A stretch of 41,192 bases of DNA from Gaiellales bacterium. Its GTDB lineage: Bacteria > Actinomycetota > Thermoleophilia > Gaiellales > JAICJC01. This document shows positions 1-41,192 of the stretch, piece after piece. The translations under genes and the position numbers were made by a program. The DNA lies in assembly GCA_035537595.1 (NCBI GenBank), contig DATLLX010000083.1, positions 1 to 41,192 of the forward strand, in the 5' to 3' direction. A model generated the notes under the pieces. The model saw only the letters and a list, made by a program, of their open reading frames with translations. It ran no database searches and had not been told where the DNA came from. Every line of letters begins with the position of its first letter. Position 1 is the stretch's first letter.

Positions 1-354
1 CGGGTGGTCAGCGACAACTACTGGGTCAAGCAGCTGTGGGAGATGGGCATCCTGGGTGCGCTGTGGTACACGTCGGTGCTGGCGCTGGCGGCGCTCGCGG
101 CGCTGCGCTTGTTCCGGGCCGCGCGGCCCGAGTCGGGTGCCGTCGCCCTCGCCGTCTGCGGCCTGATCGCCCAGCAGGCATCGGCCTCGTGGTTCACCAA
201 CGCGCTCGACCCGTCGCCCTACAACCTGATCTTCTGGCTGTTCGTGGGCCTGGCCCGGATGCCCTCCCGGGAGGACGCGGCCGAGGCCGAGGTGTTCGGG
301 CAGGTCTCGGAGCCGGCGCCGGCCCGGCTACGGCCGCAGAACGCCGCCGTCTGA
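1..354 (+). CDS. O-antigen ligase (Wzy)-like membrane protein, C-terminal fragment (5' end outside window)
   Basis: The ORF runs off the left edge. It has consecutive hydrophobic helices (GILGALWYTSVLALAALAAL, VALAVCGLIAQQ, YNLIFWLFVGL) followed by a charged tail. The family assignment is by resemblance only. Confidence 0.4.
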   Translation, partial: RVVSDNYWVKQLWEMGILGALWYTSVLALAALAALRLFRAARPESGAVALAVCGLIAQQASASWFTNALDPSPYNLIFWLFVGLARMPSREDAAEAEVFGQVSEPAPARLRPQNAAV

Positions 355-1404
355 GCGCCTGACCAGCTTGGCGACCATCAGCGCCGCCGCGCGCGGCTTG
401 AGGTCGTTGTGGAACAGGCCGAAGCCTCCCGATCCCTCGTCGATCAGCTGGTACAGGATCAGCGCGGCGACGTACGGATAGGCGCGGGCGATGTGGACGA
501 TGGCCCGCCGCTCGAAACCGGCCACCTGGTTGGGCGAGTGGTGGACGCCGACCGGATAGCCGAACTCGGTCAGCCACAGCTTCTTGGAGGCGTCGTCGTT
601 TCGCACCATCAACGCCCTCAGAGCGGGGATGTCGTTCACGATCGCCGATCCGTTCGCCGTGGCATCGCCATGGGCGTAGGGGTGGAACCCGATGCCGTCG
701 AAGCTCTTTCGCGCGCCGGCGGCGTACAGCGACCTGACGAACCGGGCTGCGGGCATCACGCCCGGCTTCCTGCTGCGGGCCAGGCCGCCGACGATCACGG
801 TGCCGGACGGGTCGGCCGGCCGGATCGCCCGCGAGCAGGCGTCGAGCAGCGCCGCGTAGCGGCGCACCTGAACCGGCCCGCCCCAGCCGAAGTTGGCATT
901 CTCCTCGTTCCAGACCTCGTAGACGATGCTCTGACCGTGGTAGCGGGCGGCCAGGTCGCCGCAGAACGCGGCCAGGTCGGGCAGCCGGTCGGGCGGCGCG
1001 CTCAGCCCGGCTCCGCCGTTGGCCCACCGGGGCGTGCCGTGGATGGCCAGGATCAGGCGGACGCCTCGGCGTCTGGCCTCGGCCACCATCTCGTCGAGCT
1101 GCTCCCAGTTGTGGAATCCACGGTCGCGCTCGACCGCGGCCCAGAGGGCGTCGATCCGCAGCATCCGCAGGTGGAGCCTGCCGAGCGCGTCGAACGACCG
1201 CTTCAGCCCGTGGCGCTCGACGACCCAGGGGTGTGAGGCCGCGCCGAGGGCGAGCGCAGGGCGCGGCGGTCTCGCCGGAGTGTCGGTGAGGCTCTCGGCG
1301 GATCCACCCGGCATGGCGGAGGAGATGATCGCGCCGACCGCCACCGCGGCGCCGATGGCGACAACGATCGCGCTAGCTCGAGCTATTCGCTTCCCGGCTC
1401 TCAC
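328..1404 (-). CDS. membrane-anchored clan GH-A glycoside hydrolase (GH5/GH39-like)
   Basis: GTG start at 1404 with a GGAGG RBS (complement of 1411-1415) 6 nt upstream. N-terminal TM anchor AIVVAIGAAVAVGAIISS. Acid/base motif EVWNEEN and nucleophile motif LWLTEFG. The longer 450-aa track ORF would run into the Kelch gene and is not used. Confidence 0.7.
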   Translation of the reverse strand: MRAGKRIARASAIVVAIGAAVAVGAIISSAMPGGSAESLTDTPARPPRPALALGAASHPWVVERHGLKRSFDALGRLHLRMLRIDALWAAVERDRGFHNWEQLDEMVAEARRRGVRLILAIHGTPRWANGGAGLSAPPDRLPDLAAFCGDLAARYHGQSIVYEVWNEENANFGWGGPVQVRRYAALLDACSRAIRPADPSGTVIVGGLARSRKPGVMPAARFVRSLYAAGARKSFDGIGFHPYAHGDATANGSAIVNDIPALRALMVRNDDASKKLWLTEFGYPVGVHHSPNQVAGFERRAIVHIARAYPYVAALILYQLIDEGSGGFGLFHNDLKPRAAALMVAKLVRRSDGGVLRP

Positions 1405-1494
1405 AGCCCACCTCCATCGACTCCAGGGTACAGGTGTTTTCGGCCATTTGGCACTGGCCGGGTGGGGGCGGTTGCCGGGGTGCCGAAGCGCTCG

Positions 1495-1500
1495 TACGCT
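1495..1500 (+). promoter_or_regulatory. candidate -10 hexamer TACGCT, 7 nt upstream of the Kelch gene ATG (leaderless geometry)
   Basis: TANNNT hexamer with no Shine-Dalgarno between it and the ATG at 1508. The same hexamer occurs upstream of cmk. Confidence 0.3.
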
Positions 1501-1507
1501 CGACGGG

Positions 1508-3481
1508 ATGGGCTCATTTCCCTCCCCGCGCCGCGGCCTGGCCGCCGCCTTCCTCGTGGTCTGCTTGGCGATCGGCGCCGGGGTGCCCGCGGCCCAGGCC
1601 GATGAGGGGACGTGGGCCACCGCCGCCAAGGTCTTGCCGCGGTTCGGGCTCGCGGCGGCGACGGCGGGGGACGGATCCATCTACGCGGTCGGCGGCGTGT
1701 CGGGGGTGAGCACCCTCAGCGACGCGCAGGTCTACGACCCGGCCGCGAAGGCGTGGGCGGCGCTGCCGTCGATGGCGCACGCCCGCTTCGGCGCGGCGGC
1801 CGCCGCCTCCGGTAACACCGTCTACGTGCTCGGCGGCAGCAACTCCGATGCCGGGTCGAGCCCCGACGAGGGCACGCTGGCCCTGGTCGAGAAGATCACC
1901 GGACCAGGCGGCGCCTGGGCTGCGTCGGCTCCGATGAGCAGTCGCCGCTACGGACTCGGCGCCGCCACCGATGCGCAGGGCCGGATCTACGCGGTGGGTG
2001 GCAACAACGGCAGCGTCGCCCTGAAGTCGGTCGAGCGCTATGACCCAGGTGCCGGCACCTGGACGTCGGTGGCTTCGATGACAACGGTGCGGGAATGGCC
2101 GGCGGTAGCCACCGGCAAGGACGGCCGCATCTACGCGATGAGCGGCAACGACGCCACCGGGCCGCTGGCCAGCGCCGAGGTGTACGACCCGGCCGCGAAC
2201 AGCTGGACGCCGATCGCGGCGATGGCAACCGCCCGCACGGCGGCCTCGGCGGCCCTCGCCCCGGACGGCCGGATCGTGGTCGCCGGCGGCACGGCGGCGG
2301 ACGGCAGCTTCCTGGCCACGGCGGAGGCCTACAACCCGACCACCAACACCTGGACGGCGGTCACGCCGATGCCCCGGCAGCGCGCCTACGGCGCCTCGGC
2401 ACAGGCTCCCGGCGGCCGGATCTTCGTGATCGGCGGCTCCACCGGGTCGGGAACGCTGGGCGCGGTCGACTCCCTGCAGCTGGTGGACACCACCAAGCCG
2501 GTGCTGAGCTCGGTCACGATCGACAACGGCAGCGCGTCCACGGCCGACGCGACGGCGACCGTCAAGCTGGTCGCCACCGATTCGCCCAGCGGGCCGGCGC
2601 TGATGCGGGTCTCGAGCAAGCCGCCGGTCAACTGCGCGACCGGCTGCCAGATGTCGCCGACGTTCACTCGCCAGAGCGCCTACAGCCCGTCGTTCACCTG
2701 GGACCTGACCGACCCCACCTGGGGCGGCGTTGCCGGTGACGGCACCAAGCAGGTGTGGGTGCAGGTGGTTGACGCTGCAGGCAACGCATCGGCGATCAGG
2801 GGCGACACGATCATGCTCGACAACACGACCCCTAGCATCGAGAGCGGTCCCGACACCCGGCTTAAGGCCGGTGGCACGCTGCAGCCGGGCACCGCACCGG
2901 TGGAAGCGTCGTGGACGGGGGCCGACGCCACCGGCGGCGTCACCCGCTACGGCGTCGAGTGGCACAACGGCGCCGAGAGCTTCTCGGCCGTGACCCGGTC
3001 GAATCCCGCCTCCTCCACCCTGCTGCGGCAGTATCCGCGCGGCTGCTCCTGCTCGCTTCGCGTGAACGCCGAGGATGCCGCCGGCCACGTCAGCCCGTGG
3101 GCGGTGGGCCCGGCGTTCGTGCCCACGGTGGTGCAGGAGCGCTGGTCGCTGGTCGTCTACCGGGGCCAGTGGACGGTCGCCACGAGCACCCGTCACGACG
3201 GCGGCCGCGACCGCTACGCGGCCGCGGCCGGCGCCTCCGCCCGCTTCGACTTCACCGGCCGGGGGATCGCCTGGGTCGCGCCGATGGGCTCCACCCGCGG
3301 CAAGGCCGATGTCTACCTCGACGGCGTCAAGGCCGCCACCGTCTCGCTCTCCGCAAGCTCTTCCCGCTACCGCCGTCTGGTCTTCGCCCGCAACTGGCCG
3401 GAGGCCGGCGCCCACCGCATCACGATCCGCACCACCAGCTCCAAGCGCGTCGACCTCGACGCCTTCGTCATCCTCAGCTGA
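1508..3481 (+). CDS. secreted Kelch-repeat (beta-propeller) protein with C-terminal Ig-like/carbohydrate-binding-like modules
   Basis: ATG at 1508. Signal peptide MGSFPSPRRGLAAAFLVVCLAIGAGVPAAQA/DE, where the RR may indicate Tat export. About six repeats of the type G.IYA.GG...........VE.YDP..N.W. The C-terminal roughly 330 aa is rich in beta-strand-like segments (VKLVATDSPSG, QVWVQVVDAAGNAS, RITIRTTSSKRVDLDAFVILS). Confidence 0.8.
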   Translation: MGSFPSPRRGLAAAFLVVCLAIGAGVPAAQADEGTWATAAKVLPRFGLAAATAGDGSIYAVGGVSGVSTLSDAQVYDPAAKAWAALPSMAHARFGAAAAASGNTVYVLGGSNSDAGSSPDEGTLALVEKITGPGGAWAASAPMSSRRYGLGAATDAQGRIYAVGGNNGSVALKSVERYDPGAGTWTSVASMTTVREWPAVATGKDGRIYAMSGNDATGPLASAEVYDPAANSWTPIAAMATARTAASAALAPDGRIVVAGGTAADGSFLATAEAYNPTTNTWTAVTPMPRQRAYGASAQAPGGRIFVIGGSTGSGTLGAVDSLQLVDTTKPVLSSVTIDNGSASTADATATVKLVATDSPSGPALMRVSSKPPVNCATGCQMSPTFTRQSAYSPSFTWDLTDPTWGGVAGDGTKQVWVQVVDAAGNASAIRGDTIMLDNTTPSIESGPDTRLKAGGTLQPGTAPVEASWTGADATGGVTRYGVEWHNGAESFSAVTRSNPASSTLLRQYPRGCSCSLRVNAEDAAGHVSPWAVGPAFVPTVVQERWSLVVYRGQWTVATSTRHDGGRDRYAAAAGASARFDFTGRGIAWVAPMGSTRGKADVYLDGVKAATVSLSASSSRYRRLVFARNWPEAGAHRITIRTTSSKRVDLDAFVILS

Positions 3482-3520
3482 CGCCCGTCTGGTTGCCCGG
3501 CCCGCCCTGACGACGGCCGC

Positions 3521-3553
3521 GGTGAACACAGGTGCCTGACACGTCCGTTCACC
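3521..3553. repeat. 33-bp imperfect palindromic repeat, copy 1 (GGTGAACACAGGTGCCTGACACGTCCGTTCACC)
   Basis: 12 of 16 arm positions are complementary. It shares the 22-mer GGTGARCAnARGTGYCWGACAC with copies at 3723, 3765 and 39569. It lies in the convergent intergenic region after the Kelch gene. Confidence 0.8.
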
Positions 3554-3574
3554 CGTGCCCAGGTGTCACGGGCG

Positions 3575-3631
3575 AATGGCCGCGAGGGCGGCGGCCATTT
3601 AGCGGAGCGAGTGAATGTCACTTGGCCGTCC
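3575..3631. repeat. degenerate copies of the ATTTGGCCG-type 23-bp repeat
   Basis: GGGCGGCGGCCATTTAGCGGAGCGAG (3586-3611) closely matches GGGCGGCGGCCATTTGGCCGAGCGAT at 8601-8626. It is flanked by AATGGCCG (3575) and CACTTGGCCG (3619) at about 21-23 nt spacing. Confidence 0.6.
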
Positions 3632-3722
3632 CGCGTTCTCCCTGCACCCGCCGTCGAACTGCCTGTCACGGCCGGACGCGCTCTGTCGCGCGGCTGTTGG
3701 CGAAGCGCGTCACACGGCCCTC

Positions 3723-3755
3723 GGTGAACAAAGGTGTCAGACACCCGTGTTCACC
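3723..3755. repeat. 33-bp imperfect palindromic repeat, copy 2 (GGTGAACAAAGGTGTCAGACACCCGTGTTCACC)
   Basis: 14 of 16 arm positions are complementary around a central A. It lies just downstream of the trpS stop and could double as a bidirectional terminator hairpin. Confidence 0.85.
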
Positions 3756-3764
3756 CTTTCGGCG

Positions 3765-3797
3765 GGTGAACAGAAGTGTCTGACACCGGTTGTTCGC
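3765..3797. repeat. 33-bp palindromic repeat, copy 3 (GGTGAACAGAAGTGTCTGACACCGGTTGTTCGC)
   Basis: Same left-arm 22-mer, with a right arm carrying a 1-nt indel. It is 9 nt from copy 2 and 12 nt from the trpS stop codon. Confidence 0.75.
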
Positions 3798-3808
3798 GGG
3801 CGGCGGGG

Positions 3809-4792
3809 CTAGCGGAAGCCCATGCGCTGCCGCATCAGCGACAGGGTGTCGTCGGCGACGGAGCGGGCGTGGGCGGCGCCCTGTTCGAGGATCGAGCGCA
3901 GCTCGGCGTCGTCGGTGCGGAGCTGCTGGTAGCGCTCGCGGACCGGGCGGAGCATCTCCACGACCGACTCGGCGACGTCGCCCTTGAACTGGCCGTAGCC
4001 GGCGCCGTCGTACTGGGCCTCGACCTGATCGGGGGTCTGCCCGGTGGCGATCGAGTGGATCTCGATCAGGTTGGCGATCCCCTCCTTGCCGTCGCCGCGG
4101 TGTACCTCGCGGCCGGAGTCGGTGACGGCCGAGCGGATCTTGCGGGCGACGACCTCGGGCGGGTCGTTCACGAGCACGGTGCCCTGCGGCGTGCCGCGCG
4201 TGGTCGACATCTTGCGGGTCGGGTCCTGCAGGTCCATGACCCGTCCGCCGGCGCTGGGGATGGCGGCCTCGGGCACGGTCAGCGTTTCGCCGAAGCGGGC
4301 GTTGAACCGCTGGGCGATGTTGCGGGCCAGCTCGAGGTGCTGGCGCTGGTCGTCGCCGACCGGCACGCGGTCGGTGCGGTAGAGCAGGATGTCGGCGGCC
4401 TGCAGCACCGGGTAGGTGAAGACGTCGACCGAGACCGACTCCTGGCCCTCGCTCTTTTCCTTGAACTGCGTCATCCGGCGCAGCTCGCCGAACGTGGCCA
4501 GGCCGCTGGCGCCCAGCAGCCAGGCGCCGTAGGCATGGGCGGCGACATGGCTCTGCACGAACAGGGTGCAGCGCTCGGGCTCGAGGCCGGCGCCGAGCAG
4601 CGTGGCGGCGGTGTCGAGCGTGTTCTCGTGCAGCGCGTCGACGTCGTAGGGAACGCTGATGGCGTGCAGGTCGACGATGCAGTAGAAGGCCTCGCCCAGG
4701 TCCTGGTCGGACACGTAATGGCGGATCGCGCCGATGTAGTTGCCGAGGTGCTTGCTGCCCGTCGGCTGGATGCCTGAGAAGACTCGTGCCAT
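3809..4792 (-). CDS. trpS: tryptophan--tRNA ligase
   Basis: The N-terminus MARVFSGIQPTGSKHLGNYIG is the class I HIGH-type motif region. A KMSTT (KMSKS-type) loop is present. Length is 327 aa. Confidence 0.95.
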   Translation of the reverse strand: MARVFSGIQPTGSKHLGNYIGAIRHYVSDQDLGEAFYCIVDLHAISVPYDVDALHENTLDTAATLLGAGLEPERCTLFVQSHVAAHAYGAWLLGASGLATFGELRRMTQFKEKSEGQESVSVDVFTYPVLQAADILLYRTDRVPVGDDQRQHLELARNIAQRFNARFGETLTVPEAAIPSAGGRVMDLQDPTRKMSTTRGTPQGTVLVNDPPEVVARKIRSAVTDSGREVHRGDGKEGIANLIEIHSIATGQTPDQVEAQYDGAGYGQFKGDVAESVVEMLRPVRERYQQLRTDDAELRSILEQGAAHARSVADDTLSLMRQRMGFR

Positions 4793-4801
4793 GAGACGGG
4801 C

Positions 4802-4807
4802 ACTTTA
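4802..4807 (-). promoter_or_regulatory. candidate -10 hexamer TAAAGT, 9 nt upstream of the trpS ATG
   Basis: The minus-strand sequence reads CGGTAAAGTgcccgtctcATG with no SD-like purine run. Confidence 0.25.
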
Positions 4808-4835
4808 CCGGGCCGGTGGCGCCACAACCCACCGG

Positions 4836-4841
4836 TAGACT
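4836..4841 (+). promoter_or_regulatory. candidate -10 hexamer TAGACT, 10 nt upstream of ATG 4852
   Basis: The sequence reads CCGGTAGACTggacgcagatATG with no SD. The region is divergent with trpS. Confidence 0.25.
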
Positions 4842-4851
4842 GGACGCAGAT

Positions 4852-6219
4852 ATGGCGACGTCTCCCCCCGCATGGTCTCCCGTCACCTGGCGCGAGCGCA
4901 CCGCGCTCCACCAGCCGGAGTGGCCCGACCCGGCCGCCGCGTCGGCGGTCACCGAGCGCCTGGCCGGTATGCCGCCGCTGGTGTTTGCCGGTGAGGCAAG
5001 ACAGCTGCGGGAATCGCTGGCCCAGGTCGCCGCCGGGCGGGCGTTCCTGCTCCAGGCCGGCGACTGCGCCGAGTCGTTCAACGACTTCTCGGCCATCAGC
5101 ATCCGGGAGAAGCTCAAGATCATCCTCCAGATGGCGGCGGTGCTGACCTATGGCTCGATGCTGCCGGTGGTCAAGCTGGGCCGGATCGCCGGCCAGTACA
5201 CCAAGCCCCGCTCGGCCGCCACGGAGATGGTGGACGGCGTCGAGGTGGCCACCTTCCGCGGCCACATGGTGCACGACGACACCCCGACCAGTGAGGGCAG
5301 GCGGTTCGACCCCGAGCGGATGGTGCAGGGCTACCACCACGCGGCGTCGACGCTGAACCTGTTGCGGGCGTTCACCAAGGGCGGGTTCGCCGACCTGACC
5401 AAGGTGCACCTGTGGAACCAGGAGTTCGTGGCCAGCTCGCCGGAGGGCCGCCGCTACGAGGTGATCGCGACCGAGATCGAGCGCGCGCTGCGCTTCATGG
5501 CCGCCTGCGGCATCGACCTCGAGCAGGAGCGTCAGCTGCACGAGGTCGACGTGTGGACGAGCCACGAGGGGCTGCTGCTCGACTACGAGCAGGCGCTCAC
5601 CCGCCGCGACTCGCTGACCGGCGACTGGTACGACTGCTCCGCCCACATGCTGTGGATCGGCGAGCGGACGCGGGCCGTCGACGGCGCCCACGTCGCGTTC
5701 TTCGCCGGCGTCCACAACCCTGTGGGCGTCAAGCTCGGCCCGGCGGCGACGCCGCAGGACGTGATCGATCTGTGCGAGCGCCTGAATCCCGACCGCATCC
5801 CGGGGCGGCTGACCCTGATCTCCCGGATGGGCGCCGAGCGCGTCCGCGAGCTGCTGCCCCCGCTGCTGGCGGCGGTGGCGGCCGCCGAGCATCCGGTGGT
5901 GTGGGTGTGCGACCCGATGCACGCCAACGTCTTCCGCACCCGGTCGGGCTACAAGACGCGCCGGTTCGAGGACATCATGGCCGAGATCGAGGGCTTCTTC
6001 GAGGCCTGCCGCGACCAGGCCGCATGGCCGGGCGGTGTGCACGTGGAGTTCACCGGCGAGCATGTCACCGAATGCGTCGGCGGCTCCGAGGCCGTGCTGG
6101 AAGACCAGCTCAACGTCAACTACTCCACGCTGTGCGATCCGCGCTTGAATGCGCGGCAGTCGCTCGACCTCGCGTTCCGCGTTGCGGAGCTGATGCGAGG
6201 CGCGGCCCGGTCGCTGTGA
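4852..6219 (+). CDS. aroG: class II 3-deoxy-7-phosphoheptulonate (DAHP) synthase
   Basis: About 455 aa with the class II hallmark N-terminus (W...W......QP.WPD, FLLQAGDCAESF), then KPRS and CDPMHAN. The start is ambiguous between ATG 4852 (preferred) and GTG 4816. Confidence 0.9.
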   Translation: MATSPPAWSPVTWRERTALHQPEWPDPAAASAVTERLAGMPPLVFAGEARQLRESLAQVAAGRAFLLQAGDCAESFNDFSAISIREKLKIILQMAAVLTYGSMLPVVKLGRIAGQYTKPRSAATEMVDGVEVATFRGHMVHDDTPTSEGRRFDPERMVQGYHHAASTLNLLRAFTKGGFADLTKVHLWNQEFVASSPEGRRYEVIATEIERALRFMAACGIDLEQERQLHEVDVWTSHEGLLLDYEQALTRRDSLTGDWYDCSAHMLWIGERTRAVDGAHVAFFAGVHNPVGVKLGPAATPQDVIDLCERLNPDRIPGRLTLISRMGAERVRELLPPLLAAVAAAEHPVVWVCDPMHANVFRTRSGYKTRRFEDIMAEIEGFFEACRDQAAWPGGVHVEFTGEHVTECVGGSEAVLEDQLNVNYSTLCDPRLNARQSLDLAFRVAELMRGAARSL

Positions 6220-7307
6220 ACCTGGCGATCGTGGGACTGGGCCTGATCGGGGGATCGATCGGGCTGGCGGCGGCGAGTCGAGGCGATCGGGTGATCGGCT
6301 ACGACTCCGACCCGGAAGCGGAGCGGGTCGCGCTCGATCGCGGTGCCGCCGCCCAGGTCAGCGATTCGGTGGCGGCGGCTGTCGCGAATGCAGAGCTGGC
6401 GATCGTCTGCGGGCCGGTGGCCGAGCTCCCGACCCTGGTGCGGGCGGCGCTGGACTCCGCGCCCGCCGGCTGCGTGGTGTCGGACGTGGGGTCGACCAAG
6501 GGCCGGCTGGTGCACTCGGTGGGAGACGAGCCGCGGTTCGTGGCCGGGCACCCGGTCTGCGGCTCGGAGGCGCGGGGGGTGGCGAACGCCCGCGCTGACC
6601 TGTTCGCCGAGGCCACGTGGTTCATCACACCCACCGCGCGTACCGATCCAGAGGCCCACCGCCGGCTGCACGGCTTCGTCGCCTCGCTGGGGGCGCGTCC
6701 CGTGGCGATCGACCCGGAGGCCCACGACCGGCTGGTCGGACTGACCAGCCACCTGCCCCACGCCATCGCCAACGTGCTGATCAACCAGGCCGGCGCGGGC
6801 CGGGTCGACGGCCACGACCCGCTGGGCGCGGTCGGCGGCTCGTTTCGCGACATGACCCGGGTGGCGGGCGCCAACCCGCGGATCTGGGTCGACATCTTTC
6901 TCGACAACCGCGAGGCGCTGCTGGACGGGCTGCGCGAGACCGGCCGCCGGCTGGACGAGCTGACGCGTGCTCTGGAGCGCGAAGACGCCGGGTTCGTGGC
7001 CCGCTGGATCGCGGAGGCGTCCGGCAACCGGCGGCGGTTGCTGGAGACCGCCTATCCGGCACGCGCGGAGGAGCTGTTCCGGGTGCGGGTGCGAGTGCCC
7101 GACCGGCCCGGGGTGCTGTCGGGGATCACCCAGGCGCTGGGCGCCGAGGGCATCAACATCGAGGACTTCGAGCTCCACCACCTGTCCGCCGAGCGCGGTG
7201 GGACGGCGGTGGTGCTCGTCGCCGGCCGGGCCGAGGCCGAGCGCGCGGTGGCGCTGCTCGATGCCCAGGGCTACGGCGCCATCGCCACTCCCGCGGTCGA
7301 TGACTGA
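6216..7307 (+). CDS. tyrA: prephenate dehydrogenase with C-terminal ACT domain
   Basis: GTG 6216 overlaps the DAHP synthase stop (GTGA). Rossmann motif IVGLGLIGGS, then SDVGSTK and HPVCGSE. ACT-like tail RVRVPDRPGVLSGITQALGAEGINIEDF. Confidence 0.9.
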   Translation: MNLAIVGLGLIGGSIGLAAASRGDRVIGYDSDPEAERVALDRGAAAQVSDSVAAAVANAELAIVCGPVAELPTLVRAALDSAPAGCVVSDVGSTKGRLVHSVGDEPRFVAGHPVCGSEARGVANARADLFAEATWFITPTARTDPEAHRRLHGFVASLGARPVAIDPEAHDRLVGLTSHLPHAIANVLINQAGAGRVDGHDPLGAVGGSFRDMTRVAGANPRIWVDIFLDNREALLDGLRETGRRLDELTRALEREDAGFVARWIAEASGNRRRLLETAYPARAEELFRVRVRVPDRPGVLSGITQALGAEGINIEDFELHHLSAERGGTAVVLVAGRAEAERAVALLDAQGYGAIATPAVDD

Positions 7308-8601
7308 TCCGGCCGAGCTGCTGGTGCGCCCGGCGGGAGCGCTGGTCGGCGAGCTGACCGTGCCCGGCGACAAGTCGATCAGCCACCGGGCGGTGATGGT
7401 CGGCGCGCTGAGCGAGGAGCGGGTGGTGGTCACCGGGTTCGGCGCGTCGGCGGACACCCTGGCCACGGTCGACGCGTTCCGCCGCCTGGGCGTCGAGATC
7501 GAGCGGCCCGATTCCGAGACGCTGGTCATCCATGGCGTCGGCATGCGCGGGCTGCAGCCGCCCGACCGGCCGATCGACGTGGGCAACGCCGGCACCCTGA
7601 TGCGCATCCTGCCGGGGATCCTCGCCGGCCAGTCGGGAACCTTCGTCGTGGACGGCGACGACAGCATCCGCAGCCGGCCGATGGAGCGGATCGCGACGCC
7701 GCTCTCCGAGATGGGCGTGCGCGTCGAGACCACGTCGGGAACGCCGCCGGTGACCGTCCACGCCACCGGCGAGGTGCGACCGGTGTCCTACCGGCTGCCG
7801 GTGGCCTCGGCCCAGGTCAAGTCGGCCGTGCTGTTCGCCGGGCTGTTCACCGAGGTCGGCGTGACCACCGTGGAGGAGCCGATCCCCACCCGCGACCACA
7901 CCGAGCGGATGCTGCAGCGGGCCGGCGTGCCGGTCGACAGGCGACCCGGCAGGGTGTCGGTCTCGCCTGTGCGGGAGCTCGTCATCCCCGAGATCCCGGT
8001 GCCCGGCGACTTCTCCTCGGCCGCCCCGTTCATCGCCGCGGCGACGGTGCTGCAGGGCTCCAACCTGACCCTGCGCGGCATCGACATCAATCCCACCCGC
8101 ACCGGCATGCTGACGGTGCTGGAGAGGATGGGCGCCCGGGTGGGCCTGTTCGGCAGACGGTGGGCGGCCGGCGAGCCGGTGGCCGACATCGAGGTGCGGG
8201 CCGCGGAGCTGGTGGCCACCGAGGTCGAGCCCGAGCTCGTCCCCAGCCTGATCGACGAGCTGCCGCTGGTAGTGCTGGCGGCCAGCTTCGCCCGCGGCAC
8301 CACGGTGATCCGCGGTGCCGGCGAGCTGCGGGTGAAGGAGTCCGACCGGATCGAGAGCGTCGTCCGCGCCATGACCACCGTCGGCGCCCACGTCCGGGCG
8401 TTGGAGGACGGCTTCGAGGTCAAGGGCGTGCCCCATCGCCTGCGCGGCGGCCGGGTGGACGCCGCCGGCGACCACCGGATCGCGATGCTGGGCGCCATCG
8501 CCGGAGCCTGCTCGCAGCAGGGCGTCACCGTCGAGGGCGCCGAGGTGGTCGGCGTCAGCTTCCCCGACTTCGCCGAGCGGCTGGCCGCGGTCAGCGCGTA
8601 G
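7300..8601 (+). CDS. aroA: 3-phosphoshikimate 1-carboxyvinyltransferase (EPSP synthase)
   Basis: ATG 7300 overlaps the tyrA stop by 8 nt. Motifs LTVPGDKSISHRAVM, VGNAGTLMRIL, RVKESDRI and GDHRIAM are present. Confidence 0.95.
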   Translation: MTDPAELLVRPAGALVGELTVPGDKSISHRAVMVGALSEERVVVTGFGASADTLATVDAFRRLGVEIERPDSETLVIHGVGMRGLQPPDRPIDVGNAGTLMRILPGILAGQSGTFVVDGDDSIRSRPMERIATPLSEMGVRVETTSGTPPVTVHATGEVRPVSYRLPVASAQVKSAVLFAGLFTEVGVTTVEEPIPTRDHTERMLQRAGVPVDRRPGRVSVSPVRELVIPEIPVPGDFSSAAPFIAAATVLQGSNLTLRGIDINPTRTGMLTVLERMGARVGLFGRRWAAGEPVADIEVRAAELVATEVEPELVPSLIDELPLVVLAASFARGTTVIRGAGELRVKESDRIESVVRAMTTVGAHVRALEDGFEVKGVPHRLRGGRVDAAGDHRIAMLGAIAGACSQQGVTVEGAEVVGVSFPDFAERLAAVSA

Positions 8602-8607
8602 GGCGGC

Positions 8608-8699
8608 GGCCATTTGGCCGAGCGATCGTCGGCCATTTGGCCGGGTGGTCGTTGGCCATCTGGCCGAGCCGACGCCCGTCATTTGGCCGCCGGTAGGAT
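8608..8699. repeat. tandem array of four 23-bp units (GGCCATTTGGCCGAGCGATCGTC / GGCCATTTGGCCGGGTGGTCGTT / GGCCATCTGGCCGAGCCGACGCC / CGTCATTTGGCCGCCGG...)
   Basis: Units start at 8608, 8631, 8654 and 8677, in an exact 23-nt register. Each carries the inverted-repeat core GGCCA-TT-TGGCC. The array fills the gap between the aroA stop and the RBS (AGGA 8695-8698) of the next gene. Confidence 0.85.
8615..8638 (+). terminator. possible weak terminator hairpin after aroA (UGGCCGA-gcgaucg-UCGGCCA followed by UUU)
   Basis: A 7-bp stem (8615-8621 paired with 8629-8635), a 7-nt loop, then TTT at 8636-8638. It is formed by adjacent repeat units. The U-tract is short. Confidence 0.25.
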
Positions 8700-8705
8700 G
8701 GCGCC

Positions 8706-9392
8706 ATGATCGGCGTCATCGGCGACCACGATCCGGCGAACCGCACGCACGCCACGCTGGACGAGAGCCTGGCCGCCGCCGGAGCGGAGTGGCAGTGGGT
8801 GGCGACCGATGCCGTCCCGCCGGCGGACGAGCTGGAGCGGCGGTTCGGCGGGCTGTGGATCGCCCCGGCCAGCCCGTACCGCAGCATGGACGGCGCCCTC
8901 GGTGCGATCACGGCGGCCCGCGAGCGCGGGATCCCGCTGGTCGGTACCTGAGGCGGCTTCCAGCACGTACTGGTCGAGTACGCACGCAACGTCATGGGAG
9001 TCACGGAGGCCGAGCACGCGGAGACGAGCCCCGACGCGGCGGAGCTGGTCGTCTCGTCGCTGTCCTGCTCCCTGGTCGGGCATCAAGCAACGGTGCGGCT
9101 GCTGCCGGGCACGAAGGCCGCGGCCCTGTACGGCGCCGACCGCGCGGACGAGGACTACTTCTGCAACTACGGCCTGAACCCGGAGTACCGGCCGCGTCTG
9201 GAGGCCGTGGGGCTGCGTGTGAGCGGTGTCGACGACGACGGCGAGGTGCGGGTGGTCGAGCTCGACAGCCATCCGTTCTACGTCGCGACCCTCTACTGCT
9301 TCCAGACCCGGTCGCTCAGCGGACGGCCCCACCCGCTGGTCGCCGGGTTCGTCGCGGCGGCCTCGGCTGGTAAAGTCTCAACGCACGGTTGA
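8706..9392 (+). CDS. class I glutamine-amidotransferase-like protein (CTP synthase C-terminal-domain-related), probable selenoprotein with Sec encoded by TGA 8949-8951
   Basis: Track ORFs 8706..8951 and 8994..9392 are in the same frame, separated only by one TGA. Read through, the sequence ...ARERGIPLVGT-U-GGFQHVLVEYARNV... aligns with the PyrG GATase nucleophile segment [23 protein letters not shown]. The TGA therefore sits exactly at the catalytic Cys. The C-terminus HPFYVATLYCFQ...HPLVAGFVAAA matches HPWFVACQFHPEF...HPLFAGFVKAA. Confidence 0.7.
8966..8982 (+). promoter_or_regulatory. SECIS-like hairpin (CGUACU-GGUCG-AGUACG) downstream of the in-frame UGA
   Basis: A 6-bp stem with an apical loop GGUCG starting 21 nt after the UGA. 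The GGUC apical loop and the distance are like the E. coli fdhF SECIS upper stem-loop as I recall it. The stem is short. Confidence 0.4.
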
Positions 9393-9435
9393 GGGTTAAA
9401 CTTCGGCGGGCTGCCTCGATCAGCACTTGAGGGTT
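9389..9435 (+). repeat. direct repeat TTGAGGGTT x2 (9389-9397 and 9427-9435)
   Basis: Exact 9-mers 38 nt apart. The first overlaps the stop codon of the GATase-like gene and the second lies upstream of cmk. Confidence 0.6.
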
Positions 9436-9443
9436 CGGCCCAG

Positions 9444-9449
9444 TACGCT
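9444..9449 (+). promoter_or_regulatory. candidate -10 hexamer TACGCT, 9 nt upstream of the cmk ATG
   Basis: The sequence reads CAGTACGCTtcgcccgccATG with no SD. The hexamer is identical to that at 1495-1500. Confidence 0.25.
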
Positions 9450-9458
9450 TCGCCCGCC

Positions 9459-10034
9459 ATGGTGATCACGATCGACGGTCCCGCCGGGTCGGGCAAGAGC
9501 ACGGTCGCTCGGCTGGTCGCCGACCGGCTGGGCCTGCGCTACGTGGACACGGGCGCGATGTACCGCGAGCTCACCGCTGCCGCCCTGGCCACGGGCGTCT
9601 CACTGAACGACGGCGATCAGCTGGCGGCGCTGGTCGGACGGCCGGCGCCCCCCGGCGCCGACCTGCGGGCGGAGGTGATCTCCCGCAACGTCAGCGCCGC
9701 CTCCCGGCACCCGCAGGTGCGAGCGCGGATGCGGGCTCGCCAGCGCGAGCTGGCATCCGACGCAGTCCTGGAGGGGCGGGACACCGGCTCGGTGGTCTGG
9801 CCGGCGGCGGAGGTCAAGGTGTACCTGGTGGCGAACGGGCGGGTGCGCGCCGAGCGGCGGGCGGTGCAGCTGGGGCTGCCGATCGAGGCGGTGGAGCAGA
9901 CGATCGCCGACCGCGACGACATGGACAGCGCTCAGCTGGCGCCGGCCCCGGACGCCGTGGTGGTCGACACCAGCGACCTCACCATCGACCAGGTGGTCGA
10001 CCGGATCGTCGACATGGCCCGGGCCGCCGCATGA
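9459..10034 (+). CDS. cmk: (d)CMP kinase
   Basis: P-loop ITIDGPAGSGKST followed by YVDTGAMYR. Length is 191 aa. Confidence 0.92.
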   Translation: MVITIDGPAGSGKSTVARLVADRLGLRYVDTGAMYRELTAAALATGVSLNDGDQLAALVGRPAPPGADLRAEVISRNVSAASRHPQVRARMRARQRELASDAVLEGRDTGSVVWPAAEVKVYLVANGRVRAERRAVQLGLPIEAVEQTIADRDDMDSAQLAPAPDAVVVDTSDLTIDQVVDRIVDMARAAA

Positions 10035-10627
10035 GCCTGCCCGGAGACCGCTTCTGGGCCATCGCGAGGCCGTGGGCCGCGCCCATGTTCAAGGTCGGGC
10101 TGCGGATCCGCACCAGCGGCGCGCAGAACGTGCCGCGGTCCGGCCCGGTGCTGTTCGTCGCCAACCACCAGTCGCTGTGGGACATCCCGGCGATCGGTGC
10201 GTCCCAGCCGCGCGTGATCCGCTACATGGCCAAGGCGGAGCTGTTCCATCCCCGCCCCTGGGGCGCGTTCATCCGCTTCGGCGGGTCGTTCCCCGTCAGG
10301 CGGGGGGAGCCCGACCGAGACGCGCTGCGTACCGTGCACGACACGCTGCAGCGGGGCGGTACTGTCGGCGTGTTCATCCAGGGCCACCGCCAGGAGGGCG
10401 TCGACGAGGCCAAGGCAGGCGCCGGCCGGATGGCCGTGGTCGAGGACGCGCCGGTCGTCCACGTGGCGATCAAGAGCCGGAACTGGAAGCCGGGACGGCC
10501 GATCCAGGTGGCCTTCGGCGAGCCCCGCCGCTACGAGCGGGACGGCCGCCGGGCCTCCCAGGCCTACCGGGAGACGGCGGACGAGATGATGGCCGAGATC
10601 CGCCGCCTGTACGAGCAGCTGCCGTGA
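10031..10627 (+). CDS. plsC: 1-acyl-sn-glycerol-3-phosphate acyltransferase
   Basis: ATGA overlap with cmk. HX4D acyltransferase motif ANHQSLWD and a FPVRRG (EGTR-like) block. Confidence 0.85.
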   Translation: MSLPGDRFWAIARPWAAPMFKVGLRIRTSGAQNVPRSGPVLFVANHQSLWDIPAIGASQPRVIRYMAKAELFHPRPWGAFIRFGGSFPVRRGEPDRDALRTVHDTLQRGGTVGVFIQGHRQEGVDEAKAGAGRMAVVEDAPVVHVAIKSRNWKPGRPIQVAFGEPRRYERDGRRASQAYRETADEMMAEIRRLYEQLP

Positions 10628-11949
10628 CCGCCGACGCCCCCGTTCCCACAGGCGTGGTGGCCGTCGTCGGCTTCCCCAACGCCGGCAAGTCGACGCTGAT
10701 CAACCGGCTCACGTCCAGCCGGCGAGCGGTCGTCCACGAGACCCCGGGCGTCACCCGCGACCGTACCGAGGCGATCTGCGAGTGGCGGAACCGGGCCTTC
10801 GTGCTGGTCGACACCGGCGGTGTCGACCCCGGCGACGAGTCGCCGATGCAGGCGCAGGTCGCCGACCAGGCCCGGCAGGCGGTCGACGAGGCCGACCTGG
10901 TGATGCTGGTGGTCGACGCCGCCGCCGGACTGGCCGCCGGGGACGAGGAGATCGCCCAGATCCTCCGCCGGTCGGGCCGGCCGGTGCTGGTGGTCGCCAA
11001 CAAGGTGGACGATGCCGGCAAGGAGCAGAACGCGCTCGAGCTGCACTCGCTGGGCCTGGGCGAGCCGGTGGCGGTGTCGGCCCTCCACGGCCGCAACAGT
11101 GGAGACCTGCTCGACGCCATCGTCGACCGGCTCGAGCAGACGGGCGCCGAGCCGCGGCCGCCGGAGGCCGAGGACGAGATCCGGGTGGCCGTGCTGGGCC
11201 GGCCCAACGTCGGCAAGTCGTCGCTGGTCAACGCCATCCTCGGCCGGCCCCGGGTGATCGTGTCCGAGGTGCCCGGCACCACCCGCGACACGGTCGACAC
11301 CCCGTTCCGCCACGGCGACACGACGTTCCGGCTGATCGACACGGCCGGCCTTCGCCGCAAGCGCAAGCATCGCCAGGGGATCGAGTACTACAGCGAGCTT
11401 CGCGCCCTGCAGGCCGCCGAGCGGGCGGACATCGCGCTCGTCCTGATCGACGCCTCCGAGGGCATCACCGAGGGCGACCTGGCCGTGGCCGACCAGGCCC
11501 GGCAGGCCGCCAACGCCACCCTGGTTGTGCTCTCCAAGTGGGACATCACCGAGGTCGAGGTCGACGACGTGCGCGAGCGGCTGGCCGGCAAGCTGCGCCA
11601 GCGGCCGGCGATCGTGACCACGTCCGCGCTCACCGGCCGCAACGTCGACCGGCTGCTGGAGGCGATCGAAGAGCTCTACGGCCGCTACACGTCGCGCATG
11701 GGCACCGGCCAGCTGAACCGTGCGCTGGAGGAGATCTCGGCCCGCCGCGAGCCGCCCCGCAAGGGCCGCCGGCGCCTGAACATGCTCTACGCCACGCAGT
11801 ACCAGACGCGGCCGCCCCGCTTCCGTATCGTTGTCAACGACCGCAACCTGGTCACCCGCGACTATGCCTACTTCGTCGAGAACCAGCTCCGCGCCCGCCT
11901 GGGCCTCGAGGGCGTGCCCGTGATCATCGACTTCGTCACCCGGTCATGA
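10624..11949 (+). CDS. der: ribosome biogenesis GTPase Der (EngA), tandem GTPase domains
   Basis: GTGA overlap with plsC. Two G-domains (GFPNAGKSTLINRL...DTGG and GRPNVGKSSLVNAI...DTAG) plus a KH-like C-terminus. Confidence 0.93.
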   Translation: MTADAPVPTGVVAVVGFPNAGKSTLINRLTSSRRAVVHETPGVTRDRTEAICEWRNRAFVLVDTGGVDPGDESPMQAQVADQARQAVDEADLVMLVVDAAAGLAAGDEEIAQILRRSGRPVLVVANKVDDAGKEQNALELHSLGLGEPVAVSALHGRNSGDLLDAIVDRLEQTGAEPRPPEAEDEIRVAVLGRPNVGKSSLVNAILGRPRVIVSEVPGTTRDTVDTPFRHGDTTFRLIDTAGLRRKRKHRQGIEYYSELRALQAAERADIALVLIDASEGITEGDLAVADQARQAANATLVVLSKWDITEVEVDDVRERLAGKLRQRPAIVTTSALTGRNVDRLLEAIEELYGRYTSRMGTGQLNRALEEISARREPPRKGRRRLNMLYATQYQTRPPRFRIVVNDRNLVTRDYAYFVENQLRARLGLEGVPVIIDFVTRS

Positions 11950-12932
11950 AGATCGCCGTCGTCGGCGGCGGCAGCTGGGGGACGGCGATGGCCCGGCTGC
12001 TGGCCATGAACGGGCACGCCGTGACGCTGGCCTGTCGCGACCCCGAGCAGGCGGAGGCCGTCAACCGCTACCACCGCAACCCCCGCTACCTGCCCGACGT
12101 GATGCTGCCGCCCGAGATCAGGGCGGCCGGCTTCGACCAGGCGTCGCTGGAGGGCGTCGAACTGGTGGCCTTCGCAGTGCCCAGTGCGGCGTTCGCCGCC
12201 TCCCTGCGGCGGTTTGCCGACCGGCTGCCCGCCGATGCCGCACTGCTGTCGCTGACCAAGGGCCTCGATCCCCGCGACCGGCGGCGGATGAGCGAGGTGC
12301 TGGCCACGGTGGCGCCTGCCGAGCGGATCGCGGTGCTGTCCGGGCCCAACCACGCCGAGGAGGTGGCCCGCGACTTCCCCACGGCCTCGGTGCTGGCCAG
12401 CCTCGACACCGACCTGGCCCGCCGCCTGCAGGAGCAGATCGGCGCCCGGCGGCTGCGCATCTACACCTCGACCGACGTGATCGGGGTCGAGCTGTGCGCC
12501 GCCGCCAAGAACGTGATCGGGCTGGCCGCCGGCGTCTCCGACGGGCTCGGCTTCGGAGACAACGCCAAGGCGGCGATCATCACCCGGGGCATGGCCGAGA
12601 TGGCGCGGATGGGCGAGGGCTTCGGCGCCCGGGCCCGCACCTACAGCGGGCTGGCCGGCATGGGCGACCTGGTGGCCACGTGCACCTCGCGCCACTCCCG
12701 GAACCGCAAGGCCGGCGAGCTGCTGGCCAAGGGTGTCCGCGCGGAGTGGATCGAGCGGGACATCGGTCAGGTGGTGGAGGGGCTGTCGACATCCCGGGCG
12801 CTGCGCGATCTGGCCGCCGACCGCGGCCTCGAGCTGCCGATCACCTCCGCGGTCTGCGATGTCGCCTGGGGAGGCGTCACCGCCACCGATGCCCTGGCCG
12901 CCCTGATGGCGCGGGAGCAGACGGAGGAGTGA
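11946..12932 (+). CDS. gpsA: NAD(P)H-dependent glycerol-3-phosphate dehydrogenase
   Basis: ATGA overlap with der. Motifs [33 protein letters not shown] and [10 protein letters not shown]. Confidence 0.93.
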
Positions 12933-12952
12933 GGGCGGCCCAGCCCGGCTGA

Positions 12953-12958
12953 TACCCT
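12953..12958 (+). promoter_or_regulatory. candidate -10 hexamer TACCCT, 8 nt upstream of the metK ATG
   Basis: The sequence reads GATACCCTttcgcgcgATG in an intergenic gap of only 34 nt, with no SD. Confidence 0.2.
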
Positions 12959-12966
12959 TTCGCGCG

Positions 12967-14196
12967 ATGAGCGAGCACCTGTTCACCTCGGAATCGGTCA
13001 CCGAGGGCCATCCCGACAAGGTCGCCGACCAGATCTCCGATGCGGTGCTGGACGCGGTGCTGGAGCAGGATCCCCAGGGCCGCGTGGCCTGCGAGGTGCT
13101 GTGCACCACCGGCCTCGTGGTGGTGGCCGGCGAGATCACCACCGAGGCATATGTCGACATTCCGCGGATCGTCCGCGGGGTGGTGCACGACATCGGCTAC
13201 ACGAGCTCCGACCTGGGCTTCGACGCCTCCACCTGCGGCGTGATCGTGGCTCTGGACGAGCAGTCTCCCGACATCCGCCGCGGCGTCGAGTCGTCCTACG
13301 AGGAGCAGCATGCGGCGGCCGAGGCCGACGCCGACGCGCAGGGAGCCGGTGACCAGGGGATGATGTTCGGCTACGCCTGCCGCGAGACGCCGTCGCTTAT
13401 GCCGATGCCGATCGTGCTCGCCCACCGGATCACCCGGCGCCTGGCCGACGCGCGCAAGGCCGAGGTGATCCCCTACCTGCGCCCCGACGGCAAGGCTCAG
13501 GTGACGGTGCGCTATGTGGACGGCCGGCCGGTGTCGATCGAGGGGCTGCTGGTGTCGACCCAGCACCATCCCGACGTCCACGACGAGGAGATCGTGCGCC
13601 GCGACGTGATCGAGCACGTGCTGCGGCCGGTGATCCCCCGCGACATGTGCCCGCACGAGCGAATGGAGGAGCCGGGGTTCGTGCTGGTCAACCCCACCGG
13701 CAGGTTCGTGACCGGCGGCCCGATGGGCGACACCGGGCTGACCGGCCGCAAGATCATCGTCGACACCTACGGCGGCGCGTCGCGGCACGGCGGTGGGGCG
13801 CTGTCGGGCAAGGATTCGTCCAAGGTCGACCGGTCGGGCGCCTACGCCGCTCGCTGGGTGGCCAAGAACGTGGTCGCGGCCGGGCTGGCCGAGCGGGCCG
13901 AGGTGCAGGTGGCCTACGCGATCGGCGTCGCCCACCCGGTGTCGATCATGGTCGACACGTTCGGTACCGGGAAGGTCGACCAGGCGCTGATCGAGCGGGC
14001 CGTGGCCGACGTCTTCGACCTGCGGCCGGCGGCGATCATCCGCGACCTCGACCTCACCCGCCCGATCTTCCGCACCACCTCGAACTACGGGCACTTTGGC
14101 CGCGAGGAGCAGACGTTCACCTGGGAGCGCACCGACCGCGCCGCCCGGCTGCGCGAGGCCTGCGGGCTCGGAGAGCTCGAGCCGGTCCGGGCCTGA
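12967..14196 (+). CDS. metK: S-adenosylmethionine synthase
   Basis: Motifs [33 protein letters not shown] and [19 protein letters not shown]. Confidence 0.96.
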
Positions 14197-14204
14197 TCGC
14201 GAAG

Positions 14205-16136
14205 GTGCACCCGCTGGTCACCGCGCGAGCGGTCGACCGCGCCTTCGACTACGCGGTGCCCGATGATTTCGAGCGGCAGGTGATCGCCGGCGCCCGCGTC
14301 CGGATTCCGCTGGGCGCCCGCGAGGTGGAGGGGGTGGTGGCCGCGGTCGAGGATGGCGACGGCACCGACCTGAAGCCGGTGCTGGAGGTGACCGGGCAGT
14401 TGCCGGCGCCGCTGCTCGAGCTGGCCGGGTGGGTGGCCGCCGACTACGGCTCGACCATGGCCCGGGCGCTGGCCCTGGTCATCCCGCCGCGGCCGCCACG
14501 CCGCCGGCTGGCGCCGGCGCCTTACGGCGAGGAGGCGGCCTCGCCCGCCCGGGTCAGCCTGACCGACGCCCAGCGCGCCGCGCTGGCCACGTGCCGGCTG
14601 GCGCTCGAGCAGGGAGCCCACGAGCTGCTGCTGCACGGGGTCACCGGATCGGGCAAGACCGAGGTCTACCTGGGCACGATCGAGGAGGTGCTGGCGGCGG
14701 GCGGCGGGGCGATAGTGCTGGTGCCCGAGATCGCGCTCACGCCGCAGACCGCTTCCCGGTTCGTGGCCCGCTTCGGCGACACGGTGGCGGTGCTTCACAG
14801 CGGGCTGACGCCGGCCCGGCGGGGTGCGGAGCACGCCCGGATCGGCGCGGGGGACGCCCGCGTGGTGGTGGGGGCTCGCTCGGCGGTGTTCGCCGCCGTG
14901 CCCGGCCTGCGGATGATCGTGATCGACGAGGAGCACGACGCCTCGTACAAGCACGAGTCCGATCCCCGGTACGACGCTCGCCGGGTGGCCGCCCGCCGTG
15001 CCCGCATCGAAGGCGCGCTGGTGGTCTGCGGCAGCGCCACGCCGCGGCCCGAGTCGTGGCACGGGATCCGCCGCCGGGCCGCGCTGCCCGCCAGGGTGGG
15101 AGGCCGGCTGCCCGCCGTGCAGGTGGTCGACCTGCGGCGCGACAGCGGTTATCCGTTCACCCGGCCGCTGCTGGACGCCCTGGGCGCGATCGAGGACGGC
15201 GGCGGCCGGGCGATCCTGCTCCAGAACCGGCGGGGCGCCGCGGCAGCGCTTCACTGCCGCACCTGCGCACACTCCTGGCGTTGCCCGCGCTGCGACGTTG
15301 CGCTGACCCTGCACGGGCGGGCAGCGCTGGTCTGCCACCACTGCGGCCACCGCGAGAAGGCGCCGGCCGCCTGCCCGGACTGCGGGTCGGTCGACCTGGC
15401 CCGAATCGGCGCCGGCACCGAGCGGGTGGAGGCCGACCTGGTCGACCGGTTCCCCGGCCTCGAGGTGCTCCGGCTGGACGCCGACGTCGCCGCCGCCGCG
15501 GGCGAGCCGGAGGCCACTCTGGCCCGCTTCCGGGAGTCGCCCCGCGCGGTGCTGGTGGGCACGCAGATCGTCGCCAAGGGCCACGACGTCCCCGGCGTCA
15601 CCGTGGCTGCCGTGCTGGACGCCGAGACGGGCCTGGCGCTGCCCGACTTCCGCGCCGAGGAGCGGACGTTCTCGCTGCTGACGCAGCTGGCCGGCCGCCC
15701 GGGGCGGCCGGGGGATCCCCGAGGCCGGGTGATCATCCAGGCCTGGGATCCCGAGTCGCGTCCGGTGGCGCTGGCCGCCCGCCATGCTGTGGAGGAGTTC
15801 CTGGAGGGCGAGCTCGCCCGCCGCCGGGAGCTCGGCTACCCGCCGTTCCGGCGGCTGGTCAGGCTGCTGATCACGGCTCCCTCGCAGGACGTCGCACAGG
15901 GCGCGGCCACCGCGCTGGCCGATGCCGCCATCCCGGTGCTCACCGGTGACGCCGTGCTCGGCCCGGTGCCGATCGGCCGCCTCCGCGACCGCGGCCGCAG
16001 CCACCTGATCGTGAAGACCGGCGACCCGCGGCGGGCGGCGGCGGTGTTCCGCGGCTTGCTCCGCGACCTGGCGCCCGACATGCGGCGGGCGGACGCCGCG
16101 GCGGTGGTCGACGTCGATCCGCAGACCATGCTCTAG
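14205..16136 (+). CDS. priA: primosomal protein N' (replication restart helicase PriA)
   Basis: Walker A HGVTGSGKTE, DEEH box IVIDEEHD, and a Cys-rich zinc region CRTCAHSWRCPRCDVALTLH...CHHCGH...CPDCGS. The start (GTG 14205) is uncertain. Confidence 0.88.
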   Translation: MHPLVTARAVDRAFDYAVPDDFERQVIAGARVRIPLGAREVEGVVAAVEDGDGTDLKPVLEVTGQLPAPLLELAGWVAADYGSTMARALALVIPPRPPRRRLAPAPYGEEAASPARVSLTDAQRAALATCRLALEQGAHELLLHGVTGSGKTEVYLGTIEEVLAAGGGAIVLVPEIALTPQTASRFVARFGDTVAVLHSGLTPARRGAEHARIGAGDARVVVGARSAVFAAVPGLRMIVIDEEHDASYKHESDPRYDARRVAARRARIEGALVVCGSATPRPESWHGIRRRAALPARVGGRLPAVQVVDLRRDSGYPFTRPLLDALGAIEDGGGRAILLQNRRGAAAALHCRTCAHSWRCPRCDVALTLHGRAALVCHHCGHREKAPAACPDCGSVDLARIGAGTERVEADLVDRFPGLEVLRLDADVAAAAGEPEATLARFRESPRAVLVGTQIVAKGHDVPGVTVAAVLDAETGLALPDFRAEERTFSLLTQLAGRPGRPGDPRGRVIIQAWDPESRPVALAARHAVEEFLEGELARRRELGYPPFRRLVRLLITAPSQDVAQGAATALADAAIPVLTGDAVLGPVPIGRLRDRGRSHLIVKTGDPRRAAAVFRGLLRDLAPDMRRADAAAVVDVDPQTML

Positions 16137-16166
16137 CCCCGATCCAGGCCCACGTTCCGCGATACC

Positions 16167-16769
16167 ATGCCGCCCACAATGTCCGAGCAGGCACCCGACG
16201 TCGAGTACGAGGAAGAGGAGGCCCCGGAGCGCACCGGGCCAAGCCCCGAGGAGCTGCGCGCGTGGCGCGCTGCGGCCAGGCGCCTCGTCCGCCAGTTCCC
16301 GGATCCGGCGCTGCGCTCGCCGGCATCGCCGGTCGGTGAGGTGGACGACGACGTCAGGCGTCTGCTGGAGCGGATGACCGATGTCATGATGACCTCGCAC
16401 GGCGTCGGCCTGGCCGCACCACAGATCGGCGTGCTGCGGCGGGTGCTGGTGTACCGGGTGAGCGAGGAGCAGGGGGTGCGCGCGCTGGTCGACCCCCAGG
16501 TGCTGGAGCGCTCGGAGGAGACCGCAGTCGACACGGAGGGCTGCCTGTCGCTTCTGGGCGGCGAGCTGTCGATCCCGGTCGAGCGGCACACGCGCGTTCG
16601 GATCGCCGGGCTCGACGGCGCCGGCGACGCGGTGGAGTTCGATGCCGAGGGGTTCGAGGCCAGGGTCATCCAGCACGAGATCGATCACCTGGACGGCGTG
16701 CTGATCGTCGACCGCGTGGAGGGCGAGGAGCGCAAGCAGGCCCTTCGTGAGCTTCGCCTCCAGGCCTGA
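16167..16769 (+). CDS. def: peptide deformylase
   Basis: Motifs GVGLAAPQIG, EGCLS and QHEIDHLDG. An alternative in-frame start is ATG 16179, which has TACCAT 10 nt upstream. Confidence 0.93.
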   Translation: MPPTMSEQAPDVEYEEEEAPERTGPSPEELRAWRAAARRLVRQFPDPALRSPASPVGEVDDDVRRLLERMTDVMMTSHGVGLAAPQIGVLRRVLVYRVSEEQGVRALVDPQVLERSEETAVDTEGCLSLLGGELSIPVERHTRVRIAGLDGAGDAVEFDAEGFEARVIQHEIDHLDGVLIVDRVEGEERKQALRELRLQA

Positions 16770-16779
16770 GCCGCGGCCG

Positions 16780-17649
16780 GTGAGGGTCGCTTTCTTCGGC
16801 ACCGCGGAGTTCGGGGCCGACGTGCTGCGGGCGCTGGTCGGCCGCGGCAAGCTCGACGTTACGACGGTGGTCAGCCAACCCGACCGCCCGTCCGGCCGGG
16901 GGCGCCGGCCACAGCCGCCGCCGGTGGCGGCCGCAGCGGCGGAGCTCGGCTTGCCGCTGCTCCAGCCCGAGCGGGCCAGCGAGACGCCGCCGCCTGCCGA
17001 TGCCGGGATCGTGGTCGCGTTCGGGCAGCTGATCCGACCGCCGCTGCTCGACTCCTACCCGCTGGTCAACCTGCACCCGTCACGGCTGCCCCGGTGGCGG
17101 GGCGCAGCTCCGGTGGAGCGGGCGATCATGGCCGGTGACCCCGACACGGCCGTCGCCGTGATCGATCTGGTGGCCGAGCTCGACGCCGGGCCCGTGCGGG
17201 CGATGGAGGCGATCGGGATCGGCCCGGAGGACGACGCCGGAGCGGTTCGCCTCCGCGCGCTGGAGCTGGGCGTGCCGATGCTCGAGCAGGCGTTGCTCGA
17301 GCCTTCCCGGCCGGTGCCGCAGAGCGGTGAGGTGACCTACGCCCACAAGCTGACCACAGACGACCGGGCGCTCGATTGGAGGCGGCCGGCCCGCGAGCTC
17401 GACCGGGTCGTCCGCGCGCTGTCGCCGCACATCGGCGCCCGCACGGCGCTCGACGGCCGGCCGGTGACCGTGTGGCGCGCCCGGCCGCTGGAGGACGGGC
17501 CGGCTCCCGGCCAGGTGGCCGATCCGCTGGTGGTGGGAACGGCCGAGGGCGGCCTGCGGCTGCTCGAGATCCAGCCGGCCGGGAAGCGGCGGATGGCGGC
17601 CGGCGAATACCTGCGCGGGCTGCGCGAGCCGCCCCGGGAGGCACGATGA
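16780..17649 (+). CDS. fmt: methionyl-tRNA formyltransferase
   Basis: VRVAFFGTAEFG N-terminus, SQPDRPSGRG and NLHPSRLPRWRGAAP. The start is either GTG 16780 (preferred) or GTG 16747, which overlaps def. Confidence 0.9.
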   Translation: MRVAFFGTAEFGADVLRALVGRGKLDVTTVVSQPDRPSGRGRRPQPPPVAAAAAELGLPLLQPERASETPPPADAGIVVAFGQLIRPPLLDSYPLVNLHPSRLPRWRGAAPVERAIMAGDPDTAVAVIDLVAELDAGPVRAMEAIGIGPEDDAGAVRLRALELGVPMLEQALLEPSRPVPQSGEVTYAHKLTTDDRALDWRRPARELDRVVRALSPHIGARTALDGRPVTVWRARPLEDGPAPGQVADPLVVGTAEGGLRLLEIQPAGKRRMAAGEYLRGLREPPREAR

Positions 17650-18551
17650 CCGCTGCGCGCACCCACACCGTCAGCGTTGACGGAGCCCCGATCGTGCTCC
17701 GAGAGTGGGGTGACGAGTCGGCGCTGCCGGTCGTGCACTGGCCGGGGCTCGGCACCTACACCGGCGAGTACCTGTTCGAGCTGGGGCCGCTGCTGGCGGA
17801 GCACGGCGTGCGCGTGATCGCGCTCGATCCGCCCGGTATCGGCGCCTCGCCGCGGCTGCCGCTGGAGCGCTACCGCGCGGACGAGCTGGGGCGGCTGCTG
17901 ATCGGTGGGGTCGGCGCGCTGGAGCTGACGGATGCCGTTCTGATGGGGGCGTCGTGGGGTGCGGTCGTGGCCTGCGAGGCGGCGGCGCTCGCGCCCGAGC
18001 GGTGCCGTGGGCTGGTGCTGCTCGACGGCGGCTACTTCGATCACTCCCGGGTGCGCGGCTGGCAGTTGCCCCTGGACGAGCATGTCCGCCGGGCCGGCGA
18101 GGAGGAGTGGCGCTTCAAGGACCGCGAGGCGCTTTTGAGCGCGCTCGAGGAGCACTTCGGGACGCTGTCGCCGGGACTGGCGGCCTACTGGCTGTCGACG
18201 GTCGAGGAGCGCGACGGCGAGCTCGTGGACACCGCGGATACCGAGGTGATGGGCGCGGGCCTGTGGGGGCTGGTCCAGCCGCGGCCGCCGATCGCCGCCC
18301 GCCTGGAGGCGGCCGCTGTGCCCCTGCTGCTGCTCGTCGCCGATGCCGGATGGCCGTCCGAGGCGGAGGCCCAGGAGCTTGGTGTCTCGCGAGCCGACAT
18401 GGAGGGCTGGCGAAATGATGGCCTGGATGCGTTCCGCGCGCTCTCGCGGTCGACGGTGATCGAGCTTGCGGGCGTGCCGCACGACATGATCGCCGTTGCC
18501 GCGCCGCGGGTGGCCGAGCTGGTGAGCCAATGGTTGCCGCAGGTTCGCTGA
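17646..18551 (+). CDS. alpha/beta-fold hydrolase
   Basis: ATGA overlap with fmt. Oxyanion-region HWPGLG and nucleophile elbow GASWG (G-x-S-x-G). Length is 301 aa. Confidence 0.75.
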   Translation: MTAARTHTVSVDGAPIVLREWGDESALPVVHWPGLGTYTGEYLFELGPLLAEHGVRVIALDPPGIGASPRLPLERYRADELGRLLIGGVGALELTDAVLMGASWGAVVACEAAALAPERCRGLVLLDGGYFDHSRVRGWQLPLDEHVRRAGEEEWRFKDREALLSALEEHFGTLSPGLAAYWLSTVEERDGELVDTADTEVMGAGLWGLVQPRPPIAARLEAAAVPLLLLVADAGWPSEAEAQELGVSRADMEGWRNDGLDAFRALSRSTVIELAGVPHDMIAVAAPRVAELVSQWLPQVR

Positions 18552-19738
18552 CGGCCCGCCAGGTCGCCTACGAGGTCGTCCGCAGGACGTTCGAGTCGGG
18601 CGCCTACGCCGACCGGGCGTTCGACGGGATCGCCGCCGGGCTCGAGCCGCGCGAGCGGCGCCAGGCGATGCGGCTGGCGTTCGGGGCGGTGCAGCGCATG
18701 CGGACGGTCGACCACGCCGTCGAGACGCTGGGCGGACGGCGCCCCGGGCGGCTGCAGGCCGAGCTCCGAAACGCGCTGCGCGTCGCCGGCTACGAGCTGC
18801 TGTTCTCCGATTCGGTGCCCGCCCGGGCGGCGGTCAACGAGGGGGTCGAGCTGGCCAAGGAGGTGGCCGGCGACCGCGTCGGCGGGCTTGCGAATGCGGT
18901 GCTGCGGCGGATCGCGGAGGCGGGTACGGCGTGGGTCGACGGCCTGCCGCCGGGACTGCGGTACTCCTATCCGGACTGGGTGATCGAGGAGTGGGCGGCG
19001 ATGCTCGGCGACGAGGGCGCGGCCCGCCTGGCCGAGGCCCAGAACCAGCCGCCGGAGCTGGCCGTCCGCGTCAACACGCTTCGCACCGCCGATGTCGACC
19101 TGGGCGTGCCCGTACGTCTCGACCCCGAGCTGCCCGAGGCCCTGGTGATCGAGGCGGCGTTTGACGTCGGCGCCAGCCGGGCCTTCCTGGATGGCCTGGT
19201 CTGGCCCCAGTCGCGGGCCTCGATGCTGCCGGCCCGGGCGCTCGCACCCGAGCCGGGGATGCGGGTGCTCGACCTGTGCGCCGCCCCCGGCGGCAAGACC
19301 GGGCACCTGGCCGCGCTGATGGAGAACCGGGGCGAGATCGTGGCCGTCGAGCGCCACCCGGGCCGGGCCGGCCAGCTTCGCGAGACGCTCGACCGCCTGG
19401 GCGCCACCTGCGCCCGGGTCGAGGTGGCCGACGCCTTTGACATCCGCGTCGGCGGCTTCGACCGCATCCTGCTCGACCCGCCGTGCAGCGGCCTGGGCGT
19501 GCTCGCCGGTCGCCCCGACGCCCGCTGGCGGCGCACGCTGGAGGGCGCTCACGAGGTCGCCGACCTGCAGCGGACGCTGCTCGACCACGCCCGCTCACTG
19601 CTGGCCCCGGCCGGCCGGCTCGTGTACTCCGTCTGCACCGTCCGCCGCGAGGAGAGCGAGCGCGTGCTCCCTGGCGGCCGGCAGACGCTGCCCCACGTCG
19701 ACGGCACCGACGGGTTCTACGTGGCGGCGACCGGGTGA
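18530..19738 (+). CDS. rsmB: 16S rRNA (cytosine-C5)-methyltransferase RsmB/Sun family
   Basis: NusB-like N-terminus (ARQVAYEVVRRTFESGAYADRAF). SAM motif DLCAAPGGKT and catalytic DPPCSGLG. Confidence 0.88.
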   Translation: MVAAGSLTARQVAYEVVRRTFESGAYADRAFDGIAAGLEPRERRQAMRLAFGAVQRMRTVDHAVETLGGRRPGRLQAELRNALRVAGYELLFSDSVPARAAVNEGVELAKEVAGDRVGGLANAVLRRIAEAGTAWVDGLPPGLRYSYPDWVIEEWAAMLGDEGAARLAEAQNQPPELAVRVNTLRTADVDLGVPVRLDPELPEALVIEAAFDVGASRAFLDGLVWPQSRASMLPARALAPEPGMRVLDLCAAPGGKTGHLAALMENRGEIVAVERHPGRAGQLRETLDRLGATCARVEVADAFDIRVGGFDRILLDPPCSGLGVLAGRPDARWRRTLEGAHEVADLQRTLLDHARSLLAPAGRLVYSVCTVRREESERVLPGGRQTLPHVDGTDGFYVAATG

Positions 19739-20238
19739 GGCGTCCCACGAAACCGACCGGTGAGGAGCGCTCGACGGACGGCCACCGCCCCGGCGTCACC
19801 AGCTTCGTCCACATCGGCCTTGTCGTCGACGACCTCGACGAGACAGTCCGGTTTCTCACGCTGCTCGGCCTCGACTGTGGCAAGCCGGGGGTGTTCAGCG
19901 GCGAGTGGATCGGTCGGATCATCGGTCTCAAGGACGTGACGGTCGAGCTCGTGATGGTTCGCGGCCCCGACGGCAGCGACGTGTTCGAGGTGGTGCGCTT
20001 CCACTCGCCTTCGGCCGGCGCGCACGAGCTGGCGGCGGCTGCGAACCACCCAGGGCTTCGGCACGTCTGCTTCCAGGTCGACGACCTGCGTGGCGTCGTC
20101 GATCGCGTCCGAGTGGCCGGCTGGGAAACGGTCGGGGAGGTCGTCGACTACGAGAGCACCTATCTCCTCTGCTACGTCCGCGGCCCCGAGGGCCTGATCG
20201 TCGAGCTCGCCCAGCGGCTCAACCGCGCGCCGGGCTGA
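19735..20238 (+). CDS. VOC/glyoxalase-family protein
   Basis: GTGA overlap with rsmB. Paired beta-alpha-beta-beta-beta modules (FVHIGLVVDDLDETVRFL and LRHVCFQVDDLRGVVDRV). The start is uncertain. Confidence 0.7.
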   Translation: MRRPTKPTGEERSTDGHRPGVTSFVHIGLVVDDLDETVRFLTLLGLDCGKPGVFSGEWIGRIIGLKDVTVELVMVRGPDGSDVFEVVRFHSPSAGAHELAAAANHPGLRHVCFQVDDLRGVVDRVRVAGWETVGEVVDYESTYLLCYVRGPEGLIVELAQRLNRAPG

Positions 20239-20272
20239 CTCGACGCCTGCGGCTCGAGCGTAGGATCGCCCC

Positions 20273-20524
20273 ATGAACGTTCGAGGAGTCGATCCCCGCG
20301 ACATAGAGCGTGAGGTCAAGGCGGTCTGCCGGGTGCACTTCTGGAGCGCCGGACGGACGCTGTCCGACGAGTTCGAGCTGACCGACGCAGCGGATGTTCA
20401 CGAGGTACTGCGCTGGATCGACGCGAACGCCGACGGCCGAGAGGTGGAGGCCCTGGTCGTGGTCGACGGATGCGACGTCCCGAAGGCGCCGTTGGTTGAC
20501 CGGAGATGGCGACGGCGTCGGTAG
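20273..20524 (+). CDS. hypothetical small protein (83 aa)
   Basis: ATG with AGGA 9 nt upstream and a non-repetitive sequence. It has clearly more A/T-ending codons (gtt, cga, gga, gat, ata, gta, aga) than its neighbours. I recognise no family. Confidence 0.45.
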   Translation: MNVRGVDPRDIEREVKAVCRVHFWSAGRTLSDEFELTDAADVHEVLRWIDANADGREVEALVVVDGCDVPKAPLVDRRWRRRR

Positions 20525-20534
20525 AGTCCCCGCC

Positions 20535-21239
20535 GTGGCACAGTGGCCGACGATTCCCGAGGTGGCGCCCTCGATCCTGTCCGCCGATTTCGGCCGGATG
20601 CGGGAGCAGGTCGCCGAGGTGCTCGACGCCGGCGCCCGGGTGATCCACATCGACGTCATGGACGGCCATTTCGTGCCGGTGATCACCTTCGGCCCCAAGA
20701 TGGTGACAGATCTCGCGGAGCTGATCCACGAGTACGGCGCACTGGCCGACGTGCACCTGATGATCGAGCAGCCGGAGCGGCACATCTCCCAGTTCGCCGA
20801 TGCCGGCGCCGACAGCATCACCGTCCATGTCGAGGCGTCTCCGCACCTGCATCACACACTGCACGCGATCAAGGAGCTGGGCTGCCGGGCGGGAGTGACG
20901 CTGAACCCGGGGACGCCGGTCGCCGCTCTGGCTGAGGCCGCCCGCTACGCCGACGTGCTGCTGTGCATGAGCGTCAACCCCGGCTGGGGAGGCCAGGCGT
21001 TCATCCCGGCGACGCTGGAGCGGCTGCCGCTGATGCGGGAACTGGCGGGCGCCGGTGACGATCCGGTGGCGGTCGAGGTCGACGGCGGTGTCAACACCGG
21101 CACGATCGTCGACGTCTATCGGGCCGGCGCCAACATCCTGGTCGCAGGATCGGCGATCTTCGGTGCGCCCAGCCCCGGCGAGAGCTTCCGCGAGCTGCGC
21201 GGGCTGGTGACGGCCGCCGGCGAGCCGGCATGGGCCTGA
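20535..21239 (+). CDS. rpe: ribulose-phosphate 3-epimerase
   Basis: Motifs APSILSADFGRM, HIDVMDGHFVP, MSVNPGWGGQ and VDGGV. The start is either GTG 20535 or GTG 20562. Confidence 0.93.
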   Translation: MAQWPTIPEVAPSILSADFGRMREQVAEVLDAGARVIHIDVMDGHFVPVITFGPKMVTDLAELIHEYGALADVHLMIEQPERHISQFADAGADSITVHVEASPHLHHTLHAIKELGCRAGVTLNPGTPVAALAEAARYADVLLCMSVNPGWGGQAFIPATLERLPLMRELAGAGDDPVAVEVDGGVNTGTIVDVYRAGANILVAGSAIFGAPSPGESFRELRGLVTAAGEPAWA

Positions 21240-22315
21240 CCGGCGAGGACGTCGCTCACCTGGAGCGCTGCCTGGCGCTGGCCGATCGGGGTGCGCGCAC
21301 GGCGGCGCCCAATCCGCTCGTCGGCTGCCTGATCGTCCGCGACGGCGTCGTGCTGGGCGAGGGCTGGCACGAGCGGCCCGGGGCCGATCACGCGGAGGTC
21401 GCCGCGCTGCGTGCCGCCGGCGACGCCGCCGGCGCGACCGCCTACGTCAGCCTGGAGCCGTGTTGCCATCACGGGCGCACGCCTCCCTGCACCGAGGCCC
21501 TGCTCGATGCCCGCGTGGCCCGGGTGGTGGTGGCGGCGCTCGACCCGTCGTCGAAGGTCGACGGCAAGGGCGTCGCCGCGCTGCGCGGCGGCGGGGTGAC
21601 GGTCGACGTGGCCGAGGGCGAGGTGGCCGTCTCCGCCCGCCGTCAGAACGCGCCGTTCCGCACCCTCGCCCTGCTGGGCCGGCCCCACGTCACCTACAAG
21701 GCGGCGATCAGCCTCGACGGCCGCACGGCCACCCCGGCCGGCGACTCGCGGTGGATCTCCTCGCCCGACAGCCGCCGGCTGGTGCACGAGATGCGCGCCC
21801 GCTGCGGGGCGGTGGCGGTTGGCGCCGGCACCGCGGTCGCCGACGACCCGCTGCTGACGGCGCGGGACGTCGAGCCGCCGGCGGAGCACCAGCCGCTGCG
21901 GGTCGTCTTCGACCGCCGGGCCCGGCTTCCGGCCGAAAGCGCGCTGGCCCGCACGGCGCGCGAGGTGCCCGTGCTCGTCGTCTGCGATCCCGCGGCTCCC
22001 GACCGCCCCGATCTGGCGGCGCTGGGGGTCGAGGTGCTGACCGCAGCTCCGCGGCCGGCCCTCGAGGAGCTGGGCCGGCGGGGCATCTCGTCGCTGCTGC
22101 TGGAGGGCGGCGCCGTGCTGGCGGGAGCTCTGCTGGCCGAGGAGCTGATCGACCGGCTGGCGCTGTTCGTGGCGCCGCTCGTGATCGGCCGCGGCCCGTG
22201 CGTGGTGGATGCCGTCCTGCCGGAGGGGCTGGCGGAGGCGCCGCGGGCGACCGGCTTGCGAGCCCGCGCGGTGGGCCCGGATATCCTGCTCGAGGCGGAA
22301 TTGCGGGAGGTCTGA
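21230..22315 (+). CDS. ribD: bifunctional riboflavin biosynthesis deaminase/reductase RibD
   Basis: CMP/dCMP deaminase zinc motif HAEVAAL...SLEPCCHHGRTPPC, followed by a RibD C-terminal reductase domain. It overlaps the rpe end by 10 nt. Confidence 0.93.
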   Translation: MGLTGEDVAHLERCLALADRGARTAAPNPLVGCLIVRDGVVLGEGWHERPGADHAEVAALRAAGDAAGATAYVSLEPCCHHGRTPPCTEALLDARVARVVVAALDPSSKVDGKGVAALRGGGVTVDVAEGEVAVSARRQNAPFRTLALLGRPHVTYKAAISLDGRTATPAGDSRWISSPDSRRLVHEMRARCGAVAVGAGTAVADDPLLTARDVEPPAEHQPLRVVFDRRARLPAESALARTAREVPVLVVCDPAAPDRPDLAALGVEVLTAAPRPALEELGRRGISSLLLEGGAVLAGALLAEELIDRLALFVAPLVIGRGPCVVDAVLPEGLAEAPRATGLRARAVGPDILLEAELREV

Positions 22316-22899
22316 TGTTCACCGGGATCGTGATCGAGCAGGGCGTGGTCGAGCACGCGCCGCCGCAGCTCGTGCTGCGGGCGCCGCAGGTCGCGGCAGA
22401 CGTCGCGATCGGCGACTCGGTCGCAGTCGACGGCTGCTGCCTGACGGTGACGGCGGTCGACGGCCCGCGGCTGCAGTTCGACGCGGTGCCCGAGACGCTC
22501 CGGCGAACGACGCTGGGCGGGTTCGCGCCGGGCTCCACCGTCAACCTCGAGCCCGCCCTGCGGGCCGGCGACCGGATGGGCGGGCACGTCGTCCAGGGCC
22601 ACGTCGACGGCGTCGGCGAGCTGGTCTCGGCCGAGCCCGAGGGGGACGCCGTCAACCTCACCTTCGCCGCGCCCGAGCCGGTGCTGCGCTACGTGATCGA
22701 GAAGGGATCGATCACCGTCAACGGCGTCAGCCTGACCGTCACCGGCTTCGACGAGGCCACCTTCTCGGTGTCGATCATTCCCCACACCCGCGAGGTGACC
22801 AACCTGGGCGGGCTCGAGCCAGGCGATCGCGTCAATCTGGAGGCCGACATCTTCGGAAAGTACGTGGAACGCTTGCTGGTACCATCGAGCTCAGGATGA
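22315..22899 (+). CDS. ribE: riboflavin synthase (alpha chain)
   Basis: MFTGIV N-terminus with duplicated lumazine-binding repeats (GDSVAVDGCCLTV and GSITVNGVSLTV). The stop/start junction is TGATG. Confidence 0.93.
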   Translation: MFTGIVIEQGVVEHAPPQLVLRAPQVAADVAIGDSVAVDGCCLTVTAVDGPRLQFDAVPETLRRTTLGGFAPGSTVNLEPALRAGDRMGGHVVQGHVDGVGELVSAEPEGDAVNLTFAAPEPVLRYVIEKGSITVNGVSLTVTGFDEATFSVSIIPHTREVTNLGGLEPGDRVNLEADIFGKYVERLLVPSSSG

Positions 22900-24227
22900 C
22901 CCTCGACGGCCGCTACAAGGAGCTCTACCCGGAGCTCGAGTCCTCACCGTTCGCGACGGTCGAGGAGGCGATCGAGGACATCCGCGCCGGCCGCATGGTG
23001 GTGGTCGTCGATTCGCCCGACCGGGAGAACGAGGGCGACCTGGTGATGGCCGCCGAATGCGTCACTCCGGAGGCGATCAACTTCATGGCCAAGGAGGCGC
23101 GGGGCCTGATCTGCCTGACCCTGACGCCGGAGCGCTGCGACGAGCTGGGCCTGCAGATGATGACCCACCAGAACCGCACCCCCTACGAGACCGCCTTCAC
23201 CGTCTCGATCGAGGCCCGCCAGGGCGTCTCGACGGGGATCTCGGCGGCCGACCGGGCGCACACCATCCGGGTCGCCGCCGACCCGGAGTCCGGGCCCGGA
23301 GACCTGGTGCAGCCGGGACACGTGTTTCCACTGCGCTCGCGGCCGTACGGCGTGCTCGAGCGCACGGGGCAGACCGAGGCATCCGTCGACCTGGCCCGGC
23401 TGGCGGGGTTCAGCGCGGCCGGCGTCATCTGCGAGGTGATGAACGACGACGGCACCATGGCGCGGATCCCCGACCTGGTGGCCTACTGCGACCGGCACGG
23501 CCTGAAGATGATCACGGTGGCCGACCTGATCGCCCACCGCCACCGTCGGGAGAAGCTGGTCGAGCGGATCGCGGCCGCCCAGCTGCCCACCGCCTACGGC
23601 GATTTCGTCGCCCACGGCTACCGGTCGATGATCGACGGCCAGCAGCACGTGGCGATGGTGATGGGCGACGTGGCGGGCGCGCAGGATGTGCTGGTGCGGG
23701 TGCACAGCGAGTGCGTCACCGGCGACGTGTTCCACTCCATGCGCTGCGACTGCGGCGAGCAGCTGGAGCGGGCGCTGGCCCAGATCGCCCAGGAGGGGCG
23801 GGGTGTGCTGCTGTACCTGTCCCAGGAGGGCCGGGGGATCGGCCTGCTCAACAAGCTGCGCGCCTACGAGCTGCAGGAGCAGGGCCTGGACACCGTCGAC
23901 GCCAACCTCGCCCTCGGCCTGCCGGTCGACTCCCGCGACTACGGCATGGGCGCGCAGATCCTGGCCGACATCGGGCTGTCCACGATCCGCGTGCTGACCA
24001 ACAACCCCAAGAAGATCGTCGGCCTGGAGGGCTACGGACTGACGGTCACCGAGCAGGTGCCGATCGTGGCCGAGCCGAACCAGGTCAACGAGCAGTACCT
24101 GCGCACCAAGCGCGAGCGGATGGGCCACACCATCACCCACCAGGGTCGCCGGGTCGACGACTTCGAGGGCGTGCCCTCGCCCTTCACCGAGTCGCCGTTC
24201 GGCTTCACCGGGCCGGTCTCGCAGTGA
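22896..24227 (+). CDS. ribBA: bifunctional 3,4-dihydroxy-2-butanone-4-phosphate synthase / GTP cyclohydrolase II
   Basis: RENEGDLV and GHVFPL mark the DHBP synthase half. [18 protein letters not shown] marks the GCH II zinc site. ATGA overlap with ribE. Confidence 0.95.
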
Positions 24228-24736
24228 GCGAGGAGGGACCGGGGGAGATCCAGCTCCCCGTGGGATGCCGCGCGATCACCGGTCAGGCGTTCGCCGGCCT
24301 CGACATCGCCATCGTCGCCTCCCGCTACAACGCCCGGGTGGTGGAACGACTGCTGGCGGGCGCCGTGGAGGAGCTCGAGAGCCGGGGGATCACGCGCGAC
24401 GCGCTGACCATCGTGCTCGTGCCCGGAGCCTGGGAGCTGCCCTACGTCTGCCGCAGGCTGGCGGAGGTCGGCGGCCATCACGCCGTTGTCGCCCTGGGCT
24501 GCGTCGTCCGCGGCGAGACCCCGCACTTCGACTACGTCTGCGCCGAGGCCTCGCGCGGCATCACCGAGGCCAGCCGCGACACGGGCGTGCCGGTCACCTT
24601 CGGCCTGCTCACCGTCAACACCCAGGAGCAGGCGGAGGCGCGGGCCGGCGGCAGCGCCGGCAACAAGGGCGCCGAGGCCGCGGCCGCCGCGGTCGAGATG
24701 GCCGGCCTGATGCGCACGCTTCCGCGGGCGCGCTAG
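24224..24736 (+). CDS. ribH: 6,7-dimethyl-8-ribityllumazine synthase
   Basis: GTGA overlap with ribBA. Motifs VPGAWELP, LGCVVRGETPHFDYV and FGLLTV. Confidence 0.93.
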   Translation: MSEEGPGEIQLPVGCRAITGQAFAGLDIAIVASRYNARVVERLLAGAVEELESRGITRDALTIVLVPGAWELPYVCRRLAEVGGHHAVVALGCVVRGETPHFDYVCAEASRGITEASRDTGVPVTFGLLTVNTQEQAEARAGGSAGNKGAEAAAAAVEMAGLMRTLPRAR

Positions 24737-24764
24737 AGGACAGGCCTCCCGGGCCCGGTCGCGC

Positions 24765-24956
24765 CTAGACCGCTTTGGTGACCTTGCCGCTCTTGAGGCA
24801 GCGGGTGCAGACGTAGGCGCGCGTGGGGCTGCCGTTCAGCAGGATGCGCATCTGCTGGAGGTTCGGATTGAAGCGGCGCCTGGTTGCGACCATCGAGTGG
24901 CTGCGGTTGTTGCCGAAGCCGGGCTTCTTGTTGCAGATGACGCAGACCTTGGACAC
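24765..24956 (-). CDS. rpmB: 50S ribosomal protein L28
   Basis: The sequence is (M)SKVCVICNKKPGFGNNRSHSMVATRRRFNPNLQ. GTG start with a GGGAAGG RBS upstream. Confidence 0.95.
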   Translation of the reverse strand: MSKVCVICNKKPGFGNNRSHSMVATRRRFNPNLQQMRILLNGSPTRAYVCTRCLKSGKVTKAV

Positions 24957-25034
24957 CGAAAAACCTTCCCTGTTGGAGTGCGGGCGGCAGTATAGCCTGC
25001 AACCACGGCACCTCCATTCACGTCATACGACAAG

Positions 25035-25418
25035 ATGGCGAACGCGCCGCTCAGGGCCGTGCCGGCCGAAGTCGCCGCCCAGGTGGACGGTGGGCTGACG
25101 ATTCCGAACGAGGTGATCGCGCAGATCGTCGGGTTCACCGTGCTCGAGTGCTACGGGGTGGTGGGGATGGCGGCGACCAACCTGACGCAGGGTGTCGCCC
25201 GGCTGCTGTCGCGGGAGCGGATCACCCAGGGTGTGTCGGTGCGCCGTGAGGGCGATGCGCTGGCGATCGAGCTGTACGTGATCCTCGAGTTCGGCCTGAA
25301 CCTGGCGGAGGTTGCGTCGAACGTCCGCACCCGGGTGATCTACAACGTGGAGAAGATGACCCGGATGACGGTAGGTTCGGTGCAGATCCACGTGCAAGGC
25401 GTGAAGCGGACTTCATGA
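25035..25418 (+). CDS. Asp23/Gls24 (alkaline shock protein) family protein
   Basis: Length is 127 aa. The segments IPNEVIAQIVGFTVLECYGVVGM and VQIHVQGV are typical of Asp23/YloU. The position upstream of a yloV-type gene is as in Firmicutes. Confidence 0.85.
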   Translation: MANAPLRAVPAEVAAQVDGGLTIPNEVIAQIVGFTVLECYGVVGMAATNLTQGVARLLSRERITQGVSVRREGDALAIELYVILEFGLNLAEVASNVRTRVIYNVEKMTRMTVGSVQIHVQGVKRTS

Positions 25419-27880
25419 CCACACCGGCGCAGATCGCCCGGGCCCTCGCCGAGGGCGGCCGCGCCGCGCTCGAGGCAAACCGCCAGCGGCTGAACGACCT
25501 CAACGTCTATCCGGTGCCCGACGGCGATACCGGAACCAATCTGGCCGAGTCGGTGGCGGCGCTGGCCGACGCACTGGCCGACCCTTCCCTGGCCGATGCC
25601 GACCGGGCGGGAGTCGCCCACGCGGCGAAGCAGGCCGCACTGATGGGAGCCCGCGGCAACAGCGGCGTGATCCTCAGCCAGATCGTGCGCGGGCTGGCCG
25701 AGGCGCTGGCGGCCACCGAGGGCGAGCTGGGGCCGGCGGACGCCGCGGCGGCGCTCCGCGAGGCCGCCACCCGGGCGTACTGCGCCGTCCGCCAGCCGGT
25801 CGAAGGGACGATGCTGACCGCGATCCGCGAGATGGCCGAGGAGGCCGAGCGGATGCCGCCGGACGGCGAGCTGGCGCCCATGCTCGACGCGGTTGTCCGA
25901 GCTGGGGAGGCCACGGTGGAGCGGACGCCGGACATGCTCGAGGTTCTGCGCCGCAGCGGTGTGGTCGACGCCGGCGCCGCCGGGCTGGTCGAGCTGACCC
26001 GGGGAGCCGTCGCCGGGCTGCGGGGCGAGGAGGCCGGACCCGCTGGGCCGGCTGTCGCCAGGCCGGTGACCATCGGCACCCACCACCAGGAGGACTCGCC
26101 GTTTCGGTACTGCACCACCTACCTGGTGGAGGGGCCCGGGGTGGACGCCGACGCCCTTGCGGCGCAGCTCGAACCGCTCGGGGATTCGCTGCACGTCGTC
26201 GGCGAGTCACCGATGTTCAAGGTGCACATCCATACGGACGACCCCGGCGCCGCGTTGTCGCTGGCGGTCGCCGTCGGGTCCGTCGACCGGATCGAGATCG
26301 CCGACATGCACCGGCAGACCGCCGAGCGCGCGCGGCGGCTGTCGCTGGTGCGCGACCACCAGGCCACCGGGGTGGTGGCCGTGGTGGCCGGCAAGGGCAA
26401 CGAGGCCGCCTACCGCGAGGCCGGCGCCCAGGGGCTGGTGGCCGGCGGCCAGTCGATGAACCCGTCGGCCGGCGAGATCGTGGCGGCGATCGAGGCGGTG
26501 GACGCCGACGGCGTGCTGGTGCTGCCGAACAACGCCAACGTGATCCTGGCGGCCGAACATGCCGCGGCCGCGGCCGGCCGGCCGGCCCGGGTCGTGCCCA
26601 CCCGGTCGGTCGCTGCCGGCCTGCTGCTGCTCGGGCACGTCGACCCGGGCCTGCCGCTGGATGTCAACGCCGACCTGCTGGCCGCCCGCAACGGCGCCGT
26701 CCGCCACGGCGAGGTGACAGCCGCTGTGCGCGACTCCCAGGCCGACGGCGTGGCCGTCCGCAAGGGCCAGCACATCGCGCTGATCGACGGTCAGGTGGCG
26801 GGCGCCTACACCACCCCGGAGGATGCCGCCGCCGCGCTGATCGACGGCCTGGGGGCCACGGCCGACCGGCTGCTGCTGGTGACTGGGGAGGCCGGCGAGC
26901 TGGCAACCGGCGGCTGGCTTGAGGCTGTCCGGGCCCGCCACCGGGGGGTGGCCATCGAGCTGCGTGACGGAGGCCAGCCGCTGTACCCGCTGGTGGCGGC
27001 GGCGGAGGGCCGGCAGCTGCTGACGGCCGAGAACACGGCGCTCGTGCTCGATTCGACCGCCGACCTGGCCGATCCCCGGTCTCTGCACGCCAACTGGCGG
27101 ATGGTGCCGCTCTCGGTCCGCTTCGGCGACAGTGAGCTGCTCGACTTCATCGAGCTCTCGCCGGACGAGTTCTATCGGCGGTTGGAGACCGCGGTCGATC
27201 ACCCGACCACCGCCGCGCCCTCGCCGGGCGCCTACCAGGCCGCGTTCGAGGAGCTGTCCGGCTACGGTCGGATCCTGGTGCTGCCGGTCTCCTCCCGGGT
27301 CTCGGCCAGTGCCGGATCGGCCGAGCTCGCAGCTCGCGCGATCGACCCCGACGGCCGGCGGATCAGCGTGCTCGACGGCCGGTCGGTGTCGGGCGCCACG
27401 CTGCTTCTGGCCGACGGCCTGCAGCGGCTGCTCGTCCGCGGTGTGCCGGAGAATCAGCTGATGACGTGGTTCGAGCAGGCCCGTGACCGGCTCTCGCTGG
27501 TGTTCTCGGTGGAGACGCTCGAATACCTGCGGCGGGGTGGGCGGATCGGCCGGGCGAAGGCGGTGATCGGCGGTCTGCTGCGCGTGCGCCCGCTGCTCAC
27601 GCTGAGCGACGGGGAGGTGGTGGCGCACGGGTCGGTGCGCGGCCGGGGCGCGGTGCTGCCCGCTTTCGAGCGGTTCCTGGGCGAGCGGCTGGCCGCCGCG
27701 GATCATGCCCGGATCGCGGTCGTGCATGCCCGCGACGAGGCCCGGGCCGGCGAGCTGTGCGAGCTGCTCGCTCGTGACTGGCCGCGCTGCTCGGTCGACC
27801 ACGTCGTCGAACTGGGCGCGGTGGTGGGCACCCACGGCGGCCCGGGCACCCTGGGCATGGCCGTGCTCCCGGGCGAATGA
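25415..27880 (+). CDS. fusion protein: DAK2-domain FakA/YloV-like kinase module (aa 1 to about 535) + DegV/FakB-like fatty-acid-binding module (aa about 538-821)
   Basis: The N-terminus has LNVYPVPDGDTGTNL and ARGNSGVILSQ (DhaL/DAK2). The middle resembles the YloV C-terminal region. From about nt 27026 the sequence TALVLDSTADL...VPLSVRFG...PTTAAPSPG...LEYLRRGGRIGRAKA matches the DegV family. There is a single uninterrupted ORF of 821 aa. Confidence 0.85.
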   Translation: MTTPAQIARALAEGGRAALEANRQRLNDLNVYPVPDGDTGTNLAESVAALADALADPSLADADRAGVAHAAKQAALMGARGNSGVILSQIVRGLAEALAATEGELGPADAAAALREAATRAYCAVRQPVEGTMLTAIREMAEEAERMPPDGELAPMLDAVVRAGEATVERTPDMLEVLRRSGVVDAGAAGLVELTRGAVAGLRGEEAGPAGPAVARPVTIGTHHQEDSPFRYCTTYLVEGPGVDADALAAQLEPLGDSLHVVGESPMFKVHIHTDDPGAALSLAVAVGSVDRIEIADMHRQTAERARRLSLVRDHQATGVVAVVAGKGNEAAYREAGAQGLVAGGQSMNPSAGEIVAAIEAVDADGVLVLPNNANVILAAEHAAAAAGRPARVVPTRSVAAGLLLLGHVDPGLPLDVNADLLAARNGAVRHGEVTAAVRDSQADGVAVRKGQHIALIDGQVAGAYTTPEDAAAALIDGLGATADRLLLVTGEAGELATGGWLEAVRARHRGVAIELRDGGQPLYPLVAAAEGRQLLTAENTALVLDSTADLADPRSLHANWRMVPLSVRFGDSELLDFIELSPDEFYRRLETAVDHPTTAAPSPGAYQAAFEELSGYGRILVLPVSSRVSASAGSAELAARAIDPDGRRISVLDGRSVSGATLLLADGLQRLLVRGVPENQLMTWFEQARDRLSLVFSVETLEYLRRGGRIGRAKAVIGGLLRVRPLLTLSDGEVVAHGSVRGRGAVLPAFERFLGERLAAADHARIAVVHARDEARAGELCELLARDWPRCSVDHVVELGAVVGTHGGPGTLGMAVLPGE

Positions 27881-30021
27881 GCCGCACGGCGTTCGCCGGG
27901 CTACCGCTCTCCGGAGCGCCGCCCAGGCCCGTCCGTGCGCCCCGGCCGTCGCACCTCGACCAGCCGGTGCCGGGCGACCGCCGGTTGCGCTCGGCGCTGG
28001 CCTCCCTGAGGCCGCGGCCGGTTGTGACGATCGGCGACCTGCTCGAGCACGTGCCCTTCCGCCACGAGGATTTCCGTGAGGCCAGGCGGATGGCGGATAT
28101 GCAGCCGGGCGAGGAGGCGACCATCGTGGCCACCGTGATCGACGTCCGCCAGCGGCCGACCAGGCGCCGCAACCTGGTGATCGTCGAGGCCCGCGTGCGC
28201 GACGCCTCCGGGCCGGGCGTGGTGATCTGGTTCAACCAGCGGTACGTCGCCCGCCAGCTGTCGCCCGGCACGGTGATCTCGGTGCGGGGCGAGCGGCGGG
28301 CGTCGATCGGGGCCGAGATCGCGGCCAAGTCGCACGAGGTGATGGAGGAGGGCGATGACGCCCAGCACACCAGCGGCCTGGTGCCGATCTACCGGGCCAC
28401 CGAGAATCTCAGCAGCCGGCGGATCCGGACGCTGGTAGACGAGCAGCTGGGGCATGCCGGGGACGCTCCGGACGCGCTGCCCAGCGAGGTGCGCGGGCGC
28501 CATCGGCTGCCGCTTCGCCGCGACGCGATCGTGGCCGCCCACCGGCCCCGCACGCCGCGCGACGCCGAGCGGGCCCGCCGCCGGCTGGCCTTCGAGGAGC
28601 TGTTCCTGCTCCAGGTGGGTCTGATCCGCCACCGCCGGGAGCTGGAGTCGGCGGCCGTCGCACCTGCCCTGGGCCGACCGGGAGAGCTGTCCGCGGGTCT
28701 GCTGGGGACGCTGCCGTTCACGCCGACGGCGGCCCAGATCCGGGCGATGGCCGAGGTGGACGGCGATGTCGCCCGTACCATCCCCATGCAGCGGCTGCTG
28801 CAGGGCGACGTCGGGGCGGGCAAGACGGTCGTGGCCGTGCACGCGCTGCTGCGGGCGGTCGAGCACGGCGGCCAGGGAGCGCTGATGGCGCCCACCGAGA
28901 CGCTGTCCTCGCAGCACCTGCTGAGCATCTCCGCGCTGTGCGAGCCGCTGGGCGTGCGCGTCACCCCGCTGGTCAACGGCATGCCCGCCCGCAAGCGGCG
29001 GGCCGCCCTGCAGATGGTCGAGTCGGGCGAGCCCCAGATCGTGGTCGGCACCCACGCCCTGATCCAGGACGCGGTCGTGTTCGGAAGGCTCGAGGTTGCG
29101 GTGGTCGACGAGCAGCACCGGTTTGGCGTCGACCAGCGGCGGGCGCTGGAGGAGAAGGCTCGGGACACGGGCCATGTCCCGCATGTGCTGCACATGACCG
29201 CCACGCCGATCCCGCGCACGCTGGCGCTGACCGTGTACGGCGACCTCGACGTGTCGCTGCTGGACGAGCTGCCGCCGGGCCGCACGCCGGTCGTCACCCG
29301 GCTCGTCTCGCGCCGGCGGCGGGGCGAGGTGTTCACCCGCATGCGGCGGCTGCTGGACGAGGGTCGGCAGGCGTATGTGGTCTGTCCGCTGGTGTCGGAG
29401 AGCGCCGTCGCCGAGGCCACGGCCGCCGAGACGGAGGCCCGGAGGCTGGCCGAGGGAGAGCTGCGCGGCTATCGGGTCGAGGTGATGCACGGCCAGATGC
29501 CGGTCGCCGAGCGGCGCGCGGTCATGCAGCGATTCCGGGCCGGCGAGCTGCAGGTGCTGGTGGCGACCACGGTGATCGAGGTCGGCGTCGACGTCCCCAA
29601 TGCCGTGTTGATGGTGATCGAGGAGGCCGACCGGTTCGGGCTGGCACAGCTCCACCAGCTTCGGGGCCGGGTCGGCCGTGGTGCGTACGAGAGCTACTGC
29701 CTGCTGCTGGCCGACCCAGTGACCGACGACGGCCGTCAGCGGCTGGAGGCGATGGTGCGCACCACCGACGGTTTCGAGCTCGCCGAGGTCGACCTCGAGC
29801 TGCGCGGTGAGGGCAGCCTGCTGGCAGCCCGCCAGAGCGGCATCCCCGACCTGCGCCACGCCCGCCTGTCGAGGCACCGGCGGCTGGCGATGCGAGCACG
29901 CCAGGAGGCACTGCGACACCTCGACGCCGATCCCCAGCTGCGCTCGCCGGCGTCTGAGCTGATGCTCGACCAGGCGCGGCGGCTGTTCGGCGAGGAGATC
30001 GGCTGGCTGACCCGTGCCTGA
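27877..30021 (+). CDS. recG: ATP-dependent DNA helicase RecG
   Basis: ATGA overlap with the upstream gene. Wedge/OB N-terminus, Walker A GDVGAGKTVVA, DEQHRFGV and QLHQLRGRVGRG. Confidence 0.93.
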   Translation: MSRTAFAGLPLSGAPPRPVRAPRPSHLDQPVPGDRRLRSALASLRPRPVVTIGDLLEHVPFRHEDFREARRMADMQPGEEATIVATVIDVRQRPTRRRNLVIVEARVRDASGPGVVIWFNQRYVARQLSPGTVISVRGERRASIGAEIAAKSHEVMEEGDDAQHTSGLVPIYRATENLSSRRIRTLVDEQLGHAGDAPDALPSEVRGRHRLPLRRDAIVAAHRPRTPRDAERARRRLAFEELFLLQVGLIRHRRELESAAVAPALGRPGELSAGLLGTLPFTPTAAQIRAMAEVDGDVARTIPMQRLLQGDVGAGKTVVAVHALLRAVEHGGQGALMAPTETLSSQHLLSISALCEPLGVRVTPLVNGMPARKRRAALQMVESGEPQIVVGTHALIQDAVVFGRLEVAVVDEQHRFGVDQRRALEEKARDTGHVPHVLHMTATPIPRTLALTVYGDLDVSLLDELPPGRTPVVTRLVSRRRRGEVFTRMRRLLDEGRQAYVVCPLVSESAVAEATAAETEARRLAEGELRGYRVEVMHGQMPVAERRAVMQRFRAGELQVLVATTVIEVGVDVPNAVLMVIEEADRFGLAQLHQLRGRVGRGAYESYCLLLADPVTDDGRQRLEAMVRTTDGFELAEVDLELRGEGSLLAARQSGIPDLRHARLSRHRRLAMRARQEALRHLDADPQLRSPASELMLDQARRLFGEEIGWLTRA

Positions 30022-30487
30022 CGGCATATCTTCAACCTGGATGACCGAGCCAGGCGCCCACGAGGAGCAGGCCCGCACGCTGTTCAACCGGGTCTGGGAG
30101 CTGCTGGAGGAAGACCGCACGCCGGACGGCGACGTCGAGATGCTGCACGCCGCCCATGCCTCCCGCCACCACTGGTGGGCAGCCGGAGCGGGCCCGGTGC
30201 GGCTGCTGCGCGGCGAGTGGCAGATCTCCCGTGTCTACGCCACCCTGGGCCGGCCGGAGCCGGCGCTGGCGCATGCCCGGCTGGCGCTCGAGCTCAGCGA
30301 GCGGCAGGAGGTGGGCGCCTTCGACACCGCCTACGCCCACGAGGCGGCCGCCCGCGCGTATCTGCTCGCCGGCACCCGGGGCGCCGCCCGCCGCCATGTG
30401 GTCGAGGCCCGCAGGCTGCTCGACCGGATCGACGACGACGAGCACCGCGGCCTGCTGGAGGCCGACCTGGCCACGATCGAGCTGTGA
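30014..30487 (+). CDS. hypothetical helical (TPR-like) protein
   Basis: Coding-like codon bias and coupling to both neighbours (8-nt overlap with recG, GTGA with rsmD). I recognise no motif. The start is either GTG 30014 or ATG 30041. Confidence 0.5.
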   Translation: MPDGISSTWMTEPGAHEEQARTLFNRVWELLEEDRTPDGDVEMLHAAHASRHHWWAAGAGPVRLLRGEWQISRVYATLGRPEPALAHARLALELSERQEVGAFDTAYAHEAAARAYLLAGTRGAARRHVVEARRLLDRIDDDEHRGLLEADLATIEL

Positions 30488-31026
30488 GGATCATCGCCGG
30501 CGAGCGCCGCGGAACCCGGCTGGCGGTGCCGGCCGGCAGGCGCACGCGGCCCACGTCCGACCGGGCGCGGGAGTCGCTGTTCGCGATGCTCGGCTCGGTC
30601 GGCGATCTCGACGTGCTCGACCCGTTCGCGGGCTCCGGGGCGCTGGGGCTGGAGGCCCTGTCGCGCGGTGCCCGCCATGCCGTGTTCTGCGAGACCTCGC
30701 CGGCGGCGCTGCGCGCCCTGCGGGACAACATCGCCCGGCTCCGCTACGGCGACCGGACGGAGGTCGTGCGACTGGACGGCCGCAGGCGGATGGCGGAAGA
30801 TGCCGCCGCGGGGCACCGGTACCACTTGCTCCTGCTCGATCCCCCTTATACGATGCTGCCCGCCTTGCAAGAACCGTTTTCCCTGCAGCTGCCCGGATTG
30901 CTGGTTCCCGGCGGCCTGGCGGTGGTCGAGGGCCCGGCGTCGAGCCCCGCCCCCGACCTGCCACTGGAGCTCGACACCACCCGCACCTACGGCGAGGCCC
31001 GGATCTCGCTCTACCGGCATGGCTGA
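30484..31026 (+). CDS. rsmD: 16S rRNA (guanine966-N2)-methyltransferase RsmD
   Basis: Motifs RIIAGERRG, RPTSDRARESLF, LDPFAGSGALGLEALSRGA and DPPY. Confidence 0.9.
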   Translation: MRIIAGERRGTRLAVPAGRRTRPTSDRARESLFAMLGSVGDLDVLDPFAGSGALGLEALSRGARHAVFCETSPAALRALRDNIARLRYGDRTEVVRLDGRRRMAEDAAAGHRYHLLLLDPPYTMLPALQEPFSLQLPGLLVPGGLAVVEGPASSPAPDLPLELDTTRTYGEARISLYRHG

Positions 31027-31516
31027 GCGGGTGGCGGTGTGTCCGGGCACCTACGACCCGGTCACGGTCGGCCACCTCGACATCATCCGCCGGTCGGCCG
31101 AGATCTTCGACCGGGTGGTCGTGGGGGTGGTACGCGCGCCGCGCCACAAGCAGACCATGTTCCCGCTGGAGGAGCGGATCGGGTTCATCGAGCAGTCGTT
31201 GCAGGGCACCGCCAACACCGAGGTGGTGGGGTTCAGCGAGCTGGTGGTCGACTTCGCGCGGCAGCACGGCGCGCATGCGATCGTCAAGGGGCTGCGCGCC
31301 GTCTCCGACTTCGAGTGGGAGTTTCAGATGAACCACCTGAACCGCGGTCTGGCGCCTGAGATCGAGACGATCTACCTGATGAGCTCGCCTCGCTACAGTT
31401 TTCTGTCCTCCCGCGGAGTGCGTGAGATCGCATCATTCGGCGGTCCCGTGGCAGAGTACGTACCTGAGCAGGTCGCCCGTCGGCTCGCCGAGCTGCACGA
31501 GCAGGGCGCCATCTGA
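31019..31516 (+). CDS. coaD: pantetheine-phosphate adenylyltransferase
   Basis: Motifs VCPGTYDPVTVGHLDII, IVKGLRAVSDFEWE and ISSRGVREI-like (LSSRGVREIA). Confidence 0.94.
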   Translation: MAERVAVCPGTYDPVTVGHLDIIRRSAEIFDRVVVGVVRAPRHKQTMFPLEERIGFIEQSLQGTANTEVVGFSELVVDFARQHGAHAIVKGLRAVSDFEWEFQMNHLNRGLAPEIETIYLMSSPRYSFLSSRGVREIASFGGPVAEYVPEQVARRLAELHEQGAI

Positions 31517-31534
31517 TGAAGTGAGGAGACCCCG

Positions 31535-32029
31535 TTGGACGTTCTGGTTCTGATCGACAAGCTGGATGAGATGGTGCAGAACGCCAAGAGCGTGCCCATG
31601 ACCGACCAGGTGCGCATCGACCGGGAGGAGATCTGGGAGATCATCGATCAGATGCGCTCCACCATCCCGGAGGAGATCAAGCAGGCCCGCTGGATCGTCA
31701 AGGAGCGGCAGGAGATGCTGGCCGAGGCGAAGCGCGAGGCCGAGCGGCTGGTCAACGAGGCCCGCGAGCAGGCCGGCCGGGAAGCATCCCAGCAGGAGGT
31801 CGTGAAGCTGGCCGAGCGCCAGGCCCACGAGCTGCTGGAGCAGGCCCGGGGGCGCGAGCGGGAGACACGCCTGGCCGCCGAGGACTATGCGGACGGGATC
31901 CTCGAGCATCTCGAGGTCAACCTGGGCAAGTTCCTGACCGCCGTCCAGCGCGGTCGCGAGCAGCTGGCGCAGGGCTCGCAGGACCGCGCGGGAGCCGCCA
32001 CCGCCGGCTTCGATGTGACCCAGCCCTGA
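31535..32029 (+). CDS. coiled-coil protein (ATPase subunit b / DivIVA-like architecture), function unknown
   Basis: TTG start 7 nt after the GAGGAG RBS. The protein is strongly charged with a heptad-like sequence (EEIKQARWIVKERQEMLAEAKREAERLVNEAREQ). Confidence 0.6.
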   Translation: MDVLVLIDKLDEMVQNAKSVPMTDQVRIDREEIWEIIDQMRSTIPEEIKQARWIVKERQEMLAEAKREAERLVNEAREQAGREASQQEVVKLAERQAHELLEQARGRERETRLAAEDYADGILEHLEVNLGKFLTAVQRGREQLAQGSQDRAGAATAGFDVTQP

Positions 32030-32043
32030 TCGCGGAGAGAACC

Positions 32044-32547
32044 ATGCTTGACCTTCGCTCATTCGAGCTCGAGCCGGGCAGCGTCCGCCATGAGACGGCG
32101 ACCGTCCACCTCGATCCGATGCTGCTGGGCGGCCAGAGCTACGAGGTGCGCCCCGAGCAGTTGCCGGTGCAGATCGAGCTGCAGCCGGGCCACGGCAGCC
32201 TTTTCATGAAGCTGCGGTTCACCGCCACCGTGCACGGGCCGTGCATGCGCTGCCTGGAGGACGCCCAGCTCGAGGTGAGGGCGGCGGCCGAGGAATACCA
32301 CGACCATGGCGCGGCCGCTCGCGGCGACGAGGAGCTGGCCAGCGAGTACCTGCACGACATGCAGCTCGACCTCGAGGCGTGGGCGCGCGACACCCTGGCC
32401 GAGGCTCTGCCCGAGAAGATCCTCTGCAGCGCCGACTGCGCCGGGCTGTGCGCCCTCTGCGGCGAGCGGCTGCAGCCGGGAGACGACCACGCATGCGCCG
32501 AACCGGAGCCCGACACCCGCTGGGAGAAGCTGCGGGAACTGCTATAA
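32044..32547 (+). CDS. yceD: YceD/DUF177 family protein (large-subunit rRNA accumulation protein)
   Basis: It sits immediately upstream of rpmF, as in most bacteria. The C-terminal Cys cluster is CSADCAGLCALCG...C. Confidence 0.8.
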   Translation: MLDLRSFELEPGSVRHETATVHLDPMLLGGQSYEVRPEQLPVQIELQPGHGSLFMKLRFTATVHGPCMRCLEDAQLEVRAAAEEYHDHGAAARGDEELASEYLHDMQLDLEAWARDTLAEALPEKILCSADCAGLCALCGERLQPGDDHACAEPEPDTRWEKLRELL

Positions 32548-32557
32548 ACCCAGGCTT

Positions 32558-32746
32558 ATGGCCGTTCCCAAGAAGAAGACCTCCAAGGCGCGCCGCGACA
32601 AGCGGCGGGCCACCCATCGGATCTCGGCGCCCGCGCTCACGGAGTGCCCGCATTGCCATCATCCGGTGCGACCACATCACGTCTGCGGGAACTGCGGCCA
32701 GTACCGGGGCCGTGAGGTCGAGCCTCTCACCACCGTCGCGCCCTAG
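32558..32746 (+). CDS. rpmF: 50S ribosomal protein L32
   Basis: MAVPKKKTSKARRDKRRA N-terminus and a zinc ribbon CPHC...CGNCG. Confidence 0.95.
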   Translation: MAVPKKKTSKARRDKRRATHRISAPALTECPHCHHPVRPHHVCGNCGQYRGREVEPLTTVAP

Positions 32747-32758
32747 GCCAGGGATGCG

Positions 32759-33832
32759 GTGAGCGTCACCGTCGCGGTCGACGCTCTGGGCGGAGACCGG
32801 GCGCCGGAGGAGATCGTCGCCGGCGCCGTCGAGTCGCTGCGCCCCGGGCTGCGGATCCTGATGTGCGGCCCGCTGGAGCTGGTCACGGCCGAGCTCGCCA
32901 GGCATGGCAGCCCGGCAGGCATCGAGGCGGTCGACGCGCCCGAGACGATCGACTTCCATGACGACGCCGTGGCCGCGGTGCGCAGCCGTCCCCGCTCGTC
33001 GCTGGTCGTTCCCTGCACCCTCGTCCGCGAGGGCCGCGCCGGGGCGGCCGTGTCGGCGGGCCACACGGGTGCCATGCTGGCCGCGTCGCTGCTGCACATG
33101 GGCCGGATCCGCGGCGTCCACCGGCCCGGGATCGCCGTCGCGCTGCCCGCCCAGGGCGGCCCCGCCGTGCTGATCGATGCCGGCGCCAACGCCGAGTGCA
33201 AGCCGGAGAACCTCCTCCAGTTCGGCGTGATGGGCTCCGTGTTCGCCGAGCGAGTGCTGCGGATCGAGAGCCCCCGGGTGGGGCTGCTGTCGCTCGGCGA
33301 GGAGGCGACCAAGGGCAGCAGCCTGACGCTGGAGGCGCACGACCTGCTGGCCGCGGCGCCAATCAACTTCGCCGGCAACTGCGAGGGCCGCGACGCGCTG
33401 CGCGGGGACTTCCGGGTGATCGTGGCCGACGGCTTCAGCGGCAACGTGATGCTGAAGTCGATGGAGGGCGCCGGCTCGGTGCTGTTCGCCGAGATGCGGG
33501 AGGCGGCGATGTCCTCGCTGAGGGCCAAGCTGGGGGCGCTGCTGCTGCGGCCCGCGCTGCGCGGCGTGCGCGACCACTACGACCCCGAGCGGATCGGCGG
33601 CGCCTACCTGCTGGGTGTCCGCGGCCTGTCGGTGATCGCCCATGGCAGCTCCTCCCGGCGGGCGATCGTGAACGCCATCCAGCTCGCCGCCCGGGGCATC
33701 GAGGAGGACGTGGTCGAGCGAATGGAGCGGGGGATCGCCGCGGCCGCCGCGGCACCCGACTTGCAGGACCGGTCGCCGGTACGTACAGTCCCCGCTGTCG
33801 TAGACCCGGAGAATGGAGAGAGGCTGACATGA
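32759..33832 (+). CDS. plsX: phosphate acyltransferase PlsX
   Basis: Motifs [30 protein letters not shown] and HGSSS. Confidence 0.93.
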
Positions 33833-34068
33833 CTCGTGAGGAGGCGTTTGAGCGCGTCAGGGGGATCCTGGTCGAGCAGCTCGGTGTCGATGAGGATCAG
33901 GTGACCGAGGCTGCCTCGTTCCAGGCCGACCTCGACGCCGACTCGCTCGACCTCGTCGAGCTGATCATGGAGCTGGAGGACCAGTTCGGCCTCAAGATCT
34001 CCGACGAGGACGCGCAGAAGATCGAGACCGTCGGCCAGGCCGTCGACTACGTCACCACCAACGGCTAG
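33829..34068 (+). CDS. acpP: acyl carrier protein
   Basis: ATGA overlap with plsX. The phosphopantetheine site is [16 protein letters not shown] (DSLD). Confidence 0.95.
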
Positions 34069-34111
34069 GACGGAATCGGCGGGGGAGCTCCTCCGCCGGC
34101 TCGTCGATTCG

Positions 34112-34771
34112 CTGGCGCCCGAGGCCCGGCGCCAGGCGTTCACACATTCATCGTGGGTCACCGACCGCTCGGAGTCGTACGAACGGCTGGAGTTCCTGGG
34201 CGACAGCGTGCTGGGCCTGGCGGTGGCCGGGCATCTGTTCGCCCGTTTTCCCGACCGGCCGGAGGGCGACCTGGCCCGGATCCGCGCCCACGTCGTGTCC
34301 CGGCCCAGCTGCGCGGCGACCGCCCGCACCCTGGGGCTCGACCGCGAGCTGGTCGCCGAGGCCGCCAGGCGCGGCGGCGAGGCGGCTGCGTCGGCCGAGC
34401 AGCTGGCCGATTCCGACAGCGTGATGGCCGAGGTGATCGAGGCGGTGATCGGCGCCTGCTTCGTGCAGTTCGGCCACGAGCGGGTGGCCGAGGCGGTGGT
34501 CGCGGCCTTCGAGCCGCGGGTCGAGTTCGCCCTCGAAGGGCACGTCGACTACAAGACCGTGCTGCAGGAAGACCTGGCACGTCAGGGGGCCTCGGTAACC
34601 TATGACCTGGTCGAGGCAACCGGCCCCGACCACGACCGGCGCTTCACCAGCGTCGCGATCGTGGAGGGACGGCCGCTCGGCACGGGGACGGGGCCCAGCA
34701 AGAAGGCCTCCGAGCAGGCGGCGGCGCAGGAGGCGCTGCGCAAGCTCACCGGCCCCAGCCCACCACCGTAG
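34112..34771 (+). CDS. rnc: ribonuclease III (5' end unresolved)
   Basis: The signature ERLEFLGDSVLG (34181-34216) and the dsRBD C-terminus (GPDHDRRFT...GPSKKASEQAAAQEAL) are clear. There is no ATG/GTG/TTG in frame between the upstream stop (33962-33964) and GTG 34208, which lies inside the signature. CTG 34112 is the only table-11-type start that keeps the catalytic motif. RNase III-like N-terminal sequence (ELLRRL...AFTHSSW) already begins at about 34085. Confidence 0.8.
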   Translation: MAPEARRQAFTHSSWVTDRSESYERLEFLGDSVLGLAVAGHLFARFPDRPEGDLARIRAHVVSRPSCAATARTLGLDRELVAEAARRGGEAAASAEQLADSDSVMAEVIEAVIGACFVQFGHERVAEAVVAAFEPRVEFALEGHVDYKTVLQEDLARQGASVTYDLVEATGPDHDRRFTSVAIVEGRPLGTGTGPSKKASEQAAAQEALRKLTGPSPPP

Positions 34772-34802
34772 ACAACCGCCAGGATCACGTCAGGAGCCCG
34801 CG

Positions 34803-37800
34803 ATGTACTTGAAGACACTTCGGATGCGCGGCTTCAAGTCGTTCGCCCAGAGCGTCGAGCTGCGGTTCGAGCACGGCATCGCGGTTGTGGTCGGCCCCAA
34901 CGGCAGCGGCAAGTCGAACATCGCCGACGCGCTGCAGTGGGCGATGGCCGTGCAGTCGCCCGCCCAGCTGCGCGCGCCCAGCGGCCAGGACGTGCTGTTC
35001 GGCGGCACCGACTCGCGGCCGCCGTCGGGCGTGTGCGAGGTCGAGCTGGTGCTCGACAACGAGTGCGAGACGCTGCCGATCGAGTTCGGCGAGGTGTCCG
35101 TGATGCGGCGGCTGCACCGCGACGGCGAGAGCGAGTACTTCATCAACCGGGCCCGCGTGCGGCGGCTGGACGTGCTCGAGCTGCTGTCCGACACCGGCCT
35201 CGGCCGCGAGATGCACTCCGTGATCGGCCAGGGCAAGGTGGAGGAGATCCTGCTGGCCAAGCCGCACGAGCGGCGGCGATTCGTCGAGGAGGCTGCCGGC
35301 CTGGGCAAGTATCAGCGCCGCCGCACCCGCTCCGAGCAAAAGCTCGCCCGGGTGGCCACCGAGCTGGAACGGGCGCGTGATCTGGAGCGGGAGGTCAGGG
35401 CCCGGCTGCGCCCGCTGGCGATGCAGGCCACCGCCGCCGACCGGGCGGCGAAGCTGGGCCAGGAGATCGCCCAGGGACGGATCTCGCTGCTCTCGTCCGA
35501 GCTGCTGGTGGAGAGCCGCCGCACGGCCGAGCTGCGCGGGCGGCTGGAGGGCGTGACCTCCGCCCGCTCGGGGATCGACGCCGAGCTGGTGGCGATCGCC
35601 TCCCGCCGTTCCGCCGCTGAGACCGAGCTGGCCGGCCTGGCAGCCGCCCAGGAGCGTGCAACACGGGCGTTCTACGCCTTCGAGACCGGTCGCGAGCGGG
35701 TCGAGGCCGAGCGGTCGCGCCTCGCCCGCGCGCGTGCAGCGCTCGACCGCAGCGAGGCCTGGCGCCGCGAGGACGCCGCCCGCCGCCAGGCGGACGCCGT
35801 CCGACTGCGGCTCGAGGCCGAGGCCGCCGAGGCGGCGGCGGCCGAGCACGTCGCCGAGGCGGCGGCGCTGGAGGCACAGGACGGGGGAGGGCTCGACGAG
35901 GCGGCGGCCGCGGCCGAGGCCGCGCTGGCGGCCGCGCTCGACGCCCGCCGCGCACACGCCGAGGCCGAGGGCCAGGCGGCCAACGTCCGCCGCGAGCACG
36001 AGGCGGCGGTGGCCCGGGTCGCCGAGCTGGGCGAGCGGCTGGAGGCGCTGGGCTCGGCATCCGAGGATGAGTCGGCGCGGCTGGACGCCGCCCAGGCCGC
36101 CGTGTCGGCGCTGACAGCCCGCCAGGCCGAGGCGGCCACCGGGGTGGCCGCCGCCGAAGCCGCGGCCGCTGCGGCCGAGGCAGACTCCGCCAGGGCCGGC
36201 GAAGCCGCCCGCGAGGCCCGGCTGCGGGCCGAGGGATTGGCGGAGGACGCTTCACGGGACCGCGCGCGCCTGGAGTCGCTCGAGCTGGCGCTGCGGCGGG
36301 GCGACGGGCTGTCGCCGGCCGCGCAGGCGCTTCGCGACAGCGGTGCCCGCCTGGTGCTGGCCGGGATCGAGGCGGAGCCGGGATACGAGCGGGCGGTCGC
36401 CGCCGCGCTCGGCTGGAGGGCCGGCGCCGTGGTCGCCGAGCGGCTCGACCAGGCACTCGACCTGCTGGAGCAGGGCGACGGGGAGCTGAACGTGGTCACG
36501 GCCGGCGGGGACGGGCGGGCGGCCGGGGAGATGCCCGCCGGAGCCCGGCCACTGGCCGAGGTCGTCAGGATCATCGACCGCTCGCTGGCGCCGCTGGTGG
36601 CCGGCATCTGGCTGGTCGACGATCTCCGCGGGGTGCAGAGCGGCGTGGCCGTGACCGCCGAGGGCGTCGGGCTGGATGCCGACCGCGGCGAGGCCTGGCG
36701 GATCGCCGATGCCGGCGAGGCCTCCTGGCTGCGGGCGCGCGGCGAGCGCGACTCGCTGGCCGCCGGCCTGGCGGAGCGGGAGCAGGCGGCGGAGCATGCC
36801 CACGCCGAGGCCGAGACTGCGGGCACCGCCGCCGCCACGGCTGCCACTGCCGACGCCGCTGCTCGCGATCGTCTGCGCGATGCCCGCCGCGACGAGCAGG
36901 AGGCGGCCGACGAGCTGCGGCGTGCGTCCGGTGCCCGCGACGCCCTGGCCGACGAGCTGGCCCGCCGGGATGCCGGCCGCGATCTGGCCGCTCGCGATCT
37001 GGAGTCCGAGAGCGCCAGGCTGACCGAGCTGCACGCGCTGCTGGCCGGGTACGAGGGGTCGCTGGCGGAGCGGCGGTCGGCGGCGCTGGCCGCCGACGAG
37101 CGGCATGCCGCTCTGGAGATGACCCGCCGACGGCTGGCCGACGAGGCGGCTCGCCAGGCGGCCCGCCGGGCGGCGCTCGACGAGCGGATCGAGCGCTTCC
37201 GGGATGAGGGCGGCCGCGCCCTCGAGGCAGCCGAGCGGGCGGAGGCGGCGGCGCAGCGCTCGCTGCAAGCCTCCGTCCAGGCGGCCGAGGCCGCGCCCGC
37301 CGTCGACCGGCTGGTCGTCGAGCTCGACGCGGCGCTGGCTGCCGCGAGCGGGCTGGCCGAGCCGGCCAGGGCCGGCATTGACACGATCGAGCGGCGGGCG
37401 GGCGAGCTGGCGGCCGAGCTGCAGGCCTGCGCGATGGCGGAGGCCGAGGCCCAGGGCCGTGCCCGCGAGATCCAGGCGGCGGCGACGGAGGTGGAGGTGT
37501 CGCTGGCCCGAAGCAGCGAGCGGATCGACGACGTCGGCCGGCGCCGCGCGGAGCTGGCCGCCGAGCACAGCCTCGACGTGATCGAGCCCGAGGAGCCGCT
37601 GGCCGCGGACGACGCGGCGGCTGCGGCGGCCCGGCTGGAGCGGTTGGAGCGCCGCCGCGAGAGCCTGGGCGCCGTCAACCCGCTGGCCCAGGAGGAGTAC
37701 GAGCAGGAGAAGGTGCGGGCGGACGACCTGTCCACCCAGTGCGAGGACCTGGAGACCTCGCTGGCCGAGCTGCGGGCGCTGATCAAGGATCTCACCACCA

Positions 37801-38363
37801 CCATCGACCAGCGGTTCGCCGCCACCTTCGACTCGGTGGCGCACAACTTCGAGGAGGTGATCGGCACGCTCTTCCCGGGCGGCCGCGGGCGGCTGCGGCT
37901 GACCGAGGAGGTTGTCCCCGACGAGCCCTTCGACGGGCAGCCGGACGACGGCTCGGTGGTCGACGCGGCGGCACCCCGGCCGCCGGTCGAGCGTGGCATC
38001 GATCTCGAGGTGAAGCCGGCCGGCAAGCGGATCGAGTCGCTGTCACTGCTCTCGGGTGGCGAGAAGTCGCTGACGGCGATCGCATTCCTGTTCGCGCTGA
38101 TGCTGACCAAGCCGTCGCCCTTCTACCTGCTCGACGAGGTCGAGGCGGCGCTGGACGACGCCAACATCGACCGCTTCCTCGACCTGCTGCGGGCCTATCA
38201 GGACCGGGCCCAGTTCCTGGTCGTCACCCACCAGCGGCGGACGATGGAGGTGGCCGACGTGCTGTACGGCGTGACCATGGCCGGTGACGGCGTCTCGACG
38301 GTGCTGTCCCGCCGCATGCCCAGCGACCCCGAGCTGCACGAGGCGGCGCTCGAATCCGCGTAG
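34803..38363 (+). CDS. smc: chromosome partition protein Smc
   Basis: ATG 34803 lies 6 nt after the AGGAG RBS. Walker A GPNGSGKSNI, long Ala/Glu/Arg-rich coiled coils, a central hinge-like segment, C-motif LSGGEKSLTAIAF and Walker B FYLLDEVEAALD. Confidence 0.95.
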   Translation: MYLKTLRMRGFKSFAQSVELRFEHGIAVVVGPNGSGKSNIADALQWAMAVQSPAQLRAPSGQDVLFGGTDSRPPSGVCEVELVLDNECETLPIEFGEVSVMRRLHRDGESEYFINRARVRRLDVLELLSDTGLGREMHSVIGQGKVEEILLAKPHERRRFVEEAAGLGKYQRRRTRSEQKLARVATELERARDLEREVRARLRPLAMQATAADRAAKLGQEIAQGRISLLSSELLVESRRTAELRGRLEGVTSARSGIDAELVAIASRRSAAETELAGLAAAQERATRAFYAFETGRERVEAERSRLARARAALDRSEAWRREDAARRQADAVRLRLEAEAAEAAAAEHVAEAAALEAQDGGGLDEAAAAAEAALAAALDARRAHAEAEGQAANVRREHEAAVARVAELGERLEALGSASEDESARLDAAQAAVSALTARQAEAATGVAAAEAAAAAAEADSARAGEAAREARLRAEGLAEDASRDRARLESLELALRRGDGLSPAAQALRDSGARLVLAGIEAEPGYERAVAAALGWRAGAVVAERLDQALDLLEQGDGELNVVTAGGDGRAAGEMPAGARPLAEVVRIIDRSLAPLVAGIWLVDDLRGVQSGVAVTAEGVGLDADRGEAWRIADAGEASWLRARGERDSLAAGLAEREQAAEHAHAEAETAGTAAATAATADAAARDRLRDARRDEQEAADELRRASGARDALADELARRDAGRDLAARDLESESARLTELHALLAGYEGSLAERRSAALAADERHAALEMTRRRLADEAARQAARRAALDERIERFRDEGGRALEAAERAEAAAQRSLQASVQAAEAAPAVDRLVVELDAALAAASGLAEPARAGIDTIERRAGELAAELQACAMAEAEAQGRAREIQAAATEVEVSLARSSERIDDVGRRRAELAAEHSLDVIEPEEPLAADDAAAAAARLERLERRRESLGAVNPLAQEEYEQEKVRADDLSTQCEDLETSLAELRALIKDLTTTIDQRFAATFDSVAHNFEEVIGTLFPGGRGRLRLTEEVVPDEPFDGQPDDGSVVDAAAPRPPVERGIDLEVKPAGKRIESLSLLSGGEKSLTAIAFLFALMLTKPSPFYLLDEVEAALDDANIDRFLDLLRAYQDRAQFLVVTHQRRTMEVADVLYGVTMAGDGVSTVLSRRMPSDPELHEAALESA

Positions 38364-38374
38364 GCGCCGATGCG

Positions 38375-38713
38375 GTGATCTCGGACGGCCGCGGCCGCGT
38401 GCTGCTGCACCGCCGCAGCGACGACGGCCTGTGGGGCATGCCCGGCGGCTGGGTCGACGACGGCGAGTCGCCGGAGCAAGCGATCGTCCGTGAGGTGCGG
38501 GAGGAGACCGGTTTCGCCGTCCGCGTGGTCGAGCTGGCCGAGACGACCCAGCGCCCCGCGTCCCTTCACCACACCTTTCTCTGCGAGGTACTGGGCGGCG
38601 AGCTGGCGGTGTCCGACGAATCGCACGAGGTCGCCTACCGTGACCCTGCCGAGGTCGAGCGGTGGCACATGGACCACCGCACGCGGCTGTTCCGCGCGCT
38701 CGGGGCGTCATGA
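38375..38713 (+). CDS. NUDIX hydrolase (short, 112 aa)
   Basis: The Nudix box is GGWVDDGESPEQAIVREVREETG. GTG 38375 is the first start after the in-frame stop at 38285-38287. Confidence 0.8.
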   Translation: MISDGRGRVLLHRRSDDGLWGMPGGWVDDGESPEQAIVREVREETGFAVRVVELAETTQRPASLHHTFLCEVLGGELAVSDESHEVAYRDPAEVERWHMDHRTRLFRALGAS

Positions 38714-39276
38714 AGCTCTCCGACGGGCGGATCACGTTGCGCCCTGCCACGCCGGCCGACGAGGAGCGGCTGTGGGAGATCCTGCAGGAGCCGGAGATCG
38801 TCCGCTGGTGGGGCCACGAGGCCCGCGAGGACCTGCAGTCGCACCTGGCCGGCCGGGAGCAGGCGGTGCCGTTCGTGATCGAGCACGCGGGCGCCACGGC
38901 CGGCTTGGTCCAGTACTGCGAGGAGAACGACCCGGAGTTCCGCCACGCCGGCATCGACATCTACCTGACCGCTCGCCTGCACGGCAGGGGACTTGGCGCG
39001 GCCGCCATCCGCCTGATGGTGCAGCATCTGCAGGCCCTCGGTCATCACCGGATCACCATCGACCCGGCGGCCGCCAACCACGCCGCCATCCGCTGCTATC
39101 TGTCGGTCGGCTTCCAGGAGGTGGGCGTGATGCGGGCCTACTGGCGTGACCCGGACGGCGTGTGGCGTGACGGGCTGTTGATGGAGCTGGTGGCGCCTCA
39201 GGCGACGAGCGGCAGCTCGTCCGGATCCTCGGGCAGCATCGACGCCCCCGGGGCGACCCGGCGCAGCTCGTCGTAG
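38710..39276 (+). CDS. GNAT family N-acetyltransferase
   Basis: ATGA overlap with the Nudix gene. The acetyl-CoA binding segment is RLHGRGLGAAAIRLM (R/Q-x-x-G-x-G/A). The fold length is typical, and the last roughly 26 aa are a Ser/Gly tail. Confidence 0.8.
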   Translation: MKLSDGRITLRPATPADEERLWEILQEPEIVRWWGHEAREDLQSHLAGREQAVPFVIEHAGATAGLVQYCEENDPEFRHAGIDIYLTARLHGRGLGAAAIRLMVQHLQALGHHRITIDPAAANHAAIRCYLSVGFQEVGVMRAYWRDPDGVWRDGLLMELVAPQATSGSSSGSSGSIDAPGATRRSSS

Positions 39277-39509
39277 GTCGGCAGCTCGGCGACGCACAGC
39301 CGCTCGAAGGCATCCCGCCGCCGGCCGTGCGATACGCGGCCGATCGCGCCCAGCCGCTCGCCGCGGGCCGGGTCGCTGATCACGCACACCAGCACGCCGT
39401 CCGCGGTCACCGAGTAGAGCGGTTCGCAGCCCTGCCGCGCTCGCCGGACGGCCTCGGCCAGGAATCGCCTGGCCCGCGCCTCGCCTCGTGTCAGCTCGTC
39501 GTCGAGCAT
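39198..39509 (-). CDS. hypothetical protein (103 aa)
   Basis: ATG 39509 with a non-repetitive sequence (MLDDELTRGEARARRFLAEAV...). I recognise no family. Its 3' end overlaps the GNAT 3' end by 79 nt. Confidence 0.4.
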   Translation of the reverse strand: MLDDELTRGEARARRFLAEAVRRARQGCEPLYSVTADGVLVCVISDPARGERLGAIGRVSHGRRRDAFERLCVAELPTYDELRRVAPGASMLPEDPDELPLVA

Positions 39510-39568
39510 GGTGCCCTCGTGATCGGCGTCACGAGCGTCCGCCTTGAGCGCGGCGGCGGGGCGCTGCG

Positions 39569-39601
39569 GGTGAGCACAGGTGTCTGACACTCCTGTACCG
39601 C
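39569..39601. repeat. 33-bp palindromic repeat, copy 4 (GGTGAGCACAGGTGTCTGACACTCCTGTACCGC)
   Basis: It has the same left-arm 22-mer as the copies at 3521, 3723 and 3765. It lies between the GGDEF gene stop (39631) and the start of the 103-aa ORF (39509). Confidence 0.75.
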
Positions 39602-39630
39602 GAGTGCGGCCGCGGGGCGGCCGGCCGGCG

Positions 39631-40641
39631 CTAGGAGGCGATCCGGTACGTGCGCTTGCCGGCTTGCTTGGCCTCGAGCAGCGAGCGGTCGGCGCGGTCG
39701 ACCAGCGGCACCGGGTCGATCTCGCCCGAGCGGGAGCAGGCCATGCCCAGCGAGGCCGCCAGGCCGGTCGACTCGACGGCGTGCAGCAGCCGGCGGCCGG
39801 TCTCCTCGACCTCCTCGTCGATGTCGTGCAGGATGATCGCGAACTCGTCGCCGCCGATCCGGCTGGCCACATCGCCGGCCCGGCAGGTCACGCGCAGCGC
39901 CTCGGCGGCCCGGCGGAGTGCCGTATCCCCGGCCAGGTGGCCGTGGCGGTCGTTGATCAGCTTGAAGTTGTCGATGTCGATCATGGCGACCGTGACCAGG
40001 TCGCCGGCGCGGGCGGCCCGGGCCAGCTCCTGCCCCAGCCGCTCGTAGAACGCGCGGTGGTTGAGCAGGCCGGTCAGGGGGTCGCGGTCGACCTGCGAGC
40101 GGAGATCCTCGTACAGCTGGGCGTTGCGCACGGTCAGCGCCGCCTGGCTCGCGATCGTCTTCAGAAAGGCGACGTCGCGCCGCGTCCAGGCGCCGGTCGA
40201 TCGGTGGTCGGCGACCTCGATCAGACCGACCGAACGGCCCTCGATGGCCAGCGGCATCTCCATCGACGATTTCCAGCCGCTGCGCTCCATGAAGTCGCGG
40301 GCCTTGTCGGGAAGCTCGCGGTCGGCCAGCGTCGCCTCGACGAACCCGTCCGCAGCCTCCAGCAGGGCGCGGGTGCTGGGGTAGTCGGCCAGTGGCCATA
40401 CCCCTTGGGCGATGTCCGTGCGGGGCGGGTAGCCGGCGACGTCGCGGAGTACGTCCTCATCCCTGTCCCAGACCGAGATGTTGCACTCCGAGATCCGCGG
40501 CAGCGCTCCCGACAGCTCGCGGGCAAGCGTCGACAGCACCTCATCCAGGGCGAGGCTCGATGAGAGCGCGAGGGAAATCCGGTGGAGCACCTCGAGCTCA
40601 CGGCGGTCGCGACCGCCTGTGGAGCGAGACATGCGGATCAT
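39631..40641 (-). CDS. GAF domain-containing diguanylate cyclase (GGDEF)
   Basis: The N-terminal roughly 160 aa is GAF-like. The C-terminus has DPLTGLLNHRAF, DIDNFKLINDRHGHLAGD and the active site RIGGDEF. An RxxD I-site (RAGD) lies 5 residues upstream. Confidence 0.88.
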   Translation of the reverse strand: MIRMSRSTGGRDRRELEVLHRISLALSSSLALDEVLSTLARELSGALPRISECNISVWDRDEDVLRDVAGYPPRTDIAQGVWPLADYPSTRALLEAADGFVEATLADRELPDKARDFMERSGWKSSMEMPLAIEGRSVGLIEVADHRSTGAWTRRDVAFLKTIASQAALTVRNAQLYEDLRSQVDRDPLTGLLNHRAFYERLGQELARAARAGDLVTVAMIDIDNFKLINDRHGHLAGDTALRRAAEALRVTCRAGDVASRIGGDEFAIILHDIDEEVEETGRRLLHAVESTGLAASLGMACSRSGEIDPVPLVDRADRSLLEAKQAGKRTYRIAS

Positions 40642-40674
40642 TCACATGATTCATCGGCGCATTCGCGCTCCGGC

Positions 40675-41192
40675 TCAAGTCTGTTCGATCCACTCCCACA
40701 GGTCGGCCGGGAGCTCCAAGCGGCCGAGCTCGAGCGCCGCCGCCCGCCGCGCGGCGCTGGCATCGCCCGGCATCCGCCGGCCGTCCACCAGGTCGCGCAG
40801 CCGCTGGCCGGCGTCCGCCTGCGGGCGCGCCAGCAGCACGACCGCCGAGTGGCCGTCGACGCCCCCAAGCGACCCGCACAGCAGCTCGACGATCGCGGCC
40901 AGGGCGAATCCCTTGTGCGCCTGGTCGCCGCCGAACGGCAGGATCGCCGCCCGGTCGCCGATCACCTCGCCGGGATCGGCCTCGGGAGAGCCGTCGGCCC
41001 GGGCCGCGGTTCCGGCTGCCAGTCGTGCGCCGGCGGCAGCCGCCGTGAGCACCTCGCCGTAGGTCGCCCGGCCCATCGAGACGTCGACCACGACCGGCGG
41101 GTCGCCGTCCGGCAGCGCCAGGCAGAACGGGTTGGTGCCGAGCACCGCCGGGCCGCCCTGTGGGTGCCCGAGCCGGGGAGTCGAGGATGCGC
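40675..41192 (-). CDS. Ldh_2 family (malate/L-lactate/ureidoglycolate-type) dehydrogenase, C-terminal part (5' end outside window)
   Basis: Motifs GTNPFCLALP and FGGDQAHKGFALAAIVELLCG are typical of the Ldh_2 family. The ORF continues past the right edge. Confidence 0.7.
   Translation of the reverse strand, partial: ASSTPRLGHPQGGPAVLGTNPFCLALPDGDPPVVVDVSMGRATYGEVLTAAAAGARLAAGTAARADGSPEADPGEVIGDRAAILPFGGDQAHKGFALAAIVELLCGSLGGVDGHSAVVLLARPQADAGQRLRDLVDGRRMPGDASAARRAAALELGRLELPADLWEWIEQT

What the first reader, a model, noticed from the sequence alone, without database searches (positions are those of the whole stretch)
8706..9392. In-frame TGA at the catalytic-cysteine position of a GATase-like gene: probable selenoprotein
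Two track ORFs (8706-8951 and 8994-9392) share one reading frame and are separated only by TGA 8949-8951.

Translating through gives a 228-residue protein that is collinear with the glutaminase domain of CTP synthase. GIPLVGT-[TGA]-GGFQHVLVEYARNV aligns with [21 protein letters not shown], so the stop codon falls on the nucleophile Cys column. A TGA at a redox- or nucleophile-Cys column is the classic signature of selenocysteine recoding.

A hairpin (8966-8982) with a GGUCG apical loop follows 21 nt after the UGA. This is comparable in position and loop sequence to the E. coli fdhF SECIS as I remember it.

Standard gene callers would split this gene or call it a pseudogene. I recall a curated family named roughly 'CTP synthase C-terminal region-related (seleno)protein', whose function is unknown. 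That recollection needs checking.
Basis: partly seen in the sequence, partly recalled or inferred. Interest (0 to 1): 0.75.

Follow-up and report, generated by a model that had tools for sequence, protein, structure and literature searches.

The report
Known-family selenoprotein gene, split by UGA
This is one intact gene for a small enzyme-like protein in which a UGA "stop" codon almost certainly encodes selenocysteine at the active-site position; it belongs to a family already catalogued as a predicted selenoprotein, so it is a sound but not new finding.

Summary
Window 8706-9392 (+) is one reading frame with a single in-frame TGA at 8949-8951. It encodes a 228-residue protein.

[quoted passage not shown] The TGA sits on the nucleophile Cys column of the CTP synthase glutaminase domain.

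- **Not an error or a pseudogene.** The same split is seen on dozens of independent public contigs.
- **TGA conserved elsewhere.** It is kept in relatives of 66-71% identity and in at least 116 species genomes from many phyla.
- **Downstream half is translated.** It is under the same purifying selection as the upstream half (dN/dS about 0.25).
- **Standard genetic code.** TGA is the normal stop codon in this genome (20 of 27 genes).
- **SECIS-type hairpin.** A 6-bp hairpin with a GGUCG loop (8966-8982) lies in the register used by other TGA forms. Such hairpins occur in 80/115 TGA forms and 2/117 Cys forms.

Two things remain open. The selenocysteine machinery could not be checked, and the hairpin is not discriminating within this clade.

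The family was already reported as a predicted selenoprotein in 2025-2026. This is therefore a new member, from a Gaiellales actinobacterium, of a known kind. Its biochemical function is unknown, and the canonical His and Glu of the amidotransferase triad are missing.

The parts
8706..9392 (+). Complete gene for a 228-residue selenoprotein of family NF004836. It is a stand-alone domain resembling the C-terminal (glutaminase) domain of CTP synthase. The range includes the terminal TGA at 9390-9392.
   Evidence: The frame has a single internal TGA. NF004836.1 scores 291 bits against a cut-off of 260. CTP synthase structures match at E = 7e-25. dN/dS against other TGA forms is about 0.25 on both sides of the TGA.
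8695..8698 (+). AGGA, a likely ribosome-binding site 7 nt upstream of the ATG at 8706.
   Evidence: Read directly from the sequence. This is an inference and was not tested.
8949..8951 (+). In-frame UGA read as selenocysteine (U82), in the motif G-T-U-G-G-F-Q-H at the nucleophile position.
   Evidence: It aligns with Cys in homologues and in CTP synthase. TGA is at the same codon in L001, L002, L003 and in 116 species genomes. TGA is otherwise the normal stop codon here, in 20 of 27 genes.
8966..8982 (+). SECIS-type hairpin inside the coding sequence (codons 87-93). The stem is CGUACU/AGUACG (6 bp) and the apical loop is GGUCG at 8972-8976. It is the presumed SelB binding site.
   Evidence: It folds at -7.1 kcal/mol. 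The stretch including the rare GTA Val codon is identical in L003, which is only 66% identical as protein. The same register is used by 23 other TGA forms, with 4 of 6 pairs showing compensatory changes. At family level, 80/115 TGA forms have such a hairpin against 2/117 Cys forms.
8994..9392 (+). The 132-aa 'ORF' that gene callers report. It is an artefact of splitting the gene at the UGA, not a separate gene.
   Evidence: The ATG at 8994 (M97) is not conserved. Relatives have L, I or V there, and L003 has GTT. The 14 codons between the UGA and this ATG are the most conserved motif of the family.

Best explanation
Window 8706-9392 is a single functional gene of a Gaiellales (Actinomycetota) bacterium. 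It encodes a 228-residue selenoprotein of the NF004836 family.

Translation (inferred). When the ribosome reaches UGA 8949-8951, the hairpin 14 nt downstream (8966-8982, loop GGUCG) recruits SelB carrying GTP and Sec-tRNA(Sec). Selenocysteine is inserted instead of termination, and translation continues to the TGA at 9390-9392. That the downstream half is translated, and that the UGA is conserved at a Cys column, is shown here. That the inserted residue is Sec, delivered by SelB, is inferred.

Protein. It has the fold of the CTP synthase glutaminase domain, with Sec in the nucleophile elbow (G-T-U-G-G-F-Q-H).

- It has no synthetase domain.
- In all TGA forms, the canonical triad His and Glu are replaced: C198/Q200 in this protein, and x-P-Q in the others.
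- Two further Cys (C121, C153) and E106, R182 and E185 are near-invariant.

I infer that it uses the selenol as a nucleophilic or redox centre in chemistry that is probably not classical glutamine hydrolysis. The substrate is unknown.
For: Membership and position
- NF004836.1 scores 291.2 bits against a cut-off of 260, over the full length.
- The TGA aligns with the nucleophile Cys of homologues and of CTP synthase structures.
- The protein is 33% identical over its full length, with U aligned to U, to the published predicted selenoprotein of Desulfosediminicola ganghwensis.

Reality of the TGA
- An exact N-terminal fragment is on 47 contigs and an exact C-terminal fragment is on 28 contigs, from NCBI, JGI, ENA and Logan.
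- The same split is seen in the loci read from JGI and ENA assemblies and from a Gaiellales MAG, GCA_045806545.1.

Conservation of the TGA
- L003 (66% identical), L096 (a Gaiellaceae MAG, 71%) and L010 (a Thermoleophilia MAG, 70%) all have TGA at this codon.
- 116 of 120 genome hits to the motif with TGA are true family members, mostly with about 140-155 open codons after the TGA.

Translation of the downstream part
- dN/dS downstream is 0.24-0.28 against 0.23-0.33 upstream, measured against the three TGA forms.

Site-specific recoding
- TGA ends 20 of 27 genes in the window.

SECIS
- MFE of positions +12 to +42 is -9.75 kcal/mol in TGA forms and -5.54 in Cys forms (Mann-Whitney p = 2e-26).
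- Excess stability over synonymous-codon shuffles is z = -1.63 against -0.41 (p = 1e-18).
- A stem of at least 6 bp at this position occurs in 80/115 TGA forms and 2/117 Cys forms.
- In the window's register, 99.3% of cells are paired and 4 of 6 pairs have compensatory changes.

Sec/Cys interleaving, typical of real selenoproteins
- Window(U)-L004(C) 75%, L096(U)-L006(C) 86%, L096(U)-L010(U) 87%.
Against: - No selA, selB, selD or tRNA-Sec gene is in the 41-kb window or within 10 kb on either side. The rest of the genome could not be searched.
- I found no literature on selenocysteine use in Gaiellales.
- For the window alone the hairpin is no more stable than its amino-acid sequence would give (z = -0.79, p = 0.24).
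- The closest Cys forms have equally stable hairpins: L004 -7.1 and L006 -8.3 kcal/mol. Within this clade the hairpin therefore does not separate Sec from Cys.
- No Rfam family matches.
- The register-50 covariation set was chosen by its register, which is partly circular.
- The TGA set came from genomes and the Cys set from metagenomes.
- No member of the family has experimental proof of selenium incorporation. The papers read here present it as a computational prediction still to be verified.
Confidence: 0.87

Rival explanations
1. Pseudogene. A nonsense mutation (TGC or TGT to TGA) killed a Cys-type gene, and only the 81-residue N-terminal stub, or nothing, is made.
For: TGA is one substitution from TGC or TGT. 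Close relatives with TGC exist (L004-L006). Public gene calls show two fragments.
Against: - The downstream 142-144 codons are under purifying selection equal to the upstream part (dN/dS 0.24-0.28).
- There is no frameshift or second stop in the window, in L001-L003, or in most of the 116 other TGA forms.
- TGA at exactly this codon recurs across many phyla. Independent inactivation would not produce that pattern.
Confidence: 0.03
2. Sequencing or assembly error at 8951. The true codon is TGC or TGT.
For: A single-base difference would be enough.
Against: Exact fragments ending and restarting around the TGA are on 47 and 28 contigs from four independent sources. L001, L002, L003, L248, L249 and L250 all carry the split or the TGA.
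Confidence: 0.01
3. UGA is decoded, but not as selenocysteine. This would be context-dependent read-through by a near-cognate tRNA (Trp, Cys, Arg or Gly) or by a suppressor tRNA, helped by the downstream hairpin.
For: The selenocysteine machinery was not found in the DNA available. The comparative evidence shows that the downstream part is translated, not which residue is inserted. Cys would be functional at this column.
Against: - TGA is the normal terminator in this genome (20 of 27 genes).
- TGA alternating with Cys at a catalytic column, with a nearby hairpin carrying G-U in the apical loop, is the established signature of bacterial Sec decoding. This is general knowledge and matches the criteria described in PMC13188914.
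- The family's TGA forms occur among lineages reported as Sec users, such as Desulfobacterota.
- Low-efficiency read-through would be a poor way to make an enzyme, yet the TGA is kept by selection in more than 100 species.
Confidence: 0.06
4. A split gene that makes two polypeptides: residues 1-81, and residues 97-228 re-initiated at ATG 8994. The two would assemble into one domain.
For: Both pieces are open and an ATG follows 42 nt after the TGA.
Against: - The restart codon is not conserved. Relatives have L, I or V, and L003 has GTT.
- The 14 codons that would be lost (GGFQHVLVEYARNV) are the most conserved block of the family.
- Those codons are kept in frame in all the TGA forms read.
- The nucleophile itself would be missing.
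Confidence: 0.03

Closest known systems
[quoted passage not shown] Its published example is the predicted 'glutamine amidotransferase (COG0504, PyrG)' selenoprotein of Desulfosediminicola ganghwensis (Xiao & Zhang 2025, PMC12013277; listed with motif GxUxG in PMC13188914).
   Same: Same family by the curated HMM (291 vs 260 bits). Same length and architecture. U is at the same column in the motif GTU(G/S)GFQH. Identity is 33% over the full length. The downstream block ALVEY/VLVEY that carries the hairpin is also shared.
   Different: The phylum differs: Actinomycetota, order Gaiellales, against Desulfobacterota. The hairpin register and loop may also differ. Two main registers are used among the TGA forms, plus an interrupted-stem type in Rokubacteria-like sequences. 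Neither protein has experimental support.
Glutaminase (class I amidotransferase) domain of CTP synthase PyrG, for example PDB 3nva, 1vcm, 1s1m.
   Same: Sequence is collinear over about 180 residues (E = 7e-25). The nucleophile sits in the same elbow (G-x-C-x-G). The C-terminal HP..(A/G)F motif is shared.
   Different: There is no N-terminal synthetase domain. PyrG models score far below their cut-offs (TIGR00337 102 vs 463; NF003792 105 vs 308). The Pfam GATase model is just below its threshold (21.7 vs 22.8). The triad His-Pro-Glu of PyrG is C-F-Q here and x-P-Q in all TGA forms. Sec replaces Cys.
Bacterial SECIS elements, typified by E. coli fdhF.
   Same: A stem-loop lies inside the coding sequence just 3' of the UGA. 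The apical loop contains G-U about 20 nt from the UGA.
   Different: The stem is short (6 bp) and has no evident bulged U. The resemblance to fdhF is from memory and was not tested. No Rfam model matched. SelB binding is inferred.

Membership tests
[quoted passage not shown] | Whole-protein HMM score above the curated cut-off, with full-length coverage. | tested here: met
   291.2 bits against a cut-off of 260. Residues 2-219 match profile positions 3-227 of 228, with Cys written at the TGA.
[quoted passage not shown] | Cys or Sec in the GxUxG motif (G-T-U/C-G-G-F-Q-H). | tested here: met
   The window reads GT-TGA-GGFQH. Homologues read GTCGGFQH. The published member reads GTUSGFQH.
Bacterial selenoprotein gene (Sec decoding of UGA) | In-frame UGA aligned with Cys in homologues (a Cys/Sec pair). 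| tested here: met
   Sec and Cys forms are interleaved at 75-86% identity.
Bacterial selenoprotein gene (Sec decoding of UGA) | UGA conserved in orthologues of other species, with an intact and selected downstream ORF. | tested here: met
   116 of 120 genome hits are family members with TGA at this codon. dN/dS downstream is 0.24-0.28.
Bacterial selenoprotein gene (Sec decoding of UGA) | SECIS stem-loop immediately downstream of the UGA, with G/U in the apical loop at the usual distance. | tested here: met
   The hairpin is at 8966-8982 with loop GGUCG, 20 nt after the UGA. At family level: 80/115 against 2/117, MFE p = 2e-26, and compensatory pairs. Caveat: for the window alone z = -0.79, and Cys relatives in this clade keep the same hairpin.
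Bacterial selenoprotein gene (Sec decoding of UGA) | selA, selB, selC (tRNA-Sec) and selD present in the genome. | not testable with these tools
   None is in the window or in the 10-kb flanks.
Bacterial selenoprotein gene (Sec decoding of UGA) | Selenium shown in the protein (75Se labelling or mass spectrometry). | not testable with these tools
   This needs an experiment. The papers read here present the family only as a computational prediction still to be verified.
Class I glutamine amidotransferase (Cys-His-Glu triad) | Nucleophile Cys in the elbow after a beta strand. | tested here: met
   The nucleophile is present as Sec and aligns with the CTP synthase nucleophile.
Class I glutamine amidotransferase (Cys-His-Glu triad) | Catalytic His and Glu (the H-P-E motif of PyrG). 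| tested here: not met
   The window has C198-F199-Q200. TGA forms have L/Q/V-P-Q. Most sampled Cys forms have Q-P-E or Q-H-E.
Class I glutamine amidotransferase (Cys-His-Glu triad) | Pfam PF00117 GATase gathering score. | tested here: not met
   21.7 bits against a threshold of 22.8, over residues 44-108 only.
CTP synthase PyrG | Full-length enzyme with an N-terminal synthetase domain, scoring above the equivalog cut-off. | tested here: not met
   TIGR00337 scores 102.5 against 462.75 and NF003792 scores 104.7 against 308. Only the C-terminal third of each profile is matched. Public labels of 'CTP synthase' for these genes are misleading.

The most novel reading that the evidence does not exclude
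The family may not be a glutaminase at all. It could be a widespread selenium-dependent enzyme with new chemistry: an amidotransferase fold that has lost the His/Glu of the triad and keeps Sec82 together with two invariant Cys (C121, C153), for example as a selenenyl-sulfide redox or metal-binding centre.

TGA forms occur in at least 116 species, mainly uncultured and apparently soil or groundwater lineages by their record titles: Rokubacteria, Acidobacteriota, Chloroflexota, Dormibacterota, Gaiellales and Acidimicrobiia. That would make it one of the more common uncharacterised selenoproteins in those lineages.

A side effect is that the SECIS lies inside the most conserved protein block. It forces amino acids 88 and 92 to co-vary (V/M/T/A with Y/H/C/F) for RNA pairing rather than for protein function.
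Probability: 0.3. Interest if true: 0.55.

Novelty: new member of a known kind. Interest (0 to 1): 0.3.

Why it matters
For annotation: the gene should be called as one 228-residue selenoprotein. In public collections it currently appears in three wrong forms.
- As two fragments.
- As a protein with 'W' at the active site.
- Labelled 'CTP synthase'.

For biology: it adds an actinobacterial (Gaiellales) member to a selenoprotein family that so far is only predicted. It implies that this lineage decodes selenocysteine.

The comparative data gathered here give concrete starting points for the first biochemical study of the family:
- wide distribution of the TGA form;
- a coding-sequence SECIS kept by compensatory codon changes;
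- loss of the canonical His and Glu.

It does not open a new kind of system.

Tried and rejected
- **Rfam.** There was no hit at gathering thresholds over the whole window, and none at E up to 10 over 8900-9060. Bacterial SECIS elements are too small for these models, so this says nothing either way.
- **Selenocysteine machinery.**
  - ARAGORN found no tRNA in the window.
  - NCBIfam scans of 30 window ORFs found no SelA, SelB or SelD. The only selB hit was the generic GTPase domain of Der, 37 bits against 242.
  - There was no tRNA-Sec in 118 loci.
  - The 10-kb flanks beyond both window ends hold only housekeeping and cell-envelope genes.
- **Literature on Sec use in Thermoleophilia or Gaiellales.** Nothing relevant was found. 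One paper id was not held.
- **Conserved gene neighbourhood as a clue to function.** The aroA-gene-cmk arrangement is confined to this organism. No neighbour family is shared widely across 234 loci.
- **Annotated relatives.** There was no match in E. coli genomes. Plasmid and chromid relatives are labelled only 'CTP synthase' or left unannotated.
- **Other in-frame TGA genes in the window.** A crude scan gave one hit, antisense to fmt, which I rejected. The scan's thresholds also missed the target itself, so it is not informative.
- **Promoter and terminator scan of 8450-9550.** Nothing was found.
- **Structure prediction.** I did not run it, because the tool returns no coordinates. The proximity of U82, C121 and C153 could not have been measured.

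Full report
**1. What is in the sequence**

Window 8706-9392 (+) translates as one frame of 229 codons. It has a single internal stop, TGA 8949-8951, and a terminal TGA at 9390-9392. The two mechanical ORFs, 8706-8951 and 8994-9392, lie in that frame.

An AGGA sits 7 nt before the ATG at 8706. The N-terminus MIGVIGD matches the consensus of homologues.

The window has 73% G+C. The frame has the expected codon-position G+C pattern on both sides of the TGA.

**2. Which family**

[quoted passage not shown] The curated cut-off is 260, and the match covers the whole profile.

True CTP synthase models match only with their C-terminal third and score far below their cut-offs. The Pfam GATase model is just below its threshold.

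Against solved structures the best matches are CTP synthases (3nva, E = 7e-25). The TGA aligns with their nucleophile Cys. Full-length homologues in the large protein collection read GT-C-GGFQH at this place.

**3. Already in the literature**

- It credits the deep-Sep paper, PMC12013277, which predicted the protein in Desulfosediminicola ganghwensis and noted TGA and Cys homologues elsewhere.
- The published sequence (GTUSGFQHALVEY...) is 33% identical to the window protein over its full length, with U aligned to the window's TGA.
- These papers present the protein as a computational prediction that still needs verification.

**4. Not an error and not a pseudogene**

The exact 81-residue N-terminal fragment is on 47 public contigs. 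The exact 132-residue C-terminal fragment is on 28. They come from NCBI, JGI, ENA and Logan.

The loci read from JGI and ENA assemblies and from a Gaiellales MAG (GCA_045806545.1) show the same split.

Three JGI proteins show 'W' at the position (P0004, P0126, P0133). For the one whose DNA was read (P0004, locus L003), the codon is TGA, so the 'W' is a translation-table artefact.

L003 is only 66% identical as protein, yet it has TGA at the same codon. So do the nearest species genomes, L096 (a Gaiellaceae MAG, 71%) and L010 (a Thermoleophilia MAG, 70%).

Between the window and these three, dN/dS is 0.24-0.28 downstream of the TGA and 0.23-0.33 upstream. The downstream 142-144 codons are therefore translated and selected.

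TGA is the ordinary terminator of 20 of 27 genes in the window. The genetic code is standard and the recoding must be site-specific.

**5. Distribution of the TGA form**

I scanned one genome per species for GSN ACN TGA GGN GGN TTY CAR CAY.

Of these, 116 are true family members with TGA at the Cys column, mostly with about 140-155 open codons after it.

By record title they come from:
- Rokubacteria/Methylomirabilota
- Acidobacteriota
- Chloroflexota
- Dormibacterota
- Acidimicrobiia
- Thermoleophilia/Gaiellales
- Deltaproteobacteria
- Bacillota
- Eisenbacteria
- Entotheonella

.

Sec and Cys forms are interleaved in the window's own clade: window(U)-L004(C) 75%, L096(U)-L006(C) 86%, L096(U)-L010(U) 87%. 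This is the usual pattern for real Cys/Sec pairs.

**6. The hairpin**

In the window the stem is CGUACU (8966-8971) paired with AGUACG (8977-8982). The loop is GGUCG (8972-8976). The hairpin folds at -7.1 kcal/mol.

The stretch from ACC-TGA to 8984, including a GTA Val codon that I take to be rare at this G+C content, is identical in L003. The flanks of L003 carry many synonymous changes.

For a family-level test I fetched 118 Cys forms by the same motif with TGY.

| Measure | TGA forms | Cys forms |
|---|---|---|
| MFE of +12..+42 (kcal/mol) | -9.75 | -5.54 |
| z against synonymous-codon shuffles | -1.63 | -0.41 |
| Uninterrupted stem of 6 bp or more at this position | 80/115 | 2/117 |

The MFE difference has Mann-Whitney p = 2e-26. 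The z-score difference has p = 1e-18.

The hairpins use two main registers:
- i+j = 48, for example CAUACUCU-GUU-AGAGUAUG.
- i+j = 50, which is the window's register.

Rokubacteria-type sequences form a third, interrupted-stem class.

All of these hairpins place G-U in the apical loop about 23-25 nt from the U of UGA.

In the window's register, 25 sequences are 99.3% paired. Four of six pairs show changes on both sides: GC/AU, GC/GU/AU, CG/GC and UA/CG. None of 500 shuffles reached the observed values for paired cells, cells changed on both sides, or the covariation score.

Several of these changes are non-synonymous. Residues 88 and 92 therefore co-vary (V/M/T with Y/H/C) to keep the RNA paired.

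**7. Caveats on the hairpin**

- For the window alone, the hairpin is not significantly more stable than shuffles that keep its protein sequence (z = -0.79, p = 0.24). The peptide H-V-L-V-E-Y-A itself encodes most of the stem.
- The clade's Cys forms L004, L005 and L006 have equally good hairpins: -7.1, -6.3 and -8.3 kcal/mol. These could be fossil SECIS elements after recent Sec-to-Cys switches, or a pre-existing hairpin that eased a gain of Sec. Either way the hairpin does not discriminate within this clade.
- The register-50 set was chosen by register, so its percentage paired is partly circular.
- The two sets come from different collections.
- The invariance of residues 81-87 is forced by the search pattern. 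It is supported independently only.

**8. Machinery**

No tRNA was found in the window. None of 30 window ORFs is SelA, SelB or SelD.

The window is a housekeeping stretch. In order it carries:
- trpS, DAHP synthase, tyrA, aroA
- the selenoprotein gene
- cmk, plsC, der, gpsA, metK, priA, def, fmt, rsmB, rpe
- ribD, ribBA, yloV-degV, recG, coaD, plsX, rnc, smc

Ten kb beyond each end adds cell-envelope genes on one side and ftsY, ffh, rpsP, rimM, trmD and rplS on the other.

The rest of the genome could not be reached. This defining feature stays untested. I infer the machinery exists, because otherwise selection could not maintain the downstream half.

**9. Organism**

The nearest named relative of the window's cmk is from a 'Gaiellales bacterium' MAG. 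The nearest TGA forms are from Gaiellaceae and Thermoleophilia MAGs. One contig carrying the same genes belongs to GCA_045806545.1.

**10. How the protein may work**

It is a stand-alone domain with the fold of the PyrG glutaminase domain, with Sec in the nucleophile elbow.

The PyrG triad motif H-P-E aligns with C198-F199-Q200 in the window, and with L/Q/V-P-Q in all TGA forms. Most sampled Cys forms have Q-P-E or Q-H-E. The canonical His is therefore absent, and in the Sec forms the Glu is absent too.

Near-invariant residues outside the forced motif are H15, R72, E91, E106, C121, C153, R182 and E185.

I infer a selenol-based nucleophilic or redox function that is probably not classical glutamine hydrolysis. 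This is the weakest step of the account.

Gene neighbourhood gives no clue. The position next to cmk is peculiar to this organism.

**11. Verdict**

The gene is a new, actinobacterial member of a selenoprotein family that is already curated and published as a prediction. Interest is modest.

What remains open is the proof of selenium incorporation, the machinery in this lineage, and the function of the family.

Noticed in passing
window 8601-8689: The intergenic region between the aroA stop and the selenoprotein gene holds an array of palindromic GGCCATYTGGCC motifs at exact 23-nt spacing. There are three exact copies at 8608, 8631 and 8654, and a degenerate fourth at about 8677. The window has 7 matches with up to 1 mismatch, against 0.8 expected. 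This could be an operator array for a dimeric regulator or a small repeat element. It is absent upstream of the L003 orthologue.
   Followed up: partly
P0004 (= L003:847-1527), P0126, P0133: Public JGI protein calls for this gene carry 'W' at the active-site position. For P0004 the DNA was read and has TGA there, so the 'W' reflects translation with a TGA=Trp table. P0126 and P0133 show the same 'W' but their DNA was not read. Such entries hide selenoproteins and look like inactive enzymes.
   Followed up: yes
L004:95-766, L005:824-1504, L006:1469-2152: The Cys-encoding close relatives (TGC) keep a hairpin as stable as that of the TGA forms at the same codons, at -6.3 to -8.3 kcal/mol. L006(C) is 86% identical to L096(U). 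This suggests recent Sec/Cys switching with fossil or pre-adapted SECIS elements.
   Followed up: partly
L008-L127, positions +15 to +35 after the TGA: In the TGA forms, amino acids 88 and 92 co-vary because their codons pair in the SECIS stem: GUG/CAC, AUG/CAU, GUA/UAC, ACA/UGU, ACU/UAU. In one case a synonymous GAG-to-GAA change compensates for GUU (L020). This is protein-level covariation driven by RNA structure.
   Followed up: partly
window 25415-27880 (+): A single 821-residue ORF joins a DAK2/YloV (FakA-like) part, residues 12-530, to a DegV (FakB-like) part, residues 542-817. It appears to be a fusion of the two fatty-acid-kinase components.
   Followed up: no
plasmid and chromid hits H5-H9 (Methylobacter, Klebsiella): Cys-type relatives of about 41-42% identity on Klebsiella and Methylobacter plasmids are annotated simply as 'CTP synthase', although they are only about 220 residues long. 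JGI uses the same misleading label.
   Followed up: no
window 944-3481 (+) versus L248:11312-13285: The large ORF upstream of trpS has Kelch/beta-propeller repeats, with weak hits to GlxA and mutarotase models. Public gene calls for the same DNA give a 657-residue Kelch protein. Its function is unknown.
   Followed up: no

Follow-up and report, generated by a model that had tools for sequence, protein, structure and literature searches.

The gene at positions 8706..9392 of the window (the whole 41,192-nucleotide stretch of Gaiellales DNA analyzed here) encodes a selenocysteine (Sec)-containing member of the family NF004836, a stand-alone paralogue of the glutaminase domain of CTP synthase (PyrG). 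On balance, the protein is probably an enzyme of the class I glutamine amidotransferase (GATase) fold that has dispensed with the catalytic His, in which Sec or Cys at residue 82 may form a centre with the invariant residues Cys121 and Cys153, and in which Cys198, located at the site of the former triad His, is a feature of one clade. The presence of Sec at the elbow of a GATase fold that lacks the His, the Glu, and the oxyanion strand points to a large and widespread enzyme family. For the window gene itself, the result is an annotation as a Sec-containing NF004836 member and not a new system.

The coding sequence lies on the forward strand and encodes a 228-residue stand-alone CTP-synthase-GATase-like selenoprotein with one in-frame TGA that is read through. 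From the ATG at 8706, which from a reading of the sequence has an AGGA upstream, the frame reaches a TGA at 8949-8951 and is then open to the terminal TGA at 9390-9392. The internal TGA (8949..8951, forward strand) is residue 82 of the nucleophile elbow, which reads GTUGGFQH in the window protein (G-T-[C/U]-G-G-F-Q-H), and it aligns with Cys393 of Mycobacterium tuberculosis PyrG. The ORF carries a GATase-like domain and no synthase domain, and a full-length genuine PyrG is encoded elsewhere in the genome (contig C253), which is a 2.35-Mb metagenome-assembled genome (MAG) that is 73% complete. In this genome, the gene stands alone between aroA and cmk. Over the region 8867-9400 or more, contigs from four soil/rhizosphere metagenome runs (four studies, 2018-2025), one of which is possibly the source of the MAG itself, carry 0 differences from the window. 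As these contigs include both the TGA and the TGC of codon 198, an assembly error is excluded.

A phmmer search of the protein against all PDB chains returned CTP synthases as the sole matches (best 3nva, E 7e-25), with GT-U82-GGFQ aligned to the PyrG nucleophile elbow. An AlphaFold2 model built with 119 homologues has a pLDDT of 94.5 and a pTM of 0.92, and Foldseek comparison of the model with CTP synthase GATase domains gave TM scores of 0.85-0.89. The class I GATase fold is thus, as judged from the model, conserved in the window protein. Relative to the GATase domains of PyrG from M. tuberculosis (4ZDK), Sulfolobus solfataricus (3NVA), and Thermus thermophilus (1VCO), the protein has the same fold at ∼30% identity and shares the nucleophile elbow, the Gln four residues on, the Glu of the NSTEF motif, the first Glu of ERHRHRYE, and the HP(F/W)F strand. 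It differs from them in the absence of the synthase domain and in the replacement of the His by Cys, of the Glu by Gln, and of the nucleophilic Cys by Sec.

Assignment to NF004836 is based on a score of 291.2 bits (cut-off 260) in one continuous match that covers residues 2-219 (profile positions 3-227 of 228). A profile search of the genome contigs with the same model gave 283.8 bits, with 1 TGA inside the match. Genuine PyrG models score ∼100 bits on the window protein, far under their cut-offs, and the Pfam GATase model PF00117 scores 21.7 bits (gathering threshold 22.8) with residues 44-108 alone matching. With NF004836 at large, the window protein has in common the GxUxG Sec motif, the stand-alone size of ∼228 aa, the lack of the His, and the pair Cys121 and Cys153. 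It is distinguished by its membership in a small Thermoleophilia-like soil clade with 'CFQ' instead of V/L-P-Q or Q-P-E at the former triad positions.

The triad of M. tuberculosis PyrG, established by crystallography of a DON adduct, consists of Cys393, His524, and Glu526 (PMC4521081). Counting along the alignment with 4zdk, these positions correspond to Sec82, Cys198, and Gln200 of the window protein. In the phmmer alignments, the segment 'ATLYCFQTRS' pairs with 'ATQAHPEFKS' of 3nva and 'GTQAHPELKS' of M. tuberculosis 4zdk, which puts Cys198 (TGC, 9297..9299, forward strand) in the former triad-His column and Gln200 (CAG, 9303..9305, forward strand) in the former triad-Glu column, and 'EDYFCNYG' pairs with the PyrG block 'ERHRHRYE'. 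The initial annotation, which was made from the sequence, had read the TGA as Sec at the nucleophile position, had placed Cys and Gln at the His and Glu positions, had taken the HRHRYE-like block to be changed to DYFCNYG, had worked on the premise of a kept fold, and had held that the protein no longer has the canonical Cys-His-Glu triad. The alignments, the model, and the decoding evidence described below agree with each of these points.

Residues were counted by column in two sets of sequences. The first set consists of 80 loci taken from one-genome-per-species contigs of many phyla, together with the window (81 sequences in total, with TGA kept as U), and the second consists of 119 database proteins, with Cys forms alone represented since gene callers truncate the Sec forms. 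In the first set, the nucleophile column 82 contains Cys in 62 sequences and Sec in 19. Column 198, that of the triad His, contains Val (39), Gln (22), Leu (17), Cys (2), and Ile (1), and the corresponding counts in the database proteins are 100 Val, 9 Leu, 5 Cys, and 5 Gln. His is found in this column in 0 of the 81 + 119 sequences. In the triad-Glu column 200, Gln is the family norm, being present in 60 of the 81 sequences (Glu in the other 21) and in 112 of the 119 database proteins (Glu 5, Met 2). The loss of the His is thus an old trait shared across the family, and it is no rewiring peculiar to the window gene. A tree of the family separates a Q-P-E clade, in which the His is replaced by Gln, the Glu is kept, and all members have Cys82, from a V/L/C-x-Q clade in which every Sec form is found. 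The motifs suggest a series that runs from HPE (PyrG) through QPE, QPQ, V/LPQ, and VFQ to CFQ. The tree contains at least three changes between Cys and Sec, at least two of which are forced by well-supported branches.

Several other residues are invariant or nearly so. Cys121 (TGC, 9066..9068), which directly precedes the site of the PyrG L13/GGTMRLG loop, and Cys153 (TGC, 9162..9164), which falls at the second His of PyrG 'RHRHRYE' and between the two GTP-cleft arginines, are present in 81/81 loci and 119/119 proteins, as are Trp31, Gln86, and Glu149. His87 (8964..8966), where PyrG has an aliphatic residue, is found in 80/81 loci and 119/119 proteins. The His104-Ala-Glu106 stretch (9015..9023; all of these codons are on the forward strand) belongs to a 'DADHAET' block, with His104 in 78/81 and Glu106 in 79/81 loci and both in 119/119 proteins. 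His15 and Glu185 occur in 119/119 proteins and in 78-80 of the 81 loci, and Pro57 and Tyr58 occur in 119/119 proteins. Family and PyrG have in common Gln86, Glu106 (of the 'NSTEF' motif), Glu149, Glu185, and His189, and we take Gln86 and Glu106 to be glutamine-binding positions in PyrG. His15, Trp31, His87, His104, Cys121, and Cys153 are specific to the family. In E. coli CTP synthase, the GTP-binding cleft, which directly adjoins the glutaminase site, has Arg468, Arg470, and the loop 429-440 in its wall (PMC9138612). Homology to these elements would place Cys121 and Cys153 in the lining of this cleft, adjacent to residue 82. If residue 82 has redox or metal partners, Cys121 and Cys153 are likelier candidates than Cys198, and this corrects the choice of partner residue, as the two former are invariant and the latter is a quirk of one clade.

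The family has retained the GATase fold, the Cys or Sec of the elbow, and the Gln86, Glu106, and Glu149 positions. Missing from it are the catalytic His, the PGGFG strand, the GTP-cleft motifs RHRHRYE and GGTMRLG, and in most members the Glu. In turn, it has gained the invariant residues Cys121, Cys153, His15, Trp31, His87, and His104. Based on these observations, we propose that glutamine hydrolysis by the canonical mechanism has been abandoned and that Sec or Cys82 would work without a His, as nucleophile or redox centre. Selenols are ionised at neutral pH, in keeping with the lack of a general base. The role of Cys121 and Cys153 may be that of resolving or relay thiols or that of ligands. 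Triple-Cys relays operate in MsrA and in thioredoxin-coupled ArsC, and MsrA has natural Sec forms. The likeness to these enzymes, an attacking Cys or Sec accompanied by two more conserved cysteines, is a functional analogy that we offer as a hypothesis only, and their folds are unrelated to the GATase fold of the window protein. A redox, relay, or ligand mechanism that involves Cys121 and Cys153 is a real possibility on the strength of the conservation and this analogy, if somewhat short of probable. A more specific version can also be formulated, in which all of NF004836 is non-glutaminase and has a centre composed of Cys/Sec82, Cys121, Cys153, His87, His104, and Glu106 that would carry out redox, metal, or group-transfer chemistry on a possibly gamma-glutamyl-like substrate, and in which Cys198 adds a protective or resolving selenenylsulfide in the clade of the window. 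We regard this version as rather doubtful.

The His-less Cys/Sec82 centre proposed here has to be weighed against the idea that the family consists of glutamine or gamma-glutamyl amide hydrolases, or of amidotransferase subunits for some other partner, in which the base has been relocated to His104 or His87. The retained Gln86 and Glu106 and the invariant His87 and His104 do leave room for such an enzyme, the elbow, Glu149, and His189 are likewise common to PyrG, and amidotransferase or CTP synthase labels are used in the literature (PMC12013277, PMC13188914) and in the JGI annotations. Against it stand the loss of the His in 200/200 sequences and of the Glu in most, a Pfam GATase score under the gathering threshold, and the finding of no conserved synthase-like neighbour in 81 loci. 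The oxyanion strand PGGFG is also replaced. In the window it reads A-P-A-S-P-Y, with a register that is uncertain by one residue, and the family form is P-(G/A)-S-P-Y, in which Pro54, Pro57, and Tyr58 are invariant or nearly so. In E. coli CTP synthase, the substitution G352P alone abolishes the DON labelling of Cys379. Furthermore, the arginines of RHRHRYE are lost in the family, and the PyrG L13/GGTMRLG loop is shortened to CSLVGHQATVRL in the window protein. By alignment, the glutaminase machinery has lost four distinct parts, and the nucleophile is kept and has changed to Sec in several lineages. To our knowledge, natural Sec almost always marks redox catalysis, and a Sec hydrolase would be at odds with this near confinement. 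Taken together, these points make an enzyme of this relocated-base kind, whether hydrolase or amidotransferase, unlikely. With the triad absent and both the PGGFG strand and the RHRHRYE block replaced, a conventional glutaminase in particular is very unlikely. The view of the initial annotation that a GATase scaffold had been repurposed for redox chemistry is therefore well supported as far as the departure from canonical glutamine hydrolysis is concerned, and it is not supported as regards the Sec82-Cys198 couple on which it had been built.

That couple, a selenenylsulfide in a 'Sec-Cys-Gln' centre evolved by the CFQ clade, would explain the Cys at the His position. Judging by homology from the corresponding Cys and His of PyrG, Cys198 is expected near Sec82, within a few angstroms if the fold is conserved. 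Cys198 is also kept in 6/6 known members of the CFQ clade (66-76% identity), and a strain variant at 90% identity has it too. However, the co-variation between the Sec/Cys column and the Cys198 column that the annotation had put forward as a check is absent. Of the Sec members (19), 15 have Leu at position 198, 2 have Val, and 2 have Cys, so that 17/19 have Leu or Val, and the two with Cys198 are the window protein and L017, from a Thermoleophilia MAG (70% identity). The 'CFQ' sequences, five or six in number, group tightly in a single clade (99% support) that mixes both states of residue 82. TGA82 is found in the window, in L017, and in L115, where the 'W' given by the database at residue 82 comes from translation of a TGA with code 4, and TGC82 is found in L114 (P0004), as verified at the DNA level. 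Because this clade holds Cys82/Cys198 and Sec82/Cys198 members side by side and the Sec members mostly have Leu198, Cys198 neither tracks Sec82 nor typifies the family. In addition, the invariant cysteines are Cys121 and Cys153 and not Cys198, and Cys is a common conservative swap for a buried Val. We consider the Sec82-Cys198 couple quite improbable. Cys198 is a clade-specific substitute for the hydrophobic residue, Val or Leu, that normally occupies the place left by the His, and it is not a conserved partner of Sec82.

Position 198 nevertheless seems responsive to the identity of residue 82. Within the V/L/C-x-Q clade, Cys82 forms have Val (37), Leu (2), Ile (1), or Gln (1) at this position, and in the Sec forms the residue has shifted to Leu (15), with Cys (2) and Val (2) making up the remainder. 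L048, an isolated Sec member, has Leu198 amid an otherwise Val clade. The shift suggests an interaction between residues 82 and 198, which would favour the couple, and it fits a spatial contact of the two positions. It rests on 3-4 independent events (2-3 independent pairs), which are too few for statistics.

The assignment of the TGA as Sec is supported by the decoding capacity of the genome and by the recurrence of the codon. Decoding of Sec in this genome is credible: selA (512 bits) and an adjoining selB (296 bits), which both exceed their cut-offs, are located on contig C167, a C-terminal fragment of selD (106 bits) is found at the edge of contig C285, and a second selenoprotein gene, a formate dehydrogenase alpha-like gene with the sequence ...ENQARIUHSSTVPGL..., is on contig C194. 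A search of the 73%-complete MAG for tRNA-Sec (selC) with ARAGORN and Rfam RF01852 did not find it. The RF01852 matches were rejected as tRNA-Ser, and an ARAGORN call of 'tRNA-Ser(aga)' is false, being a terminator hairpin on the selA contig. Codon 82 in the 81 loci is TGC in 44, TGT in 18, and TGA in 19, with conserved flanks on both sides, and the TGA is thus found at the same codon in 18 other genomes, plus L115. Insertion of Sec at 8949-8951 is very likely.

Bacterial SECIS elements are stem-loops positioned shortly downstream of the UGA with a G in the apical loop. A candidate with both features is present in the window at 8963..8987 (forward strand) and consists of a 6-bp stem (8966-8971/8977-8982) that begins 15 nt past the TGA, a GGUCG loop (8972-8976), and two outer pairs (8963/8987 and 8964/8986). 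At -8.6 kcal/mol, this hairpin is modest. A hairpin occurs at an equal offset in 19/19 Sec loci, with sequences that differ among lineages. The mean ΔG is -11.7 kcal/mol in the Sec loci (19) versus -5.5 kcal/mol in the Cys loci (62) and -7.2 kcal/mol in GC-matched Cys loci (MWU p = 2e-5, over loci that are phylogenetically non-independent). The hairpin of the window is also present in L115, a Sec form, and in L114, a Cys form. Because L114 retains it, the hairpin is a weak discriminator within the CFQ clade and was rejected as a marker of Sec versus Cys there.

The remaining alternative, that the TGA terminates translation and the locus is a pseudogene or a pair of separate small ORFs, could draw on the missing tRNA-Sec in the incomplete assembly and on gene callers, which split the ORF such that the database has only the 132-aa C-terminal piece P0006, but it is rejected as extremely improbable because the NF004836 match is continuous across the TGA with invariant residues intact on both sides, the TGA recurs in the other genomes and L115, selA, selB, selD, and a Sec-type formate dehydrogenase are present, and the sequence is identical in several metagenomes.

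More than 5,000 database proteins match the family, and the hosts include soil Actinomycetota, Rokubacteria/Methylomirabilota, Acidobacteriota, Verrucomicrobiota, Paenibacillus, Nitrospira, and others. The initial annotation had described a functionally uncharacterized activity. This holds for the activity of the family, although the family itself is already on record with Sec and Cys forms (NF004836) and appeared in print in 2025-2026 as one of the predicted selenoprotein families. The first prediction came from deep-Sep, for Desulfosediminicola ganghwensis, and carried the label 'glutamine amidotransferase (COG0504, PyrG)' (PMC12013277), and a 2026 review of the prokaryotic selenoproteome includes it as a predicted selenoprotein with the motif GxUxG (PMC13188914). 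The missing triad goes unmentioned in both, and given that the whole family is without the triad His and has two invariant cysteines, the label 'glutamine amidotransferase' that they apply may well be wrong. The JGI annotations name members glutamine amidotransferase or CTP synthase. In the literature searched, we found no description of a Sec-containing GATase triad, nor of the family-wide lack of the triad His together with two invariant cysteines, which offers a lead for enzymology.

Relatives of the window gene from the same taxonomic family are Cys forms alone (42-55% identical), and none is located between aroA and cmk. A shared gene neighbourhood was sought by all-against-all clustering of the ORFs at the 81 loci, and nothing beyond lineage-local synteny emerged. 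The best cluster of neighbours is an ABC-F ATPase, present at 12 of the 81 loci, and two further clusters are alternative frames of the family gene itself.

The aroA-cmk placement of the selenoprotein gene (window 8706-9392, forward strand) is found in this genome only, as compared with the relatives at loci L102-L113. In genomes from the same taxonomic family, the Cys paralogues are 42-55% identical, are located elsewhere, and belong to the VFQ, QPE, and QPQ types (residues 198-200; HPE in PyrG). Other soil metagenomes supply the closest relatives of the window gene (66-76% identity). Taken together, the unique site, the distant family paralogues, and the source of the nearest relatives suggest that the gene was acquired laterally or relocated. 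The spacer between aroA and the selenoprotein gene is filled by a tandem array (window 8607-8689; period 23, 3.6 copies, consensus CGGCCATTTGGCCGAGCGATCGT), and every unit contains inverted arms of 5 bp (GGCCA-TT-TGGCC). Across the 2.35-Mb genome there are 7 copies of the 12-mer GGCCAWWTGGCC, where about 1 would be expected. This array may be a set of operators or, alternatively, a small repeat element.

The MAG probably encodes a second selenoprotein, a formate dehydrogenase alpha-like protein (contig C194, about 3000-6700, minus strand), in whose gene the canonical context ENQARIUHSSTVPGL surrounds an in-frame TGA. Adjacent selA and selB genes are located on contig C167 (8863-11197), where selB reaches the contig end, and selD is present as a C-terminal fragment only, at the beginning of contig C285. 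The MAG assembly, which is 73% complete, yielded no tRNA-Sec; the 'tRNA-Ser(aga)' called by ARAGORN at C167 2392-2478 is not a tRNA but a terminator-like hairpin.

In the family alignment (loci L017-L096), the former His column, residue 198, is preferentially Leu (or Cys) in Sec forms and Val in Cys forms. This difference may be a sign of packing between residue 198 and the nucleophile, a reading of the sequences that draws on only three to four independent lineages. The gene at 847-1527 of locus L115 (jgi 3300079549 contig) is a Sec member of the window gene's clade masked by an annotation artefact, as the public gene call renders the Sec TGA as Trp ('ATWGGFQH', code 4-like).

The organism carrying the window appears to be widespread in soils; 11 studies (2017-2025) contribute at least 20 soil and rhizosphere metagenome runs that contain 87-96% of the words sampled from window 8600-9500.
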